From positions 1 to 59,684 of the forward strand of contig CAJBBV010000168.1 of assembly GCA_903951405.1 (NCBI GenBank): a stretch of DNA of 59,684 bases, given 5' to 3'. Shown here one piece after another: positions 1 through 59,684 of the stretch; the first letter of the stretch is position 1; each line of letters starts with the position of its first letter. The notes under the pieces were generated by a model. That model saw nothing but the letters and a program-made list of their open reading frames with translations, was not told the origin of the DNA and did no database searches. Source of the stretch: an uncultured bacterium (GTDB lineage: Bacteria > Bacteroidota > Bacteroidia > Chitinophagales > Chitinophagaceae). The position numbers and the translations under genes are program-made.

Positions 1-36
1 CCCAACTCCCAACTCCCAACTCCCAACTCCCAACAT
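1..36 (+). repeat. Heptamer tandem array (CCAACTC)x4 + CCAACAT, possibly truncated by the window edge
   Basis: Read directly: c-ccaactc-ccaactc-ccaactc-ccaactc-ccaacat. A one-base variant of the CTAACTC unit seen at 48980 and 58509. Confidence 0.95.
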
Positions 37-46
37 ATTTCTTCCC

Positions 47-54
47 TACCTTTG
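47..54 (+). promoter_or_regulatory. Bacteroidota housekeeping promoter -7 element for fmt
   Basis: TACCTTTG matches TAnnTTTG, 4 nt before the ATG at 59. Confidence 0.7.
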
Positions 55-58
55 CACC

Positions 59-1000
59 ATGCCATCTTTAACAGATTGTCGAATTGTTTTTATGGGAACG
101 CCAGCCTTTGCCGTGGCAACATTAGATAAGCTAGTCCAGGAAGGATGTAATGTCGTAGCTGTAGTTACTGCACCAGATAAGCCTGCAGGAAGAGGTATGC
201 AGCTTTCGCAGAGCGCTGTCAAAACATATGCGATCGAACACCGTCTCCCTGTTTTACAGCCAATCAAGCTCAAAGATCCCGAGTTTCTTTCATCGCTTAG
301 TGCATTACAAGCAGATCTTCAAGTGGTGGTAGCCTTTCGAATGCTTCCTGAAGTGGTATGGAAGATGCCTCCTATGGGAACGTTGAATTTGCATGGATCA
401 CTATTACCGGCCTATCGTGGTGCGGCTCCCATCAATTGGGCAATCATTAATGGAGAAAAGCAAACGGGTGTTACCACCTTTAAATTGAAACAAGAAATTG
501 ATACAGGAGATATATTATTGCAAGACCTAATTCCTATTAGAGACGATGAGACTGCTGGGGAATTGCATGACGAGATGATGTTGATTGGAGCAAATTTGAT
601 GCATAAAACGCTGGAAGGATATTGTGGGCATCATCTAAATCCGCTTCCACAAGATGCAATGACTAATATTCATGGTACTATTCCGGTTGCACCAAAATTG
701 ACAACGGATACCGCACGAATAAATTGGCAATCTTCTGCACACGAAATTTATAATTTAATTCGTGGTCTTTCGCCTTATCCTGCTGCATTTACATCTCTAG
801 AAGGGAAGATGTTGAAAATAGTTAAGGCAACATATGATGATGCTAATGCAACTATTGCCCCTGGAAATTTTGATACAGACGGAAAGTCATATTTGCGATT
901 TAGGGCCTTAAATGGTTGGATTAATATTCTTGAGCTGCAATTAGAAGGAAAGAAAAAAATGGATATTTTATCATTTTTGAGGGGATACCGATTCGCCTAA
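59..1000 (+). CDS. fmt: Methionyl-tRNA formyltransferase
   Basis: Motifs IVFMGTPAFA, VVTAPDKPAGRG, NLHGSLLPAYRGAAPINWAI, IRGLSPYP. Confidence 0.97.
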   Translation: MPSLTDCRIVFMGTPAFAVATLDKLVQEGCNVVAVVTAPDKPAGRGMQLSQSAVKTYAIEHRLPVLQPIKLKDPEFLSSLSALQADLQVVVAFRMLPEVVWKMPPMGTLNLHGSLLPAYRGAAPINWAIINGEKQTGVTTFKLKQEIDTGDILLQDLIPIRDDETAGELHDEMMLIGANLMHKTLEGYCGHHLNPLPQDAMTNIHGTIPVAPKLTTDTARINWQSSAHEIYNLIRGLSPYPAAFTSLEGKMLKIVKATYDDANATIAPGNFDTDGKSYLRFRALNGWINILELQLEGKKKMDILSFLRGYRFA

Positions 1001-1068
1001 ATTGTTTATGAGTTCTAGTGCTTAACGACTTCTGGGCTTTGCCCATGATTTTTGAAAAATAGTAATGT

Positions 1069-2301
1069 ATGAAACAGATTGCTGAGCGGTTTATTCGATA
1101 TGCTAAAATTGATACACAAAGTGATCCTCATAGCGTAACATTTCCTTCAACAGAAAAACAAAAAAATCTCTCACGCTTGCTTGTTAGTGAGCTATTGGCA
1201 CTTGGTGTGTTAGATGCACATCTAGATGAGTTTGGGTATGTATATGCAACTATACCCTCTACTACAAATCATGATGTTCCTGTAGTCTGTTTTTGCGCTC
1301 ATGTTGACACAGCGCCTGATTGCAGCGGAACAGACGTGAAGCCTATCCTTCATGAAAATTATCAAGGGTATCCTATTGTCTTGCCAGATGATCCCGAACA
1401 AATTATTTCCATAGAAGACCATCCCTACTTACAAAAAAAAATTGGCGATGATATTATTACCGCAAGTGGATTGACATTGCTAGGGGCGGATGATAAATCT
1501 GGTGTTGCGATTATTATGCAGTTGGCATATGTTTTGATGAACGACCTTTCTATTTTACATGGTCCGATCAAAATTTTATTCACTCCTGATGAAGAAGTAG
1601 GAAGGGGCGTTGATCATGTTGATATGGAAAAGCTTGGTGCAGAGGTAGCCTATACCCTTGATGGAGGTGAACTTGGTGCGTTGGAAACAGAAAATTTTTC
1701 AGCTGATGGTGTTAGGGTAATTATCCATGGAGTGAGTGCCCATCCTGGATACGCTAAAGGGAAGTTGGTTAATGCCATCAAAATTGCTGGCGAATTTCTA
1801 GATGCGTTGCCGAAGGCATCATTCTCTCCCGAAACAACTACAGGGCGAGAAGGCTTCTTCCATCCTGTTGATATACATGGTAATGCAGAAAAGGCTTCTA
1901 TTGATTTTATTCTACGTGATTTTTCTACGGAGTATTTAAAAGAACACGAAATGCTTCTGGAATCCATTTTGAAGAAGGTAGTTGAGCGGCATCCCAAAGC
2001 ATCTTATGAGTTCACCGTAAAAGAGCAGTATAAAAACATGAAGGTGGTGCTCGACAACCATCCAGAAATTATTCAAAAAGCGGAGAAGGCTATTTTAGCG
2101 TGTGGGTTGCCCTTGCATTCTATCCCTGTTCGGGGCGGTACAGATGGATCGAGGCTTTCATTTATGGGACTTCCTTGTCCTAATATTTTTACTGGAGAGA
2201 TGGCCTTTCATTCGAAGCATGAATTTGTGAGCGTTCAGGATATGGAAAAATCACTCGACGTTTTATTACAGCTTGTAAAAGAATGGGAAAAATGTGACTA
2301 A
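1069..2301 (+). CDS. pepT: Peptidase T (tripeptide aminopeptidase, M20B)
   Basis: Motifs RFIRYAKIDTQSD, AHVDT, LLGADDKSG, FTPDEEVGRG, RGGTDGSRLSFMGLPCPNIFTG. Confidence 0.96.
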   Translation: MKQIAERFIRYAKIDTQSDPHSVTFPSTEKQKNLSRLLVSELLALGVLDAHLDEFGYVYATIPSTTNHDVPVVCFCAHVDTAPDCSGTDVKPILHENYQGYPIVLPDDPEQIISIEDHPYLQKKIGDDIITASGLTLLGADDKSGVAIIMQLAYVLMNDLSILHGPIKILFTPDEEVGRGVDHVDMEKLGAEVAYTLDGGELGALETENFSADGVRVIIHGVSAHPGYAKGKLVNAIKIAGEFLDALPKASFSPETTTGREGFFHPVDIHGNAEKASIDFILRDFSTEYLKEHEMLLESILKKVVERHPKASYEFTVKEQYKNMKVVLDNHPEIIQKAEKAILACGLPLHSIPVRGGTDGSRLSFMGLPCPNIFTGEMAFHSKHEFVSVQDMEKSLDVLLQLVKEWEKCD

Positions 2302-2407
2302 CAAATTGAGAATTTTATCATCTTATTAGTAATTATTGTTGCAACTTCATGCAGAGAGACTCATTGGAGAGCTATTTATTATTAAACATTTGTTCAAACG
2401 AACGCTT

Positions 2408-3112
2408 ATGTTGTTAGAATTTTTACAAATCAATACCGTAGGACAGGCTTTAGGAGATACTTCTTCTGTGACTGCGCTTCAAGCACCATCTAAAGTGATG
2501 CATTTGTGGGATATCCTACAATCTGGCGGCACATTGATGATACCATTAGGTTTGTTATTTGTGCTTGCTCTTTTCTTTTTTTTTGAAAGACATATTGCTA
2601 TTCGAAAAGCAGGGCGTATTGATAGTAACTTTTTATTGATTATTCGTGATCATATAGTAAGTGGAAATATAGTGGCGGCAAGGTCCATGACTAGAAATAC
2701 AGATAATCCGGTTGCTCGAATCATTGACAAGGGAATACAACGTGTTGGCAAGCCAATAGATGCTATCGAAAGAAGCATGGAGAATATTGCACGCTTAGAA
2801 ATGTATAAACTTGAACGCAATTTAAGTGTGCTGAGTGTAATCTCTAGAGCAGCGCCCATTTTTGGATTTGTTGGTACACTAGCCGGACTTATGCAGTTAT
2901 TTTTTGATATCAATTCAACAGGAGAATTTGTATTGAATACAATTGCCGGTGGGTTGTATGTAAAATTAGTGACATCCATATCTGGATTACTGATTGGACT
3001 TGTATCATTTTTGGGGTATAGTTTTCTACATACCCAAATTGATAAAGTTGCCAATAAAATGGAAGTGGCTGCAGCAGATTTTCTTGATATTTTACAGGAA
3101 CCAACTCAATAA
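2408..3112 (+). CDS. exbB: MotA/TolQ/ExbB proton channel family protein
   Basis: Three hydrophobic segments and an APIFGFVGTLAG motif, followed by an ExbD gene. ATG at 2408 preferred over the TTG at 2336. Confidence 0.85.
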   Translation: MLLEFLQINTVGQALGDTSSVTALQAPSKVMHLWDILQSGGTLMIPLGLLFVLALFFFFERHIAIRKAGRIDSNFLLIIRDHIVSGNIVAARSMTRNTDNPVARIIDKGIQRVGKPIDAIERSMENIARLEMYKLERNLSVLSVISRAAPIFGFVGTLAGLMQLFFDINSTGEFVLNTIAGGLYVKLVTSISGLLIGLVSFLGYSFLHTQIDKVANKMEVAAADFLDILQEPTQ

Positions 3113-3121
3113 GTCAGTCAA

Positions 3122-3517
3122 ATGCAGATTAGAAAAAAATATAGAGGCGAGGCTGAAGTGTTTACAGAAGCGTTGAATGATATTTTGTTCATCCTACTTA
3201 TGTTTTTCCTGATTGTTTCTACATTGGCAAATCCAAATGTTATCAGGCTCTCACAACCTAAATCTACTGGAGACACTAAGGCCAAGCAAAATGTCGTCGT
3301 ATCTATTGATTCTCTGACTCAATACTATGTCGGCACCACACCTGTTGCATTAGACTCATTAAAGTCTGTGTTGATTCCCATAATCACTAAAGAAAAAACA
3401 GAAGTGCCTACCATCGTAATTAATGCTGATAAGTCAGTTGATATAGATGCTGTCGTTAGCGTTATGCGAATCGCGAAAGAGCTTGGAGCACGAAGTGTAT
3501 TGTCTGTGCAGAAATAG
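3122..3517 (+). CDS. exbD: ExbD/TolR biopolymer transport protein
   Basis: LNDILFILLMFFLI transmembrane helix with the conserved Asp; INADKSV...VVSVM periplasmic motif. Confidence 0.88.
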   Translation: MQIRKKYRGEAEVFTEALNDILFILLMFFLIVSTLANPNVIRLSQPKSTGDTKAKQNVVVSIDSLTQYYVGTTPVALDSLKSVLIPIITKEKTEVPTIVINADKSVDIDAVVSVMRIAKELGARSVLSVQK

Positions 3518-3522
3518 CTTTG

Positions 3523-4404
3523 TTATAGGGATGAACCTATTTTTCTTGCCGAAATCATTCTGTCCTTTCCCTGAAAGTCTTTTTTGATTGAAACCTCTTC
3601 GAAATCATTTTTCTCTATTAGTTCAGCTACATCTGAAGCATACTCTTCGTGGCTTTCAAAAAAAATCATTCCGCCTCTTTGCATATGATGTGTAGAAAAA
3701 TCTATGATGGCTTTGTAAAATTGTAGCGGATCATTATTGCTTACAAATAACGCTTGATGTGGTTCATGCAATAATACATGGTTAGACATATGTATTTTAT
3801 CGCTTTCAGGAATATAAGGTGGGTTGCTTACAATAATATCAAATGTTGGCAGTGAATCATTTTTGAAATTATTCAATATGTCAAGTTGTTTAGATATGAG
3901 TTCAGTCCTATGTGCTGCAGCATTTTTGTTCGTTACATCCAATGCGCTAAGGCTTTTATCAATTGCCCAGATTTCCCAATCAGGAAATATTTTCTTTAAG
4001 GATATGGCAATGCATCCACTACCCGTTCCAATATCGACTACTCTAATTTGACGTTGGTCTACATTTTTTAGATCTTGGTATTTGTGTTTAATAAGATCAA
4101 CCAGTTCTTCTGTTTCGGGTCTTGGAATGAGTACACGTTCATCTACATAAAAAGAACTTCCCATAAACCATGCCTTGCTTAAAATATATTGAATGGGTTT
4201 ACCCCCTAGCAGTTCCTCTGTGTAGGTATTTAATTTCTCTATTTGACTTTCGTCAAGTAATTTATCTTGATGTATCAGTCTTTTTGAGTGGTCCCACCCA
4301 GTTAGTTCCTCCATTATCCAGTCAGCAATATTTTTTGCTTCCCTGCTATCGTATAGGGGGCTGATGTCTTCGCTAAGTTGATGATATGCTGCTTTAATGT
4401 GCAC
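3523..4404 (-). CDS. prmC: Release factor glutamine methyltransferase
   Basis: Motifs KPIQYI, VLIPRPETEELV, DIGTGSGCIAISL, IVSNPPYI, HEPHQALF. The track starts at 4449, but GTG at 4404 is preferred because TACATTTG lies 3 nt upstream of it. Confidence 0.93.
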   Translation of the reverse strand: MHIKAAYHQLSEDISPLYDSREAKNIADWIMEELTGWDHSKRLIHQDKLLDESQIEKLNTYTEELLGGKPIQYILSKAWFMGSSFYVDERVLIPRPETEELVDLIKHKYQDLKNVDQRQIRVVDIGTGSGCIAISLKKIFPDWEIWAIDKSLSALDVTNKNAAAHRTELISKQLDILNNFKNDSLPTFDIIVSNPPYIPESDKIHMSNHVLLHEPHQALFVSNNDPLQFYKAIIDFSTHHMQRGGMIFFESHEEYASDVAELIEKNDFEEVSIKKDFQGKDRMISARKIGSSL

Positions 4405-4407
4405 GCC

Positions 4408-4430
4408 CAAATGTAAATCAATTAACTTTG
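4408..4430. promoter_or_regulatory. Back-to-back divergent -7 promoter elements (prmC / ribD)
   Basis: Minus-strand TACATTTG at 4415-4408 and plus-strand TAACTTTG at 4423-4430. Confidence 0.55.
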
Positions 4431-4503
4431 CGCTCGTCATCAGAATCATAGAATATCTATCAAAAATGTTTTATGATGTAATTTTCACCATCGTGATTTT
4501 TTT

Positions 4504-5553
4504 ATGGATTTAGACGATGAAATATTTATGGCTCAAGCGCTGTTGATAGCAGAGCAGGGGATTGGACATGTTGCTCCCAATCCTATGGTCGGAGCTTTGC
4601 TCGTGTATAAGGAAGTTGTTATTGGGAGTGGTTATCATCAACGGTTTGGTGAAGCCCATGCAGAAGTAAATTGTTTCAACTCAGTCCAGGATGATCAAAA
4701 ACACTTGATCCCCAAGTCGACACTTTATGTAACCCTTGAGCCTTGCTCCCATCATGGGAAAACGCCGCCTTGTTCGGAGAGGATAATTAAGGAGGGGGTA
4801 AAGCGGGTGGTGGTGGCTACTCAAGATCCACATAGTAAAGTAGATGGCAAAGGAATTAAGCAGCTCGTTGATGCTGGCATTGACGTAAAGATGGGTGTTT
4901 TGTGTGAAGAAGCACGTTTTCAAAACAGGCGATTTTTTTGTTTTCATGAGCGGAGTAGGCCATATGTTATCTTGAAGTGGGCGGAGACTATGGATCGTTT
5001 TATTGGCAATCTAGGTTCAACTCGTTTGTTGATAACGGATGATGAAGTGAACAAGCAAGTTCACCAATGGAGGGCTGAAGAACAAGCGATTCTTATTGGA
5101 ACAGATACTGCATTATTGGATGACCCATCGCTTACAAATCGACTTGCTTCTGGCGCTAGTCCATTGCGTATTGTACTTGATTTCAACCTGCGACTACCAT
5201 TGAATTTGAAAATTTTTCAAGATGGGTTACCAACAGTTGTTATTAATCATGAGCGTGATGATATCTTAGGTTCAGTTCGGTATATCAAAATGCCTAGGGA
5301 GAAAAAATCACTTGCTGATATATTGAATCGACTTTATTCAATGAATATTCAAAGTATACTGATTGAAGGAGGAGCAACATTGCTGACCTCTTTTATTCAG
5401 GGTGAGTTATGGGATGAAATGCGCGTTATTACAAACGAATCTATGCTTATAGGAAAAGGGTTAGCTTCACCAAGAATCCCTAATCACATTCAACCCTCTG
5501 CAGAGATTGTTATAGGGCATAGTCGATTGCATTATTATTATAGATTAACATAA
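4504..5553 (+). CDS. ribD: Bifunctional riboflavin biosynthesis deaminase/reductase
   Basis: Motifs PNPMVGA, HAEV, LYVTLEPCSHHGKTPPC (Zn deaminase), LKWAET, ILIEGG. Confidence 0.96.
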   Translation: MDLDDEIFMAQALLIAEQGIGHVAPNPMVGALLVYKEVVIGSGYHQRFGEAHAEVNCFNSVQDDQKHLIPKSTLYVTLEPCSHHGKTPPCSERIIKEGVKRVVVATQDPHSKVDGKGIKQLVDAGIDVKMGVLCEEARFQNRRFFCFHERSRPYVILKWAETMDRFIGNLGSTRLLITDDEVNKQVHQWRAEEQAILIGTDTALLDDPSLTNRLASGASPLRIVLDFNLRLPLNLKIFQDGLPTVVINHERDDILGSVRYIKMPREKKSLADILNRLYSMNIQSILIEGGATLLTSFIQGELWDEMRVITNESMLIGKGLASPRIPNHIQPSAEIVIGHSRLHYYYRLT

Positions 5554-5559
5554 CGCCTG

Positions 5560-6174
5560 GTGGATCCTAATTTTTTTCAGACTATTGAAAAGGCTACTAC
5601 TGCAGAATTTTCCGATCGAGGAAGTCGTTTTATAGCCTATGCATTTCCTGTGCAATCTATTGATGAGTTTAAAAAAGTATTGCTGCAATTAAAAAAAGAG
5701 CAGCCTAAAGCTTCTCACTTTTGCTTTGGCTATAGAATAGGTGCAGATAGACAGACTTATCGTGTATCAGATGCTGGGGAACCATCAGGTTCTGCAGGGC
5801 GTCCTATTCTTGGACAGATTGATTCAAAAGAATTGACGAATGTATGTGTAATTGTCATTCGATTTTTCGGAGGAACACTACTTGGTATTCCTGGATTAAT
5901 TAATGCGTATAAGAGTTCGGCTTCTATGGCTTTACAGCTTACGCCGTTGATTAAAAAGCCCGTTGAGATATTATATGAACTTGAATTTGATTATACGATG
6001 GTAAATGAAGTCTTAAAAATCATTAGGAGATTTGGGTGTTCTATTTACTCACAAGAAATACAGTTGTTCTGTCATTATGAAATTGGTGTACAGAAATCGA
6101 ACGAATCAGAATGCGTCGATGTATTTAAAGACATTAGTGGGTTTAGTATAAAACAAAAAAGCGATCCAGCTTAA
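5560..6174 (+). CDS. yigZ: YigZ/IMPACT family protein
   Basis: Motifs GSRFIAYAFPV, SDAGEPSGSAGRPIL, IRFFGGTLLG. Confidence 0.9.
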   Translation: MDPNFFQTIEKATTAEFSDRGSRFIAYAFPVQSIDEFKKVLLQLKKEQPKASHFCFGYRIGADRQTYRVSDAGEPSGSAGRPILGQIDSKELTNVCVIVIRFFGGTLLGIPGLINAYKSSASMALQLTPLIKKPVEILYELEFDYTMVNEVLKIIRRFGCSIYSQEIQLFCHYEIGVQKSNESECVDVFKDISGFSIKQKSDPA

Positions 6175-6190
6175 GGCTGGATCGCTTTTT
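6155..6190. terminator. Bidirectional intrinsic terminator
   Basis: A6-GCGATCCAGC-TTAAG-GCTGGATCGC-T5 between convergent genes; overlaps the yigZ stop. Confidence 0.85.
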
Positions 6191-6209
6191 ATATGCTTTA
6201 ATTCGTTGC

Positions 6210-6956
6210 TTATTTTACTGTAGCAGCTTCTTCATCAACCAAAATACGACCACAGTTTTCACAAACGATAATCTTTTTGTGTTGACGTATTTCACTTTGA
6301 CGTTGAGGAGGAATTTCGTTGTAGCAACCACCACAGGCATCCCTAACAACAGGAACAACGGCAAGTCCATTTCTAAAATTATTTCTAATCTTATCAAATG
6401 ATCCTAGTAGTCTTGGGTCTACTGAGGCACGTGCTTTATCTGCAAGTACTTTGTGAGCAGCTTCTTCTTTTTCTGTTTCAGCAATGATTTTATCTAGCTC
6501 ACCTTTTTTTACTTTAAGGTTTGCTTCTTTCGTTGCAATATTCTTTTTAGCAGCATCGAGTATTCTTGCTTTGTCAGAAATTTCTTCATTAGCATCCTTG
6601 ATATGCCTTTCAGCAAGTTTAACCTCTAAGGTTTGCATTTCAAGTTCTTTTGTAATGGCCTCGTACTCGCGATTGTTTTTTACATTATCGCTTTGTTTCT
6701 CATACTTATTGATGAGGTCTGAAGAGGTTGCAATGAGTTGTTTTTTTTGCTCAATGAACTCGTTGATGCCATTAATCTCTTCTTCAATTCTAGTTTCCCT
6801 TGCATGAAGACCAAGTATTTCGTCTTCTAAGTCAGCCACCTCAATCGGCAATTCGCCTTTTAAGATGCTGATTTCATCAAGTTTACTTTCAACTTTTTGC
6901 AAGTTAAGAAGGGAACTGAGCTTTTCTTCTACGGAGTATTCTTTTGCGGTTGCCAT
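6210..6956 (-). CDS. Coiled-coil protein with C4-type zinc ribbon (DUF164/CT398-like)
   Basis: Long coiled coil, then CGGC...CENCGRIL; typically paired with a Nif3 gene. Confidence 0.88.
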   Translation of the reverse strand: MATAKEYSVEEKLSSLLNLQKVESKLDEISILKGELPIEVADLEDEILGLHARETRIEEEINGINEFIEQKKQLIATSSDLINKYEKQSDNVKNNREYEAITKELEMQTLEVKLAERHIKDANEEISDKARILDAAKKNIATKEANLKVKKGELDKIIAETEKEEAAHKVLADKARASVDPRLLGSFDKIRNNFRNGLAVVPVVRDACGGCYNEIPPQRQSEIRQHKKIIVCENCGRILVDEEAATVK

Positions 6957-6962
6957 ATTGAG

Positions 6963-8063
6963 TTATAAAAAGTAATTAACTGGATTGGTATTTACACCTG
7001 ATTTAAGGACGGCAAAGTTAGGGAATTTTTCATTTAGAATGGCTACAAGCCTGTCGGAGGTAAATTGTTCGCTTTCATAATGCCCAATATCTGCCAAAAG
7101 CATCCGCTTTCCTGGCATAAAAAAATCGTGATAACTTAAATCTGCTGTGATGTATGCGTCTACTTTTTTGCTTAATGCATTGTTAATCAATGATTTACCA
7201 GACCCCCCGCATAAGGCAATTTTCCTGATAGTGCGTTTGGTTAATGGATTATGCCTGATGACGCTAGTCTTGAATGTCGATTTAAGGAGGTCTAAAAGTT
7301 GCGGTTCCTCTAGGGATTCTGGTAAATTACCAATTACGCCAGCTCCATATTGGGAAAAAGTATTATCAAGAGATAACAGATCATAGGCAACTGTTTCATA
7401 GGGATGTGCCTTGTGTAAGCCATCCAAGATCTGTTGCTTTAGATGAATAGGGAAGATTATTTCAAGTCGGCTTTCCTTTTCAGTATGCCGCTGTCCTATT
7501 TTCCCAATCCAAGGATTAGCCCCTTCTCTGGGAAGAAATGTTCCCTCTCCGGATGATATAAAACTGCATTCATGATAGTTTCCAATAGCTCCTGCCCCAA
7601 TCGAAAATAAGGCTTCACGAACCGCCTCTAGGTTTTCAATTGGTACGAATGTGACTAATTTTTGATGAGTACTATTCATGGGCGACAAGACCTCGAAGTT
7701 TTTTATGCCTAATCGTTTTGCAATTTCTCCATTCACACCCCATAATACGTTGTCTAAGTTCGTGTGGCAAGCATAAACTGCGATATCAGCCTTAATGGCT
7801 TGTATGAGTAGCAAGGAAGTTAAGTCCTGATGAGAAAGGCGCTTAATTGGCTTAAATATGGGGGGATGATGCAAAATGATAAGTTCTGCTTTTAGTGTTA
7901 TCGCTTCCTGTATTACCTCCTCTGTTAAATCCAAGGCTGCAATCGCCTTGTTTATTGATTTAGTAGGATCGCCGTAAACTAATCCACTATTGTCGTATGA
8001 CTCTTGTAACTGTAACGGAGCAACTGTTTCTAAAACGTTAATTATCTGTTGAAGGCTTTGCAT
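6963..8063 (-). CDS. Nif3-like dinuclear metal centre protein (YqfO-type, with PII-like insert)
   Basis: Motifs QESYDNSGL, HHP, HTNLD, HPYETVAYD, DIGHYESEQF. Confidence 0.92.
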   Translation of the reverse strand: MQSLQQIINVLETVAPLQLQESYDNSGLVYGDPTKSINKAIAALDLTEEVIQEAITLKAELIILHHPPIFKPIKRLSHQDLTSLLLIQAIKADIAVYACHTNLDNVLWGVNGEIAKRLGIKNFEVLSPMNSTHQKLVTFVPIENLEAVREALFSIGAGAIGNYHECSFISSGEGTFLPREGANPWIGKIGQRHTEKESRLEIIFPIHLKQQILDGLHKAHPYETVAYDLLSLDNTFSQYGAGVIGNLPESLEEPQLLDLLKSTFKTSVIRHNPLTKRTIRKIALCGGSGKSLINNALSKKVDAYITADLSYHDFFMPGKRMLLADIGHYESEQFTSDRLVAILNEKFPNFAVLKSGVNTNPVNYFL

Positions 8064-8125
8064 TTATTTCGTTGTTTGTTAGAATTGAAATTACTTTACT
8101 TTTTTAACCTCCTCCTCATACCCTT

Positions 8126-8932
8126 ATGCGAAGATATTTGATCGTTGCCTTTTTACACCTATCTCTTTTCTCTCAATCCCAGAAAATTCAACACGATTGG
8201 GAGAATTATGTGCTAGCAGTAGATGGAAAACCGGTGTCTGTTAATGTTGATCTAGGGTTATCTTCCAAAGCCCCTATAAAGGAGAGGCCCTTTGTTATCA
8301 TCTTGAGAACAAAAATAAAGAATCCAGATACCCAAGGAATGCCGTATCCAGAGGAATATGCCTCTTTGTTAAGTATGGAAGATTCATTGATTTATAATTT
8401 AGGAAAGGAAACTGGAGCCATTTTCACAGGTCGATTTACTCAACGAGGATTAAGGGAGTTTTATTTTTATGCACCAGATACGATTGGTTTTGAAAAAAGT
8501 GTATTTGCCGCAATGGCTAGTTTTTCGGGGTATGAGTGGTTGAGTCAGGCCAAAGAAGATCCAAAATGGGATAATTTTTTTACGGTTTTGTATCCTTCTG
8601 AATTTGAGTTAATTAGAATTTACGGAAGACGTCAAATTGAGCTTATTTTAAAAGATGATGCCAAAAGGTATCAGTCATTTATGGTTCATCATGCATTCAC
8701 GTTCTCTTCATTGAAAGACAGGGAAGATTTTTTAAAAAATTTACCATGGACAGGTTTTGAGATTTTATCCTTGCCTTCAGTGCCAGATATCAAAACCAAC
8801 CTATTCTCTCTAGCGATACAGCGTAAGGCGGTATTATCATTAGAATGGGTTGATCAATTTGTTGCACCATTATATAAAGCAACAAAACGGTATAGTGGTA
8901 AGTATCAAGGTTGGGCACCAATTCTAGAATAA
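8126..8932 (+). CDS. DUF695-domain protein with RraB-like C-terminus and probable signal peptide
   Basis: GMP.PEEYASL..MED, GLREFYFY, EDPKWDNFFTVLYP, C-terminal GKYQGW. Confidence 0.7.
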   Translation: MRRYLIVAFLHLSLFSQSQKIQHDWENYVLAVDGKPVSVNVDLGLSSKAPIKERPFVIILRTKIKNPDTQGMPYPEEYASLLSMEDSLIYNLGKETGAIFTGRFTQRGLREFYFYAPDTIGFEKSVFAAMASFSGYEWLSQAKEDPKWDNFFTVLYPSEFELIRIYGRRQIELILKDDAKRYQSFMVHHAFTFSSLKDREDFLKNLPWTGFEILSLPSVPDIKTNLFSLAIQRKAVLSLEWVDQFVAPLYKATKRYSGKYQGWAPILE

Positions 8933-9006
8933 GCTTGACTTATTTGTCATTTACTTGGTAAATTTGTAGAATTATAATTCACTAACAGGGGCAACCAGTA
9001 TAATAC

Positions 9007-12000
9007 ATGAATGCGGTGTTAAAAAAAATAATCAACCAGCAAATGGATGCCTTCAACGCTAATATATGTTCATCAATTTCTAAATTACCCATAAAGTGTA
9101 AAAAAGGAATTGCTTTATTAGCGGTAGTGCTTTCGGTTCATTTTTCGCAAGCCCAACTTATTGCAAACTTTAACCCTACACAATCATCCGTTTGCGTAAA
9201 TGCGCCTGCGTATTTTTTTGATCAATCTAAATTTAATGGATTACCCTTACCACTTGGTACTCCAATTTATAAGTGGCGGTTTGATGATGGTGCTGGGCCA
9301 GTCATTTCTCCACCCACAAATGCTAGAGACCCACAAATTATTTTTCCAAGAGGTGGAGTTTGGCAAATCACCTTAGACGTAACTTATGGAGGATCCACCG
9401 ATTACAAGACTGGGATGATTTTTGTAGCTGAGGATCCTATTGTACAATTTACTTCTAATAAAAATAGAGGGTGCATGCCATTAGGTGTTGTATTTACTGA
9501 TAATACTACACCATATTCTAGTGTGGATAAAGTTACGAATGTTAATAATGTTGATACCATTCTCAGTAGAACATGGGATTTTGGAGATGGTATTACCACT
9601 ACAGGGCCATCACTTAAATCAATTAGTCACACGTATAATGTTGCAGCAATATATTCTCCAACGTTAATTGTAACAACAAAAGCGGGATGCACTGCTAGCT
9701 TTATGTTCACCGACATGATTACCGTTGATCCTACTGTCTTGGCTTCATTCAATCCACCCGTGTTGTCAATCACTTGTGAATTCCCATCTACATCTGTTCA
9801 GCCCACCAACGTTGTTTTAGCTAATGCCTATTTGTGGACGATAGATGGGGGTGCATCCATGACCAACACCACAGGTCAATATCCAAATATTAGCTTCCCC
9901 AAAGCCGGAACGTATAATCTTACTTTAAAAGTTACATCGGTAAATGGATGTGAAAATAGCATCACCAAATCTATTGTAGTTCCCCCTGTTTCAAACGCAA
10001 CTGATTTTTCAACTCCCCCTAGTTTAGCAGCATGTCAGAATACTTCCTTTACATTTGTGCGAGCTAACACACCAACTGCGCCAACTAGTTATCAATGGTA
10101 TGTGGATGGAGTGTTAGATGCTAATTTCGATAACAAAAGTCTTATTTATTTATTTACTTCCACTGGTTCTCACACTATTAAGATGACCGCTAGCTATAGT
10201 GGTGGTTGTGTTTCTTCTAAGTCGTATACTATAAATGTAAAGAGGGCCCCAGTAGCTAATTTTGATGTAGTGGCTGCTGAGCGTTCCAGTTGTAAGACAC
10301 CCTTTGATGTCAATTTTACTGATTTGTCAATTGGAAATACACAACGGATTTTTAATTACGGGGATGGCTCTGCCGCTGTCATAGAGCCAAGTAGTAGTTC
10401 AGCATCACATACCTATACTAAGGCTGGAAACTTTACAGTTTCGTTGATTGCCATCAATGGATTTGGTTGCTCAGACACCACTGATAATCTAGTCTTTAAA
10501 GACTACATAAAAATTCAAGTTCCTAAATTATTGGTTCCTCCTACGAATATGCCAGATAGTGGTTGTGCTCGAAATTTTAAACCTGTTGCTGATTTCGATA
10601 TTTCAAGTCAAATTACTTCATGGGATTGGAAGATAGATTATCCTAATTCCACTTCTCTTACGTATAAAGGAAAATCACCGCCTCAGCAATTTTATAGTGA
10701 CTCAGGTACATACCATATTACACTCAATGTGACTACGAGTAATGGGTGCGTTTCGAATCCATTTGAATGGGATATTAAGGTTGGAAAAAAACCAGGGATT
10801 CCAGTTATAAAAGTGGATCAACTTGAAAAATGTGCCAATCTTTCGTTCAACTTTAGCACAAATAGAGATGGAATTACTGGATTCAAATGGGAATTTTCTG
10901 ATGGTACAACATTCAAGGATTCTGCATTCTCAAAAACGTTTGGATACCTTGGTGATTTTTTTGTTAAACTGAGAGTATATAATAATGGTTGCTCCGATAC
11001 GACAGACGGAAAATTTAAAGTTTCTACAAAAGGAGTAATCGCCAATTTTGATGTGCTAAATGACTGCGCAAATCCGTTGCAAAAGAAATTTGTAGATAAT
11101 TCAACAGGTAGAATAGATTATGAATTGTGGAATTTTGGTGATGGGACATCTCAAGCGTTCACTTCTAAGCAAACTAATTTACCATATACATACACAACCA
11201 CTGGAGTTTATACTATTTCCTTGACGGTAAAAGATATGGGAGATACTCGTTGTGAATATACTCGGACAGCTACAATTAAAGTAGCTAATGAAAAAAATGT
11301 TTCATTTACCCCATCTGCTAATCCGATTTGTTTAGGGGATTCAAAAGTAGATTTGGTGGCAAAGGTGGAAAATCCAGCGATGGTAAGTAAATACGAATGG
11401 GATCTAGGGTGTGGTTTCGCTTTGAAGCCTGCAAGTTATTCTGTCGATTTTAAAACGCTCTGTTTATATAGTACAAATGGTGGACGTGGAAATTATCCAG
11501 CGCAGTTAAAAGTAACAGACGTAAACAATTGCACTTATCTAACGCCTATTCAAAATTTATTTATAGGTGGGCCAGCTTCAGACTATGCAGCAATTTCACC
11601 CGTATCGGGTTGTGAAAACACAACTGTCCGTTTTCAAGATAAAACCACTGGCGATGGAGTAAATAATATTACTCAACGGATATGGGATTTTGGCGATGGA
11701 ACAACTCCACAGAATATTTTATCTGGCCCGATTCAACATACATTTGCAACTCCAGGAAGGTATCCCGTTCGATTGACTTCAAAGGATAATATTGGATGTA
11801 CTTCCACTATCCAAACGCTTTTCGTTACCATCACAAAGCCAATTATTGATTTCACCGCACCAACACAAAGTTGTCCTGGAGGGCCAATTCAGTTTCAGCT
11901 TACTAAAAATGTAAGTTTAAAGACGGTGTCTTGGGATTTTGATGATTTGCTAACCTCGTCAACAGAAAATCCTGCACCCATTGTCTATAATATAGTGGGA

Positions 12001-14097
12001 AAGAAAACAATCATATTGCAGGTAGAAGATTTCTATGGGTGTAAAGTAAGTTTAACTAAACCGGATTATATAGAGATAGGAAATCCTCTAGCGGAGTTTA
12101 TTGCTGACAGTGATGTTGGTGAATGTTATCCATTTCAAGCGGGATTTCATTTTACTGGTTCATTTGCTAATACCTATGAATGGACTTTTGGTGATGGGGC
12201 TCGTTCATTTCAACCTAACCCTACACATATTTACACACGACCCGGTACTTTCGATGTGTTTCTTAGAGTCACTAGTCCTGGGGGGTGTACGAGTAATTTT
12301 GGCCCATATAAAATAACAGTAAAAGGTCCAGTTGGTACGTATGATTTTCCAAATACGTTATGTGATCCAAATTATACCGGGTTGTTTACCATTACTTCAA
12401 CCAATACCAAATTTGTAACCATTAATTATGGAGATGGACAGTTTAATTCGCTAATGCCTTATACGGTATTACCTTATTCTCATGTTTATTCGGATTCAGG
12501 GTTTTATCAACCTCAAATCTCAATCACAGATGATAATTTTTGTACAGTTCCATTGCAAGTAACGCATGGTATTAAAGCAGTATCCATATTGCCATTATTT
12601 AAGCCAGACCCAATACTTCCATTTTTTTGTGAGCGAGGCCTGGTTAGCTTTAAAGACATCTCCCTTGCTAATGAGGCAATCACTGGATGGGAGTGGGATT
12701 ATGGTGATGGGGCAATTGGAACAGGCAATCCCTCAACTCATTTTTATACAAGTCCTGGATTATACGATGTAAAATTTACTGCAATTTCAGCTAGTGGTTG
12801 TCGGTCTTCATTGAAGATTAGGGAAAAATTGGTTGAAGTGCAGCCAGGCCCAGATATGGAGATACGTTCAGATTTAAATCAAGTGTGCGAAGAAGGAAAG
12901 GTAATCTTTCAATCACAAGATAATGGATCCATAGGTTCTCCCATTGTCAGTTATTTTTGGGATTTCACGAATGGGCAAAGCTCATTGTTGGCATTGCCAC
13001 CTGCTCAACAATTTAGAAAGGCTGGCACATATCCCATAAAACTGTATACAACCAATGAGAAGGGTTGTGTTGATACTGCTTTGCTTAACTATGTAGTGAA
13101 TCCACTTCCCGCTATTGACGCAGGGAATGATACGATCTTTTGCATTGGCACTCAAATGACATTACAGCCATCTGGAGCAAATTCATACGATTGGATTTCT
13201 GGTCCTGGCTTGAGTTGTACTACTTGCGAGCAACCTGCTATTTCACCAATAGCTGATGCAGTGTATACTGTTAGAGGAACTTCGCTATTGGGTTGCCAAG
13301 CAACTGATTCAATAGCTGTTCACGTTGTTCAACGATCCCAGATTATTGCATCGAACGATGTTGCTATTTGTGCTGGTGAGTCAGTGAAATTGAATGCGTA
13401 TGGTACCGACTGGCTTGTTTGGTCTCCCGCAACGGGGCTAGATGATCAAACTCTTTCATCGCCTACTGCAACTCCGATAACTACTACAACGTATATTGTT
13501 AATGGTCAAGATGAATTTGGTTGTTTCAAAACAGAAGACAGTGTAAAAGTAACAGTGCATCCACTTCCTGTGATCAATGCAGGCTCAGATACAACCATGA
13601 TGGCAGGCTATCCGATTCAGTTGAGGCCTGAATATTCTTCTGATGTGACAAGCGTAGAATGGGTCCCTTCTACCTTCCTGGACTGTTCATTATGTAGAAC
13701 TCCAGTATCAACTCCTCAATATTCTACTACCTATACGCTGTTTGCTTATACACAATATGGATGCATGTCGAAAGATGTTCTTCATATTTATGCTACGTGT
13801 ACAAAAGAAAATTTATTTATTCCAAATACATTTTCTCCTAATAATGATGGATCAAATGATTTGTTTTATCCAAGAGGTAGAGGAATTCAAAAGATTAAGG
13901 CATTTAAAATTTTTAATCGTTGGGGACAGCTGGTTTTTCTCAAAGAAAACTTTTTTGCTAATGACGTGAATGCTGCTTGGGATGGGACAAAAAAGGGAGC
14001 TTATGTAACGCCAGATGTTTATGTTTATATGATTGATCTTATTTGTGAAAATGGAAATGTAATTACATTAAAAGGAGATGTTACTTTAATACGATGA
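9007..14097 (+). CDS. Large PKD-repeat surface protein with T9SS type-B (gliding motility-associated) C-terminal domain
   Basis: Many W(D/N/T)(F/Y)GDG and Y...G.Y.V.L PKD motifs; C-terminus FIPNTFSPNNDGSNDLF...IFNRWGQLVF...WDG...KGDVTLIR. The start may be 9043. Confidence 0.92.
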   Translation: MNAVLKKIINQQMDAFNANICSSISKLPIKCKKGIALLAVVLSVHFSQAQLIANFNPTQSSVCVNAPAYFFDQSKFNGLPLPLGTPIYKWRFDDGAGPVISPPTNARDPQIIFPRGGVWQITLDVTYGGSTDYKTGMIFVAEDPIVQFTSNKNRGCMPLGVVFTDNTTPYSSVDKVTNVNNVDTILSRTWDFGDGITTTGPSLKSISHTYNVAAIYSPTLIVTTKAGCTASFMFTDMITVDPTVLASFNPPVLSITCEFPSTSVQPTNVVLANAYLWTIDGGASMTNTTGQYPNISFPKAGTYNLTLKVTSVNGCENSITKSIVVPPVSNATDFSTPPSLAACQNTSFTFVRANTPTAPTSYQWYVDGVLDANFDNKSLIYLFTSTGSHTIKMTASYSGGCVSSKSYTINVKRAPVANFDVVAAERSSCKTPFDVNFTDLSIGNTQRIFNYGDGSAAVIEPSSSSASHTYTKAGNFTVSLIAINGFGCSDTTDNLVFKDYIKIQVPKLLVPPTNMPDSGCARNFKPVADFDISSQITSWDWKIDYPNSTSLTYKGKSPPQQFYSDSGTYHITLNVTTSNGCVSNPFEWDIKVGKKPGIPVIKVDQLEKCANLSFNFSTNRDGITGFKWEFSDGTTFKDSAFSKTFGYLGDFFVKLRVYNNGCSDTTDGKFKVSTKGVIANFDVLNDCANPLQKKFVDNSTGRIDYELWNFGDGTSQAFTSKQTNLPYTYTTTGVYTISLTVKDMGDTRCEYTRTATIKVANEKNVSFTPSANPICLGDSKVDLVAKVENPAMVSKYEWDLGCGFALKPASYSVDFKTLCLYSTNGGRGNYPAQLKVTDVNNCTYLTPIQNLFIGGPASDYAAISPVSGCENTTVRFQDKTTGDGVNNITQRIWDFGDGTTPQNILSGPIQHTFATPGRYPVRLTSKDNIGCTSTIQTLFVTITKPIIDFTAPTQSCPGGPIQFQLTKNVSLKTVSWDFDDLLTSSTENPAPIVYNIVGKKTIILQVEDFYGCKVSLTKPDYIEIGNPLAEFIADSDVGECYPFQAGFHFTGSFANTYEWTFGDGARSFQPNPTHIYTRPGTFDVFLRVTSPGGCTSNFGPYKITVKGPVGTYDFPNTLCDPNYTGLFTITSTNTKFVTINYGDGQFNSLMPYTVLPYSHVYSDSGFYQPQISITDDNFCTVPLQVTHGIKAVSILPLFKPDPILPFFCERGLVSFKDISLANEAITGWEWDYGDGAIGTGNPSTHFYTSPGLYDVKFTAISASGCRSSLKIREKLVEVQPGPDMEIRSDLNQVCEEGKVIFQSQDNGSIGSPIVSYFWDFTNGQSSLLALPPAQQFRKAGTYPIKLYTTNEKGCVDTALLNYVVNPLPAIDAGNDTIFCIGTQMTLQPSGANSYDWISGPGLSCTTCEQPAISPIADAVYTVRGTSLLGCQATDSIAVHVVQRSQIIASNDVAICAGESVKLNAYGTDWLVWSPATGLDDQTLSSPTATPITTTTYIVNGQDEFGCFKTEDSVKVTVHPLPVINAGSDTTMMAGYPIQLRPEYSSDVTSVEWVPSTFLDCSLCRTPVSTPQYSTTYTLFAYTQYGCMSKDVLHIYATCTKENLFIPNTFSPNNDGSNDLFYPRGRGIQKIKAFKIFNRWGQLVFLKENFFANDVNAAWDGTKKGAYVTPDVYVYMIDLICENGNVITLKGDVTLIR

Positions 14098-15122
14098 TGC
14101 GAATGATTGTATACAAGAAACATCTATTAGGGTTTTTATTCATTCTGGGTATAGGCATCTTTAATGAAGGGGATGCACAAGACTTGCATTTCTCTCAATT
14201 CTACGAAGCGCCACTTTTGCGTAATCCTGCTCTGGCAGGACTTTATGAGGGAGATATTCGTGTTCAAGGTGTTTATCGAAGTCAGTGGAACAGCATTTCA
14301 TTTCCTTTTGAAACAGGGTCAGTCAATGCCGAGTATAAATTTGGGGTGGGTAAAGGCAATGATTTTTTGACAGTAGGCACACAAGTTATGTATGATAAAG
14401 CAGGCACTGTTGGGCTTCGCACAACACAGTTTTTGCCGTTAGTGAATTTCCATAAATCACTCAGTGATGTTCGTAATACCTATTTATCGCTTGGATTCAT
14501 GGGGGGTATGGTGAATAGAAGACTCGATCGATCCAAAGTAACGACCAACAGTCAGTATGATGGATTTTATTATAATGGATCATTGCCTGATGGGGAGTCG
14601 TTTTTATCAGGATACTCGTATGCTGACATGTCGGTTGGGATGAGCTTCAGTAGCACATTAGGGGCAAATCAACAGCATAATTTTTTCACAGGCATTGGAT
14701 ATCATCATTTCAATAAGCCGGTGAACTCCTTTTATAAAAATATTTCTCACCTCCCTAAATGGGTTTTTTCCGCTGGGGTCAAGCTCAACTTGGATGACCT
14801 TACTTATGTTACATTTAATGGGGATATGACAACTCAAACTCCATTCAAAGAGTATATTTTGGGAGGCTTATATTCTAAAAGGCTTGGTGAAGATGAAGGC
14901 CCTATGTATACTGTACATGGTGGGGTTTATTATCGTTACAATGATGCGATTATTCCAGTGATCAAGTTTGATGTACGTAAAATATCTTTTGGGATAAGTT
15001 ATGATATCAATGTATCTAGCTTAGCTCCAGCATCTAAAAATAGGGGCGGCTTTGAACTCTCTATTTCTTATATCACCTCAAGGCCACACAATACGCCTGT
15101 AATACTTTGTCCAAAGTTTTAA
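14094..15122 (+). CDS. PorP/SprF family T9SS membrane beta-barrel
   Basis: QDLHFSQFYEAPLLRNPALAG, YRSQW, GISYDINVSSL, GGFELSISY, CPKF; overlaps the stop of a type-B cargo gene. Confidence 0.93.
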   Translation: MMRMIVYKKHLLGFLFILGIGIFNEGDAQDLHFSQFYEAPLLRNPALAGLYEGDIRVQGVYRSQWNSISFPFETGSVNAEYKFGVGKGNDFLTVGTQVMYDKAGTVGLRTTQFLPLVNFHKSLSDVRNTYLSLGFMGGMVNRRLDRSKVTTNSQYDGFYYNGSLPDGESFLSGYSYADMSVGMSFSSTLGANQQHNFFTGIGYHHFNKPVNSFYKNISHLPKWVFSAGVKLNLDDLTYVTFNGDMTTQTPFKEYILGGLYSKRLGEDEGPMYTVHGGVYYRYNDAIIPVIKFDVRKISFGISYDINVSSLAPASKNRGGFELSISYITSRPHNTPVILCPKF

Positions 15123-15236
15123 CGCTACCTTTTTTTTAAAGTAATTCGTAAACAAATGACTGTTTAAGTTGTTTTGATTTCTGACTGTTTTATATTTGTA
15201 AAACAACTTATTTTTTAACCTTATTAGTCAATAATC

Positions 15237-15707
15237 ATGCAATTAACAAAAGGCCAACCAGCACCGTCATTTAGTTTGTATAATAGTGAAAAAGCGAAGG
15301 TTAGTATTCACGATTTCGCAGGAAAGAATTTAGTTATTCTATTTTTCCCTCAAGCCTTTACAGGGGTATGTACCACTGAGCTGTGTTCTGTTCGAGACAG
15401 CATCGGGATATACTCTGGTTTAAATGCAGAGGTAGTAGGTATTTCTGTTGATTCTATTTTCACGCTTGCTAAGTTTAAAGAAGAACAAGGGTATAATTTC
15501 CCATTGCTTTCTGATTTTAACAAAGAAGTTTCTCAGGCATATGGCGCCTTCTATGATGAATTTGTATTTGACATGAAAGGTGTATCTCGCAGAGCAGCAT
15601 TTGTTGTTGATCAGTATGGAACAATTCAATATGCTGAAGTATTGGAGAGTGCAGGAGATGTTCCCAACTTCGACGCTATAAAAGTAACCTTGGCTGAATT
15701 AGGGTAA
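15237..15707 (+). CDS. Peroxiredoxin (AhpC/TSA, AhpE-like)
   Basis: FFPQAFTGVCTTELC (PxxxTxxC motif); FPLLSDFNKEV. Confidence 0.9.
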   Translation: MQLTKGQPAPSFSLYNSEKAKVSIHDFAGKNLVILFFPQAFTGVCTTELCSVRDSIGIYSGLNAEVVGISVDSIFTLAKFKEEQGYNFPLLSDFNKEVSQAYGAFYDEFVFDMKGVSRRAAFVVDQYGTIQYAEVLESAGDVPNFDAIKVTLAELG

Positions 15708-15721
15708 TTAGCATCGTTATA

Positions 15722-15758
15722 AAAAAGCCATGACTATAAATAGTAGTCATGGCTTTTT
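15722..15758. terminator. Bidirectional intrinsic terminator
   Basis: AAAAAGCCATGACTA-loop-TAGTCATGGCTTTTT between convergent genes. Confidence 0.85.
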
Positions 15759-15776
15759 GCATTATGCCTATCAGTA

Positions 15777-16946
15777 TTAGTTTACTTGAACAATCAAGAA
15801 TTTAAGGTAATTGGTGTTCTCTAGACTTCTTAGTATTGGATGGTCAGGAGATTGTGCCTGAAAAACCACTTGACGTAGTGATCGTTTTGCATCTTTAGCT
15901 GCTGCTTCAATGGTTTGGTAAAATAGGTCAGGTTGAATCAGGTTTGTGCAGGAAGACGTAACCAAAAATCCTCCCGGTTTTAAGAGCTTCATTCCCCTTA
16001 AGTTAATTTCTTTGTATCCGCTTACTGCTTTTTGAATATTTTCTCTTGACTTGGTAAATGAAGGAGGGTCTAGCATAACAACATCCCATTTCTTATCTTC
16101 CTTGCTCCATTGTTTTAGCGCATCAAATGCATTGATGGCTTGAAAGCTGCAGTTGCTTAACCCATTCAAGCTCGCATTTTCTTTGGATTGCTCAATCGCC
16201 GATTCAGAAATGTCTAATCCTAAAACTTGCTTCGCGCCATAATGTGCTGCATGGATCTCGAAGGTTCCCGTGTAGCAAAATGCACCAAGTACATCTGCTC
16301 CTTTTACGATATGTTGTATAGCTCTTCGATTGTCTCGTTGATCTAAAAAATAGCCAGTCTTTTGTCCCTTGTCAAGGTCTACCATGAATTTGAGCCCATT
16401 TTCATTAATCATGATTCTAGTATCAAATGGGGCTGAAAGGAACCCTTTTTTCTGTTCAAGTCCTTCTAGTTCTCTTACCCCAACATCATTTCGTTCATAA
16501 ATACCCTTGGGTGAAAAGAGTTCTTCAATGGCTTCAACGATTTCTTTTTTCCATACGTCAATTCCAAGTGCCATAGATTGGATAACGAAATAATCATTAA
16601 ACTTGTCAATTATCAATTGAGGAAGTCCATCCGCTTCACCAAATACTAGTCTGCAGTTTTCAGTAAACCCAATTTTTTTTCTATACTCCCAAGCAGCTTT
16701 GATTTTTCTCAGAAAGAAAGCGCTGTCAATGGTTTCTTGTTTTTCGCGGGTAAGCAGTCTTACTGGAATTTTGGATGCAGGGTTTACGTATCCCTTGCCA
16801 ATAAATTTCCCATCATGGGTAACCACTTCTGCTACATCACCGGCAAGGAGGGTGTCGTCCATTAGATTGATCTCATTTGCAAAGATCCATGGATGCCCAT
16901 TGATGATCCTATTGCTGATTTTACGGTTCAGTACTACACGTTTCAT
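15777..16946 (-). CDS. rlmI: RlmI-like class I SAM-dependent rRNA methyltransferase
   Basis: PUA domain GHPWIFANEI, RLVFGEADGLP, GQKTGYFLDQRDNR, MLDPPSF. Confidence 0.85.
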   Translation of the reverse strand: MKRVVLNRKISNRIINGHPWIFANEINLMDDTLLAGDVAEVVTHDGKFIGKGYVNPASKIPVRLLTREKQETIDSAFFLRKIKAAWEYRKKIGFTENCRLVFGEADGLPQLIIDKFNDYFVIQSMALGIDVWKKEIVEAIEELFSPKGIYERNDVGVRELEGLEQKKGFLSAPFDTRIMINENGLKFMVDLDKGQKTGYFLDQRDNRRAIQHIVKGADVLGAFCYTGTFEIHAAHYGAKQVLGLDISESAIEQSKENASLNGLSNCSFQAINAFDALKQWSKEDKKWDVVMLDPPSFTKSRENIQKAVSGYKEINLRGMKLLKPGGFLVTSSCTNLIQPDLFYQTIEAAAKDAKRSLRQVVFQAQSPDHPILRSLENTNYLKFLIVQVN

Positions 16947-17093
16947 TCTGCAAATGTACGGGTTGTCGATTTTAGTATGGCCCTGTCATCTAAAGCATTG
17001 TTTTTTGCTCAAAAAGAGCGTTAACTCGTTGAAATAATCGAAATTTGCATTTCATTTTACAGAAAGCAGACAATTTGGCTTATTGCCGATTGG

Positions 17094-17108
17094 TGGCAGA
17101 AAATTTGA
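17094..17108 (+). promoter_or_regulatory. Putative sigma54-type (-24/-12) promoter of grpE-dnaJ
   Basis: TGGCAG-AAAAT-TTGA has the TGGCAC-N5-TTGC spacing and ends 27 nt upstream of the grpE ATG. Confidence 0.45.
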
Positions 17109-17135
17109 CCTATTGATTTTGTAAATTATAATACA

Positions 17136-17669
17136 ATGAAAGAGAAAGAAATACACCCAGAACAAGAGGAATCTACTCAAGAAATGAAGAGTGAGCCTAT
17201 TTCAGCTGAGCAGACGTCGGAGAATGAAACCGAAGCATTAAAGATTGAAGTTGCTGAGCAAAAAGATAAGTTTATAAGGCTGTATGCAGAGTTTGATAAT
17301 TTCAAAAGAAGGAGTGCGAAAGAGCGAATTGAAATGATGCAGACAGCTGGAAAAGAAGTTATACAGTCATTGCTTGAGGTGATGGATGATTTTGACAGGG
17401 CTGAAAAACAAATTCAAGGGAGTGACGATATCACCCAAATTCGCCAAGGCATTGCTTTAGTAGTATCTAAATTCAGGAATACACTTACTTCACGTGGACT
17501 GAAAGAGATGAATTGTGTCGGACAAGAATTCAATCCTGACTTTCATGAGGCTATTACTGAAATTGACGTTGAAGAAAATATGAAAGGTAAAGTAGTTGAT
17601 GAGTTAGAAAAGGGGTATACACTGAATGATAAGATTATTCGATTTTCAAAAGTCGTTGTAGGTAAATAA
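17136..17669 (+). CDS. grpE: Nucleotide exchange factor GrpE
   Basis: Motifs RLYAEFDNFKRR, FNPDFHEAI, KGYTLNDKIIRFSKVVVG. Confidence 0.96.
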   Translation: MKEKEIHPEQEESTQEMKSEPISAEQTSENETEALKIEVAEQKDKFIRLYAEFDNFKRRSAKERIEMMQTAGKEVIQSLLEVMDDFDRAEKQIQGSDDITQIRQGIALVVSKFRNTLTSRGLKEMNCVGQEFNPDFHEAITEIDVEENMKGKVVDELEKGYTLNDKIIRFSKVVVGK

Positions 17670-17697
17670 AATAAGCTAGGTCAACTAAACCACAGAA

Positions 17698-18864
17698 ATG
17701 GCAAAAAGAGATTTTTACGAGATACTTGGGGTAGCAAAATCATCAACTGCTGATGAGATTAAAAAAGCGTATCGAAAGGTGGCTATGCAGTTCCACCCTG
17801 ATCGCAATCCAGGAGATAAGGCGTCCGAAGAAAAGTTCAAAGAGGCAGCAGAAGCATATGAGGTATTGAGTGACCAAGAAAAGCGTAGTCAATATGATAA
17901 GTATGGTCATGCTGGTATGAATCAGCGTGGTGGTGGTGGCGGTAGTCAAGGAATGAATATGGATGATATCTTCAGTAATTTTGGAGATATTTTCGGCGAT
18001 GATCTATTTGGTAGTTTTTTCGGTGGAGGCGGAGGTGGTCGTCAGAGAAGCTCCGGAGGAAGGACTAAGGGAACCCGAGGAAGCAATTTGCGGATCAAGT
18101 TAAAAATGAATTATGAGGAGATCGCAAAAGGAGCAAACAAAACCGTCAAGGTAAAAAAATATACGCCATGTACTTCGTGTAGTGGTTCTGGAGCGAAGGA
18201 TAAAAATTCTGTACAAACTTGTGCAACATGTGGAGGAAATGGGCAGGTCAGAAAAGTGACCAATACTTTTCTAGGTCAAATGCAAACAGTAGGCACTTGT
18301 CCAACATGCAATGGAGAAGGCTCAACCATTACGAGTAAATGTACTTCTTGTAAAGGTGAAGGACGTGTGTATACAGAAGAAACAATGTCTATTGATATTC
18401 CTGCTGGTGTGCAAGAAGGAATGCAACTTAGTTTGAGCGGTAAAGGAAATGCAGGAGAGCGAGGTGGTGCTTCTGGCGACTTGATTGTTTTGATTGAAGA
18501 AGAGCAACATGCAGAATTGCAGCGCGACAATTTAAATGTTATATACGATATGTATATCACGTTTTCGGATGCTGTTTTTGGAGCACACCTTGAAGTACCT
18601 ACAATCGATGGAAGGGCAAAAATCAAAATACCCCCTGGAACGCAAGGTGGAAAAATATTTAGGTTAAAGGGCAAAGGATTTCCTGCTATCAATTCATATG
18701 AAAAAGGAGATCAATTAATTCATGTCAATGTTTGGATTCCACAAGAACTAACTAAAGAGGAAAAAGAGATAATCGAAAAATTTAAAGAGTCTCCAAGCTT
18801 TCAGCCGAAACCAGATAAAAACGAAAAGAGTTTCTTCTTTAAGATTAAGGAAATGTTCGGATAG
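17698..18864 (+). CDS. dnaJ: Chaperone DnaJ
   Basis: J domain with HPD, G/F-rich region, four CxxCxGxG motifs. Confidence 0.98.
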
Positions 18865-18874
18865 CTGAGCGTGA

Positions 18875-19411
18875 CTAACTTTCTTTGAGCTGATAGATGC
18901 CTTTCATATTTCGACCAAATTCATTGTAATCTAGCCCATAGCCCACTACGAATAAATCGGGGATAGTGAAACCGAGATAATCAATAGGAATAGGATGTGT
19001 TGTCGCCTCCTCTTTATGAAGTAATGCACAAACGCGAATTGAAGAGGGGCCTTCTTTTTTCAATTCTGTTATAAACGTGGTAAGCGTTTTTCCAGTGTCC
19101 ACAATGTCTTCTATAATAATGATATCACGGTCATTGATTGCAACATCTAGTCCTATTGACGTTGTGATACTGCCAGATGATTGAGTCCCAGCGTAGGATG
19201 AAAGTTTTACAAAACTAATTTCTGAGGGGACATTGATTTCTTTGTATAAATCAGCCGCAAACATGAATGCCCCATTTAGTATTGCTATGAAAAGGGGCAT
19301 TTTATCTCCATAGTCAGCATTTATAGACGAAGCGATTCGACTAATGGCCTCTGTAATGTTTGCCTCGTTTAAATAAGGGACAAATTTTTTATCGAGTATG
19401 TATTTGTCCAT
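18875..19411 (-). CDS. hpt: Hypoxanthine phosphoribosyltransferase
   Basis: Motifs ILNGAFMFAADL, IIIEDIVDTGKT, FVVGYGLDY. ATG at 19411 avoids overlap with the upstream gene. Confidence 0.94.
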   Translation of the reverse strand: MDKYILDKKFVPYLNEANITEAISRIASSINADYGDKMPLFIAILNGAFMFAADLYKEINVPSEISFVKLSSYAGTQSSGSITTSIGLDVAINDRDIIIIEDIVDTGKTLTTFITELKKEGPSSIRVCALLHKEEATTHPIPIDYLGFTIPDLFVVGYGLDYNEFGRNMKGIYQLKES

Positions 19412-19415
19412 TGAA

Positions 19416-20660
19416 TTATTTTGGGATCTTGAGGGATTGTCCAATCTGCAGCTCATTGCGTTTCATTGAGTTTGCATCTTTAATTGAGTCTATAGTTATC
19501 TTGTATTTTTTAGCAATGGTATAAAGGGACTCGCCTTGTTTTACTACATGTAGAGCAATATGTTTTTTATTGTGAGAGCTTTTTGCAAAGGGACGCGAAT
19601 TTGATGTGGGCTCATTATTTAGCCGTATTTTTTGTTTGTTTTTTAATCGTTTGTGTTTGTCAATATCGTTGAGGCTAATTAGCGATTCAAGTCGAACGCC
19701 TTCTTTTTGACTTATGTCATAAAGGCTTTCTCCACGTTGAACAATATGGATGTCTTTATCTGCATGCTTTTTTTTCTTCTGCAGAAAGATCAGCTGGTCC
19801 TCTTTTAACAAAGTGGTTGATTTTGGAAGTTCATTCCAGCTAAGAAGCTGGGATAGATGAACATGGTTTTTTTTAGCAATCGAAAGCAATGATTGATTTG
19901 CTTTGCAATACACCACCTTCAAGCCATTTATAGTAAATATGCCTTTTTGGAATTCAGCGGGCTTGGACTTTTTTTCTACTTCAGTTTCTTCAGTTTTTGT
20001 TTCATCATCGTTTAGTGAATTAGTGTTTGATTCATTCAAAGGAGAGCGTTTAGATAATGAAGTCAAGCCGCCTAAGTCATTTTCTAGTAAATTAAAATAT
20101 GAACTTAATGCACTTGAATCATCATCGCTGAACTCATTAAGGGAATTCAGGTTATAGGTTTCAATAAACTTAATAAGGGTTTGAGCATAAATTGGGTTTG
20201 TTGCATAGCCAGCTTTTTTTAACCCCCAGGCCCATGATTTATAATCATTTAAGTCATAATTAAATAGGAATGCGTATCTGGGTTGTGACTTTAAATAGTC
20301 TGAGTGGTCAGCATATGAATCACTGGCTGAAGTGTACTTTCTAAAACATTCGCCTGTTGCATCATCATCATGATATACTTTTTCTCCAGTCCAACTTGTC
20401 TTGCATTTTATCCCAAAGTGGTTATTAGATTGTTGCACCAATTCACTTCTTCCTGCATCAGTTTCTAAAATACCTTGCGCAATCTTTATGGCTGCTGGAA
20501 TGCCCGTTCTATCCATTTCTTGAATTGCTAGTTCAGCGTATGTTTCTATGTAGCTTACAATAGCGGGTGATGTTACTTCTTGCGCATGTATGTTTACGTG
20601 CATGCTAAGTAATAAACCTAGATTTATCAAGAGCTTAGTATATAATCTTCTTTTCTGCAT
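19416..20660 (-). CDS. GH73 glucosaminidase with LysM domains (peptidoglycan hydrolase)
   Basis: Signal peptide; AQGILET, NNHFGIKC, GYATNP.YA; C-terminal HIVQRGESLY and HVVKQGESLY LysM repeats. Confidence 0.92.
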   Translation of the reverse strand: MQKRRLYTKLLINLGLLLSMHVNIHAQEVTSPAIVSYIETYAELAIQEMDRTGIPAAIKIAQGILETDAGRSELVQQSNNHFGIKCKTSWTGEKVYHDDDATGECFRKYTSASDSYADHSDYLKSQPRYAFLFNYDLNDYKSWAWGLKKAGYATNPIYAQTLIKFIETYNLNSLNEFSDDDSSALSSYFNLLENDLGGLTSLSKRSPLNESNTNSLNDDETKTEETEVEKKSKPAEFQKGIFTINGLKVVYCKANQSLLSIAKKNHVHLSQLLSWNELPKSTTLLKEDQLIFLQKKKKHADKDIHIVQRGESLYDISQKEGVRLESLISLNDIDKHKRLKNKQKIRLNNEPTSNSRPFAKSSHNKKHIALHVVKQGESLYTIAKKYKITIDSIKDANSMKRNELQIGQSLKIPK

Positions 20661-20663
20661 TGT

Positions 20664-21302
20664 TTATTTTTTATACAACAGTGTGAGTCCATCACGGATG
20701 GTTAACATTACTTTTTCGACTCGGCTGTCATTTTTAATATATTCATTGAATTCATGGATGGCTTTCGCGTTTTTCCCCACTAATGGATTCTTCAGCACTT
20801 CACCATGAAAAAAAACGTTATCAAATAAAAACCAGGTACCTGGTTTAACTTTTTCAATTAGTGATTCAAAATAATTTAAGTATCCCGTCTTGTCTGCGTC
20901 TACAAAAATTAAATCCCAGTCTTTATCCAAATCAGCGAGTATATCTGTTGCAGAGCCAACATGAATTTTTAGCTGACTTTTATATTCACTGCGATCAAAA
21001 TAGGACTGTGCCGTCAACGCATCATTTTCTCTTTTTTCAATAGTATGAAGTTCTCCGTTTTCAGCTAATCCTTTGGCGAGGCAGAGTGCGCTGTATCCTA
21101 CAAAGCTACCAATCTCTAAAATCATTTTCGGCTTTACCATCCTACTGACCATACTAAGAAATGATCCTTGAAGTGGGCCACTAAGCATATGAGCTTCTGG
21201 ATGGTGTTCTTCTGTCTTATTCTGGATTTCATCCAACAATGAATCTTGCTGCGTGCTATGTTGCAACGCATACTGATTCAAATCTGGTAGGATGATATCC
21301 AT
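20664..21302 (-). CDS. O-methyltransferase (Methyltransf_3 family)
   Basis: Motifs LEIGSFVGYSALCLA, DLIFVDADK, DNV, IRDGLTL. Confidence 0.9.
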   Translation of the reverse strand: MDIILPDLNQYALQHSTQQDSLLDEIQNKTEEHHPEAHMLSGPLQGSFLSMVSRMVKPKMILEIGSFVGYSALCLAKGLAENGELHTIEKRENDALTAQSYFDRSEYKSQLKIHVGSATDILADLDKDWDLIFVDADKTGYLNYFESLIEKVKPGTWFLFDNVFFHGEVLKNPLVGKNAKAIHEFNEYIKNDSRVEKVMLTIRDGLTLLYKK

Positions 21303-21374
21303 ATTATTTTTTTTGCAAAATTACGCTCTTAAGGCTTCTGATACAACTCAACTATGTTGTAGAAAAGTAAAAAA

Positions 21375-22880
21375 TTAGGCGGGTTCTTTCGTAGAAATCA
21401 TCCAAAGTCCTGCAAAAGTAAAAATGCCATTGATTAGCAGCATTTCAAAGCCAATTTGATAGCCATTAAGCCAGGATGCTACATTTTTGCCAAGAATATA
21501 ACAGATAGCTGGGGCAATCAAGCAAACTGCGGTTACACCATATCCTTTCCCGAGTTGTCTTTTCGTTAACATGCCAAATGAAAATAGCCCTAACAAAGGT
21601 CCGTAAGTGTATCCAGCAAGGTCAAGGATGATATTGATAATTGATTTGTTATTGAGCCACTTGAAAATAAGGATACAAAATATAAAAAGTATTGCAAAGC
21701 TGAAGTGAGTTGCAATGCGAATGGCTTTTTGTTTTTTTTCTGTGAGATTAGCGTTTCTACGAATGCCTAGGATGTCAATACAAAAAGAAGAGGTAAGTGC
21801 AGTTAACGCACCGTCAGCGCTCGGGAATAATGCAGAGATTAATGCAATGATGAAAATAATGCCAATAGCTGGTGGCAAATGGAATAATGCTACGGTAGGA
21901 AAAACATCATCTCCAATTACATTCTTACCCTGCAATAAAAGTTGCTTTCCTTCGTATACAGCTCCTTGGTCTATCATATATAAATAGAGCAGTCCGCCTA
22001 AGACAAGAAATAAAAGATTAACCAAGACCATAATGATGGTAAAGCTCAAGATATTTTTTTGTGAATCTTTTACAGTTCGTACGCTGATGTTTTTTTGCAT
22101 CATCTCTTGGTCAAGCCCTGTCATGGCTATGGCGATAACGGCACCACCAATTAAGTTTTTGAACAAAAAAGCCTTGCTCTTATAGTCTGTTTCTATCATT
22201 TTGGTGTATCCCTTTTCAGCCATCATTGAAAAAGCCTGACCTAGTGAAAGGTTCATGTGACTGAGGATATAAGATAAGCAGATGATGAGCCCTAAAAGCA
22301 TGCAGCTCGTTTGTAGGGTATCGGTATATACAATCGTTTTAACCCCACCTTTGAACGTATATAATAAAATCATGAGTAGGATAAGGGCAGTTGTTACAGC
22401 AAAGGGTACTCCCATTTCATCTAAAATGAAAATCTGTAAAACATTTATCACTAGAAATAATCTTGCGGTGGCGCCAAAAGTGCGGGATATGATGAAGAAA
22501 AGTGATCCTGTTTTATAGCTTGATCTTCCAAATCGTTGGTCTAAATAATGATAAATCGAAGTCAGATTGAGCTTGTAGTAAAGTGGCAAGAGTACCAACC
22601 CAATTACTGCGTATCCGAAAATATATCCGATAGCGACCTGAAAATAACCAAATCCTTTAAATCCATTGAGCCCAAAGTCACCAACTGTTCCAGGCACAGA
22701 AACGAATGTTACGCCAGACAATGATGTGCCAATCATACCAAAGGCAACGAGCATCCAATTCGAGTTTCTGTTGCCAATGAAAAAAGATTCATTTGTGGCG
22801 TTTCGGGAGGTGTAGAATGCAACGCTAAGTAAAATGATAAAGTAGCCTGTAACGAACGAAAATAAAATAAGTGGTGACAT
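21375..22880 (-). CDS. Sodium:solute symporter
   Basis: Highly hydrophobic; SLSGVTFVSVPG, GGVKTIVYTDTLQT, GLDQEMMQK. Confidence 0.9.
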   Translation of the reverse strand: MSPLILFSFVTGYFIILLSVAFYTSRNATNESFFIGNRNSNWMLVAFGMIGTSLSGVTFVSVPGTVGDFGLNGFKGFGYFQVAIGYIFGYAVIGLVLLPLYYKLNLTSIYHYLDQRFGRSSYKTGSLFFIISRTFGATARLFLVINVLQIFILDEMGVPFAVTTALILLMILLYTFKGGVKTIVYTDTLQTSCMLLGLIICLSYILSHMNLSLGQAFSMMAEKGYTKMIETDYKSKAFLFKNLIGGAVIAIAMTGLDQEMMQKNISVRTVKDSQKNILSFTIIMVLVNLLFLVLGGLLYLYMIDQGAVYEGKQLLLQGKNVIGDDVFPTVALFHLPPAIGIIFIIALISALFPSADGALTALTSSFCIDILGIRRNANLTEKKQKAIRIATHFSFAILFIFCILIFKWLNNKSIINIILDLAGYTYGPLLGLFSFGMLTKRQLGKGYGVTAVCLIAPAICYILGKNVASWLNGYQIGFEMLLINGIFTFAGLWMISTKEPA

Positions 22881-23026
22881 GATTTAGCCTTCTGGTGGAA
22901 AGATAATGCAAATATGGAAATTCAAAAATGGCATGGTTGTAATAAGGTGGATAATAACTTTGACTTTTGATGTTTTTCTTTTGCTAAATATGTTCTTTCT
23001 TTCTTGAATCATGTTAAATTTGAGCT

Positions 23027-24685
23027 ATGCTTCAGCGCCTTTTGATTCAGAATTATGCGATCATTTCTGCACTTGAGATTGATTTCTCTAGTAAGCTTTC
23101 TATTATCACTGGAGAAACGGGTGCCGGAAAGAGTATTCTTATGGGGGCACTAGGGCTGGCATTGGGGAATAGAGCTGATTTGTCGCAATTAGGTGATAGA
23201 GCAAAAAAACTGATTGTTGAAGCCACATTCATTTCGGAAGGAAAATCTAACCTGAAAGAGCTACTCTTGGAATCGGATATTGATATCGATGCAGAATTAA
23301 TCTTGCGTCGTGAGATTGCGGCCAATGGCAAGTCAAGATGTTTTGTAAACGATACACCTGTAAGTTTAGGCATTCTACAATCCATTGCTTCTTTATTGGT
23401 TGATTTACACCAACAATTTGATACACTGCAGTTGGGAAATAAAGATTTCCAAAGAACATTACTAGATGCTAGTGCTGGATCAATGCATCTAATGAATGAG
23501 TATGCAAAGCTGTATTCAGAATATGTAGAGGTCTCAAAGAAAATAGTGCTACTCAAACAGCATATAGCAAAAGCAGACCAAGAGCGTGAATACACTCTTT
23601 TTTTGTTAACTGAGTTGGATGAATTGAATTGGTTAGAAGGGGAAGGAAAGCAATTGGAGGAAGAATTAAATGTGTTGTCTCATGCTGAACAAATAAGAGA
23701 TGGGTTATCAACTATTTCTTACACCTTAGCTGATGGCGAGCAACCTATGTTGGCAAAGCTGAAGAATATGCAAACTGTGTTGCAGTCACTTGCATCCTTT
23801 CATGCTGATTTACATGCCATGTCCTCTCGAATGGGCGCTGCATACCTTGAGTTAAAAGATTTAAGTGGTGAATTGCAGTCCATGATGAATAAGATTTTGG
23901 TTGATGAAAAAAGAATGGATCAAATTAATGAGCGCTTATCAAACTCACAGCGTCTTGTAAAAAAACATGGATTGGTTTCTGCTGATGAGCTTGTGGTTTT
24001 GCGAAACGGATTTCATAAAGAGGTTAAATCCCTTGAGCATGTTCAAGACGAATTAGACGCATGTGAAAAGGAAAAAGACCTGCTTTTTAATCATGCATAC
24101 AAAGTTGCAAACCAGATTCATGAAAAGAGGGTAAAGCAGGTTCCGGTCCTTGAGAAGTCTACAAAAGAATTACTTGCTCGCGTTGGTATGCCAAATGCAT
24201 CTTTGAAGATAGAGGTGAAGAAGGGCGAACTATCTCCAGTTGGATTAGATCAAATTAGTTTTTTGTTTGATGCAAATAAAAGCGGCAACTATGAACCGTT
24301 ACACAAAGTAGCGAGTGGGGGAGAATTAAGTAGGCTTATGCTGATTCTGAAATCATTGGTTGCTGATTCTCTTGAAATGCCTACGTTGATTTTTGACGAG
24401 ATTGATACAGGGATTAGTGGTGAAGCAGCAAGGCAGGTTGGATTATTGATGGAAGAACTAGCTGACTCTCATCAGTTGATTTCTATTACCCATCAACCTC
24501 AAATTGCTGCTAAGGCTGATTATCATTTGTACGTTTTCAAACAAGAAGTTAATGGAATGATTACAACCGGCATAAAGCGACTTCTTCCTGATGAAAGTAT
24601 CATGGCAGTAGCTAGAATGTTGGCAGGGGAAAACCCAAGTGAAGCTGCCATTGCCAGTGCTAAAGAGATGATGGTTAGAAATTAG
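23027..24685 (+). CDS. recN: DNA repair protein RecN
   Basis: ITGETGAGKS Walker A, ASGGELSRLML signature, IFDEIDTGISG, ITHQPQIAA. Confidence 0.97.
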   Translation: MLQRLLIQNYAIISALEIDFSSKLSIITGETGAGKSILMGALGLALGNRADLSQLGDRAKKLIVEATFISEGKSNLKELLLESDIDIDAELILRREIAANGKSRCFVNDTPVSLGILQSIASLLVDLHQQFDTLQLGNKDFQRTLLDASAGSMHLMNEYAKLYSEYVEVSKKIVLLKQHIAKADQEREYTLFLLTELDELNWLEGEGKQLEEELNVLSHAEQIRDGLSTISYTLADGEQPMLAKLKNMQTVLQSLASFHADLHAMSSRMGAAYLELKDLSGELQSMMNKILVDEKRMDQINERLSNSQRLVKKHGLVSADELVVLRNGFHKEVKSLEHVQDELDACEKEKDLLFNHAYKVANQIHEKRVKQVPVLEKSTKELLARVGMPNASLKIEVKKGELSPVGLDQISFLFDANKSGNYEPLHKVASGGELSRLMLILKSLVADSLEMPTLIFDEIDTGISGEAARQVGLLMEELADSHQLISITHQPQIAAKADYHLYVFKQEVNGMITTGIKRLLPDESIMAVARMLAGENPSEAAIASAKEMMVRN

Positions 24686-24771
24686 TACATTCTTTATATG
24701 TGGTAACTATCCGTTGTCTTGTAATTTGACATCTTTTTTCTCGTTATCTTTGCAGTCCAAAATAGAACGAT

Positions 24772-25584
24772 ATGTCTAATCAACTACTTAAAGGTAAAAA
24801 AGGAATTATTTTCGGAGCGCTTGACGAAAAATCCATTGCATGGAAAACAGCATTGGCCTGCCATGCTCAAGGAGCTGAACTAGTTCTTACCAATGCACCT
24901 GTTGCATTAAGAATGGGGGAAATTAATAAACTTGCAGAGGCAGTTAACGCCCCAGTGATTGGTGCCGATGTAGTTAACATGGATGACCTGAAAAAATTAT
25001 TTGAAGAAGCTGTTAAGCATTTTGGAGGTGGGGTAGATTTCATCTTGCATTCGATTGGAATGAGTTTGAACGTGAGGAAGGGTAAGCATTACACAGAAAT
25101 GGATTATGGGTTTAATCAAAAAACGCTTGATATTTCTGCCATGTCATTGCATCGTGTGTTGAGGACTGCATGGGATATGGATGCATTAAATGAAAATGGC
25201 AGTGTAGTGGCACTTACTTATATCGCTGCTCAACGTGTATTCCCTGATTATAATGAAATGGCTGATGCGAAAGCGTTGTTGGAAAGTGTAACACGTAGTT
25301 TTGGGTATCACTATGGGGTTCGTAAAAAAGTTAGAATCAATACTATATCTCAATCGCCAACGTTAACAACAGCAGGTAGTGGTGTAAAAGGATTTAATGG
25401 GTTTGTTACCTATGCAGAAAAGATGAGTCCTTTGGGTAATGCATCTGGAGAAGATTGTGCGAATTACTGTGTGAGTCTTTTCTCTGATCTTACTAAAATG
25501 GTTACCATGCAAAATCTTTTTCACGATGGTGGCTTCTCTTTTACAGGTGTCACCAATGAGGTGATTGAGCAAATGGAAAAGTAA
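24772..25584 (+). CDS. fabI: Enoyl-ACP reductase
   Basis: LLKGKKGIIFGALDEKSIAW, LHSIGMS, YNEMADAK, QNLFHDGG; TATCTTTG promoter at 24745-24752. Confidence 0.92.
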   Translation: MSNQLLKGKKGIIFGALDEKSIAWKTALACHAQGAELVLTNAPVALRMGEINKLAEAVNAPVIGADVVNMDDLKKLFEEAVKHFGGGVDFILHSIGMSLNVRKGKHYTEMDYGFNQKTLDISAMSLHRVLRTAWDMDALNENGSVVALTYIAAQRVFPDYNEMADAKALLESVTRSFGYHYGVRKKVRINTISQSPTLTTAGSGVKGFNGFVTYAEKMSPLGNASGEDCANYCVSLFSDLTKMVTMQNLFHDGGFSFTGVTNEVIEQMEK

Positions 25585-25604
25585 ATCATCTCTTAATTTC
25601 TCAT

Positions 25605-25862
25605 ATGGAATGGATTGAGTATGTAGGGTATGTTGGGGTTGTTCTTTCTTCTATTACCTTTTTGCCTCAGGTATTGCACGCATGGCGAACTAAGTCGGTT
25701 GGTGACCTTTCTATTTGGATGGTACTGATTTTGATTGGAAATGTAACGACATGGTTATTTTACTCATCCGTAAAGGGTGTTCTCCCCATGATTATTGCAA
25801 ATGCCATCATATTAGTGCTTTCGTTCATCATGTTATTTTTCAAACTAACTTTTAAGAAATAA
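25605..25862 (+). CDS. SemiSWEET (PQ-loop) transporter
   Basis: 85 aa, three TM helices, FLPQV...TKSVGDLS, IIAN. Confidence 0.88.
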   Translation: MEWIEYVGYVGVVLSSITFLPQVLHAWRTKSVGDLSIWMVLILIGNVTTWLFYSSVKGVLPMIIANAIILVLSFIMLFFKLTFKK

Positions 25863-25886
25863 AAAACCACCTTGAAGGTGGTTTTT
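25862..25886. terminator. Bidirectional intrinsic terminator
   Basis: AAAAACCACC-TTGAA-GGTGGTTTTT between convergent genes. Confidence 0.85.
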
Positions 25887-25904
25887 AGTATCTAACGTAG
25901 TTTT

Positions 25905-26126
25905 TTAATATTCATCTTCATTAAAGAAGAAATCCTCTTGGCTTGGATAATCAGGCCAGATATCATCGATGCCTTCATAAATGTCTCCTTCATCTTCAAG
26001 CTCTTGAAGATTTTCAATTACTTCAATAGGAGCGCCACTGCGTATGCCGTAATCGATTAATTCATCTTTTGTAGCAGGCCATGGAGCGTCTTCAAGATAT
26101 GATGCTAGTTCGAGTGTCCAGAACAT
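25905..26126 (-). CDS. DUF2795 domain protein
   Basis: MFWTLELASYLEDAPWPATKDELIDY...FFNEDEY, a highly conserved small Bacteroidota protein. Confidence 0.92.
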   Translation of the reverse strand: MFWTLELASYLEDAPWPATKDELIDYGIRSGAPIEVIENLQELEDEGDIYEGIDDIWPDYPSQEDFFFNEDEY

Positions 26127-26275
26127 AGGGGTAAGCGTTTGATTTTTGGCAAAAGTAATGGTTAAATTGATATATCCAAATCCTAAGATATCAACAGATA
26201 AGGGATTTTATGGTTCAGTAGTTTAGTATTTGTAGGAGAATTGACTTTGTTTACCTTCACCTTAAATTAACATAC

Positions 26276-26941
26276 ATGTTAGCAGCTAAGGGGATAGTCA
26301 AGTTTTACGGCACTCTTGAAGTGTTGAAGGGGGTGGATTTTTCCATTTCTCAAGGTGAAATTGTGAGTATTGCAGGTTCCTCGGGTGCAGGTAAAACTAC
26401 ATTGTTGCATATTTTGGGTACCCTAGACAATCCAGATCAGGGGGAGATATGGTTTGGAGAAAAGCGTCTAGATACAATGAAGTCAAAGGAGTTGGCCGAT
26501 TTTCGTAACCAACATATTGGATTTGTTTTCCAGTTTCATCATCTTCTTCCTGAATTTACTGCCTTGGAAAATGTTTGTGTGCCGGGTTGGATAGCTGGTA
26601 GAAAGACGGGTGAATTGGAGAAAAAGGCAGGTGAATTATTGGAACGTCTGGGTGTTTCGGCTAGGGCGTCTCATAAACCCAACGCACTCTCTGGGGGTGA
26701 ACAACAACGTGTGGCCGTAGCCAGGGCATTGGTCAATAACCCAGGTATTATTTTTGCCGATGAACCTACTGGCAATTTGGATTCAACTAATGCAACGTCA
26801 TTACACAATTTATTTAAGCAGCTCAGGGATGAGTTGAATCAAACATTTTTGATTGTTACGCATAACGAGGAGCTCGCCGCCATGAGCGATAGGGTCATGC
26901 ATTTGAAAGATGGAAGATGGATGGTGCCAACAACTAGCTAA
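26276..26941 (+). CDS. lolD: LolD-like lipoprotein-releasing ABC transporter ATPase
   Basis: Motifs [52 protein letters not shown]. Confidence 0.8.
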
Positions 26942-27497
26942 CTCTTGGTATCCAAGTTACTTCTTCTGCATTCAGGTCTTTTGCCATGAATCTTGACAAT
27001 ACAAATAAGTAGTCGCTTAATCGATTGATGTATTTGATGATTAAGTATTCATGGTCTTCGTCTTCAATCAATAGGTCTACAATAATTCGTTCTGTTCTTC
27101 TGCAGACGCATCTCGCGATGTGAAGCTGTGAAACGGTAGGGTGTCCACCTGGCATAATAAAGAATTGCAATGGGGCTAATGTAAGATCCATTTTGTCCAT
27201 TTCTTCCTCTAGATAAAATACATCAGTATCTTTTAAGTCGGGGATTTTAAGCTTAGGCTCTTTTTCTGGATCACAGGCTAAAGCAGACCCAATCGTAAAA
27301 AGCCTATCCTGGACCTCTTTCAGTACATTCTTGATTGAATTATCGTGGATGAGGTCCCTGCATAGGCTGACATGTGAGTTGAGCTCATCTACTGTGCCAT
27401 ACGCCTCAATTCTGGTGTGGGATTTTCTTACTTTAGTACCTCCTATCAATGAGGTCGTTCCTTTATCTCCTGTCTTCGTATAAATTTTCATTGCCAT
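26934..27497 (-). CDS. PduO-type ATP:cob(I)alamin adenosyltransferase
   Basis: Motifs [42 protein letters not shown]. Confidence 0.94.
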
Positions 27498-27565
27498 AAG
27501 CCACTAAATTATGTTAATAGATAATGTGGCAGCGACATAATTGTTCACTTTAAATACAGATATTT

Positions 27566-28270
27566 TTACACCACGCTTGCGGCATCCTTTATTCTGTCGC
27601 TTTCCAATAGCCCATCTCTAAGTCTTATGACACGTTTGGCGTAATTGGAAATATCTTCTTCATGGGTTACTAAAACGACAGTATTCCCATCATTATGAAT
27701 CTTTGCAAAAATACTCATGATCTCATATGACGTTTTGGTGTCTAAGTTACCGGTAGGTTCATCCGCTAAAATGATGGAAGGATTATTGACTAATGCCCTG
27801 GCTATAGCCACACGTTGACATTGACCTCCTGAAAGCTCGTTTGGTTTATGGTGGCTCCTGTCCATCAAGTCAACTTTTCTAAGTACTTCTTGTGCCATTT
27901 CTGTCCTGGTTTTTTTTGGAATACCTGCATAAACCAGCGGTAGGGCTACATTTTCCAGGGCGGTTAACCGTGGCAACAAGTTGAATTGCTGAAACACAAA
28001 CCCAATTTCCTTATTTCTAATATCTGCTAAATCATTGTCGGGCATAGTGCTAACATCTTTGCCATTCAATATATATTTACCAGATGTTGGGGAATCCAAG
28101 CATCCTAAAATATTCATCAGCGTACTCTTGCCAGAGCCAGAGGGCCCCATTAACGCAACGTATTCATTACGTAGAATATCAATGTTTAGTCCTTTCAAGA
28201 TTTTTAATTCTTGGCTGCCCATGAAATAGCTCTTGCAAATATCTTTAAGATGGATTACAGAATTTGACAT
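27566..28270 (-). CDS. MacB/LolD-family ABC transporter ATP-binding protein
   Basis: Motifs [34 protein letters not shown]. Confidence 0.93.
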
Positions 28271-28274
28271 GTAA

Positions 28275-28565
28275 TTATTTTTTGATCACTTTAGGGACGG
28301 TAAAAAATTCATTTAAGGTTGCAGGGGCATTCTTAAGAGCGGTTGCATTGTCGACTGATCCTTTTACAACATCCTCACGAAGGCTGTTTTCGGTATGGCT
28401 GATGTGGGTGAGGGGCTCAACACCCGTCGTATCGATTTCATTTAGTTTTTCTACAAAGCTGATCATTTGTTGTAGGTCTTTTCGAATTGATTCAGCTTCT
28501 TCTGTATTGAAGTCAAGTCGGGCTAAAGTTGCCAGCTTGTTTACCATTTCTTTATTCAGTTCCAT
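28275..28565 (-). CDS. gatC: Asp/Glu-tRNA amidotransferase subunit C
   Basis: Motifs [24 protein letters not shown]...FFTVPKVI. Confidence 0.93.
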
Positions 28566-28698
28566 TGCTATGAATTGACCGTAAAATTAACCAATATCAT
28601 GGGAACCGCTTTTTTTTATTGATGAACGGAAGACAAAACGCCTAGAAGAATATGCTAAACCCATAAAGAGCAGGCGATACATTTATTATATTTGCCAC

Positions 28699-29700
28699 AT
28701 GAGTACGGAAAATGCAATTGTAATGAGCGGTATACGGCCAACCGGATACCTTCATCTGGGTAACTATTTTGGCGCCATGCGCAATTATGTGAAGCTACAG
28801 GAAAAATATACCTGTTTTTTCATGGTAGCTGATTTGCATGCCCTAACAACACATCCCGATACCAAGGAGCTGAAGTCAAATGTCTATCGGGTAATAGCAG
28901 AAAATATTGCCTGCGGAATTGATCCTGAAAAGGCGGCACTGTATTGTCAAAGTCATGTGCATGAAACAGCAGAATTATACCTATATCTCAATATGCTCGC
29001 TTACCTTGGAGAGCTTGAAAAAACCACCACGTTTAAAGACAAAGCAAGGTTACAGCCCGATAATATTAATGCAGGATTATTAACTTACCCCGTGCTTCAA
29101 GCAGCAGATATTATTTTGCACAGAGCTACGTGGGTTCCTGTTGGCAAGGATCAAGAGCAGCATCTTGAAATGTCGAGAAATTTTGTAAAACGGTTTAATC
29201 ACCGGTATGGTAATATTTTTCCAGAGCCCATGGCCTATAATTTTGGTGATGAATTGGTTAAGGTGCCGAGCCTCGATGGTACTGGGAAAATGAGTAAAAG
29301 TGAAAACCAGTTAGCCACTATTTATTTAGCGGATGATGATGAGTTGATTAGGAAAAAGGTGATGAAAGCCAAGACTGACGGAGGCCCAACCGAGGTAAAC
29401 ATGCCAAAGCCAGATTATATTGAAAATATTTTCCTTCTAATGAAGTTGGTTAGTGAACAATCTACCATTGATTTATTTGAGAAGGCTTACCAAGAGTGTA
29501 CAATTCGTTACGGAGATATGAAAAAGCAGCTTGCGGAAGATATGGTTACGTTCATTTCTCCAATCAGGCAAAAGGCCATCACGATTCAGCAGGATGAGCA
29601 GTATATGAAGAAGATCATGGAGCAAGGAGCTGAAAAGGCATGTGCGAGCGCCAAAAAAACAATGGAACTTGTACGGGAAGCCATGGGATTGGTCTACTAA
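28699..29700 (+). CDS. trpS: Tryptophan--tRNA ligase
   Basis: SGIRPTGYLHLGNY (HIGH-type motif), VPVGKDQEQHLE, KMSKS. Confidence 0.97.
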   Translation: MSTENAIVMSGIRPTGYLHLGNYFGAMRNYVKLQEKYTCFFMVADLHALTTHPDTKELKSNVYRVIAENIACGIDPEKAALYCQSHVHETAELYLYLNMLAYLGELEKTTTFKDKARLQPDNINAGLLTYPVLQAADIILHRATWVPVGKDQEQHLEMSRNFVKRFNHRYGNIFPEPMAYNFGDELVKVPSLDGTGKMSKSENQLATIYLADDDELIRKKVMKAKTDGGPTEVNMPKPDYIENIFLLMKLVSEQSTIDLFEKAYQECTIRYGDMKKQLAEDMVTFISPIRQKAITIQQDEQYMKKIMEQGAEKACASAKKTMELVREAMGLVY

Positions 29701-29814
29701 AAGGGGCTAGAATGATTTCTTACAAAAAAAAGTAGCTTCATCTTTCTTTTGTCAAAATGAATATGTACTTTGTTAACCTGTGATTCCTAGATCCAGAAAG
29801 AACTTCATAATACA

Positions 29815-30450
29815 ATGGCTAAAATAAAAAAACCTAAACACATCGCGATTGCTGGCAACATTGGTGCTGGAAAAACATCGCTTACGGAGTTGTTGAGTAA
29901 ACACTATCGTTGGATTCCTCAATTCGAGGATGTTGATCAGAATCCTTACTTGTTCGACTTCTATGAAGATATGCCTCGGTGGAGTTTTAATCTTCAAGTC
30001 TATTTTCTCAATAGTCGTTTGAATCAATTGCTTGAGATTAGTAAAGGAACAGAAACCGTTATTCAAGATAGAACGATATACGAGGATGCCTATATTTTTG
30101 CTCCAAATCTTCAAGAGATGGGGTTGATGACAAAGCGCGATTTTGATAACTACTTTGATTTTTTTCAAAATCTACGTCAAATGGTTAAACCCCCAGATTT
30201 ATTAATTTATTTACAGGCTTCCGTTCCTACACTAGTTGGGCAGATACAAAAAAGAGGAAGGGAGTACGAAGAGAATATAAGACTAGACTACCTCAAGAAA
30301 TTAAATGAGTTTTATAACAAATGGATTGAGGGATATAAAGAAGGCCCATTGCTCATTATTAATGTAGATACAAATAAGTTTGTCGAAAATGAAGAGGACA
30401 TGGGGGAAATAATAGCGAAGGTTGATGCAGCGCTTTACGGGCTGTCTTAA
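29815..30450 (+). CDS. Deoxynucleoside kinase
   Basis: AGNIGAGKT P-loop, QDRTIYED, IQKRGREYE. Confidence 0.93.
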   Translation: MAKIKKPKHIAIAGNIGAGKTSLTELLSKHYRWIPQFEDVDQNPYLFDFYEDMPRWSFNLQVYFLNSRLNQLLEISKGTETVIQDRTIYEDAYIFAPNLQEMGLMTKRDFDNYFDFFQNLRQMVKPPDLLIYLQASVPTLVGQIQKRGREYEENIRLDYLKKLNEFYNKWIEGYKEGPLLIINVDTNKFVENEEDMGEIIAKVDAALYGLS

Positions 30451-31290
30451 TTAGTCTGCGAAAATATCAAGTTGATTAGTTATTTTTTTGTTGTTGAATT
30501 CTGTTGAAGCCTGAAGCAATCTCATCACGGCATTTCGTCCATTCAATCCAAGCTCAAGCGAGTATTCGTTCACATACAAATCGATGTGTTTCCTCATGAT
30601 GGCTTCATCCATTTCTTGCGCGTTTTCCTTGACAAACGGAGGAAGATCTTCGATATGTTCAAATGCGAATTCTGTACTTTTCTGTATAACGCGGTTAATC
30701 TTTTGACGTAATGCTTGATCAAAACTTCTTCTAGCCATAATGCCTCCTAGTGGAATGGGCAGTCCGGTGTTCTTCTCCCAAACATCACCTAGGTCCGCTA
30801 TTTTATAAAGTCCTTTAGCGGCATAAGTGAATCTATTTTCATGGATGATTACACCGAGATCAACTTCTTCATTCAACACGGCATCTTCAATATGATCAAA
30901 GGGCATAAATAATTTATGCTGTGCTCCTGGGAAGGCAAGGTTGAAAAGAAGGTGAGCTGTTGTATTGATTCCAGGCAATGCTATTGTAGTATTTATTATG
31001 TCTACTTGAATTTCAGAAGGTTTTATTTTTGATATCAGTAATGGGCCAACACCCTTTCCCAGAGCGCCACCCGCATCAAGGATTATATAATTATTGATGA
31101 GGCTTGAGACTGCCCCGTAACTAACTTTAGTGATATCAGCGGTTGACTCTTTTGCCATTTTATTTAATGTTTCTACATCCTCCAATATATAGGTAAATGT
31201 CAATCCTTCAGTATCGATTTTTTGATGAATCATCGCATCAAAAATGAAGGTATCATTTGGGCAGGGAGATATGGCCAGGGTCAGATTCAT
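30451..31290 (-). CDS. mqnD: 1,4-dihydroxy-6-naphthoate synthase (futalosine pathway)
   Basis: Motifs SPCPNDTFIF, DVETLN, ALGKGVGPL, IIHENRFTY, LPIPLG, HIDLYVN. Confidence 0.95.
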   Translation of the reverse strand: MNLTLAISPCPNDTFIFDAMIHQKIDTEGLTFTYILEDVETLNKMAKESTADITKVSYGAVSSLINNYIILDAGGALGKGVGPLLISKIKPSEIQVDIINTTIALPGINTTAHLLFNLAFPGAQHKLFMPFDHIEDAVLNEEVDLGVIIHENRFTYAAKGLYKIADLGDVWEKNTGLPIPLGGIMARRSFDQALRQKINRVIQKSTEFAFEHIEDLPPFVKENAQEMDEAIMRKHIDLYVNEYSLELGLNGRNAVMRLLQASTEFNNKKITNQLDIFAD

Positions 31291-31946
31291 TTGGTACTAT
31301 CTTCTTTAAGTTGATCTAGCATAATCCTACATGCTTCGTAGGTAGTTTGAAGTGATTCTTTTATTTTCCATCTACTTTTATCTCGATCGCCAACATAATT
31401 TGAGATACCTCTTAGTTGAATAAATGGAATGTTGTTCATCAAGCAAACATAGTGGAATGCGTTTCCTTCCATAGATTCAATATCTACATTGTAGTGATGT
31501 TTAAGCAGTGATATCTTTTCTGCGGAGGTAGAGATTTCATTTACCCCAAAACTTTTCACTAGAGGAAGTTTTGATTGGCTAAGTAATTGTTGGTGTGGGT
31601 TTACCAACATGCCATGTTGGTAGGGGAATGTATTTCGATCTGCAAATCCCAAATCGAAAATGTCTTTATAGTCATCAGCTTCCCAAACTCCCATATCTGA
31701 AATCATTTCCTCTTTAACGGCAACTGAACTTCCGATGTCGATTTGATCATTGATTGCGCCAGCTATTCCTATTTGTATTATAAGATCCGGACTCTTTGCA
31801 GTAATATTTTTTTCTAAAAATTGAGTGGTCGCAATTGGCCCAACGCCTGTTATCCAATAGTCAAGTATCAAGTCGCTTAGCTCGTTAGATAAGGTCCTGA
31901 ATGAATGAAGCTCTAATTCTGTGGCAGCTGCTAGAATGACTTTCAT
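31287..31946 (-). CDS. mqnB: Futalosine hydrolase
   Basis: PNP/MTAN fold (TGVG, IGIAG, ESMEG, RGISNYVGDRDKSRW); overlaps the mqnD start. Confidence 0.88.
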   Translation of the reverse strand: MKVILAAATELELHSFRTLSNELSDLILDYWITGVGPIATTQFLEKNITAKSPDLIIQIGIAGAINDQIDIGSSVAVKEEMISDMGVWEADDYKDIFDLGFADRNTFPYQHGMLVNPHQQLLSQSKLPLVKSFGVNEISTSAEKISLLKHHYNVDIESMEGNAFHYVCLMNNIPFIQLRGISNYVGDRDKSRWKIKESLQTTYEACRIMLDQLKEDSTK

Positions 31947-32050
31947 GGCGTAAAGTTCAGCATTTAATGACTATTGTGGAAAAATCAATTTTATCGTATT
32001 TTTTAGTATTTAGCCGTAAAAGGGGCTGTGCTAAAATCTAGGCCTAAAAT

Positions 32051-32072
32051 TACCTTTGTATGCTTAACTTTG
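32051..32072 (+). promoter_or_regulatory. Two tandem -7 promoter elements upstream of the PTPS-PTPS-folE cluster
   Basis: TACCTTTG at 32051-32058 and TAACTTTG at 32065-32072. Confidence 0.55.
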
Positions 32073-32091
32073 CCTCCCCAAACGGGAGAAT

Positions 32092-32508
32092 ATGCCAATA
32101 CTTTATCTTACAAGAAGGGAACATTTTAATGCTGCGCACAAGTTGTATAATCCAGCTTGGAGTAAGGAGAAAAATGATCAGGTTTTTGGCAAGTGTGCTA
32201 ATGAAAATTGGCATGGGCATAATTTCGAATTGTTCGTTACAGTCAAAGGGAGCCCTTCTCCAGAAACTGGTTTTATTTTTGACGCAAAGATGCTCAGTAA
32301 GATCATCAACACCTATGTCATTGACATACTAGATCATCGTAACCTCAACGTCGATGTTCCTTTTATGCAAGGCAAGATGTGCTCTATTGAAAATCTTATC
32401 TATGAAATCTGGCTTCAGCTTGAACCCCATATGCCTGAAGGGGTAAAATTGCATGGACTCAAGTTGGTAGAAACCGCTAGAATTTATGTGGAGTATTTTG
32501 GGGAGTAG
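32092..32508 (+). CDS. 6-pyruvoyl-tetrahydropterin synthase/QueD family protein, copy 1 (C-X5-HGH type)
   Basis: Motifs FNAAH, FGKCANENWHGHNF, LDHRNLN, ETARIYVEY. Confidence 0.9.
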   Translation: MPILYLTRREHFNAAHKLYNPAWSKEKNDQVFGKCANENWHGHNFELFVTVKGSPSPETGFIFDAKMLSKIINTYVIDILDHRNLNVDVPFMQGKMCSIENLIYEIWLQLEPHMPEGVKLHGLKLVETARIYVEYFGE

Positions 32509-32566
32509 ATTTCACAAAGACATTTTCTGTTAGTCAACGATTCCTTTTTTTATAAATTGTATTTAC

Positions 32567-32983
32567 ATGAATCAACTTGTATCTGTTTTTCGTGAAGAGC
32601 ATTTTAATGCAGCACATCGACTTCACAACCCAGCTTGGTCTGATGCTGAAAATCAGCGTATTTTTGGGAAGTGTAATTTGCCTAATTATCATGGGCATAA
32701 TTATGACTTGATTGTTAAGGTAACCGGAGAGATCGATCGGGATACAGGGTATGTAATTGACATGAAAGTACTTTCTGACATCATCAGTGAAAAAGTGCTA
32801 AATCGATTTGATCACCGTAACTTGAATGAAGATGTGGCAGAGTTCAAGGGGCTCAATCCTACCGCTGAAAATATTGTTATTGTGATTTATAATCTCCTTC
32901 GTCCATCAATCAGTGAACATTTGTCACTTCAGATACGTTTATATGAAACACCACGAAATTTTGTGGAATTTCCGGTTTCTTAA
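32567..32983 (+). CDS. 6-pyruvoyl-tetrahydropterin synthase/QueD family protein, copy 2 (C-X5-HGH type)
   Basis: Motifs FNAAHRL, FGKCNLPNYHGHNY, FDHRNLN, PTAEN, YETPRNFVE. Confidence 0.9.
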   Translation: MNQLVSVFREEHFNAAHRLHNPAWSDAENQRIFGKCNLPNYHGHNYDLIVKVTGEIDRDTGYVIDMKVLSDIISEKVLNRFDHRNLNEDVAEFKGLNPTAENIVIVIYNLLRPSISEHLSLQIRLYETPRNFVEFPVS

Positions 32984-32992
32984 AATATAATT

Positions 32993-33589
32993 ATGGCATA
33001 CAAAAAGGTTGAACACTTTGATGAACATATAACTACTGGTTTAATTGAGCATTATAGGGAATCTATTAAGTTATTGGGAGAAAACGAACAACGTGAAGGG
33101 TTGTTGAAGACTCCTGAACGAATAGCTAAATCCATGCAGTTTCTCACACAAGGCTATCAAATTGATCCTAGAGAAATCCTAAATTCTGCCAAATTTCATG
33201 AGGACGTAAGTGAGATGATTATTGTAAAAGATATTGAACTGTATAGCTTATGTGAACATCATATGTTGCCCTTCTTTGGAAAGGCACATGTGGCCTATAT
33301 ACCTAACGGTTGGATAACAGGCCTTAGCAAGATCGCTAGGGTAGTCGACACTTACAGTAGAAGGTTACAGGTGCAAGAAAGGCTTACTACCGAAATCCTT
33401 AATGCTATTCAAGAAACATTGAATCCACTTGGTGTTGCTGTAGTTATTGAAGCTTCTCATTTATGCATGATGATGAGAGGTGTTCAAAAGCAAAATTCTG
33501 TTACAACAACTTCTGCGTTTTGTGGTGAGTTTCAAAAGAATGAGTCAAGAAGTGAATTTATCCGTTTGATTGGGGCCAAACTTCATTAG
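32993..33589 (+). CDS. folE: GTP cyclohydrolase I
   Basis: Motifs [46 protein letters not shown]. Confidence 0.97.
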
Positions 33590-33754
33590 GCAATATTTCT
33601 TTCCACATTCCCTAAATTAAAACAGACAATTTGCATTGAAAATCAATGTGTTGTCATTTGTTTTTTGTTTAACTCCTGAAAGTTACTAGAATTATACCCT
33701 ACCCTCTTTTTAAACTCTGTTGTTTCCGTTAAATTCGCATCTTCAAAATAGAGT

Positions 33755-34645
33755 ATGATTAATGCGTTTGTATTTCCTGGACAAGGATCTCAGTTTCCAG
33801 GAATGGGGAAAGAACACTATGATGGTAATGCTTTCGCAAGAAGGTTTTTTGAACAAGGGAATGATATATTGGGTTTTCGAATTTCTGATATCATGTTTAA
33901 TGGCACTGAGGAGGATTTAAGGCAAACAAAGGTTACTCAGCCAGCCATTTTTCTTCATTCAATTATCTCCTATAAAATGATCGAGGGTACCATTCCACAT
34001 ATGGTTGCTGGTCACTCTTTAGGAGAATTTTCAGCTTTAGTAGTCAATGGTTCATTGCCTTTTGAAGATGCGCTAAAGCTTGTGAGTATCCGTGCTTCTG
34101 CGATGCAAAAAGCGTGTGAGTTAAATCCATCTGCTATGGCTGCTATTTTGGCATTGGATGATGCAATCGCTGAGAAAATATGCAAGGAAATTATGGAAGA
34201 AACCGGAGAGGTTGTTGTTCCCGCCAATTATAATTGTCCGGGTCAGTTGGTGATTAGTGGAACGAATGCGGGTATCGATATAGCTTGTGAGAGAATGAAG
34301 GCTGCGGGAGCAAAGCGAGCATTGAAGTTACCTGTTGGAGGTGCGTTTCATTCTCCATTGATGGAGCCAGCAAAAGAAGAGCTTGCTGCGGCGATTATGG
34401 CAACGAATTTTCATAAGCCGGCCTGTCCTGTTTATCAAAATATTGTAGCTAAACCCGTGACTCAGCCAGAAGAAATCAAACAAAATCTAATTGATCAATT
34501 GACTGGCCCAGTTAGGTGGTCTCAAACCATTACCGCAATGATAGCAGATGGTGCAAGTAGCTTTAAAGAGATTGGCCCAGGGAAAGTATTGCAAGGTTTA
34601 ATTGGAAAAATAAACAAGGAGATTCACGTTGAATCGGTGAACTGA
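33755..34645 (+). CDS. fabD: Malonyl-CoA:ACP transacylase
   Basis: Motifs FPGQGSQ, TQPAI, GHSLGE, GAFHSPLM, EIGPGKVL. Confidence 0.97.
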   Translation: MINAFVFPGQGSQFPGMGKEHYDGNAFARRFFEQGNDILGFRISDIMFNGTEEDLRQTKVTQPAIFLHSIISYKMIEGTIPHMVAGHSLGEFSALVVNGSLPFEDALKLVSIRASAMQKACELNPSAMAAILALDDAIAEKICKEIMEETGEVVVPANYNCPGQLVISGTNAGIDIACERMKAAGAKRALKLPVGGAFHSPLMEPAKEELAAAIMATNFHKPACPVYQNIVAKPVTQPEEIKQNLIDQLTGPVRWSQTITAMIADGASSFKEIGPGKVLQGLIGKINKEIHVESVN

Positions 34646-34748
34646 TTTCAAGTAGCAGCTACTTATTGTACTTGTTTATTGGGGGTGCTGTCCTATTGTT
34701 TATATCAAAGGGAATATCCTAGATGAAGAGTAGTAAAATTTAAAGATT

Positions 34749-35063
34749 TTAAGCCTGAGCAACTGGTCCGCCAAAATTAAACGGCATTTGTATTTCCCCG
34801 CCATCTTTAATTTTCCCATTTATTTGCTCGAATTTCTCAAGATTATCTGCTAGCGCAGTGAGTAGACGTTTTGCATGCTGAGGGGTTAGTATAATTCTTG
34901 ACTTTACTCTACTCTTTGGGGTTCCTGGCATAACATTGACGAAGTCCACCACAAATTCTGCATGGCTGTGGGTGATGATAGCTAGGTTTGCATATTGTCC
35001 TTCTGCTACTTCTTCTGAAATTTCTATATTAAGTGGATTCTCAGGTTGTTTTTGTTCGCTCAT
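34749..35063 (-). CDS. DUF3467 domain protein
   Basis: AEGQYANLAIITHSHAEFVVDF...SRIILTPQHAKRL. ATG at 35063 preferred because it lies downstream of a TATATTTG element. Confidence 0.88.
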   Translation of the reverse strand: MSEQKQPENPLNIEISEEVAEGQYANLAIITHSHAEFVVDFVNVMPGTPKSRVKSRIILTPQHAKRLLTALADNLEKFEQINGKIKDGGEIQMPFNFGGPVAQA

Positions 35064-35114
35064 GTAAATCAATTTATACTGCAAATATAGGGCTTCATTC
35101 ACTTATGGGCTTCT

Positions 35115-37151
35115 TCATAGATGCCATATAACTTGTATTCGGCCTTCTTTTTTGAGGAGATAGCCAAAACTTGAATTTCCATAGTTTATTCCGTCTGGTG
35201 CTGATTTGGTGAATGCCCACTTCATCCATATGGTTAACTGTTTAGTAAGTTTGTATTCCGCCACTACATAATTTCGTATACCCTTATCATATAAGGCTGG
35301 AATGGAGTAGTATGAAAGTACATCACGTTCATAGCTGTAAATTCTGGAATGGTATCCACCTGTTTCAAATATGCATGTCCTTAAGCTGATAGAGAATGGC
35401 TTGAGTAGGGGCTTAAAAATTACTTCTACATAGGATAAAAATCCTAATTCTGCTTCTTGATATTCTTTTGTATACCTCGATAGTTCTACTCTTTCTCTTA
35501 TTGTAATGGATGGGCTAGGCATGAAAGAAAGATTCATTCTGATTTTTGAAAGATAGGTAAACAACAGCCGATTTGTTTTGTCGGATTCGAGTCTTCCATT
35601 CTCTGTCTTTTTATCTTGGTGATATCGTAGATAGCATTCTGTTTTTTTATTGGGTTTCCATGTGTACTGTATTGCCAAACTATTTCCTCTTCGTGTGCCA
35701 TCACAGAAATACCCCGGCCAACTATTTATATAGGCGTCTATATATCCGTCTATTTTATTTTTTGCATCGAGTTGAAGATTAAGGCAGGTATAAAGACCTC
35801 TTTCATTATTTGCTTCAGTATTTTGTGTCATGGCATTTGATTGAATCGACCGAAATGCTTTATTGATATTTCTGTATAAAAAAAATACATCTAGTTTAGC
35901 ATCTATGCTTTTTATCAAGCCTATGTTGATGGCCTTATTTACCTGTTGGTCAATAGCTATCTCTCCGAATAGGAAAGCTTTTTTTGTGTTGAGTGAGAAA
36001 TCAGCGCTGCTATTTTGCCAATGATTGCTGTTGATAGCAAAAAAATTATAGGGTATATTTCTTTTTTTTATTGGATAGTCGAAGACAGTAGAGAGGTGAT
36101 TGATTCCGATTTTAAATTCATGAAAGTATACGCTTGCCCTTCCGCCCATTATTTTCTCCATTACAGCATTTTTGTCTGTAATGGTTGACGCGCTGTAGTG
36201 TAATCCGGATGTTTGAAAAGCACTTATATACGTAAAAGGTGAAGTCGATGAAGAGTCTGTAATGACATTAGCGTCAATTTTTTCTCTTCCTGCAAAAAGT
36301 GTCAGCTCCCCATTTTTTTTAGCGAACGTCATACTTATGCCTCGGTGATATCTATTTTCATCCAATCCAGTATGGGGTCTAATGATTTCTCCTTGTCTGT
36401 ATCCTCCTATTATATTATTGCTTTTTCCAAACGCATATCCTTGCCATTGAAGTAATCCTTGTCCTATGCATAACAGGTAATCTCCCAAAATCATTGTTTT
36501 CACAATTCCTTTGTCTTTTATCATGGCATATCCACTCATGTGGTCTGCCCAATTTTGTTCGCCTGCATCCTTTTCAATTGTAGCCCCCCAGCGCAACGCA
36601 TGATTGTTTTTGAAGGAATACCTTATTAATTGTTTGTATCCTTTTTCTGTATCGGTATTACCATTAAATATAGTCGATGACCCTTTTTGAATACCTGAGT
36701 TTGTCCACCCTGTTCTATATAAAATAGAGTGTTCCCCTGTTTTTATCTGTTGTTTTAATGTTGGTATTAATTGTTGATCAGATTCAATGTAAAGATTCGG
36801 TATTATTTTTTTGATGGTTTCTGTATCCCAGTAAGGGATAGCTTGTAACTCAAGAAGGTTTATAAAAGGCCCCATTGTTTTTTTGTATAATAGAAAGTGG
36901 TTTATTTGAATGGGCGTTAGAAGCCGAAGTGAAAACAATTCAGTTTCATTTATTTTGTTGATGTTGTATAGACTTGTTCTATCCTGAAGAGTTTGTTCAT
37001 TTGGATTTTGAATTGTCGGATCATCAGTAATTATTCCATTTTCAATTTCAAGCTCATTCTCCTCCGTTTCAATTTGTGAAAATCCACCAAGAGAAGTCAG
37101 CACTGCGCATAATATGAATATAAGAACTGTGCTTTTTCTATTAAAGGTCAT
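35115..37151 (-). CDS. Exported ComEA-like helix-hairpin-helix protein with probable C-terminal beta-barrel
   Basis: Signal peptide; NINKINETEL...GPFINLLELQAIP HhH region; EKDAGE, GQGL, SGLH and RIYSYERDVL family motifs; amphipathic strands at the C-terminus. Confidence 0.75.
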   Translation of the reverse strand: MTFNRKSTVLIFILCAVLTSLGGFSQIETEENELEIENGIITDDPTIQNPNEQTLQDRTSLYNINKINETELFSLRLLTPIQINHFLLYKKTMGPFINLLELQAIPYWDTETIKKIIPNLYIESDQQLIPTLKQQIKTGEHSILYRTGWTNSGIQKGSSTIFNGNTDTEKGYKQLIRYSFKNNHALRWGATIEKDAGEQNWADHMSGYAMIKDKGIVKTMILGDYLLCIGQGLLQWQGYAFGKSNNIIGGYRQGEIIRPHTGLDENRYHRGISMTFAKKNGELTLFAGREKIDANVITDSSSTSPFTYISAFQTSGLHYSASTITDKNAVMEKIMGGRASVYFHEFKIGINHLSTVFDYPIKKRNIPYNFFAINSNHWQNSSADFSLNTKKAFLFGEIAIDQQVNKAINIGLIKSIDAKLDVFFLYRNINKAFRSIQSNAMTQNTEANNERGLYTCLNLQLDAKNKIDGYIDAYINSWPGYFCDGTRRGNSLAIQYTWKPNKKTECYLRYHQDKKTENGRLESDKTNRLLFTYLSKIRMNLSFMPSPSITIRERVELSRYTKEYQEAELGFLSYVEVIFKPLLKPFSISLRTCIFETGGYHSRIYSYERDVLSYYSIPALYDKGIRNYVVAEYKLTKQLTIWMKWAFTKSAPDGINYGNSSFGYLLKKEGRIQVIWHL

Positions 37152-37947
37152 GTGATATGCTTATGCCTGAAGAAAATCCGAGATAAGGATGTGAGGAGAA
37201 AGAGAATGAAACGAGTTCTTTTTTTATTTTCCATCCCAAAATAACAAAGCCCATATTCAGTGGTGGCGATATGCCAAATTTTAATCTGAAGAGTTCGTTT
37301 ATTTTCCAATCAATCGTTGGGATGAACGTTATGGGGGTATCACTCTCTTTGACTAGCTCACACACTGCACTGATGTGCTGATTTATCTTTTTTCCAATGC
37401 CCGTTTGAATGACATAGTATCCAGGTACTTGACTGTTTTTAAATTTCCTTAAAAAGCGGTTATTACTGATGTGAATTCCAATACTCGTGTTTTCTGGAAA
37501 TTGATATATTAATCCGACTTGGTAGCCGATTCGTGTCATGGGCGGAGTTCCAGGCCATGTTGTTTTTGCCCCTTCGAGTTTGACCCCAACGCCCAACTTT
37601 TCCGATAAACGCATGCCATACCCAATATTGAAGGAGGTTGAAGAAAATCCATTACTGCCTCTGAGCTGTGCACCAACAGCCATGCCTCCTTTATCGGTTC
37701 GTAAAAGAAATGCAAACCTCATGTTGTTCATCTCTTTTACCATGTACCTATTTTCGACATAGGTGCCTAGTTGGGTTTTCAAGGCGAAGGCTGAGGAGGC
37801 AATTAACTGGACGGGAGCGAAAAGCTCTTTTTCTTCTACCTGATAAGCGCTTGTGCTAAGGGGGGCGATTGACTTTAGCTCGCTGTTAATTTGAGCGTGC
37901 GTCAATTGAGTTAACATTGTTAGCATTATCATTATGCTGTTTTTCAT
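37141..37947 (-). CDS. Hypothetical exported protein, probable outer-membrane beta-barrel
   Basis: Signal peptide ending HA-Q, alternating beta-strand pattern, C-terminal HPYLGFS; overlaps the start of the HhH gene. Start 37947 or 37962. Confidence 0.65.
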   Translation of the reverse strand: MKNSIMIMLTMLTQLTHAQINSELKSIAPLSTSAYQVEEKELFAPVQLIASSAFALKTQLGTYVENRYMVKEMNNMRFAFLLRTDKGGMAVGAQLRGSNGFSSTSFNIGYGMRLSEKLGVGVKLEGAKTTWPGTPPMTRIGYQVGLIYQFPENTSIGIHISNNRFLRKFKNSQVPGYYVIQTGIGKKINQHISAVCELVKESDTPITFIPTIDWKINELFRLKFGISPPLNMGFVILGWKIKKELVSFSFSSHPYLGFSSGISISHDL

Positions 37948-38032
37948 GATGCAAATATGCATTTAGGCCATACCGTTATCCATGTTGAAAACATCCTATT
38001 TTGATGTCATTTTCCTGCTGTAACTTTGATGT

Positions 38033-38908
38033 ATGAATTTGCTCGACGGAAAAATTGTATCACAAGCGGTGAAAGACCGACTTAAAACACAAACCGCGGA
38101 ACGATTATTACAAGGGAAAAAGGCGCCACACTTGGCGGCTATTTTAATTGGGAATAATGGGGCTAGCGAAACCTATGTGGCGTCAAAGGTTAAGTCTTGT
38201 GCTGAAGTTGGATTTACGTCAACGCTGATTAGACTTGAGGAATCGATTTCAGAGCAGGATCTTCTTTTTAAGCTTACTGAATTGAATGAAGATTTCGATG
38301 TTGACGGCATTCTGGTTCAACTCCCATTGCCAAAGCATATATCAGAACAAAAAGTTATCGAAACCATACTACCATCAAAAGATGTTGATGGCTTTCATCC
38401 CGAGAGTGTAGGAAGGATGGTTCAAGGACTTCCTGCTTTTTATCCTGCTACACCATATGGCATCTTGTTGATGTTAGAACACTATAAAATAGAAACAAAA
38501 GGAAAGCATGCGGTGGTTATTGGCAGAAGTAATATTGTTGGTAGGCCCATAAGCATCATGTTGAATAAAAATGAGTATCCTGGAAATTGTACAGTAACGG
38601 TATGCCACTCTCATACACATAATTTGAAAGGAATTTGTTTACAAGCCGACATCATTATTGCAGCCTTAGGTAAGCCTGAATTTCTAAAAGGAGATATGGT
38701 TAAAGAAGGCGCTGTAATCGTGGATGTAGGGATCACCCGTGTTCCAGATGCCTCAAAAAAATCTGGATTTGCCATAAAGGGTGATGTTGATTTTAATGAA
38801 GTTGCTCCCAAGAGCAGTTATATAACTCCTGTGCCAGGAGGCGTTGGTCCGATGACCATTGCAGCACTGATGATGAATACCTTTAAAGCATGTGCTGCTA
38901 AAGATTAA
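38033..38908 (+). CDS. folD: Methylenetetrahydrofolate dehydrogenase/cyclohydrolase
   Basis: Motifs [38 protein letters not shown]. Confidence 0.97.
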
Positions 38909-38911
38909 CCT

Positions 38912-39526
38912 ATGCAAGAAACATCTTCTCCTGCCTTGTCTTTGATGGAGCATTTTTATACACTTCAAGGAGAGGGGCGCTATAGTGGGCAAGCCTCTTA
39001 TTTTATCCGACTTGGTGGATGTGATGTGGGCTGTACATGGTGTGATGTTAAAGAAAGCTGGGATGCTACAAAACATCCACAAGTCACTATTGAATATATT
39101 GTGAATGTTGTTCGAGTTTCTGGATCACCTATTGCAGTCATTACAGGCGGTGAACCGTTAATGCATAACCTGAGTGGGCTAACAGCACAGTTGAAGTCCA
39201 TTGGAGTGAGAACGCATATTGAAACATCGGGCGCTCACCCCTTATCCGGATCATGGGATTGGATCTGCCTTTCGCCCAAAAAATTTAAAGCACCACGTGA
39301 AGAGGTTATCAAGAGAGCAAATGAATTGAAAGTGGTTGTGTATAATAAATCAGATTTCGAATGGGCTGAAAAGTATGCTGCATTAGTTTCCCCTGATTGC
39401 CTTCTCTATCTTCAGCCTGAATGGAGCAAAGCCTCTGTTATGAATTCACTCATCGTATCCTATATTAAAGAAAACCCTAAATGGATTTTTTCAAGTCAAT
39501 CCCATAAATTTTTGGACATTCCATAG
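38912..39526 (+). CDS. queE: 7-carboxy-7-deazaguanine synthase (radical SAM)
   Basis: Motifs FYTLQGEG, FIRLGGCDVGCTWCD (CX3CX2C), ITGGEP, SPK, LQPEW. Confidence 0.92.
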   Translation: MQETSSPALSLMEHFYTLQGEGRYSGQASYFIRLGGCDVGCTWCDVKESWDATKHPQVTIEYIVNVVRVSGSPIAVITGGEPLMHNLSGLTAQLKSIGVRTHIETSGAHPLSGSWDWICLSPKKFKAPREEVIKRANELKVVVYNKSDFEWAEKYAALVSPDCLLYLQPEWSKASVMNSLIVSYIKENPKWIFSSQSHKFLDIP

Positions 39527-39606
39527 CCTTAGTGCATAGTGTAACAAATGGCTTTTAACAAACGAATAAGCATGCGGGTTAGAAAAATCAATTAACTTTA
39601 TTTTGC

Positions 39607-41514
39607 ATGAAAACAAACCTCATTTTATTTATTTTATTAATAGGTACACAAGCCCTCGTTGCACAGCAATATAATCCTGATAATGTTTCAAAAAAGGCAG
39701 TGGCATTATACGAGAAAGCCATGACAAGCGCAGATGACTCGCGTTATCAAGAAGCCTTGGGTTTCATTGAAGAAGCGCTAAAAATTTATCCTTCGTATTT
39801 AGATGCCATTCTATCTAAAGCAGGAATACTTGGGGAAATGAAACGGTATAGTGAAGCGGCGCAGGCGTATGAATCTGCTTTGTTTTCAGACCCCGAATAT
39901 GCTAAAGAATATTATTTGCCTTATTCAATAAACTTAGCAGGGAAGGGCGACTTTGAAAAGTCACTTACGGCAGTTAATGTTTTTTTAAATCAACCAGGTC
40001 TAAACGAAACGTCCAAAAAAGCGGGTGAATACCGTAAGAAGAATCTTCTTTTTGCGTTGGATTATAAAAAGTCAAATACATACGATCAAACATTGATGGT
40101 GAATAATGCTGGCGACGCAGTTAACTCATCTGTGTCAGAGTATTTTCCTTCCTTAACCATTGATGGCAAGCGATTAATTTTTACGCGACGAGTGAATAAT
40201 AGTAATGAAGATTTTTATTCTAGTGAATGGTCAGCTAATAATTGGACTGTTTCTCAACCATTGGTGGGGTCCATCAATACCCCATTAAATGAAGGTGGGC
40301 AGCAAGTTTCGCAAGATGGTAAATGGCTTATTTATGTCGGCTGTAATTTTCCCGATAGTCATGGTGGTTGTGATATTTATTTATCTGCGTTAACCTCCGG
40401 CACCTGGGGCGCTCGTGAAAATTTAGGCACCGCCATCAATTCTGAATTTTGGGAATCTACTCCTTGTTTATCTCCAGATAAAAATGATTTGTATTTTTCT
40501 TCTAACAGATCAGGTGGATATGGCGCAAGTGATATTTACGTATCTCATCGATTGGCAAATGGCAAATGGTCTACCGCACAAAATCTTGGTCCAACAATTA
40601 ATACAGCTGGGGATGAGAGTTTTCCATTTATGCATGCAGACAATGAAACACTTTATTTCACGTCAAATGGATTGCAAGGGTATGGGGGAACTGATATTTT
40701 CATGACCAAAAAAGGATTAAACGATTTTGATAAACCTATAAATGTTGGTTATCCAATCAATACGATTGATAATGAAGGCAGTTTAATCGTTACTGCTGAT
40801 GGTAAGACAGCCTATTATGCAAGTGATCGATCTGATTCAAAAGGCGGATTGGATATTTATTCATTTGCATTGAGAGAGGGAATCCGTCCGGTGGAAACGT
40901 CGTGGGTTCAAGGCAGGGTCTATGACCAGAATACAAAAAGTGGATTGCAGGCTACGGTTGAATTGGTGGATGTGAAAACCAGGCGCATGGTAAGTCAAGT
41001 TCAAACCGATAGTGATGGAAACTACTTAACCACCTTACCCAAAGGCAAAACATATGCATTTAGCGTGAATAAAAAGGGATCACTTTTTTATTCTTCGCAA
41101 TTCGTTACATCTGATAGCAGCAGTGAAAAAAATCAATCTATTGACATCCCACTTCAAACTATAAGTGTTGGCGCTAATGTCGTATTGAAAAATATTTTCT
41201 TTAATTCAGGAAAGTTTGATTTGCTTCCTGAGTCTATTGTTGAGTTGGAAAAACTGATTAGCTTAATGAAGGAAAATCCTTCATTAAAAATTCAAATCAA
41301 TGGACATACTGATAATGTTGGTAAGGATGCCGACAATTTAATTTTGTCAGAAGCACGCGCTAAATCAGTAATCGCATACATCATTGCAAAAGGAATTCCT
41401 GATACCCGACTTTCATTTAAAGGAGTTGGTGCTTCTGCGCCTATTGCAAAAAATGATTCCGAGGAAGGACGCGCAATGAATCGACGTACTGAGGCTGTAG
41501 TAATTGCCAAGTAG
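39607..41514 (+). CDS. PorE-like TPR/PD40/carboxypeptidase-regulatory/OmpA domain protein
   Basis: N-terminal TPRs, PD40 repeats (LYFSSNRSGGYG, DIY), OmpA domain GHTDNVG...LSEARA...NRRTE. Confidence 0.88.
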   Translation: MKTNLILFILLIGTQALVAQQYNPDNVSKKAVALYEKAMTSADDSRYQEALGFIEEALKIYPSYLDAILSKAGILGEMKRYSEAAQAYESALFSDPEYAKEYYLPYSINLAGKGDFEKSLTAVNVFLNQPGLNETSKKAGEYRKKNLLFALDYKKSNTYDQTLMVNNAGDAVNSSVSEYFPSLTIDGKRLIFTRRVNNSNEDFYSSEWSANNWTVSQPLVGSINTPLNEGGQQVSQDGKWLIYVGCNFPDSHGGCDIYLSALTSGTWGARENLGTAINSEFWESTPCLSPDKNDLYFSSNRSGGYGASDIYVSHRLANGKWSTAQNLGPTINTAGDESFPFMHADNETLYFTSNGLQGYGGTDIFMTKKGLNDFDKPINVGYPINTIDNEGSLIVTADGKTAYYASDRSDSKGGLDIYSFALREGIRPVETSWVQGRVYDQNTKSGLQATVELVDVKTRRMVSQVQTDSDGNYLTTLPKGKTYAFSVNKKGSLFYSSQFVTSDSSSEKNQSIDIPLQTISVGANVVLKNIFFNSGKFDLLPESIVELEKLISLMKENPSLKIQINGHTDNVGKDADNLILSEARAKSVIAYIIAKGIPDTRLSFKGVGASAPIAKNDSEEGRAMNRRTEAVVIAK

Positions 41515-41614
41515 GCATCTCCGCTTCTACTGCCGTGTAAAAAACATTTTACAGCCGCTTTTTAAACCAAGATGCTAGGTAGGTCAAGCGTAATTTACAC
41601 CATACCAATTTTCA

Positions 41615-42730
41615 TTGGCTATGGACGAAGAATCGCTTTTGTATCATCTTGCGCTTACTCAAATACCTCAAATAGGGGATATTCATATTGGGTTAATGCT
41701 AAAGTATTTTGAGCACCCAAAGTTCATTTTTAAAGCAAGGCGAAGGGATCTAGAACATATTTCAGGTATAGGATCACTGAGGGCAAATTATATAAAATCG
41801 TTTCATGACTTTGACAGGCTAAAAGCTGAACTTGATTTTGCTCACAAGAGTAATGTTCAACTTTTGGTTAAAGGGACTACCTCTTATCCTTCAACGCTTC
41901 AGGAATGTATTGATTCGCCACATGTCTTGTATTATAAAGGAACGGCTGATCTTAAATTACCTAAATTAGTTAGTGTAGTTGGCACCAGATCGCCGACTGA
42001 ATATGGCAGAGAGCGAACGGCAGAACTTATTGCTTCACTTAAAAACCAATCGGTAACCATCGTGAGTGGACTTGCTTATGGGATAGACACTGTAGCACAT
42101 AGGGAATCATTAAAAAATAGTATTCCAACCATTGCTGTATTGGGTCATGGATTTAAGCATATTTATCCATACGCAAACAGAACCCTCGCTTGCGAAATGT
42201 TAACAGCAGGAGGATTGCTGACAGAATTTATGCATTATGTAAAACCAGATAAACAAAATTTTCCTAGGCGAAATCGAATCGTTGCAGGATTATCCGATGT
42301 GGTGGTGGTGATGGAGAGTGGCGCAAAAGGGGGTAGTTTAATTACAGCTGATGTGGCGAACAGTTATAATAAAGATGTATTGGCTTATCCAGGAAGGGCA
42401 AATGACATTCAAAGCATCGGGTGTAATCAACTTATTCGAACAAATAAGGCTAATTTGATCACATGTGGTCAAGAACTCATCGATTTTATGAACTGGGTTC
42501 CAGCAAATGTTGACCGAAAAGCAATTCAGGTTGAATTGTTTTTGGCTTTGGAAGAGAATGAAAGGCTGATTTATGAGATTATTGCCGAAAAACAGCCTGT
42601 TTCGTTGGATGATCTCAGTATTCTAACTGAATTGAGGCCAAGTATATTGGCAGCCATGGTGTTATCCTTGGAAATGAAGAATTTGATCCATCCTGTCCCC
42701 GGAAAATTGTATAAAACGGCTTCGCGGTAG
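41615..42730 (+). CDS. dprA: DNA-processing protein DprA
   Basis: Motifs [39 protein letters not shown]; C-terminal winged helix. Start may be ATG 41621. Confidence 0.96.
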
Positions 42731-42758
42731 ATTTTTTAAAAATTTCTTATCTTCGCTC

Positions 42759-44240
42759 ATGGCAACAAGAACTCGACAATTACCCCCCAAATTTTTTGGT
42801 GAAGGTTTGACCTTCGACGATGTACTCCTAGTACCTGCCTATTCTGAGGTATTGCCTAGGGAAGTAAACATTGTTACGCACCTTACAAAGGATATTATAT
42901 TAAACCTTCCATTGCTTTCAGCAGCTATGGATACTGTAACAGAAGCGCCTTTAGCGATTGCCCTAGCACGTGAAGGAGGTATTGGTATTCTACATAAAAA
43001 TATGTCGATTGATCAGCAGGCTGAACAAGTAAGGCGTGTAAAACGAAGTGAAAGCGGGTTGATTATCGACCCAATCACCCTTCAAGTAGATGCAACGATC
43101 GCAGATGCATTAAAACTCATGAAGGAAAATAGAATTGGAGGTATTCCAATCGTTAATGCCGGTAACAAATTAGTAGGTATTCTAACGAATAGGGATCTTC
43201 GATTTGAAACGAATAAGAGAAAGAAAGTAAGTGAGGTGATGACTTCAGAAAACCTAGTTACTGCTCCCGAAGGAACAGATCTTAGAAAGGCTGAAAAAAT
43301 TCTACAAAATTATAAAATTGAAAAATTACCTGTAGTAGGTAAAAATGGTCAACTGATCGGACTTATTACCTATCGTGATATTCTTCAGCTGCAAAGTTGT
43401 CCGAATGCAGTCAAAGACGATTTTGGTAGATTGAGAGTAGGAGCTGCATTAGGTATTACGAAAGATATGCTTGATCGTACTGCAGCACTTCAACATATTG
43501 GTGTGGATGTGGTTTGTTTGGATAGTGCACACGGGCATACTAAAGGCGTTATTGATTCATTGAAATTGCTTAGAAAAAATTTCAAGAAACTAAATATCAT
43601 TGCAGGAAATGTGGCCACAGCTGCAGGTGCAAAAGCCCTAGCTGACGCAGGTGCTGATGGTGTAAAAGTGGGCATTGGCCCTGGTTCTATTTGCACCACA
43701 CGCATAGTGGCAGGTGCAGGTGTTCCTCAAATTACAGCCATTCTTGAAGCATCTTCTGCATTGAAGAAAATGAATGTTCCAATCATCGCAGATGGTGGTA
43801 TTCGCTACACAGGCGATTTTGTAAAAGCATTGGCAGCAGGTGCTTCAGCGGTTATGATGGGAAGTGTTTTTGCAGGTGTAGAAGAAAGCCCGGGTGAAAC
43901 CATCATTTACGAAGGAAGAAAATTCAAGCAATACCGTGGCATGGGATCAATCGGCGCAATGCAACAGGGTAGCAGTGACCGTTATTTTCAAGACGTTGAA
44001 GATGGATTGAAAAAACTAGTTCCTGAAGGTATTGAAGGTCGAGTTCCATATAAGGGAAGTTTAAGTGAGGTGATTACGCAATATGTAGGTGGATTAAGAG
44101 CAGGTATGGGATACTGTGGAGCAAAAAATATTCATGTGTTGCAAGATGCACAGTTTATCCGCATTACTGCAGCCGGTATGAAAGAAAGTCATGCACATGA
44201 TGTTGCCATCACGAAAGAATCTCCCAATTACAGCCGTTAA
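42759..44240 (+). CDS. guaB: IMP dehydrogenase
   Basis: [13 protein letters not shown] pair, [24 protein letters not shown]. Confidence 0.98.
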
Positions 44241-44249
44241 TTTTTTTTC

Positions 44250-45440
44250 ATGAAGGGCATCAAACGTGCGATTTCCATTTTTGTTTTTGGATGCATTATG
44301 ATGCATGCATCTGCTCAGTCTGATAGCTGTAGACTTCGAATAAGCTTACTTACCTGTAGTCCGGGTTCAGAATTGTATTCCGTTTTTGGACATAGTGCTT
44401 TACGCATCGTCGATTCTACAGTGGGTACAGATATCGTATACAATTTCGGGACATTCAATTTCGGTGATCCTGATTTCTATTCAAAGTTTGTGATGGGGCG
44501 TCTAATGTATTATGTAGACCAAGAAACGTATTCAAGTTTCAAGGCTGAATATGAATACGAGCGACGTGGTATTACTGAACAGATCTTGTCTTTTAGCTGT
44601 GCAGAAAAAAAATCAATTCAAGAAAAACTTTTCATTAATGTTCGCGAAGAAAACAAGTATTACAAATATGATTTTCTGAAAGACAATTGTACTACTAGAC
44701 TCCGGGATATCATTTTTGGTGTTGGAAACCAACAATCCTATCGTGCCCAATTTGCTGCCAAAACCAACGCAAGCTACCGTGACTATTTGCATGTCTATTT
44801 AGATAGGGCTAATATGCCATGGACAAAATTAGGTATTGATTTGTTGATTGGTTTAGATGGAGAAGATCGAATGAATTCGAATGAAGCCATGTATTTGCCC
44901 GACTACCTGATGAAAGGACTTTCTGCAGCAAATTGGCGCGGGGGCAGAATGGTTTTAGCAGAAAATATATTACTCCCTGATCTTCAGCCTAAATTGAATA
45001 GTAATCCTTTATTCCAAACGCCACTGTTTTTTTTCTTACTCCTCTTTGTTTTTTATATAGTGATTGGAAGCATGAAGTCAGTTCGATTCGGAAAAATAAA
45101 CAGAGTACTAGATGTATTTCTTTTTGCAGTCACAGGCATACTTGGTTTTATTTTATTATTTATGTGGGTAGGAACGGACCACATGAGCTTTCGACATAAT
45201 GTTAATCTGATCTGGGCTATGCCATTAAACTTAGTGGCAGTCTTTTTTATGGGGAATAGAAATGTGAAATGTAAAAAGTATTTTTTCTACTACAGCATCC
45301 TCGTTCTTTTTATTATCCCTTTGATTTTCATCCTGCCAGAAGCAATTAATCCAACATTATATCCACTTATTATATTGTTGTCTTATAGGGCATGGATTAT
45401 AGGCAGAAATGATAAGAAGACGTTAAAGCAATCCCTTTAA
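44250..45440 (+). CDS. DUF4105 / Lnb-type lipoprotein N-acyltransferase domain membrane protein
   Basis: SLLTCSPG, FGHSALR, YNFGTF, YDFLKDNCTTR (His/Cys catalytic candidates); C-terminal TM helices. Confidence 0.82.
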   Translation: MKGIKRAISIFVFGCIMMHASAQSDSCRLRISLLTCSPGSELYSVFGHSALRIVDSTVGTDIVYNFGTFNFGDPDFYSKFVMGRLMYYVDQETYSSFKAEYEYERRGITEQILSFSCAEKKSIQEKLFINVREENKYYKYDFLKDNCTTRLRDIIFGVGNQQSYRAQFAAKTNASYRDYLHVYLDRANMPWTKLGIDLLIGLDGEDRMNSNEAMYLPDYLMKGLSAANWRGGRMVLAENILLPDLQPKLNSNPLFQTPLFFFLLLFVFYIVIGSMKSVRFGKINRVLDVFLFAVTGILGFILLFMWVGTDHMSFRHNVNLIWAMPLNLVAVFFMGNRNVKCKKYFFYYSILVLFIIPLIFILPEAINPTLYPLIILLSYRAWIIGRNDKKTLKQSL

Positions 45441-45531
45441 ATGGATAAAGTTTTTTTTTGAGTATAAATAAGGCAACAAAGATTTAATTTTAAGTCTTGA
45501 TGTCTTTTCGTTTGCCGTTAAACTATTCTTT

Positions 45532-48132
45532 TTGAAAAAGCAGATTACTCTTTTTTTTATTCTTTTGGTATCTGTGCTTCCTGCATTAGCAAAACACATT
45601 GCAGGGGGTGAAATGACCTATACCTATTTGGGTACTGGTAGTTCTGCTACAAAGGGGCTATATAGAATAACATTAAAGCTATACCGAGATTGCGATAGCG
45701 ACGGAGCTCAGTTAGATGCAGCGGCACGCATAACTATATATCCAGCCGGTTCAACTGTCTTTGAATTTAATCAAGACGTTAGACTAGATCGTATTGAAAC
45801 AGTGCGAAAGTCTAAACCTGATGCATGTATAAATAACCCTCCTGAAATCTGCTATCAGATTGCCTATTATAACGCTACGGTTGAACTTGCTTTTCTTCCT
45901 AAAGGTTATGTTGTTTCCTATCAGCGTTGTTGTAGGGTAGATGATATTTTCAATATAACTCAGTCTGAAGATGTGGGGGTGACGTATACAACTAGCATTC
46001 CTGGTACAGCCGATGTAGCAACTGGCCCTGCTAATAGTACTCCTGTTTTCAATACAAGTGATACCGTGATTATTTGTTCTAATAATTACTTTACCTATGA
46101 TTTTGGTGCATCAGATGCTGATAATGACCAATTGGAATTTAAATTTGCAAATGCCTTTGATGGTGCAACAATGGATTGGCCAATGCCTGATACGGCTAAT
46201 GCGCCACCGTATAAGACTGTTGCATATAACTTTGGATTTTCTGCTCAATCTCCACTAGGTCCGAATGTCACCATTGATCCTATAACAGGTTTTATTTCAG
46301 GAGTAGCTCCTGTTCAAGGGGTTTATGCACTTACTGTTACAGTTGTAGAACGAAGGAATGGCAGTATACTAAACATTCACCGAAAAGATCTTCACTTGCT
46401 AGTATCTAATTGCAGTATTGCCAAAGCAGAGTTGAATTCAAATTACATCAACTGTGAAGGGTCAACATTGAGTTTTCAAAATTTAAGCAATAGCCCATTG
46501 ATCAAATCGTACAATTGGGATTTTGGCATATCCACCGCTGTTGATGATACGTCAATACTCTCAAATCCAGCCTATACCTATAGTTTGCCAGGTGAATATA
46601 CCGTACGACTTATTACAAATAAAAATGATATCTGTTCTGATACTGCTTATGCTACTGCCAAAATTTGGCCTGGTTTTACAGCCAATTTCAATGCCGTGCA
46701 AACCTGTGTTGGTGTTCCATTTGCTTTTAATGATTCATCTAAAACTGTTTATGGTTCATTGAATAAATGGCATTGGGATTTTGGGGATGCTTCTGTTTCT
46801 ACAGACACTTCGTCGCTTAAAAATTCTTCATATATATATTCAACCAAAGGAACCTATAGTGTTACGTTGATTGCTGGAAGTGATAGGGGATGTCTTGATA
46901 CCTTGGTTAAATCAATTCTTGTTGACGATAAACCATACCTAAAAATAAGTGGGGATACAATCATGTGTACTCAAGACGGGGCACTTCGATTAAATGCAAT
47001 TGGAACTGGAACGTATCAATGGACTGGCGAGAATATTATTGGAAGTTCAACTGTTCAAAATCCACTGGTTAGTCCAACCGTGCCAACCCGATATAATGTT
47101 ACAGTAACTCAGGCCCCTGGGTGTATTAATATTGCAAGTGTTTTTGTTGATGTTCGATCTTTTGTCAGCTTAGATGCAGGAAATGACACTACAATTTGTT
47201 TAGGAGATAGTATTTTATTGAATCCAATTTCGGATGGAATATCCTATGCATGGACACCTATATCGACTGTTACCTCTCCAACATTGAAAAAAACCTGGGC
47301 TAGGCCTACTGAAACTACTCGGTATGCAGTACTGGCTAAGATTGGAACTTGTCAGGCCTTGGATGGATTTGTTGTTACTACTGTTCCCTATCCAGCAGCC
47401 AATGCAGGGATGGATACGTTAATTTGTTTTGGAAAGCAAGTTCAGTTAAATGCTTCTGGAGGACTTCAGTATTTATGGTATCCTTACGGAACGCTAGATG
47501 ATAATACATTAAAGGACCCTATCGCATCACCCATTTCAACTACTTCATATGTAGTAGGAGTATTTGATAATAAAGGATGCCCCAAGCCGGCTTATGATAC
47601 CGTTTTGGTAGAAGTAGTGCCACCGGTAATAGCCAATGCAGGAAACGATACGGCTGTTGTGATAGGACAACCGCTGCAATTAAATGCACAAGGAGGTCAA
47701 CAGTTTCAGTGGTTACCACCAGATTTTTTATCAAATGCTGGTATCTCAAATCCTATTGCCCGATTAAATAGTGATATTCAATACATCGTAAAAGTATCTA
47801 CTCGAGGAAGTTGTTTTGCTTATGATACGATGAATGTGAAGGTATATAAAACACCTCCAGAGATTTTTGTCCCAACAGCCTTTACACCTAATGGCGATGG
47901 CTTAAACGATAATCTAGTTCCCATTCCCGTCGGCATTATATCCATTGAATATTTCAAAGTATATAATCGATATGGCGAGTTGGTGTTCAGCACCAGCTCA
48001 ATGGGGAAGGGGTGGAATGGCGTTTATAAAGGAAGAGATCAAGGAAATGAATCTTTCGTTTGGCAAGTGCTTGGTAAAGATTATCTCGGTAAGCCTTTAT
48101 ATAAGAAAGGAGAATCAACCTTGATTCGTTAA
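45532..48132 (+). CDS. PKD-domain T9SS type-B cargo protein
   Basis: N-terminal HIAGGEMTY...LYRDC, YQRCCR; WDFG PKD repeats; C-terminal FVPTAFTPNGDGLND...YNRYGELVF...KGESTLIR. TTG start. Confidence 0.92.
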   Translation: MKKQITLFFILLVSVLPALAKHIAGGEMTYTYLGTGSSATKGLYRITLKLYRDCDSDGAQLDAAARITIYPAGSTVFEFNQDVRLDRIETVRKSKPDACINNPPEICYQIAYYNATVELAFLPKGYVVSYQRCCRVDDIFNITQSEDVGVTYTTSIPGTADVATGPANSTPVFNTSDTVIICSNNYFTYDFGASDADNDQLEFKFANAFDGATMDWPMPDTANAPPYKTVAYNFGFSAQSPLGPNVTIDPITGFISGVAPVQGVYALTVTVVERRNGSILNIHRKDLHLLVSNCSIAKAELNSNYINCEGSTLSFQNLSNSPLIKSYNWDFGISTAVDDTSILSNPAYTYSLPGEYTVRLITNKNDICSDTAYATAKIWPGFTANFNAVQTCVGVPFAFNDSSKTVYGSLNKWHWDFGDASVSTDTSSLKNSSYIYSTKGTYSVTLIAGSDRGCLDTLVKSILVDDKPYLKISGDTIMCTQDGALRLNAIGTGTYQWTGENIIGSSTVQNPLVSPTVPTRYNVTVTQAPGCINIASVFVDVRSFVSLDAGNDTTICLGDSILLNPISDGISYAWTPISTVTSPTLKKTWARPTETTRYAVLAKIGTCQALDGFVVTTVPYPAANAGMDTLICFGKQVQLNASGGLQYLWYPYGTLDDNTLKDPIASPISTTSYVVGVFDNKGCPKPAYDTVLVEVVPPVIANAGNDTAVVIGQPLQLNAQGGQQFQWLPPDFLSNAGISNPIARLNSDIQYIVKVSTRGSCFAYDTMNVKVYKTPPEIFVPTAFTPNGDGLNDNLVPIPVGIISIEYFKVYNRYGELVFSTSSMGKGWNGVYKGRDQGNESFVWQVLGKDYLGKPLYKKGESTLIR

Positions 48133-48184
48133 TATAGATTGAATTTTTTTAATCTCATTTGAATTACTCAATAGTAAGAATTGT

Positions 48185-48937
48185 ATGAAAAGAAAAGTAT
48201 TGATAACTGGCGCTAGCTCTGGTTTCGGAAAGTCTATTGCACAAAAATTTGCTGCTTCTGGGGACGATTTATTTATTACGGGGAGAAGAGTTGAATTGCT
48301 TAATGAACTCAAAGAGGAGCTAATTGCAAGCTATGGCGTATCAGTAACAGTGCTGGTTTTTGATGTTCAAAAAAGAGAAGATGTATTTTCTGCCTTATTC
48401 AACAATCCTGATTTAGTAGATTTAGATATTCTTGTTAATAATGCTGGACTCGCATTAGGACGTGATTTATTCGACGAGGCCAATATGGATGATTGGGAAA
48501 CGATGATTGATACGAATGTGAAAGGCTTGCTTTATGTTACAAAAGCAGTTCTACCTAATTTTATAAAAAGAGGGAAGGGCCATATAATCAACATTGGTTC
48601 TACTGCAGGAAAGGAAGTGTATGAGCGTGGTAATGTGTATTGCGCAACAAAAACCTCTGTCGAAGTATTAAGTCAAGCCATGCGAATTGATCTATTGCGA
48701 CATAAGATAAAAGTGACTGTCGTTCATCCTGGTGCAGCAGACACTGAATTCTCTATTGTGCGGTTTAAAGGAAATGAAGAAAAAGCTAAATCTGTTTACG
48801 ATGGCTATACTCCACTATATGCTGATGATGTAGCTGATACCGTTCACTATTGCGCTAACCTACCTGAACATGTATGCATTAATAGCTTAGTGATGACATG
48901 TACTTCACAAGCAAATTCGATGTATTTGTTTAAATAG
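48185..48937 (+). CDS. SDR oxidoreductase (YdfG-like)
   Basis: Motifs ITGASSGFG, LVNNAGLALG, YCATK, TEFSIVRFKG. Confidence 0.92.
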   Translation: MKRKVLITGASSGFGKSIAQKFAASGDDLFITGRRVELLNELKEELIASYGVSVTVLVFDVQKREDVFSALFNNPDLVDLDILVNNAGLALGRDLFDEANMDDWETMIDTNVKGLLYVTKAVLPNFIKRGKGHIINIGSTAGKEVYERGNVYCATKTSVEVLSQAMRIDLLRHKIKVTVVHPGAADTEFSIVRFKGNEEKAKSVYDGYTPLYADDVADTVHYCANLPEHVCINSLVMTCTSQANSMYLFK

Positions 48938-48965
48938 ATGTTAGTAGTTAGATGTTAGACGTTAG
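48938..48965 (+). repeat. Heptamer array NNGTTAG x4
   Basis: ATGTTAG TAGTTAG ATGTTAG ACGTTAG, starting immediately after the SDR TAG stop. Confidence 0.93.
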
Positions 48966-48979
48966 GCCTTTTGCTGTTT

Positions 48980-49021
48980 CTAACTCCTAACCCCTAACTC
49001 CTAACCCCTAACTCCTAACCC
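48980..49021 (+). repeat. Heptamer array (CTAACTC CTAACCC)x3
   Basis: A perfect 14-bp unit repeated three times, ending 1 nt from the sprA stop codon. Confidence 0.96.
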
Positions 49022-49022
49022 C

Positions 49023-52000
49023 TTACTGCGCTAAGGATATCCTAATCTGTACACCACCTCGTGTGTTAACTGATGGAGCAGCGTTTGAAATGTATGGGTT
49101 AATTCTGCGCTGATCAAAGTACAATTGAACGTTCACTCGATTGCTCAACACGTAATCAATCGTTGGACGAATGCTAAATATACGCTGACCACCTGTCGCA
49201 AAGGCATTGGATTGATCAAGTCTTGAATTTGAATTGATATCATCTCGTATGCTGAAATCGAGTGCGAAGGTCAAGTCGTTGTCTAATTTTTTACTCGCTT
49301 CTTTTTTGCCGAGCTTGAGTTTGAATGGCAAAGGCATTGCCCTTTTTCTCCAACGCATTCCAAAAGTGATTTCGGTTGAACGTACTTCACTAAGCTGAAG
49401 GTCGATAAGGCTCATGCTTAGTGTTCGTGATTTTCTGTATTCAAATCTACCAGATAATTGTCCGGGAGTTGTGAAATCAATTCCAATCAATGGTGCGAAT
49501 TGTTCTTGAATCGAGAGATTTGGAACAAGGAAATAGGGTATGTAGTTTCCTGATATGGTATCAATGAATGACGGGAATCCATACATTAATGTGTCTTGGA
49601 ATAACAACGCAGAGTTGAAGCTGTTCATACTCAAGGTGCTATTGTATCCATGGGTGATAGTGAAATTAGTAAAGTATTGCTGTAGGCTTTCAATTCTACT
49701 AAGTCCATTATAGGTGAGCCTCCAGTTTGGTTTTGGCAGATAGCCGCTAAATGGATTTGATTTTACCGTATTGGTTTGACCATTCTTTAATAAGGCAATT
49801 TGATTTGGGTCCTTGTTCGTATAGGCTGCAATAAATGCAGGAATCAATACATCTTGTGAATATCGTCCATACCCTGTGTAATAGCCATCGGCACCAACTG
49901 TTTTACTATATGGGTTTTGTTCTCCAAGTCGTTTAGATAAGATGCTTCTGTTTTTTTCAAATTGCTTGAACGTCTCACTCGTATTATTTGCATTGAATTT
50001 TTTAAACAATGTCTGGAATGAAACATAGCTGATGCTAAATCCTCCACCAGAGTATGGGCTTAACGAATTGAAATCACCAGTGCCCACGGTATCCTTAAAT
50101 AGTGTTGAGAAATTTTTTGAAAGACTTTTGTCGAGATTCAAGTCAATCATCAAATCTCGTATCGGTTCTATTTGTGCAGTCAGGTTTAGCTTCTTTTCAT
50201 ATGACTGTAAGAATAAATTATTAAGTAACGGGTCTTTTGTAACCAGTCCTTTTTTACCAATCTTATCAAGCCATTGTTGATTTGGTTGCTTACCCATGAT
50301 AAAGTCAACTCCAGGAGCCATGCTCTTCCAATTCTGACCAAAGAATTTGGTACTATCTGTATATCCAGGTAATAATGTGCTTCCCCCTTCATTGTATGTT
50401 GCGCCAACTCGCTTCACGGCAGTTAATATCTTGAGTATCGCTTTTTCAGTAGGGGATAAGATGATTTCTTTTCTTTCTTTTGGTTGTTTTTCTTTCAATG
50501 CTTTCTCTTGCGACTTTCTTTCTTTTTCAATACGATCTTGCTCTTCTTTTTCTTTTTTCTCCTTTCGCTTATCCTCAACAGTCTTTATTGTTTTCCCTTG
50601 AACAATGACCGTGTCTTTTTTTACTCTAAATGCTCCTGGTTTGCTTTTCTGCATACTTGGGTCAAATATGTCTGGTAATGAGTAAAGCCCAGCATTCTTT
50701 TTATTTTGATCAGGTGAAGTCACTTGTTCATTTATCTTTACTTCGTCTGCTTTTTTAGTTTCACTCACCTTAGGGTCTTTGTTCTCCCTTTTTTTATTTT
50801 TCGAATTTCCTTTTGGTGTTTTTTGATTATTTTTTTGAGCAGATGGCGTTTGAGGTCCATTATCAATTGCTCTTAACACCTTTGATTTGTTGTAAAGCTG
50901 AGCAAAATTCATCTCGAGCGTTCCACCAGTTTGGCCGCTGTTTTGTATGGTATTGCCAAGGCTTAATGCAAGCCTAGATGCGCCAATCCAATTGTAAGTA
51001 GTTCGGTAGGCTACATTCACCGTTGTCCAATCCAAAACCGGAATAGAATTAGTTGGTAGGTTATAAGTTAGGTCTGTACTTTGGTTATAAATGGTGTTCC
51101 GTCCACCCTTCAAGAAATTCTGTGTAAGGGAGTCGCGTTTAGGTCTTGTATTAATTCGTCCAAACGGTTCGTCTACACGTGAATTGTTCAATGCCTTGAA
51201 GTCTATATTTAATGATTTCGTTAGGTCCCAACGCAGATTGTAGTTCCTGTCGACCACAAAATATTTATCGTAGGTTTCAGGAATTTTGAATTTACCACCC
51301 CCGATATTCCGTGGAAGTATCGCAGCAAATTGTCTTCGTGTATCCACCCGAAATCCAATTAGTGATGGAAGTGGGTTGAAGTTTACGTTACGAATAAAAT
51401 CAAGCCAAGGTGTTTTGATTTTGATTAATTTTTTTAGTGGCTCAATGTATTTAGGTTGAGTATTGTAATTGTATCCTATCCCCCCCTGGGTTTTATTTAT
51501 CTGGTTACTTTCAATTAATGGGTTGTGTTGTCTAGTTTCAGTCAGCGAGTAATTGAAATCAAAATTGGAAATGCTCCACAATTGAATTTTTTTATTTTGT
51601 TTCTGTGTGAACCGAACATTCGTAAAGTTGATGGTTTTGAGCCCAACATAATCTACCGCTTCATTTCGTATGGAGTCTCTTGACGAATTGTATGTTCTTA
51701 GTTTTTGCTTTAAGGTGATGTCTTTATCGAATGGATCATACTTCGGACTGCTAATAATTTGTGATATGTTTGCAAAGAAGGGGATCTCAATACCAATCTC
51801 TTTAGGAAGAAGTTTTCCTAACTGAAGATTTATCGATGCATCAACTTGTTTGAGGTCGTCGCGATACCGATCATTAACGCGTTGCTCTAGTTGTCCAAAT
51901 CCAGCGGTGTGAATATTGGTCGACATAGAGATTGAACCTAAGTCGGATAGCTGAAGATTCATTTGACCAACAGCGGCCCATCCACCATTTTCATCTAACC

Positions 52001-55000
52001 CCGATAAGCGAAGTTCATTTACCCATATTTCGGTTGCAATGGCATTACTGCCACCTCCTTTAGGGTTTTCCATTCCAAGAAGTATGCCTTTCACTTCTCC
52101 TAGATTTGGATTTCCCATGATGGAGAATGTTTTACCACCAATTTGTGTTCTGTATATCGCAGAGGGATTATTGGTGTTTAGGTTTCTTTCATTTTTTAAC
52201 CTAACCAAATCAGCTAGAAAAAAATTCAATTCATTTTCAGATGGCCAAATTACTTTTTCATCTGTTGTACCAAAGTCTGTTATTTTTAGTGGGTACTTAA
52301 TCTCATAATAATTATTGATGTAGTCATTGCCTATTCGCACTACTGCATATACATCTCCATTTTGAAGTTTGTTATATTCCCTCAAACTTTCTGCGTGATA
52401 AAACATAGAAATTTTTGAATACTGTCTAAGGTCGTGATTGAAGCCTTTGAACACAGCCCTTCCATCTCCATCTTGCAAGTTGATTACGCGCATGCTAAGT
52501 GATTGCTCATTCTGTAGAATATTGATACCACCATTACTTAGTGTTTGTACTCGTTCAATACCAGGAGGAGTTCTGTATGGGATTGGGTCTTTGCGATCGT
52601 TCTCTTCGATATTTACTGAAGAAACATCAAATCGTGTGCTGCTGTTGGCAAGATCAATAGGTTTGTATGTACCGGTTGTATCGAGGTCATAAGAGAATCT
52701 TCTCCAATTGTTTCGCACTAACTCCATCTTGGCAAAACGCAAGACTACAGAATCGGTGAAGTCTGTCATGAACATTCTAAAGAATCGAATAGATTTAAAG
52801 TCTGGTATATCGCCTACTTTTTTATTGTAGGCTGAAATAGGCACCCTAAATTGATACCAAATTTGATCTTGTTTAGAGCCATCCGCTAAGGTGATGCTTA
52901 CACTTTTTTTATCTGAAATAAAATTGCTTCCCACTTGCATGCTGAGTTCACCCGATGGTTTTAGGTCAATTCGATATTGGAAATATTCTTCAGATTCATT
53001 CAGTGTATTGTCTCTGTTCAAGTCCTCTCCATCAGGATACATGGTGAAGGCAGATGCAAAATTGGCTCCTGCTTTTGCTACTGGAGAATTTCCTTGTGGG
53101 TTATTGAAATTTTTATAGCGGGTTAAGATGCCAGCATTTTCTTGGTCGTAGGTCTCATCACGATAATATTTAAAGTTATCGCTGGATGGATCTTTTGATG
53201 CATCAGTGTAGGCTTTTGAATTTAAGCCGTAACGTGTTGCCATTTCATTTAAGTAATCAGCACGCTTTTTTAATTCTGCTGAATCAGTCATACCATCAAA
53301 TCCAACATCCTGGAATTTTCTATCCGCGGGTTCATTACTGAATCCTTGTGTTATTTGAATCGGGTTGAGGGGGACATTGCCCCATGTAGACGCTCCTGTT
53401 GCTGCAGGGATCGACGGAGTAGGTAATCCATTCTCATAGAATCGCCTAGAATCTTTTAAAATATCTTCTGAAATATTTCCAAGGTTTAAATAAAGTGATC
53501 CACCAGATTTATTCGTTCCATCTATAAAGGGATCAAGCATCCAAAAATCGATAAATTCAATATTGGCGCTTTCAAAATCTGTTTGATCGATGCCTCTCAT
53601 GATACCACCCCAGCGCTTGTTTGGATTTTTTAATTCACCATTGCTCTCAATGTTTGCAGCATCAAAATTGTATGGACCTTTCTCTTTTGGATAGTAAGCC
53701 ATATCAAAAGTCACTAATTGCGCTTGCCCAAAATCGGGAGTTCTTCTTGGGAAAATTTCTTGTTGACCAACACTGCGTACACGTGCATCAGAAAGTTGTT
53801 TTAAGTCATTACGCAGCGGGTTATTTGTATTCCTTTTTTCTTGCAATACGGGCTCAATATTATACCACGCTATTTTTGCTCTGTTTTTGCCATACGCAAC
53901 GTCATCAAATAAATCAGCTTCAGGAAATAAAACATTTCCGGACCTATCTGTTGCGCCTTTAGGTGTTGATGCTAAGGTCCAACCAATGATTGGGAAGCGA
54001 AGGTCGATGCTCGATTTTGTTCCTTCAAAATCATCAAGATAAACTAATCCTTCGCCGCCTTTACCAATCTGAGGAGCGTGCCCCGGCTTCATCTTTGCTG
54101 CTTCAGCTGATGCGTTGATACTCGAGGGCGCTTTTGCTTCATAAAATGGAAGCTTGCTCAACAATTTATTTAACCTCGGCAGCTCACTATTATAGTTCAT
54201 GTCGATACCCGTCATGGAATTTCGAATTGGATCTGATCCATATTCCATCTTAGTAAAAAATGGACGCTCGCTTAATCGAACCATGGTACCGCCAACTGAA
54301 AACTTTTTGTTGAACAGATAATCCCAACGCAAGCCAGTATAGGTTCGTTGTTGAACACCAAATGTTGCATTGTTTTCAAATTGCACATTAACGGGTAATC
54401 CAGAATTTTTAATGGCACTGTTGATGACACGCAACGTTCCTGAAATGTAGTCTATTGTATAGTCAATATTTTCTTGTAATGTTTGTCCACCCGCTGTAAC
54501 AGTAACAGAACCGGGTGGAATATTAAACGCATTTAATGAGATTTCACCGCTTGAACCACCTGATGATTTTGATGTGCCTCGAATTAAGAATCGATTAAGA
54601 TTAGCATAGGTTTGAGCTATCGCTTTAATTGTGTCGTAAAGTGGATAATAGAGGTATTTGCTTCTTAGCGTTGGATTGGTGGTAAAGGCGTCATCTAAGT
54701 CATGTCCAAATGGTTCAAGGACTGGAAAGATTGCACGGCTCTGATAGGTATTAATCGTATAGCCTTCTACAAAGTCGAATACCCCATCTGGCTGTGGATC
54801 GTTTTGATTATTTAGTCGATCTAGGTTTAATAAAGTAAGTAATGGAATACCTGCTTTATCTCCTTCTGGTAAGTATCTTTTTTCACCAGCACCAGGTTCT
54901 TGGTACAATACATTGAATTGAAAATCTGCACGCTCAAGCTGCCCTGATCCAACGGGATAAATATTTTTCATCATCAAATCCCATATGGGAAGAGCAGTTC

Positions 55001-56513
55001 GTTGTGATGTAGCTTTTAAGAGTTTAAGGAATAATACTTTTTGTACTCCACTGGTTGAATCTACCGGCACGTCTTGTGCAAACTCTCCAACTTGAAAAAC
55101 TTTTCCATTCACTGTATATTGATAAGCTACAGCAAGTACTTCGTCAGACTGTAACATTACATTCAACGAAATAAAACCGAGTTGTCGGTTAAAATAATAT
55201 TGTGTTGTATCCAGTTTGCGTGCAAATGTTTTTTCAAAATCACGTACAGGCTTAAGGCCAAGTCCATTCAATGCATTGACAACCTGTACTGGATTTCTAT
55301 TGTTAGGATTACCTGTAACTTTTCTGTATAAATCATTTGTTGCATTGGATGGGTATACTGACCCAGGGGCTACATTTATTACCGGTGGTTTTTGGTATGG
55401 ATTATTTTCTGCTAAGTCCATCAAGCCTACTACATCTCTTGTATTTGCATTGGTACCATTTCTATTGGTTACCCAAACTTCCATCCTCAACAACTGCACT
55501 TGTGAGTTGATGATGGGCAGGTTCTTCATTGCCTTATTGTAGTTGTTTCTAAAATACTGCGCCAATAAAAAGTGTCTATTCTCTTCGTATTCATCCGCTT
55601 TGATTTCAAATGGAGTAGTGCTTGATCCACCCTTGAAACCAGCAGATTGACGTTGTGAACGCTGACTAGCAAATACTGTTGAAACCCAAAGTTTTCCAAA
55701 TTGCAATTGTGTTTTTACACCAAATAGTTGTTGTGCACCTGGTATCAATGTACCCTTTGATGGGAATGACGTATTGCCAATCTCAATTTTTTTGAAAATA
55801 TCTTCAGCACCTCCTGTATAGTCTAACTTTAACTGATTTTCAAAATCAAAGGTAGAACGCGTATTGTAGCTGATTGGAAATTTCATTTTATCTCCAATGT
55901 TTCCAATCACATTCAAATTAACGGCTGGATCAAAATCTAACCCGCCATTTTTTCTCGCACGTTCAGGTAGCGTTGGATTTTTAATATTTTGGCCTTGATA
56001 CCCTGCGGTTATCGTTACTTCCCCTTGTGGACGAATATCAATTTTCCCAGTTCCAAAGAGTCGATTAAACAATTCATCGGTCATGTTGAGTTTTGGCTTG
56101 ACCAATTTTCTATTTAATAAACTGGATGTATTGGCTCTTTTTTGGAAATAATCTGTTTCCGCTTTTCTCGCTTGTATCCGCATGAAGTCGTCGAAACTCA
56201 GCGAGGTTGGCTTTCGGTAATATTTTCCACCAATTTTTTCTACGATATAATACTCCTTGGTTTTGGGATCGTAGGTGATTGAATCGATTAAGTTTGATGG
56301 ATCTTTTAGGTCGAAGGAATTTCTTCTTGGTGTTGAAAAGGCATCGCCTCTTCTATCTTGGAGGGGAAAGCGTAAGCTATCAGTACCCGGAATACTATCT
56401 TTTAGTGAATAGACCTTATTGGAAACGAGTATTTCCCTAGCCTGAACAAGGTTGGCTAAGGAAAGAAAAGCTACAATAAAAGTTATCTGATTGAATAACT
56501 TCTTCAAAATCAA
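49023..56513 (-). CDS. sprA: T9SS outer-membrane translocon SprA/Sov
   Basis: 2496 aa; IDIRPQG, FDFENQLKLDYTG, YEENRHF, YLDDFEG, GNPNLGEVK, WVNELRL, QDVLIPAF; lies downstream of ruvA as is typical in Bacteroidota. Confidence 0.96.
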   Translation of the reverse strand: MILKKLFNQITFIVAFLSLANLVQAREILVSNKVYSLKDSIPGTDSLRFPLQDRRGDAFSTPRRNSFDLKDPSNLIDSITYDPKTKEYYIVEKIGGKYYRKPTSLSFDDFMRIQARKAETDYFQKRANTSSLLNRKLVKPKLNMTDELFNRLFGTGKIDIRPQGEVTITAGYQGQNIKNPTLPERARKNGGLDFDPAVNLNVIGNIGDKMKFPISYNTRSTFDFENQLKLDYTGGAEDIFKKIEIGNTSFPSKGTLIPGAQQLFGVKTQLQFGKLWVSTVFASQRSQRQSAGFKGGSSTTPFEIKADEYEENRHFLLAQYFRNNYNKAMKNLPIINSQVQLLRMEVWVTNRNGTNANTRDVVGLMDLAENNPYQKPPVINVAPGSVYPSNATNDLYRKVTGNPNNRNPVQVVNALNGLGLKPVRDFEKTFARKLDTTQYYFNRQLGFISLNVMLQSDEVLAVAYQYTVNGKVFQVGEFAQDVPVDSTSGVQKVLFLKLLKATSQRTALPIWDLMMKNIYPVGSGQLERADFQFNVLYQEPGAGEKRYLPEGDKAGIPLLTLLNLDRLNNQNDPQPDGVFDFVEGYTINTYQSRAIFPVLEPFGHDLDDAFTTNPTLRSKYLYYPLYDTIKAIAQTYANLNRFLIRGTSKSSGGSSGEISLNAFNIPPGSVTVTAGGQTLQENIDYTIDYISGTLRVINSAIKNSGLPVNVQFENNATFGVQQRTYTGLRWDYLFNKKFSVGGTMVRLSERPFFTKMEYGSDPIRNSMTGIDMNYNSELPRLNKLLSKLPFYEAKAPSSINASAEAAKMKPGHAPQIGKGGEGLVYLDDFEGTKSSIDLRFPIIGWTLASTPKGATDRSGNVLFPEADLFDDVAYGKNRAKIAWYNIEPVLQEKRNTNNPLRNDLKQLSDARVRSVGQQEIFPRRTPDFGQAQLVTFDMAYYPKEKGPYNFDAANIESNGELKNPNKRWGGIMRGIDQTDFESANIEFIDFWMLDPFIDGTNKSGGSLYLNLGNISEDILKDSRRFYENGLPTPSIPAATGASTWGNVPLNPIQITQGFSNEPADRKFQDVGFDGMTDSAELKKRADYLNEMATRYGLNSKAYTDASKDPSSDNFKYYRDETYDQENAGILTRYKNFNNPQGNSPVAKAGANFASAFTMYPDGEDLNRDNTLNESEEYFQYRIDLKPSGELSMQVGSNFISDKKSVSITLADGSKQDQIWYQFRVPISAYNKKVGDIPDFKSIRFFRMFMTDFTDSVVLRFAKMELVRNNWRRFSYDLDTTGTYKPIDLANSSTRFDVSSVNIEENDRKDPIPYRTPPGIERVQTLSNGGINILQNEQSLSMRVINLQDGDGRAVFKGFNHDLRQYSKISMFYHAESLREYNKLQNGDVYAVVRIGNDYINNYYEIKYPLKITDFGTTDEKVIWPSENELNFFLADLVRLKNERNLNTNNPSAIYRTQIGGKTFSIMGNPNLGEVKGILLGMENPKGGGSNAIATEIWVNELRLSGLDENGGWAAVGQMNLQLSDLGSISMSTNIHTAGFGQLEQRVNDRYRDDLKQVDASINLQLGKLLPKEIGIEIPFFANISQIISSPKYDPFDKDITLKQKLRTYNSSRDSIRNEAVDYVGLKTINFTNVRFTQKQNKKIQLWSISNFDFNYSLTETRQHNPLIESNQINKTQGGIGYNYNTQPKYIEPLKKLIKIKTPWLDFIRNVNFNPLPSLIGFRVDTRRQFAAILPRNIGGGKFKIPETYDKYFVVDRNYNLRWDLTKSLNIDFKALNNSRVDEPFGRINTRPKRDSLTQNFLKGGRNTIYNQSTDLTYNLPTNSIPVLDWTTVNVAYRTTYNWIGASRLALSLGNTIQNSGQTGGTLEMNFAQLYNKSKVLRAIDNGPQTPSAQKNNQKTPKGNSKNKKRENKDPKVSETKKADEVKINEQVTSPDQNKKNAGLYSLPDIFDPSMQKSKPGAFRVKKDTVIVQGKTIKTVEDKRKEKKEKEEQDRIEKERKSQEKALKEKQPKERKEIILSPTEKAILKILTAVKRVGATYNEGGSTLLPGYTDSTKFFGQNWKSMAPGVDFIMGKQPNQQWLDKIGKKGLVTKDPLLNNLFLQSYEKKLNLTAQIEPIRDLMIDLNLDKSLSKNFSTLFKDTVGTGDFNSLSPYSGGGFSISYVSFQTLFKKFNANNTSETFKQFEKNRSILSKRLGEQNPYSKTVGADGYYTGYGRYSQDVLIPAFIAAYTNKDPNQIALLKNGQTNTVKSNPFSGYLPKPNWRLTYNGLSRIESLQQYFTNFTITHGYNSTLSMNSFNSALLFQDTLMYGFPSFIDTISGNYIPYFLVPNLSIQEQFAPLIGIDFTTPGQLSGRFEYRKSRTLSMSLIDLQLSEVRSTEITFGMRWRKRAMPLPFKLKLGKKEASKKLDNDLTFALDFSIRDDINSNSRLDQSNAFATGGQRIFSIRPTIDYVLSNRVNVQLYFDQRRINPYISNAAPSVNTRGGVQIRISLAQ

Positions 56514-56530
56514 TAAGGTGTATAGTTCTT

Positions 56531-57115
56531 TTAAATAAACTGGAGTGATTTTTTGATCAATAATTCAAGTGTAACCTCTTCTGTCGCCCCTGTTTTTGCC
56601 TTTTTCAAGGCGGCTTCAGCTGAGTTTCGTTGAATTCCCAGTGCTATCAATGCATTTAACGCATCAGTGTCCAAGGTATTGTGTGTAAAGCCCTGATTTA
56701 CAACATCATTTCCGGTTTTTACCATCTTGTCTCGGAGCTCTAGGATAATCCTTTCGGCGGACTTCCTTCCAATGCCTTTTATTTTTTCTAAGGCAACCGT
56801 ATTTCCAGAGGCAATGGCACTGCTCAATTCATGGGGTAACATGGAGGAAAGCATCATTCTTGCCGTTGAAGCGCCCACTCCATTTACGTTGATTAATTGA
56901 ATAAAAAGGAGCTTTTCTGCGAGCTCGGCAAAGCCAAATAAAGTATGTCCATCCTCTTTGATTTGAAGATGGGTCAATAACGTTCCTTGTTTTAATTCTT
57001 GAATTTTGGAATAGGTATTCAGACTGATCTGTACTTCATAGCCAACTCCTTGAACATCAATGTGTACATAGGAGGGAGTCTTGGTTGTAAATGTACCAGT
57101 TAGGTAGGCTATCAT
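56531..57115 (-). CDS. ruvA: Holliday junction branch migration protein RuvA
   Basis: MIAYLTG, GVGYEV, LFGF, VNGVGA, IKGIGRKSAERIILELRDK. ATG 57115 preferred; minus-strand TACCTTTG at 57142-57135. Confidence 0.97.
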   Translation of the reverse strand: MIAYLTGTFTTKTPSYVHIDVQGVGYEVQISLNTYSKIQELKQGTLLTHLQIKEDGHTLFGFAELAEKLLFIQLINVNGVGASTARMMLSSMLPHELSSAIASGNTVALEKIKGIGRKSAERIILELRDKMVKTGNDVVNQGFTHNTLDTDALNALIALGIQRNSAEAALKKAKTGATEEVTLELLIKKSLQFI

Positions 57116-57208
57116 GGAGGATGATTTGGTCTTGCAAAGGTAGGGAATTAGCACATAGCAGTCATCGATAATGACTTAATAATCAATCAGTCAGCTTTCG
57201 ATTTTTTT

Positions 57209-57299
57209 CTATTATCTAGCACCTAACTACTAATGTCTAACTTCTAACTGCTAACTACTAACGGCTAACTACTAACGTCTAACTACTATATCCTAACTT
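57209..57299 (+). repeat. Degenerate heptamer array CTANNNN x13 (consensus CTAACNN)
   Basis: CTATTAT CTAGCAC CTAACTA CTAATGT CTAACTT CTAACTG CTAACTA CTAACGG CTAACTA CTAACGT CTAACTA CTATATC CTAACTT; no indels. Confidence 0.95.
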
Positions 57300-57301
57300 T
57301 G
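57294..57301 (+). promoter_or_regulatory. -7 promoter element of fabH, formed largely by the last repeat unit
   Basis: TAACTTTG, 11 nt before ATG 57313. Confidence 0.7.
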
Positions 57302-57312
57302 CACCCGAATAA

Positions 57313-58311
57313 ATGACTATGGATCAGAAAATTACCGCAGCCATTACCGCAGTTGGTGGATATGTGCCAGAAGAGAGATTAACCAATGCCGACTTGGAAA
57401 AATTAGTGGACACAAACGATGAGTGGATTAAAACCAGAACTGGAATCACTGAGCGAAGGATATTAAGGGGAGAAGGTAAGGCTACGTCTGATCTTGTTGT
57501 TCCTGCTGTTAGGAATCTTTGCGAAAAAAGAGGCATCGATCCAAACGAAATTGATTGTCTAATTGTAGCCACGGTTACACCCGATATGATGTTTCCAAAT
57601 ACGGCTAACATTACCTGCGAAAAGTTGGGTATTAAAAATGCATGGGGGTTTGATCTGCTAGCGGCATGCTCAGGATTTTTATATGCCTTGACCACTGGAG
57701 CTGCTTTGATAGAAAGCGGTCGGTATAAAAAAGTGGTTGTGGTGGGTGCAGATAAGATGAGTGCCATCGTAGACTACACCGATAGAACTACTTGTATCAT
57801 TTTTGGTGATGGAGCCGGAGCTGTTTTATTAGAACCCAATACAGCTGGCTTTGGCGTAATGGATAGTCTATTGAAGTCTGATGGTAGCGGTGGAAAATAT
57901 TTATACATGAAAGGTGGTGGTTCATTGAATCCGGCAAGTGCTGAAACCATTGCAGCAAAACAACATTATATTTTTCAAGATGGACAACCCGTTTTCAAAT
58001 TTGCTGTTACCGGAATGGCAGATGTTGGGTTTGAATTGATGGAACGGAATCACTTAACAGCAGATGATATTGCGTGGCTTGTGCCACATCAAGCCAACAA
58101 ACGAATCATTGATGCAACTGCACGTCGCATGGGACTTCCAGACGAAAAAGTATTGATGAATATTGAGCGGTATGGGAATACCACGGCTGCAACAATACCA
58201 CTTTGTCTATGGGATTTTCAAGATAAAATTAAACCAGGCGATAACATTGTGCTTGCCGCTTTTGGTGGTGGGTTCACCTGGGGCGCTACATTGGTGAGGT
58301 GGGGTCAATAG
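57313..58311 (+). CDS. fabH: Beta-ketoacyl-ACP synthase III
   Basis: Motifs DEWIKTRTGI, AACSGF, FGDGAGA, VPHQAN, YGNT, FGGGFTWG. Confidence 0.96.
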   Translation: MTMDQKITAAITAVGGYVPEERLTNADLEKLVDTNDEWIKTRTGITERRILRGEGKATSDLVVPAVRNLCEKRGIDPNEIDCLIVATVTPDMMFPNTANITCEKLGIKNAWGFDLLAACSGFLYALTTGAALIESGRYKKVVVVGADKMSAIVDYTDRTTCIIFGDGAGAVLLEPNTAGFGVMDSLLKSDGSGGKYLYMKGGGSLNPASAETIAAKQHYIFQDGQPVFKFAVTGMADVGFELMERNHLTADDIAWLVPHQANKRIIDATARRMGLPDEKVLMNIERYGNTTAATIPLCLWDFQDKIKPGDNIVLAAFGGGFTWGATLVRWGQ

Positions 58312-58374
58312 ACGTTAGATGTTAGTAATTAGACGTTAGGAGATAGATGTTAGACGTTAGATGTGAGGAGTTAG
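58312..58374 (+). repeat. Heptamer array NNGTTAG x9
   Basis: ACGTTAG ATGTTAG TAATTAG ACGTTAG GAGATAG ATGTTAG ACGTTAG ATGTGAG GAGTTAG, directly after the fabH TAG. Confidence 0.95.
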
Positions 58375-58466
58375 TGGTTTAATTTAATATATTTTTTAAA
58401 TTATTGAAGTGATTGATTTGTGCCTTAATTATTGAACATAAAATTTGAATGTCATATAAACTTTTT

Positions 58467-58529
58467 CTAATGCCTAACATCTAATTACTAACGTCTAACG
58501 TCTAACGTCTAACTCCTCACGTCTATTAA
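58467..58529 (+). repeat. Heptamer array CTAACNN x9 (inverted relative to 58312-58374)
   Basis: CTAATGC CTAACAT CTAATTA CTAACGT CTAACGT CTAACGT CTAACTC CTCACGT CTATTAA. Confidence 0.95.
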
Positions 58530-58547
58530 ATTCGTAATTTCACCACC

Positions 58548-59684
58548 ATGTCATCCAAACAAAAAAAATACAAAGGGTTCTCGTCGCTCGCCATTCATGC
58601 TGGTCAACATCCTGATCCGATGTATGCGCATCTAACTCCTATTTATGCGTCATCTACATACGTGTATGATAATGCAGAGCAGGGCATGAAGCGCTTTTCC
58701 GGAGAAGAGCCTGGATATATTTATTCACGTTGGGGTAATCCTACGATGAATGAAGCGGAAGAAAAGATTGCTGCGATGGAATGTTTTGAGATTGAAAGAA
58801 ATGGAGTGGCTTTGCAAGCCAAAGCAATTTTGCATGCATCTGGAATGGGTGCTATCAGCTCGTTATTTCTAGCTACACTTAAGAAAGGAGATAAAATTCT
58901 TACGCATTATTCATTGTATAGCGGTACACAAGATTTAATGAAAACATTGTTGGAGCCGCTTGAAGTAGAAGCCGTCATTGTTGACTTGCGAGATCTTTCT
59001 ATTGCAGAAAAATTTCTCAAGGAAGATGCTGCTATTAAAATGATATACCTTGAAACGCCTGCCAATCCTACGCTTCAGTGTGTTGACTTAGCCGCGTTGA
59101 GTGCATTGGCAAAGCAGTATGGTAAATTAACGGCATGCGACAATACCTTTTCAACACCGTATTTTCAACAGCCGTTTAAATTTGGAATTGATTTCATTGT
59201 GCATTCTACCACGAAGTTTTTGAATGGACATGGTACCGCTATTGGTGGTGTATTGTTGGGGACAGATATCGAATTCATGAAAACACGTGCAACAAAAACA
59301 CATCGTTTGTTGGGTGGAAATAGCAATGCCTTTGATGCATTTTTATTGATCAACGGAATGAAGACCTTAGAAGTGCGCATGCAGCGTCATGGTGATAATG
59401 CGATGAAGGTGGCTGATTTTTTAATTCAACATCCGGCTGTGGCTACTGTAAATTATAATGGGTTATCTACTCATCCTGATTTCGCTGTTTCTTCAAAGCA
59501 AATGCGACATCCTGGTGCAATGATGAGCTTTGAACTGAAGGGTGGCTATGATGCTGGAGTGCAATTCATGAACAAACTTCAGTTGTGTACACGCACTGTC
59601 TCGTTGGGAACATGTGATACATTATTATCACATCCCGCATCGATGTCTCATTCCAGTGTGCCCCGTGAAAGCAGATTAGAATAC
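58548..59684 (+). CDS. Trans-sulfuration PLP enzyme (methionine gamma-lyase / cystathionine gamma-synthase family), 3'-truncated by the window edge
   Basis: Not in the ORF track. Manual translation gives MSSKQKKYKGFSSLAIHAGQ...YIYSRWGNPT...SGMGAI...YLETPANPT...DNTFSTP...VHSTTKFLNGHG...SLGTCDTLLSHPASMSH. Confidence 0.92.
   Translation, partial: MSSKQKKYKGFSSLAIHAGQHPDPMYAHLTPIYASSTYVYDNAEQGMKRFSGEEPGYIYSRWGNPTMNEAEEKIAAMECFEIERNGVALQAKAILHASGMGAISSLFLATLKKGDKILTHYSLYSGTQDLMKTLLEPLEVEAVIVDLRDLSIAEKFLKEDAAIKMIYLETPANPTLQCVDLAALSALAKQYGKLTACDNTFSTPYFQQPFKFGIDFIVHSTTKFLNGHGTAIGGVLLGTDIEFMKTRATKTHRLLGGNSNAFDAFLLINGMKTLEVRMQRHGDNAMKVADFLIQHPAVATVNYNGLSTHPDFAVSSKQMRHPGAMMSFELKGGYDAGVQFMNKLQLCTRTVSLGTCDTLLSHPASMSHSSVPRESRLEY

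Follow-up and report, generated by a model that had tools for sequence, protein, structure and literature searches.

A gene-less pair of inverted heptamer arrays between fabH and a methionine gamma-lyase-like gene in an uncultured member of the Chitinophagaceae

The analyses of the window, the 59,684-nucleotide stretch that forms contig C168 of the genome G000, identified two inverted heptamer arrays that lie between fabH and a lyase gene and enclose an AT-rich spacer of 92 bp. With a probability of about 0.6, we interpret this element as a gene-less inverted heptamer pair around a non-coding spacer, likely derived from a single insertion in the ancestor of a small clade, whose repeat stock is that of the arms of a cassette in the same genome that carries a four-helix-bundle gene (family TIGR02436/PF05635). 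The element is an ordinary gene-less member of a family of inverted arrays, one of dozens in G000.

The element starts directly behind fabH (beta-ketoacyl-ACP synthase III; 57313–58311, plus strand; NCBIfam TIGR00747, 375.5 bits against a cut-off of 292.1), and a degenerate unit that includes the fabH stop codon, TCAATAG, directly precedes the left arm. That arm (58312–58374, plus strand) consists of nine G/T-rich heptamers, most of which end in TTAG: ACGTTAG, ATGTTAG, TAATTAG, ACGTTAG, GAGATAG, ATGTTAG, ACGTTAG, ATGTGAG and GAGTTAG. The right arm (58467–58529) is inverted and, when read on the minus strand from 58529, has the degenerate unit TTAATAG followed by ACGTGAG, GAGTTAG, three copies of ACGTTAG, TAATTAG, ATGTTAG and GCATTAG. 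The initial annotation had counted nine heptamers in each of two inverted arms; the inversion and the nine left units stand, and the right arm is more accurately eight good units (58467–58522) with one degenerate outer unit. Our unit reading confirmed its remark that TAATTAG and the A(C/T)GTGAG-GAGTTAG pair are common to both arms in a different order. The longest exact inverted match between the arms is 13 nt, and TRF scores of 57–76 (best rows for each arm) place the arrays far beyond chance.

The spacer (58375–58466, 17.4% GC) had no conserved reading frame and no Rfam match, and its fold, taken by itself, was at the level of chance (z -0.02 to 0.76). Two minus-strand frames had been annotated there and both exist. 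The mini-ORF MTFKFYVQ (58455–58429, stop included) has its ATG 11 nt from the right arm and within the spacer, not inside the arm as was first described; it is not conserved, the ATG being ATA in G085 and the frame reading MTFKVYVQ in G092. The second frame is longer than had been given, with 33 codons from 58480 to 58379 that read MLGIRKSLYDIQILCSIIKAQINHFNNLKNILN and end in ILCSIIKAQINHFNNLKNILN before the stop. Across the end of the right arm lies TAAATTCG (58527–58534, plus strand), a candidate -7 promoter box 13 nt before the start of the lyase gene. This gene (58548–59684, plus strand) encodes a Cys/Met-metabolism PLP enzyme that is methionine gamma-lyase-like and runs off the window; its best NCBIfam models, PRK06234 and TIGR01328, both scored under their cut-offs.

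A period-7 scan of G000 listed 88 array-bearing regions. Among neighbouring arrays with no ORF of at least 80 codons between them, here termed gene-less pairs, 34 pairs had the G-rich array first and none had the reverse order, 25 were of the same type and six included a mixed array. The fabH-lyase element has the G-rich array first and the C-rich array second, inverted, which is the polarity of the four-helix cassettes. The statement in the initial annotation that four-helix-bundle genes often sit among heptamer repeats was borne out, as all three intact TIGR02436 genes in G000 adjoin heptamer arrays, and 59 of the 96 four-helix loci in the genus had a G-rich array upstream together with a C-rich array downstream (five had no detected array). 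The cassettes that shared the most 10-mers with the junction arms were those of the C159 locus, which took ranks 1–4 of the 96.

To place the element among relatives, we compared the same junction in near relatives drawn from GTDB; among the matches listed by a metagenome scan, the relatives were 75–80% identical. A fabH gene was detected at E 1e-150 or better in 69 of the 82 genomes of the genus; 40 genus fabH loci were compared, and the fabH tree has three additional order-level rows for rooting. The close loci, those of G085, G092 and G089, were 96–98% identical, and all three of these nearest genomes carry an array at the fabH junction, the contig of G089 ending 12 nt after fabH and that of G092 before the lyase start. 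The spacer is likewise 92 bp in G085 and G092, with different arms. In the 40 genus loci, 18 junctions were short and had no arrays, 16 had arrays and six had other DNA. Because deep branching in the fabH tree is weakly supported, placing the insertion in the present clade rests on these many empty junctions. In two public runs (X7 and X9, from eight runs examined as contigs) the left arm of the allele is longer and the spacer has two G092-like changes, again with no gene; the one RNA run examined, X19, had no coverage of the element.

The arrays at this junction are of four repeat stocks: the TTAG heptamer of the present clade, a GTGGAA-type 7/8-mer (G088), a GTTGAAG 9-mer (G080, G072, a clade of eight) and an AGCAGTA-type heptamer (G012). 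These occur at five places on the fabH tree, and junctions with both arms have the G-rich arm first, usually from the fabH stop codon onwards. For 10 genomes with junction arrays a cassette was available, and in eight of them the cassette unit matched (own rank 1–7 of 96), an agreement that is descriptive only because kin are not independent; no matching arm was found in G014 and G017 among the cassettes compared. In G088 (L047) the lyase gene itself contains the right-hand array, which follows codon 6 in frame (MSDKKKHSTFHTPLPTFYKGF). In more distant relatives (L063, L070 and L072) the fabH-lyase interval contains a 195-residue ORF and another gene, which from their motifs we take to be a REP-associated tyrosine transposase and a DinB-like gene, respectively.

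Comparison of the sister genomes showed that divergence of the spacer is that of ordinary intergenic DNA, and that the arms change by gain, loss and reordering of units. The left arm has 9 units in G000, 11 in G085 and 15 in G092, and the right arm 8, 7 and about 23, with the unit order also differing. Relative to G000, the spacer has 8 of 92 positions changed in G085 and 13 of 92 in G092, all point changes, which compares with ordinary intergenic divergence as 8.7% versus 7.7% (p 0.69) and 14.1% versus 11.5% (p 0.41). Because the spacer is less diverged than 4-fold sites (p 0.001), a special constraint on it was considered, and was rejected since intergenic DNA of the ordinary kind is just as conserved.

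The spacers of other elements in these genomes were for the most part similarly conserved, with identities of 0.83–1.00 in 13 of 16 comparisons. At C116 (G000:C116:2917–3028 versus L193, G085:C166) the 94-bp spacer is inverted in G085, with 79 of 94 positions matching on the reverse strand; an assembly flip is less likely there because the arms share only 18–21 exact bases. This spacer contains a perfect terminator-like hairpin and has heptamer arms around it, and it lies between convergent genes. At C64, C4, C26 and C69 the spacers or arm types differ between sister genomes. The C64 site (G000:C64:15968–16002) has two unrelated spacer alleles, one in G000 and G089 and the other in G085 and G092, a split that conflicts with the fabH tree, in which G000 pairs with G085. 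Different four-helix alleles occupy the same sites at C43 (G000:C43:6041–6364 versus L137 of G085), C102 (versus L136 of G092) and C159 (versus L135, L138 and L140), and at C43 the arm unit differs between the sisters as well, so that whole cassettes appear to have been replaced between sister genomes. From the spacer inversion and the replacement of spacers and cargo we infer recombination through the arms; no recombinase or polymerase linked to the arrays was found in the analysis. At two loci (L135, G089:C33; L138, G092:C41) a second copy of the 3' end of the four-helix gene, trailer included, stands behind the first of the downstream arrays.

The initial annotation had proposed that the spacer holds an internally deleted cargo gene. 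In its most plausible form, the spacer would be what is left of a decayed four-helix-bundle gene on the minus strand, probably the last helix only, after a deletion inside a cassette. We consider this unlikely, and on the sequence comparisons made here a gene relic is not demonstrated. In favour of a relic, the arms match those of intact cassettes in their shared 10-mers, and the same minus-strand frame scored best in all C-terminal profile tests. By eye, the corresponding G092 frame, KSLNDIQSLCSIIQTQINKF, lines up with the end of that genome's own C159 gene, KSLEDLFLSIDKIIHTILKKW, and the motif ILxSIIK is common to the G000 frame and the C102 gene (DNA p 0.016, protein p 0.10, uncorrected). 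When nine clade cassettes were compared, six had nominal p values of 0.016–0.05, uncorrected, in one of two tests. The duplicated gene ends between arrays in G089 and G092 show that 3' ends of four-helix genes do come to lie in such positions, and a 176-bp deletion in the gene of the Coxiella intervening sequence, described in passages of PMC4990558, offers a parallel. The best point for the relic reading of the initial annotation is the start of the mini-ORF, as M-x-F-K-F occurred in 0.3% of 5000 spacer shuffles; M-x-F-x-F occurred in 5%.

Against these points, family-wide comparisons of the spacer with the ends of four-helix genes stayed at the level of chance. HMM scores gave p values of 0.14–0.45 for the spacer, the best pairwise comparisons with 232 proteins p 0.17–0.9, and DNA alignment with 173 genes p 0.43–0.64. 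For the 3' end as a whole the family-wide p values were 0.09–0.9, and the best single subfamily or target reached 0.016–0.05, uncorrected. The likeness of the 33-codon frame to a last helix is faint and non-significant: the last-helix profile gave p 0.09–0.54 family-wide and 0.047 for the best single subfamily, with a score of 6.8 for the spacer; true gene ends had a median score of 16.1, and 59 of 60 passed, although these controls were inside the profile and their scores are hence inflated. At the 5' end, an M-x-FKF start of a split gene found no support (split-gene model p 0.49–0.75; ATG absent in G085). The start that had been given as a sign of such cargo, M-x-FKFE, belongs with other arrays, since the 10 genes with F-x-F-E starts (L374, L375, L377–L380, L384, L388, L393 and L139) carry 8–10-mer arms, not the present heptamer, and most other four-helix genes have 7-mers; the arm period tracks the four-helix protein subfamily. 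The cassette genes of the C159 locus start with MGTVKSYEDL or MAKILTYNQL, and the protein matches of the spacer to C159 genes are in another frame and mid-protein.

The frames themselves also speak against a relic. The 33-codon frame is broken by two stops in G085, the differences between G000 and G092 change amino acids, and its final stop is found in G000 only. An open frame of 28 codons occurred in 39–44% of 5000 spacer shuffles, and an M followed by seven codons in 82%. A search of 1.84 billion proteins with the 33-residue frame gave two matches, both to unrelated repeat proteins, and Pfam gave none. Furthermore, when DNA up to 2.5 kb downstream of fabH was scanned with an HMM built from 292 family proteins, a four-helix gene was found in none of 130 loci, 73 of which included the lyase gene, and neither fabH nor the lyase gene was contained in any of 106 four-helix loci. 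Both checks that the initial annotation had set for refuting its relic, a gene between such arms in relatives and spacer similarity to four-helix gene ends, thus went against the relic. Searches with the spacer DNA found no second copy in G000 (blastn and tblastx, short AT-rich matches only) and 54 short, weak matches in 400 family genomes, the best of 35 nt; 29 of these were inspected and were to unrelated genes or intergenic DNA. A match that resembled a nucleotidyltransferase fragment, and another with what we take to be a sigma54-like motif, were rejected as chance. As the spacer is single-copy in G000 with only weak matches elsewhere, it is not the conserved multi-copy internal sequence that defines a MITE or REP element.

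The spacer could also be host DNA, namely an older lyase leader and codons 1–6 of the gene, which growth of the right array behind codon 6 would have severed, so that a duplicated start is now in use. This is suggested by a 13-mer at 58449–58461 (plus strand), a possible abandoned gene start that agrees in 11 positions with bases 1–13 of the lyase gene, as did 1 of 5000 shuffles; it reads MSYKLF, and MSYKLF and MSFKLF fit the N-terminal pattern MSxKxF of lyases in relatives (L009 and L014). The array that stands within the G088 lyase after codon 6 also speaks for this origin. We nevertheless regard this origin as improbable, because the match was noticed after the fact, the two lyase leaders fail to align by eye, G085 lacks the spacer ATG, and a duplicated gene end in the spacer was seen in one case only among 46 pairs of element and gene. 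A selected regulatory device, whether an invertible switch or a protein-binding array that controls the lyase, seems very improbable to us. The inversion between arms at C116 would suit a switch; passages on Geobacter in PMC2700814 propose that paired opposite tandem arrays are regulator sites, and passages of PMC4679880 that heptamer arrays are translational control sites. At the fabH junction, however, one orientation was present in all three genomes and in the covering contigs of X2, X7 and X9, bearing in mind that contigs drop rare variants. The spacer has no conservation in excess of ordinary intergenic DNA, its palindromes are at the level of chance (p 0.08–0.9), and relatives have four unrelated repeat units at the same junction or, in many cases, no arrays.

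Returning to the reading of the element as a gene-less inverted pair that was inserted once in the clade, we propose that slippage, together with recombination among the approximately 90 array-bearing regions, would drive its turnover. In a transcript that reads through from fabH, the arms would pair into an imperfect stem of approximately 50 bp right behind the stop codon. Folding of the RNA, which the initial annotation had suggested as a check of arm pairing, supported such a stem, with -68.2 kcal/mol and a z-score of -6.65 (0 of 200 shuffles) for the element and z-scores of -5.3 to -10.3 over three genomes and both strands, values that are inflated for any inverted tandem-array pair. The terminal stem, a feature of 23S rRNA intervening sequences, is thus a predicted one here. 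By analogy with rRNA intervening sequences, the stem is likely an RNase III substrate; processing is suggested by the Coxiella intervening sequence, in which RNase III cleaves a heptamer-containing stem according to passages of PMC4990558. Such processing would uncouple the lyase gene, which may be served by the promoter-like -7 box that follows the right arm. A separate promoter is suggested since TAAATTCG is one mismatch from TAnnTTTG, the Bacteroidota -7 consensus in passages of PMC9723704. This box is unchanged in G085, and in 10 of 32 cases the stretch from the array to the start codon contained a TAnnTT(T/C)G box. A scan found one sigma-70-like site, the number expected by chance, and a terminator scan of the element found no terminator, including any with a U tail. 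Overall, the element is probably close to neutral.

A broader idea, which we hold tentatively, is that gene-less arm pairs are non-autonomous, emptied four-helix cassettes. Each lineage would seed its own unit at gene boundaries, the arms would act as recombination handles through which contents are swapped, flipped or deleted, and the fabH-lyase junction would have been hit repeatedly. If this is correct, it would connect the four-helix-bundle family with bacterial heptamer arrays, which are so far unexplained. If, moreover, a four-helix protein or a partner makes or spreads the arrays, that would explain the long heptamer repeats of Bacteroidota and other phyla and would give TIGR02436 a function. 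By itself the element is of small importance; it is useful for comparison, as one junction that has been refilled with different units.

The element has likenesses to several described systems. The ORF-bearing 23S rRNA intervening sequence of Coxiella burnetii (S23p/PF05635), as described in passages of PMC4990558, also has terminal inverted repeats that form a stem and a variable number of heptamers; its cargo protein is of the same family as that of the intact cassettes related to our element, and its ORF is deleted in one strain. By contrast, the present element lies between two protein genes rather than in rRNA, has no ORF, has full tandem arrays as both of its arms, and has a stem that is a putative RNase III substrate. 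The paired hepta- and octanucleotide arrays of Geobacter metallireducens are likewise multi-copy 7–8-mer arrays, paired on opposite strands at a variable distance; they differ in their units and in being read as regulator binding sites, and the passages of PMC2700814 contain no link to four-helix proteins. The heptamer arrays of Beggiatoaceae, Cyanobacteria and Bacteroidetes (TAACTGA), in the passages of PMC4679880, are intergenic, forward before start codons and reverse after stops, and, as with the present element, close relatives lack them at the corresponding junction; they differ in that the paper regards them for the most part as one unit in direct repetition, and its main text nowhere uses the term "four helix". 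A literature search, mostly outside subscription papers, found no description of such arms with four-helix genes beyond rRNA. Most similar are the TIGR02436 four-helix cassettes of the genus (96 loci), which share with the element their polarity, their position hard against gene ends and, for the C159 cassette, the repeat stock; unlike them, the element lacks a cargo gene, and a remnant of one could not be demonstrated.

Several other arrays were observed. The window contains a further inverted pair with a spacer of approximately 14 bp between convergent genes (48935–49027), a single C-rich array before fabH that reaches the fabH -7 box (57223–57298), and a CCCAACT array at the contig end (1–34). 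Elsewhere in G000, a pure GGGGTTA run of approximately 14 units lies upstream of a four-helix gene (G000:C43:5820–5932), and the sequence of this run is telomere-like.
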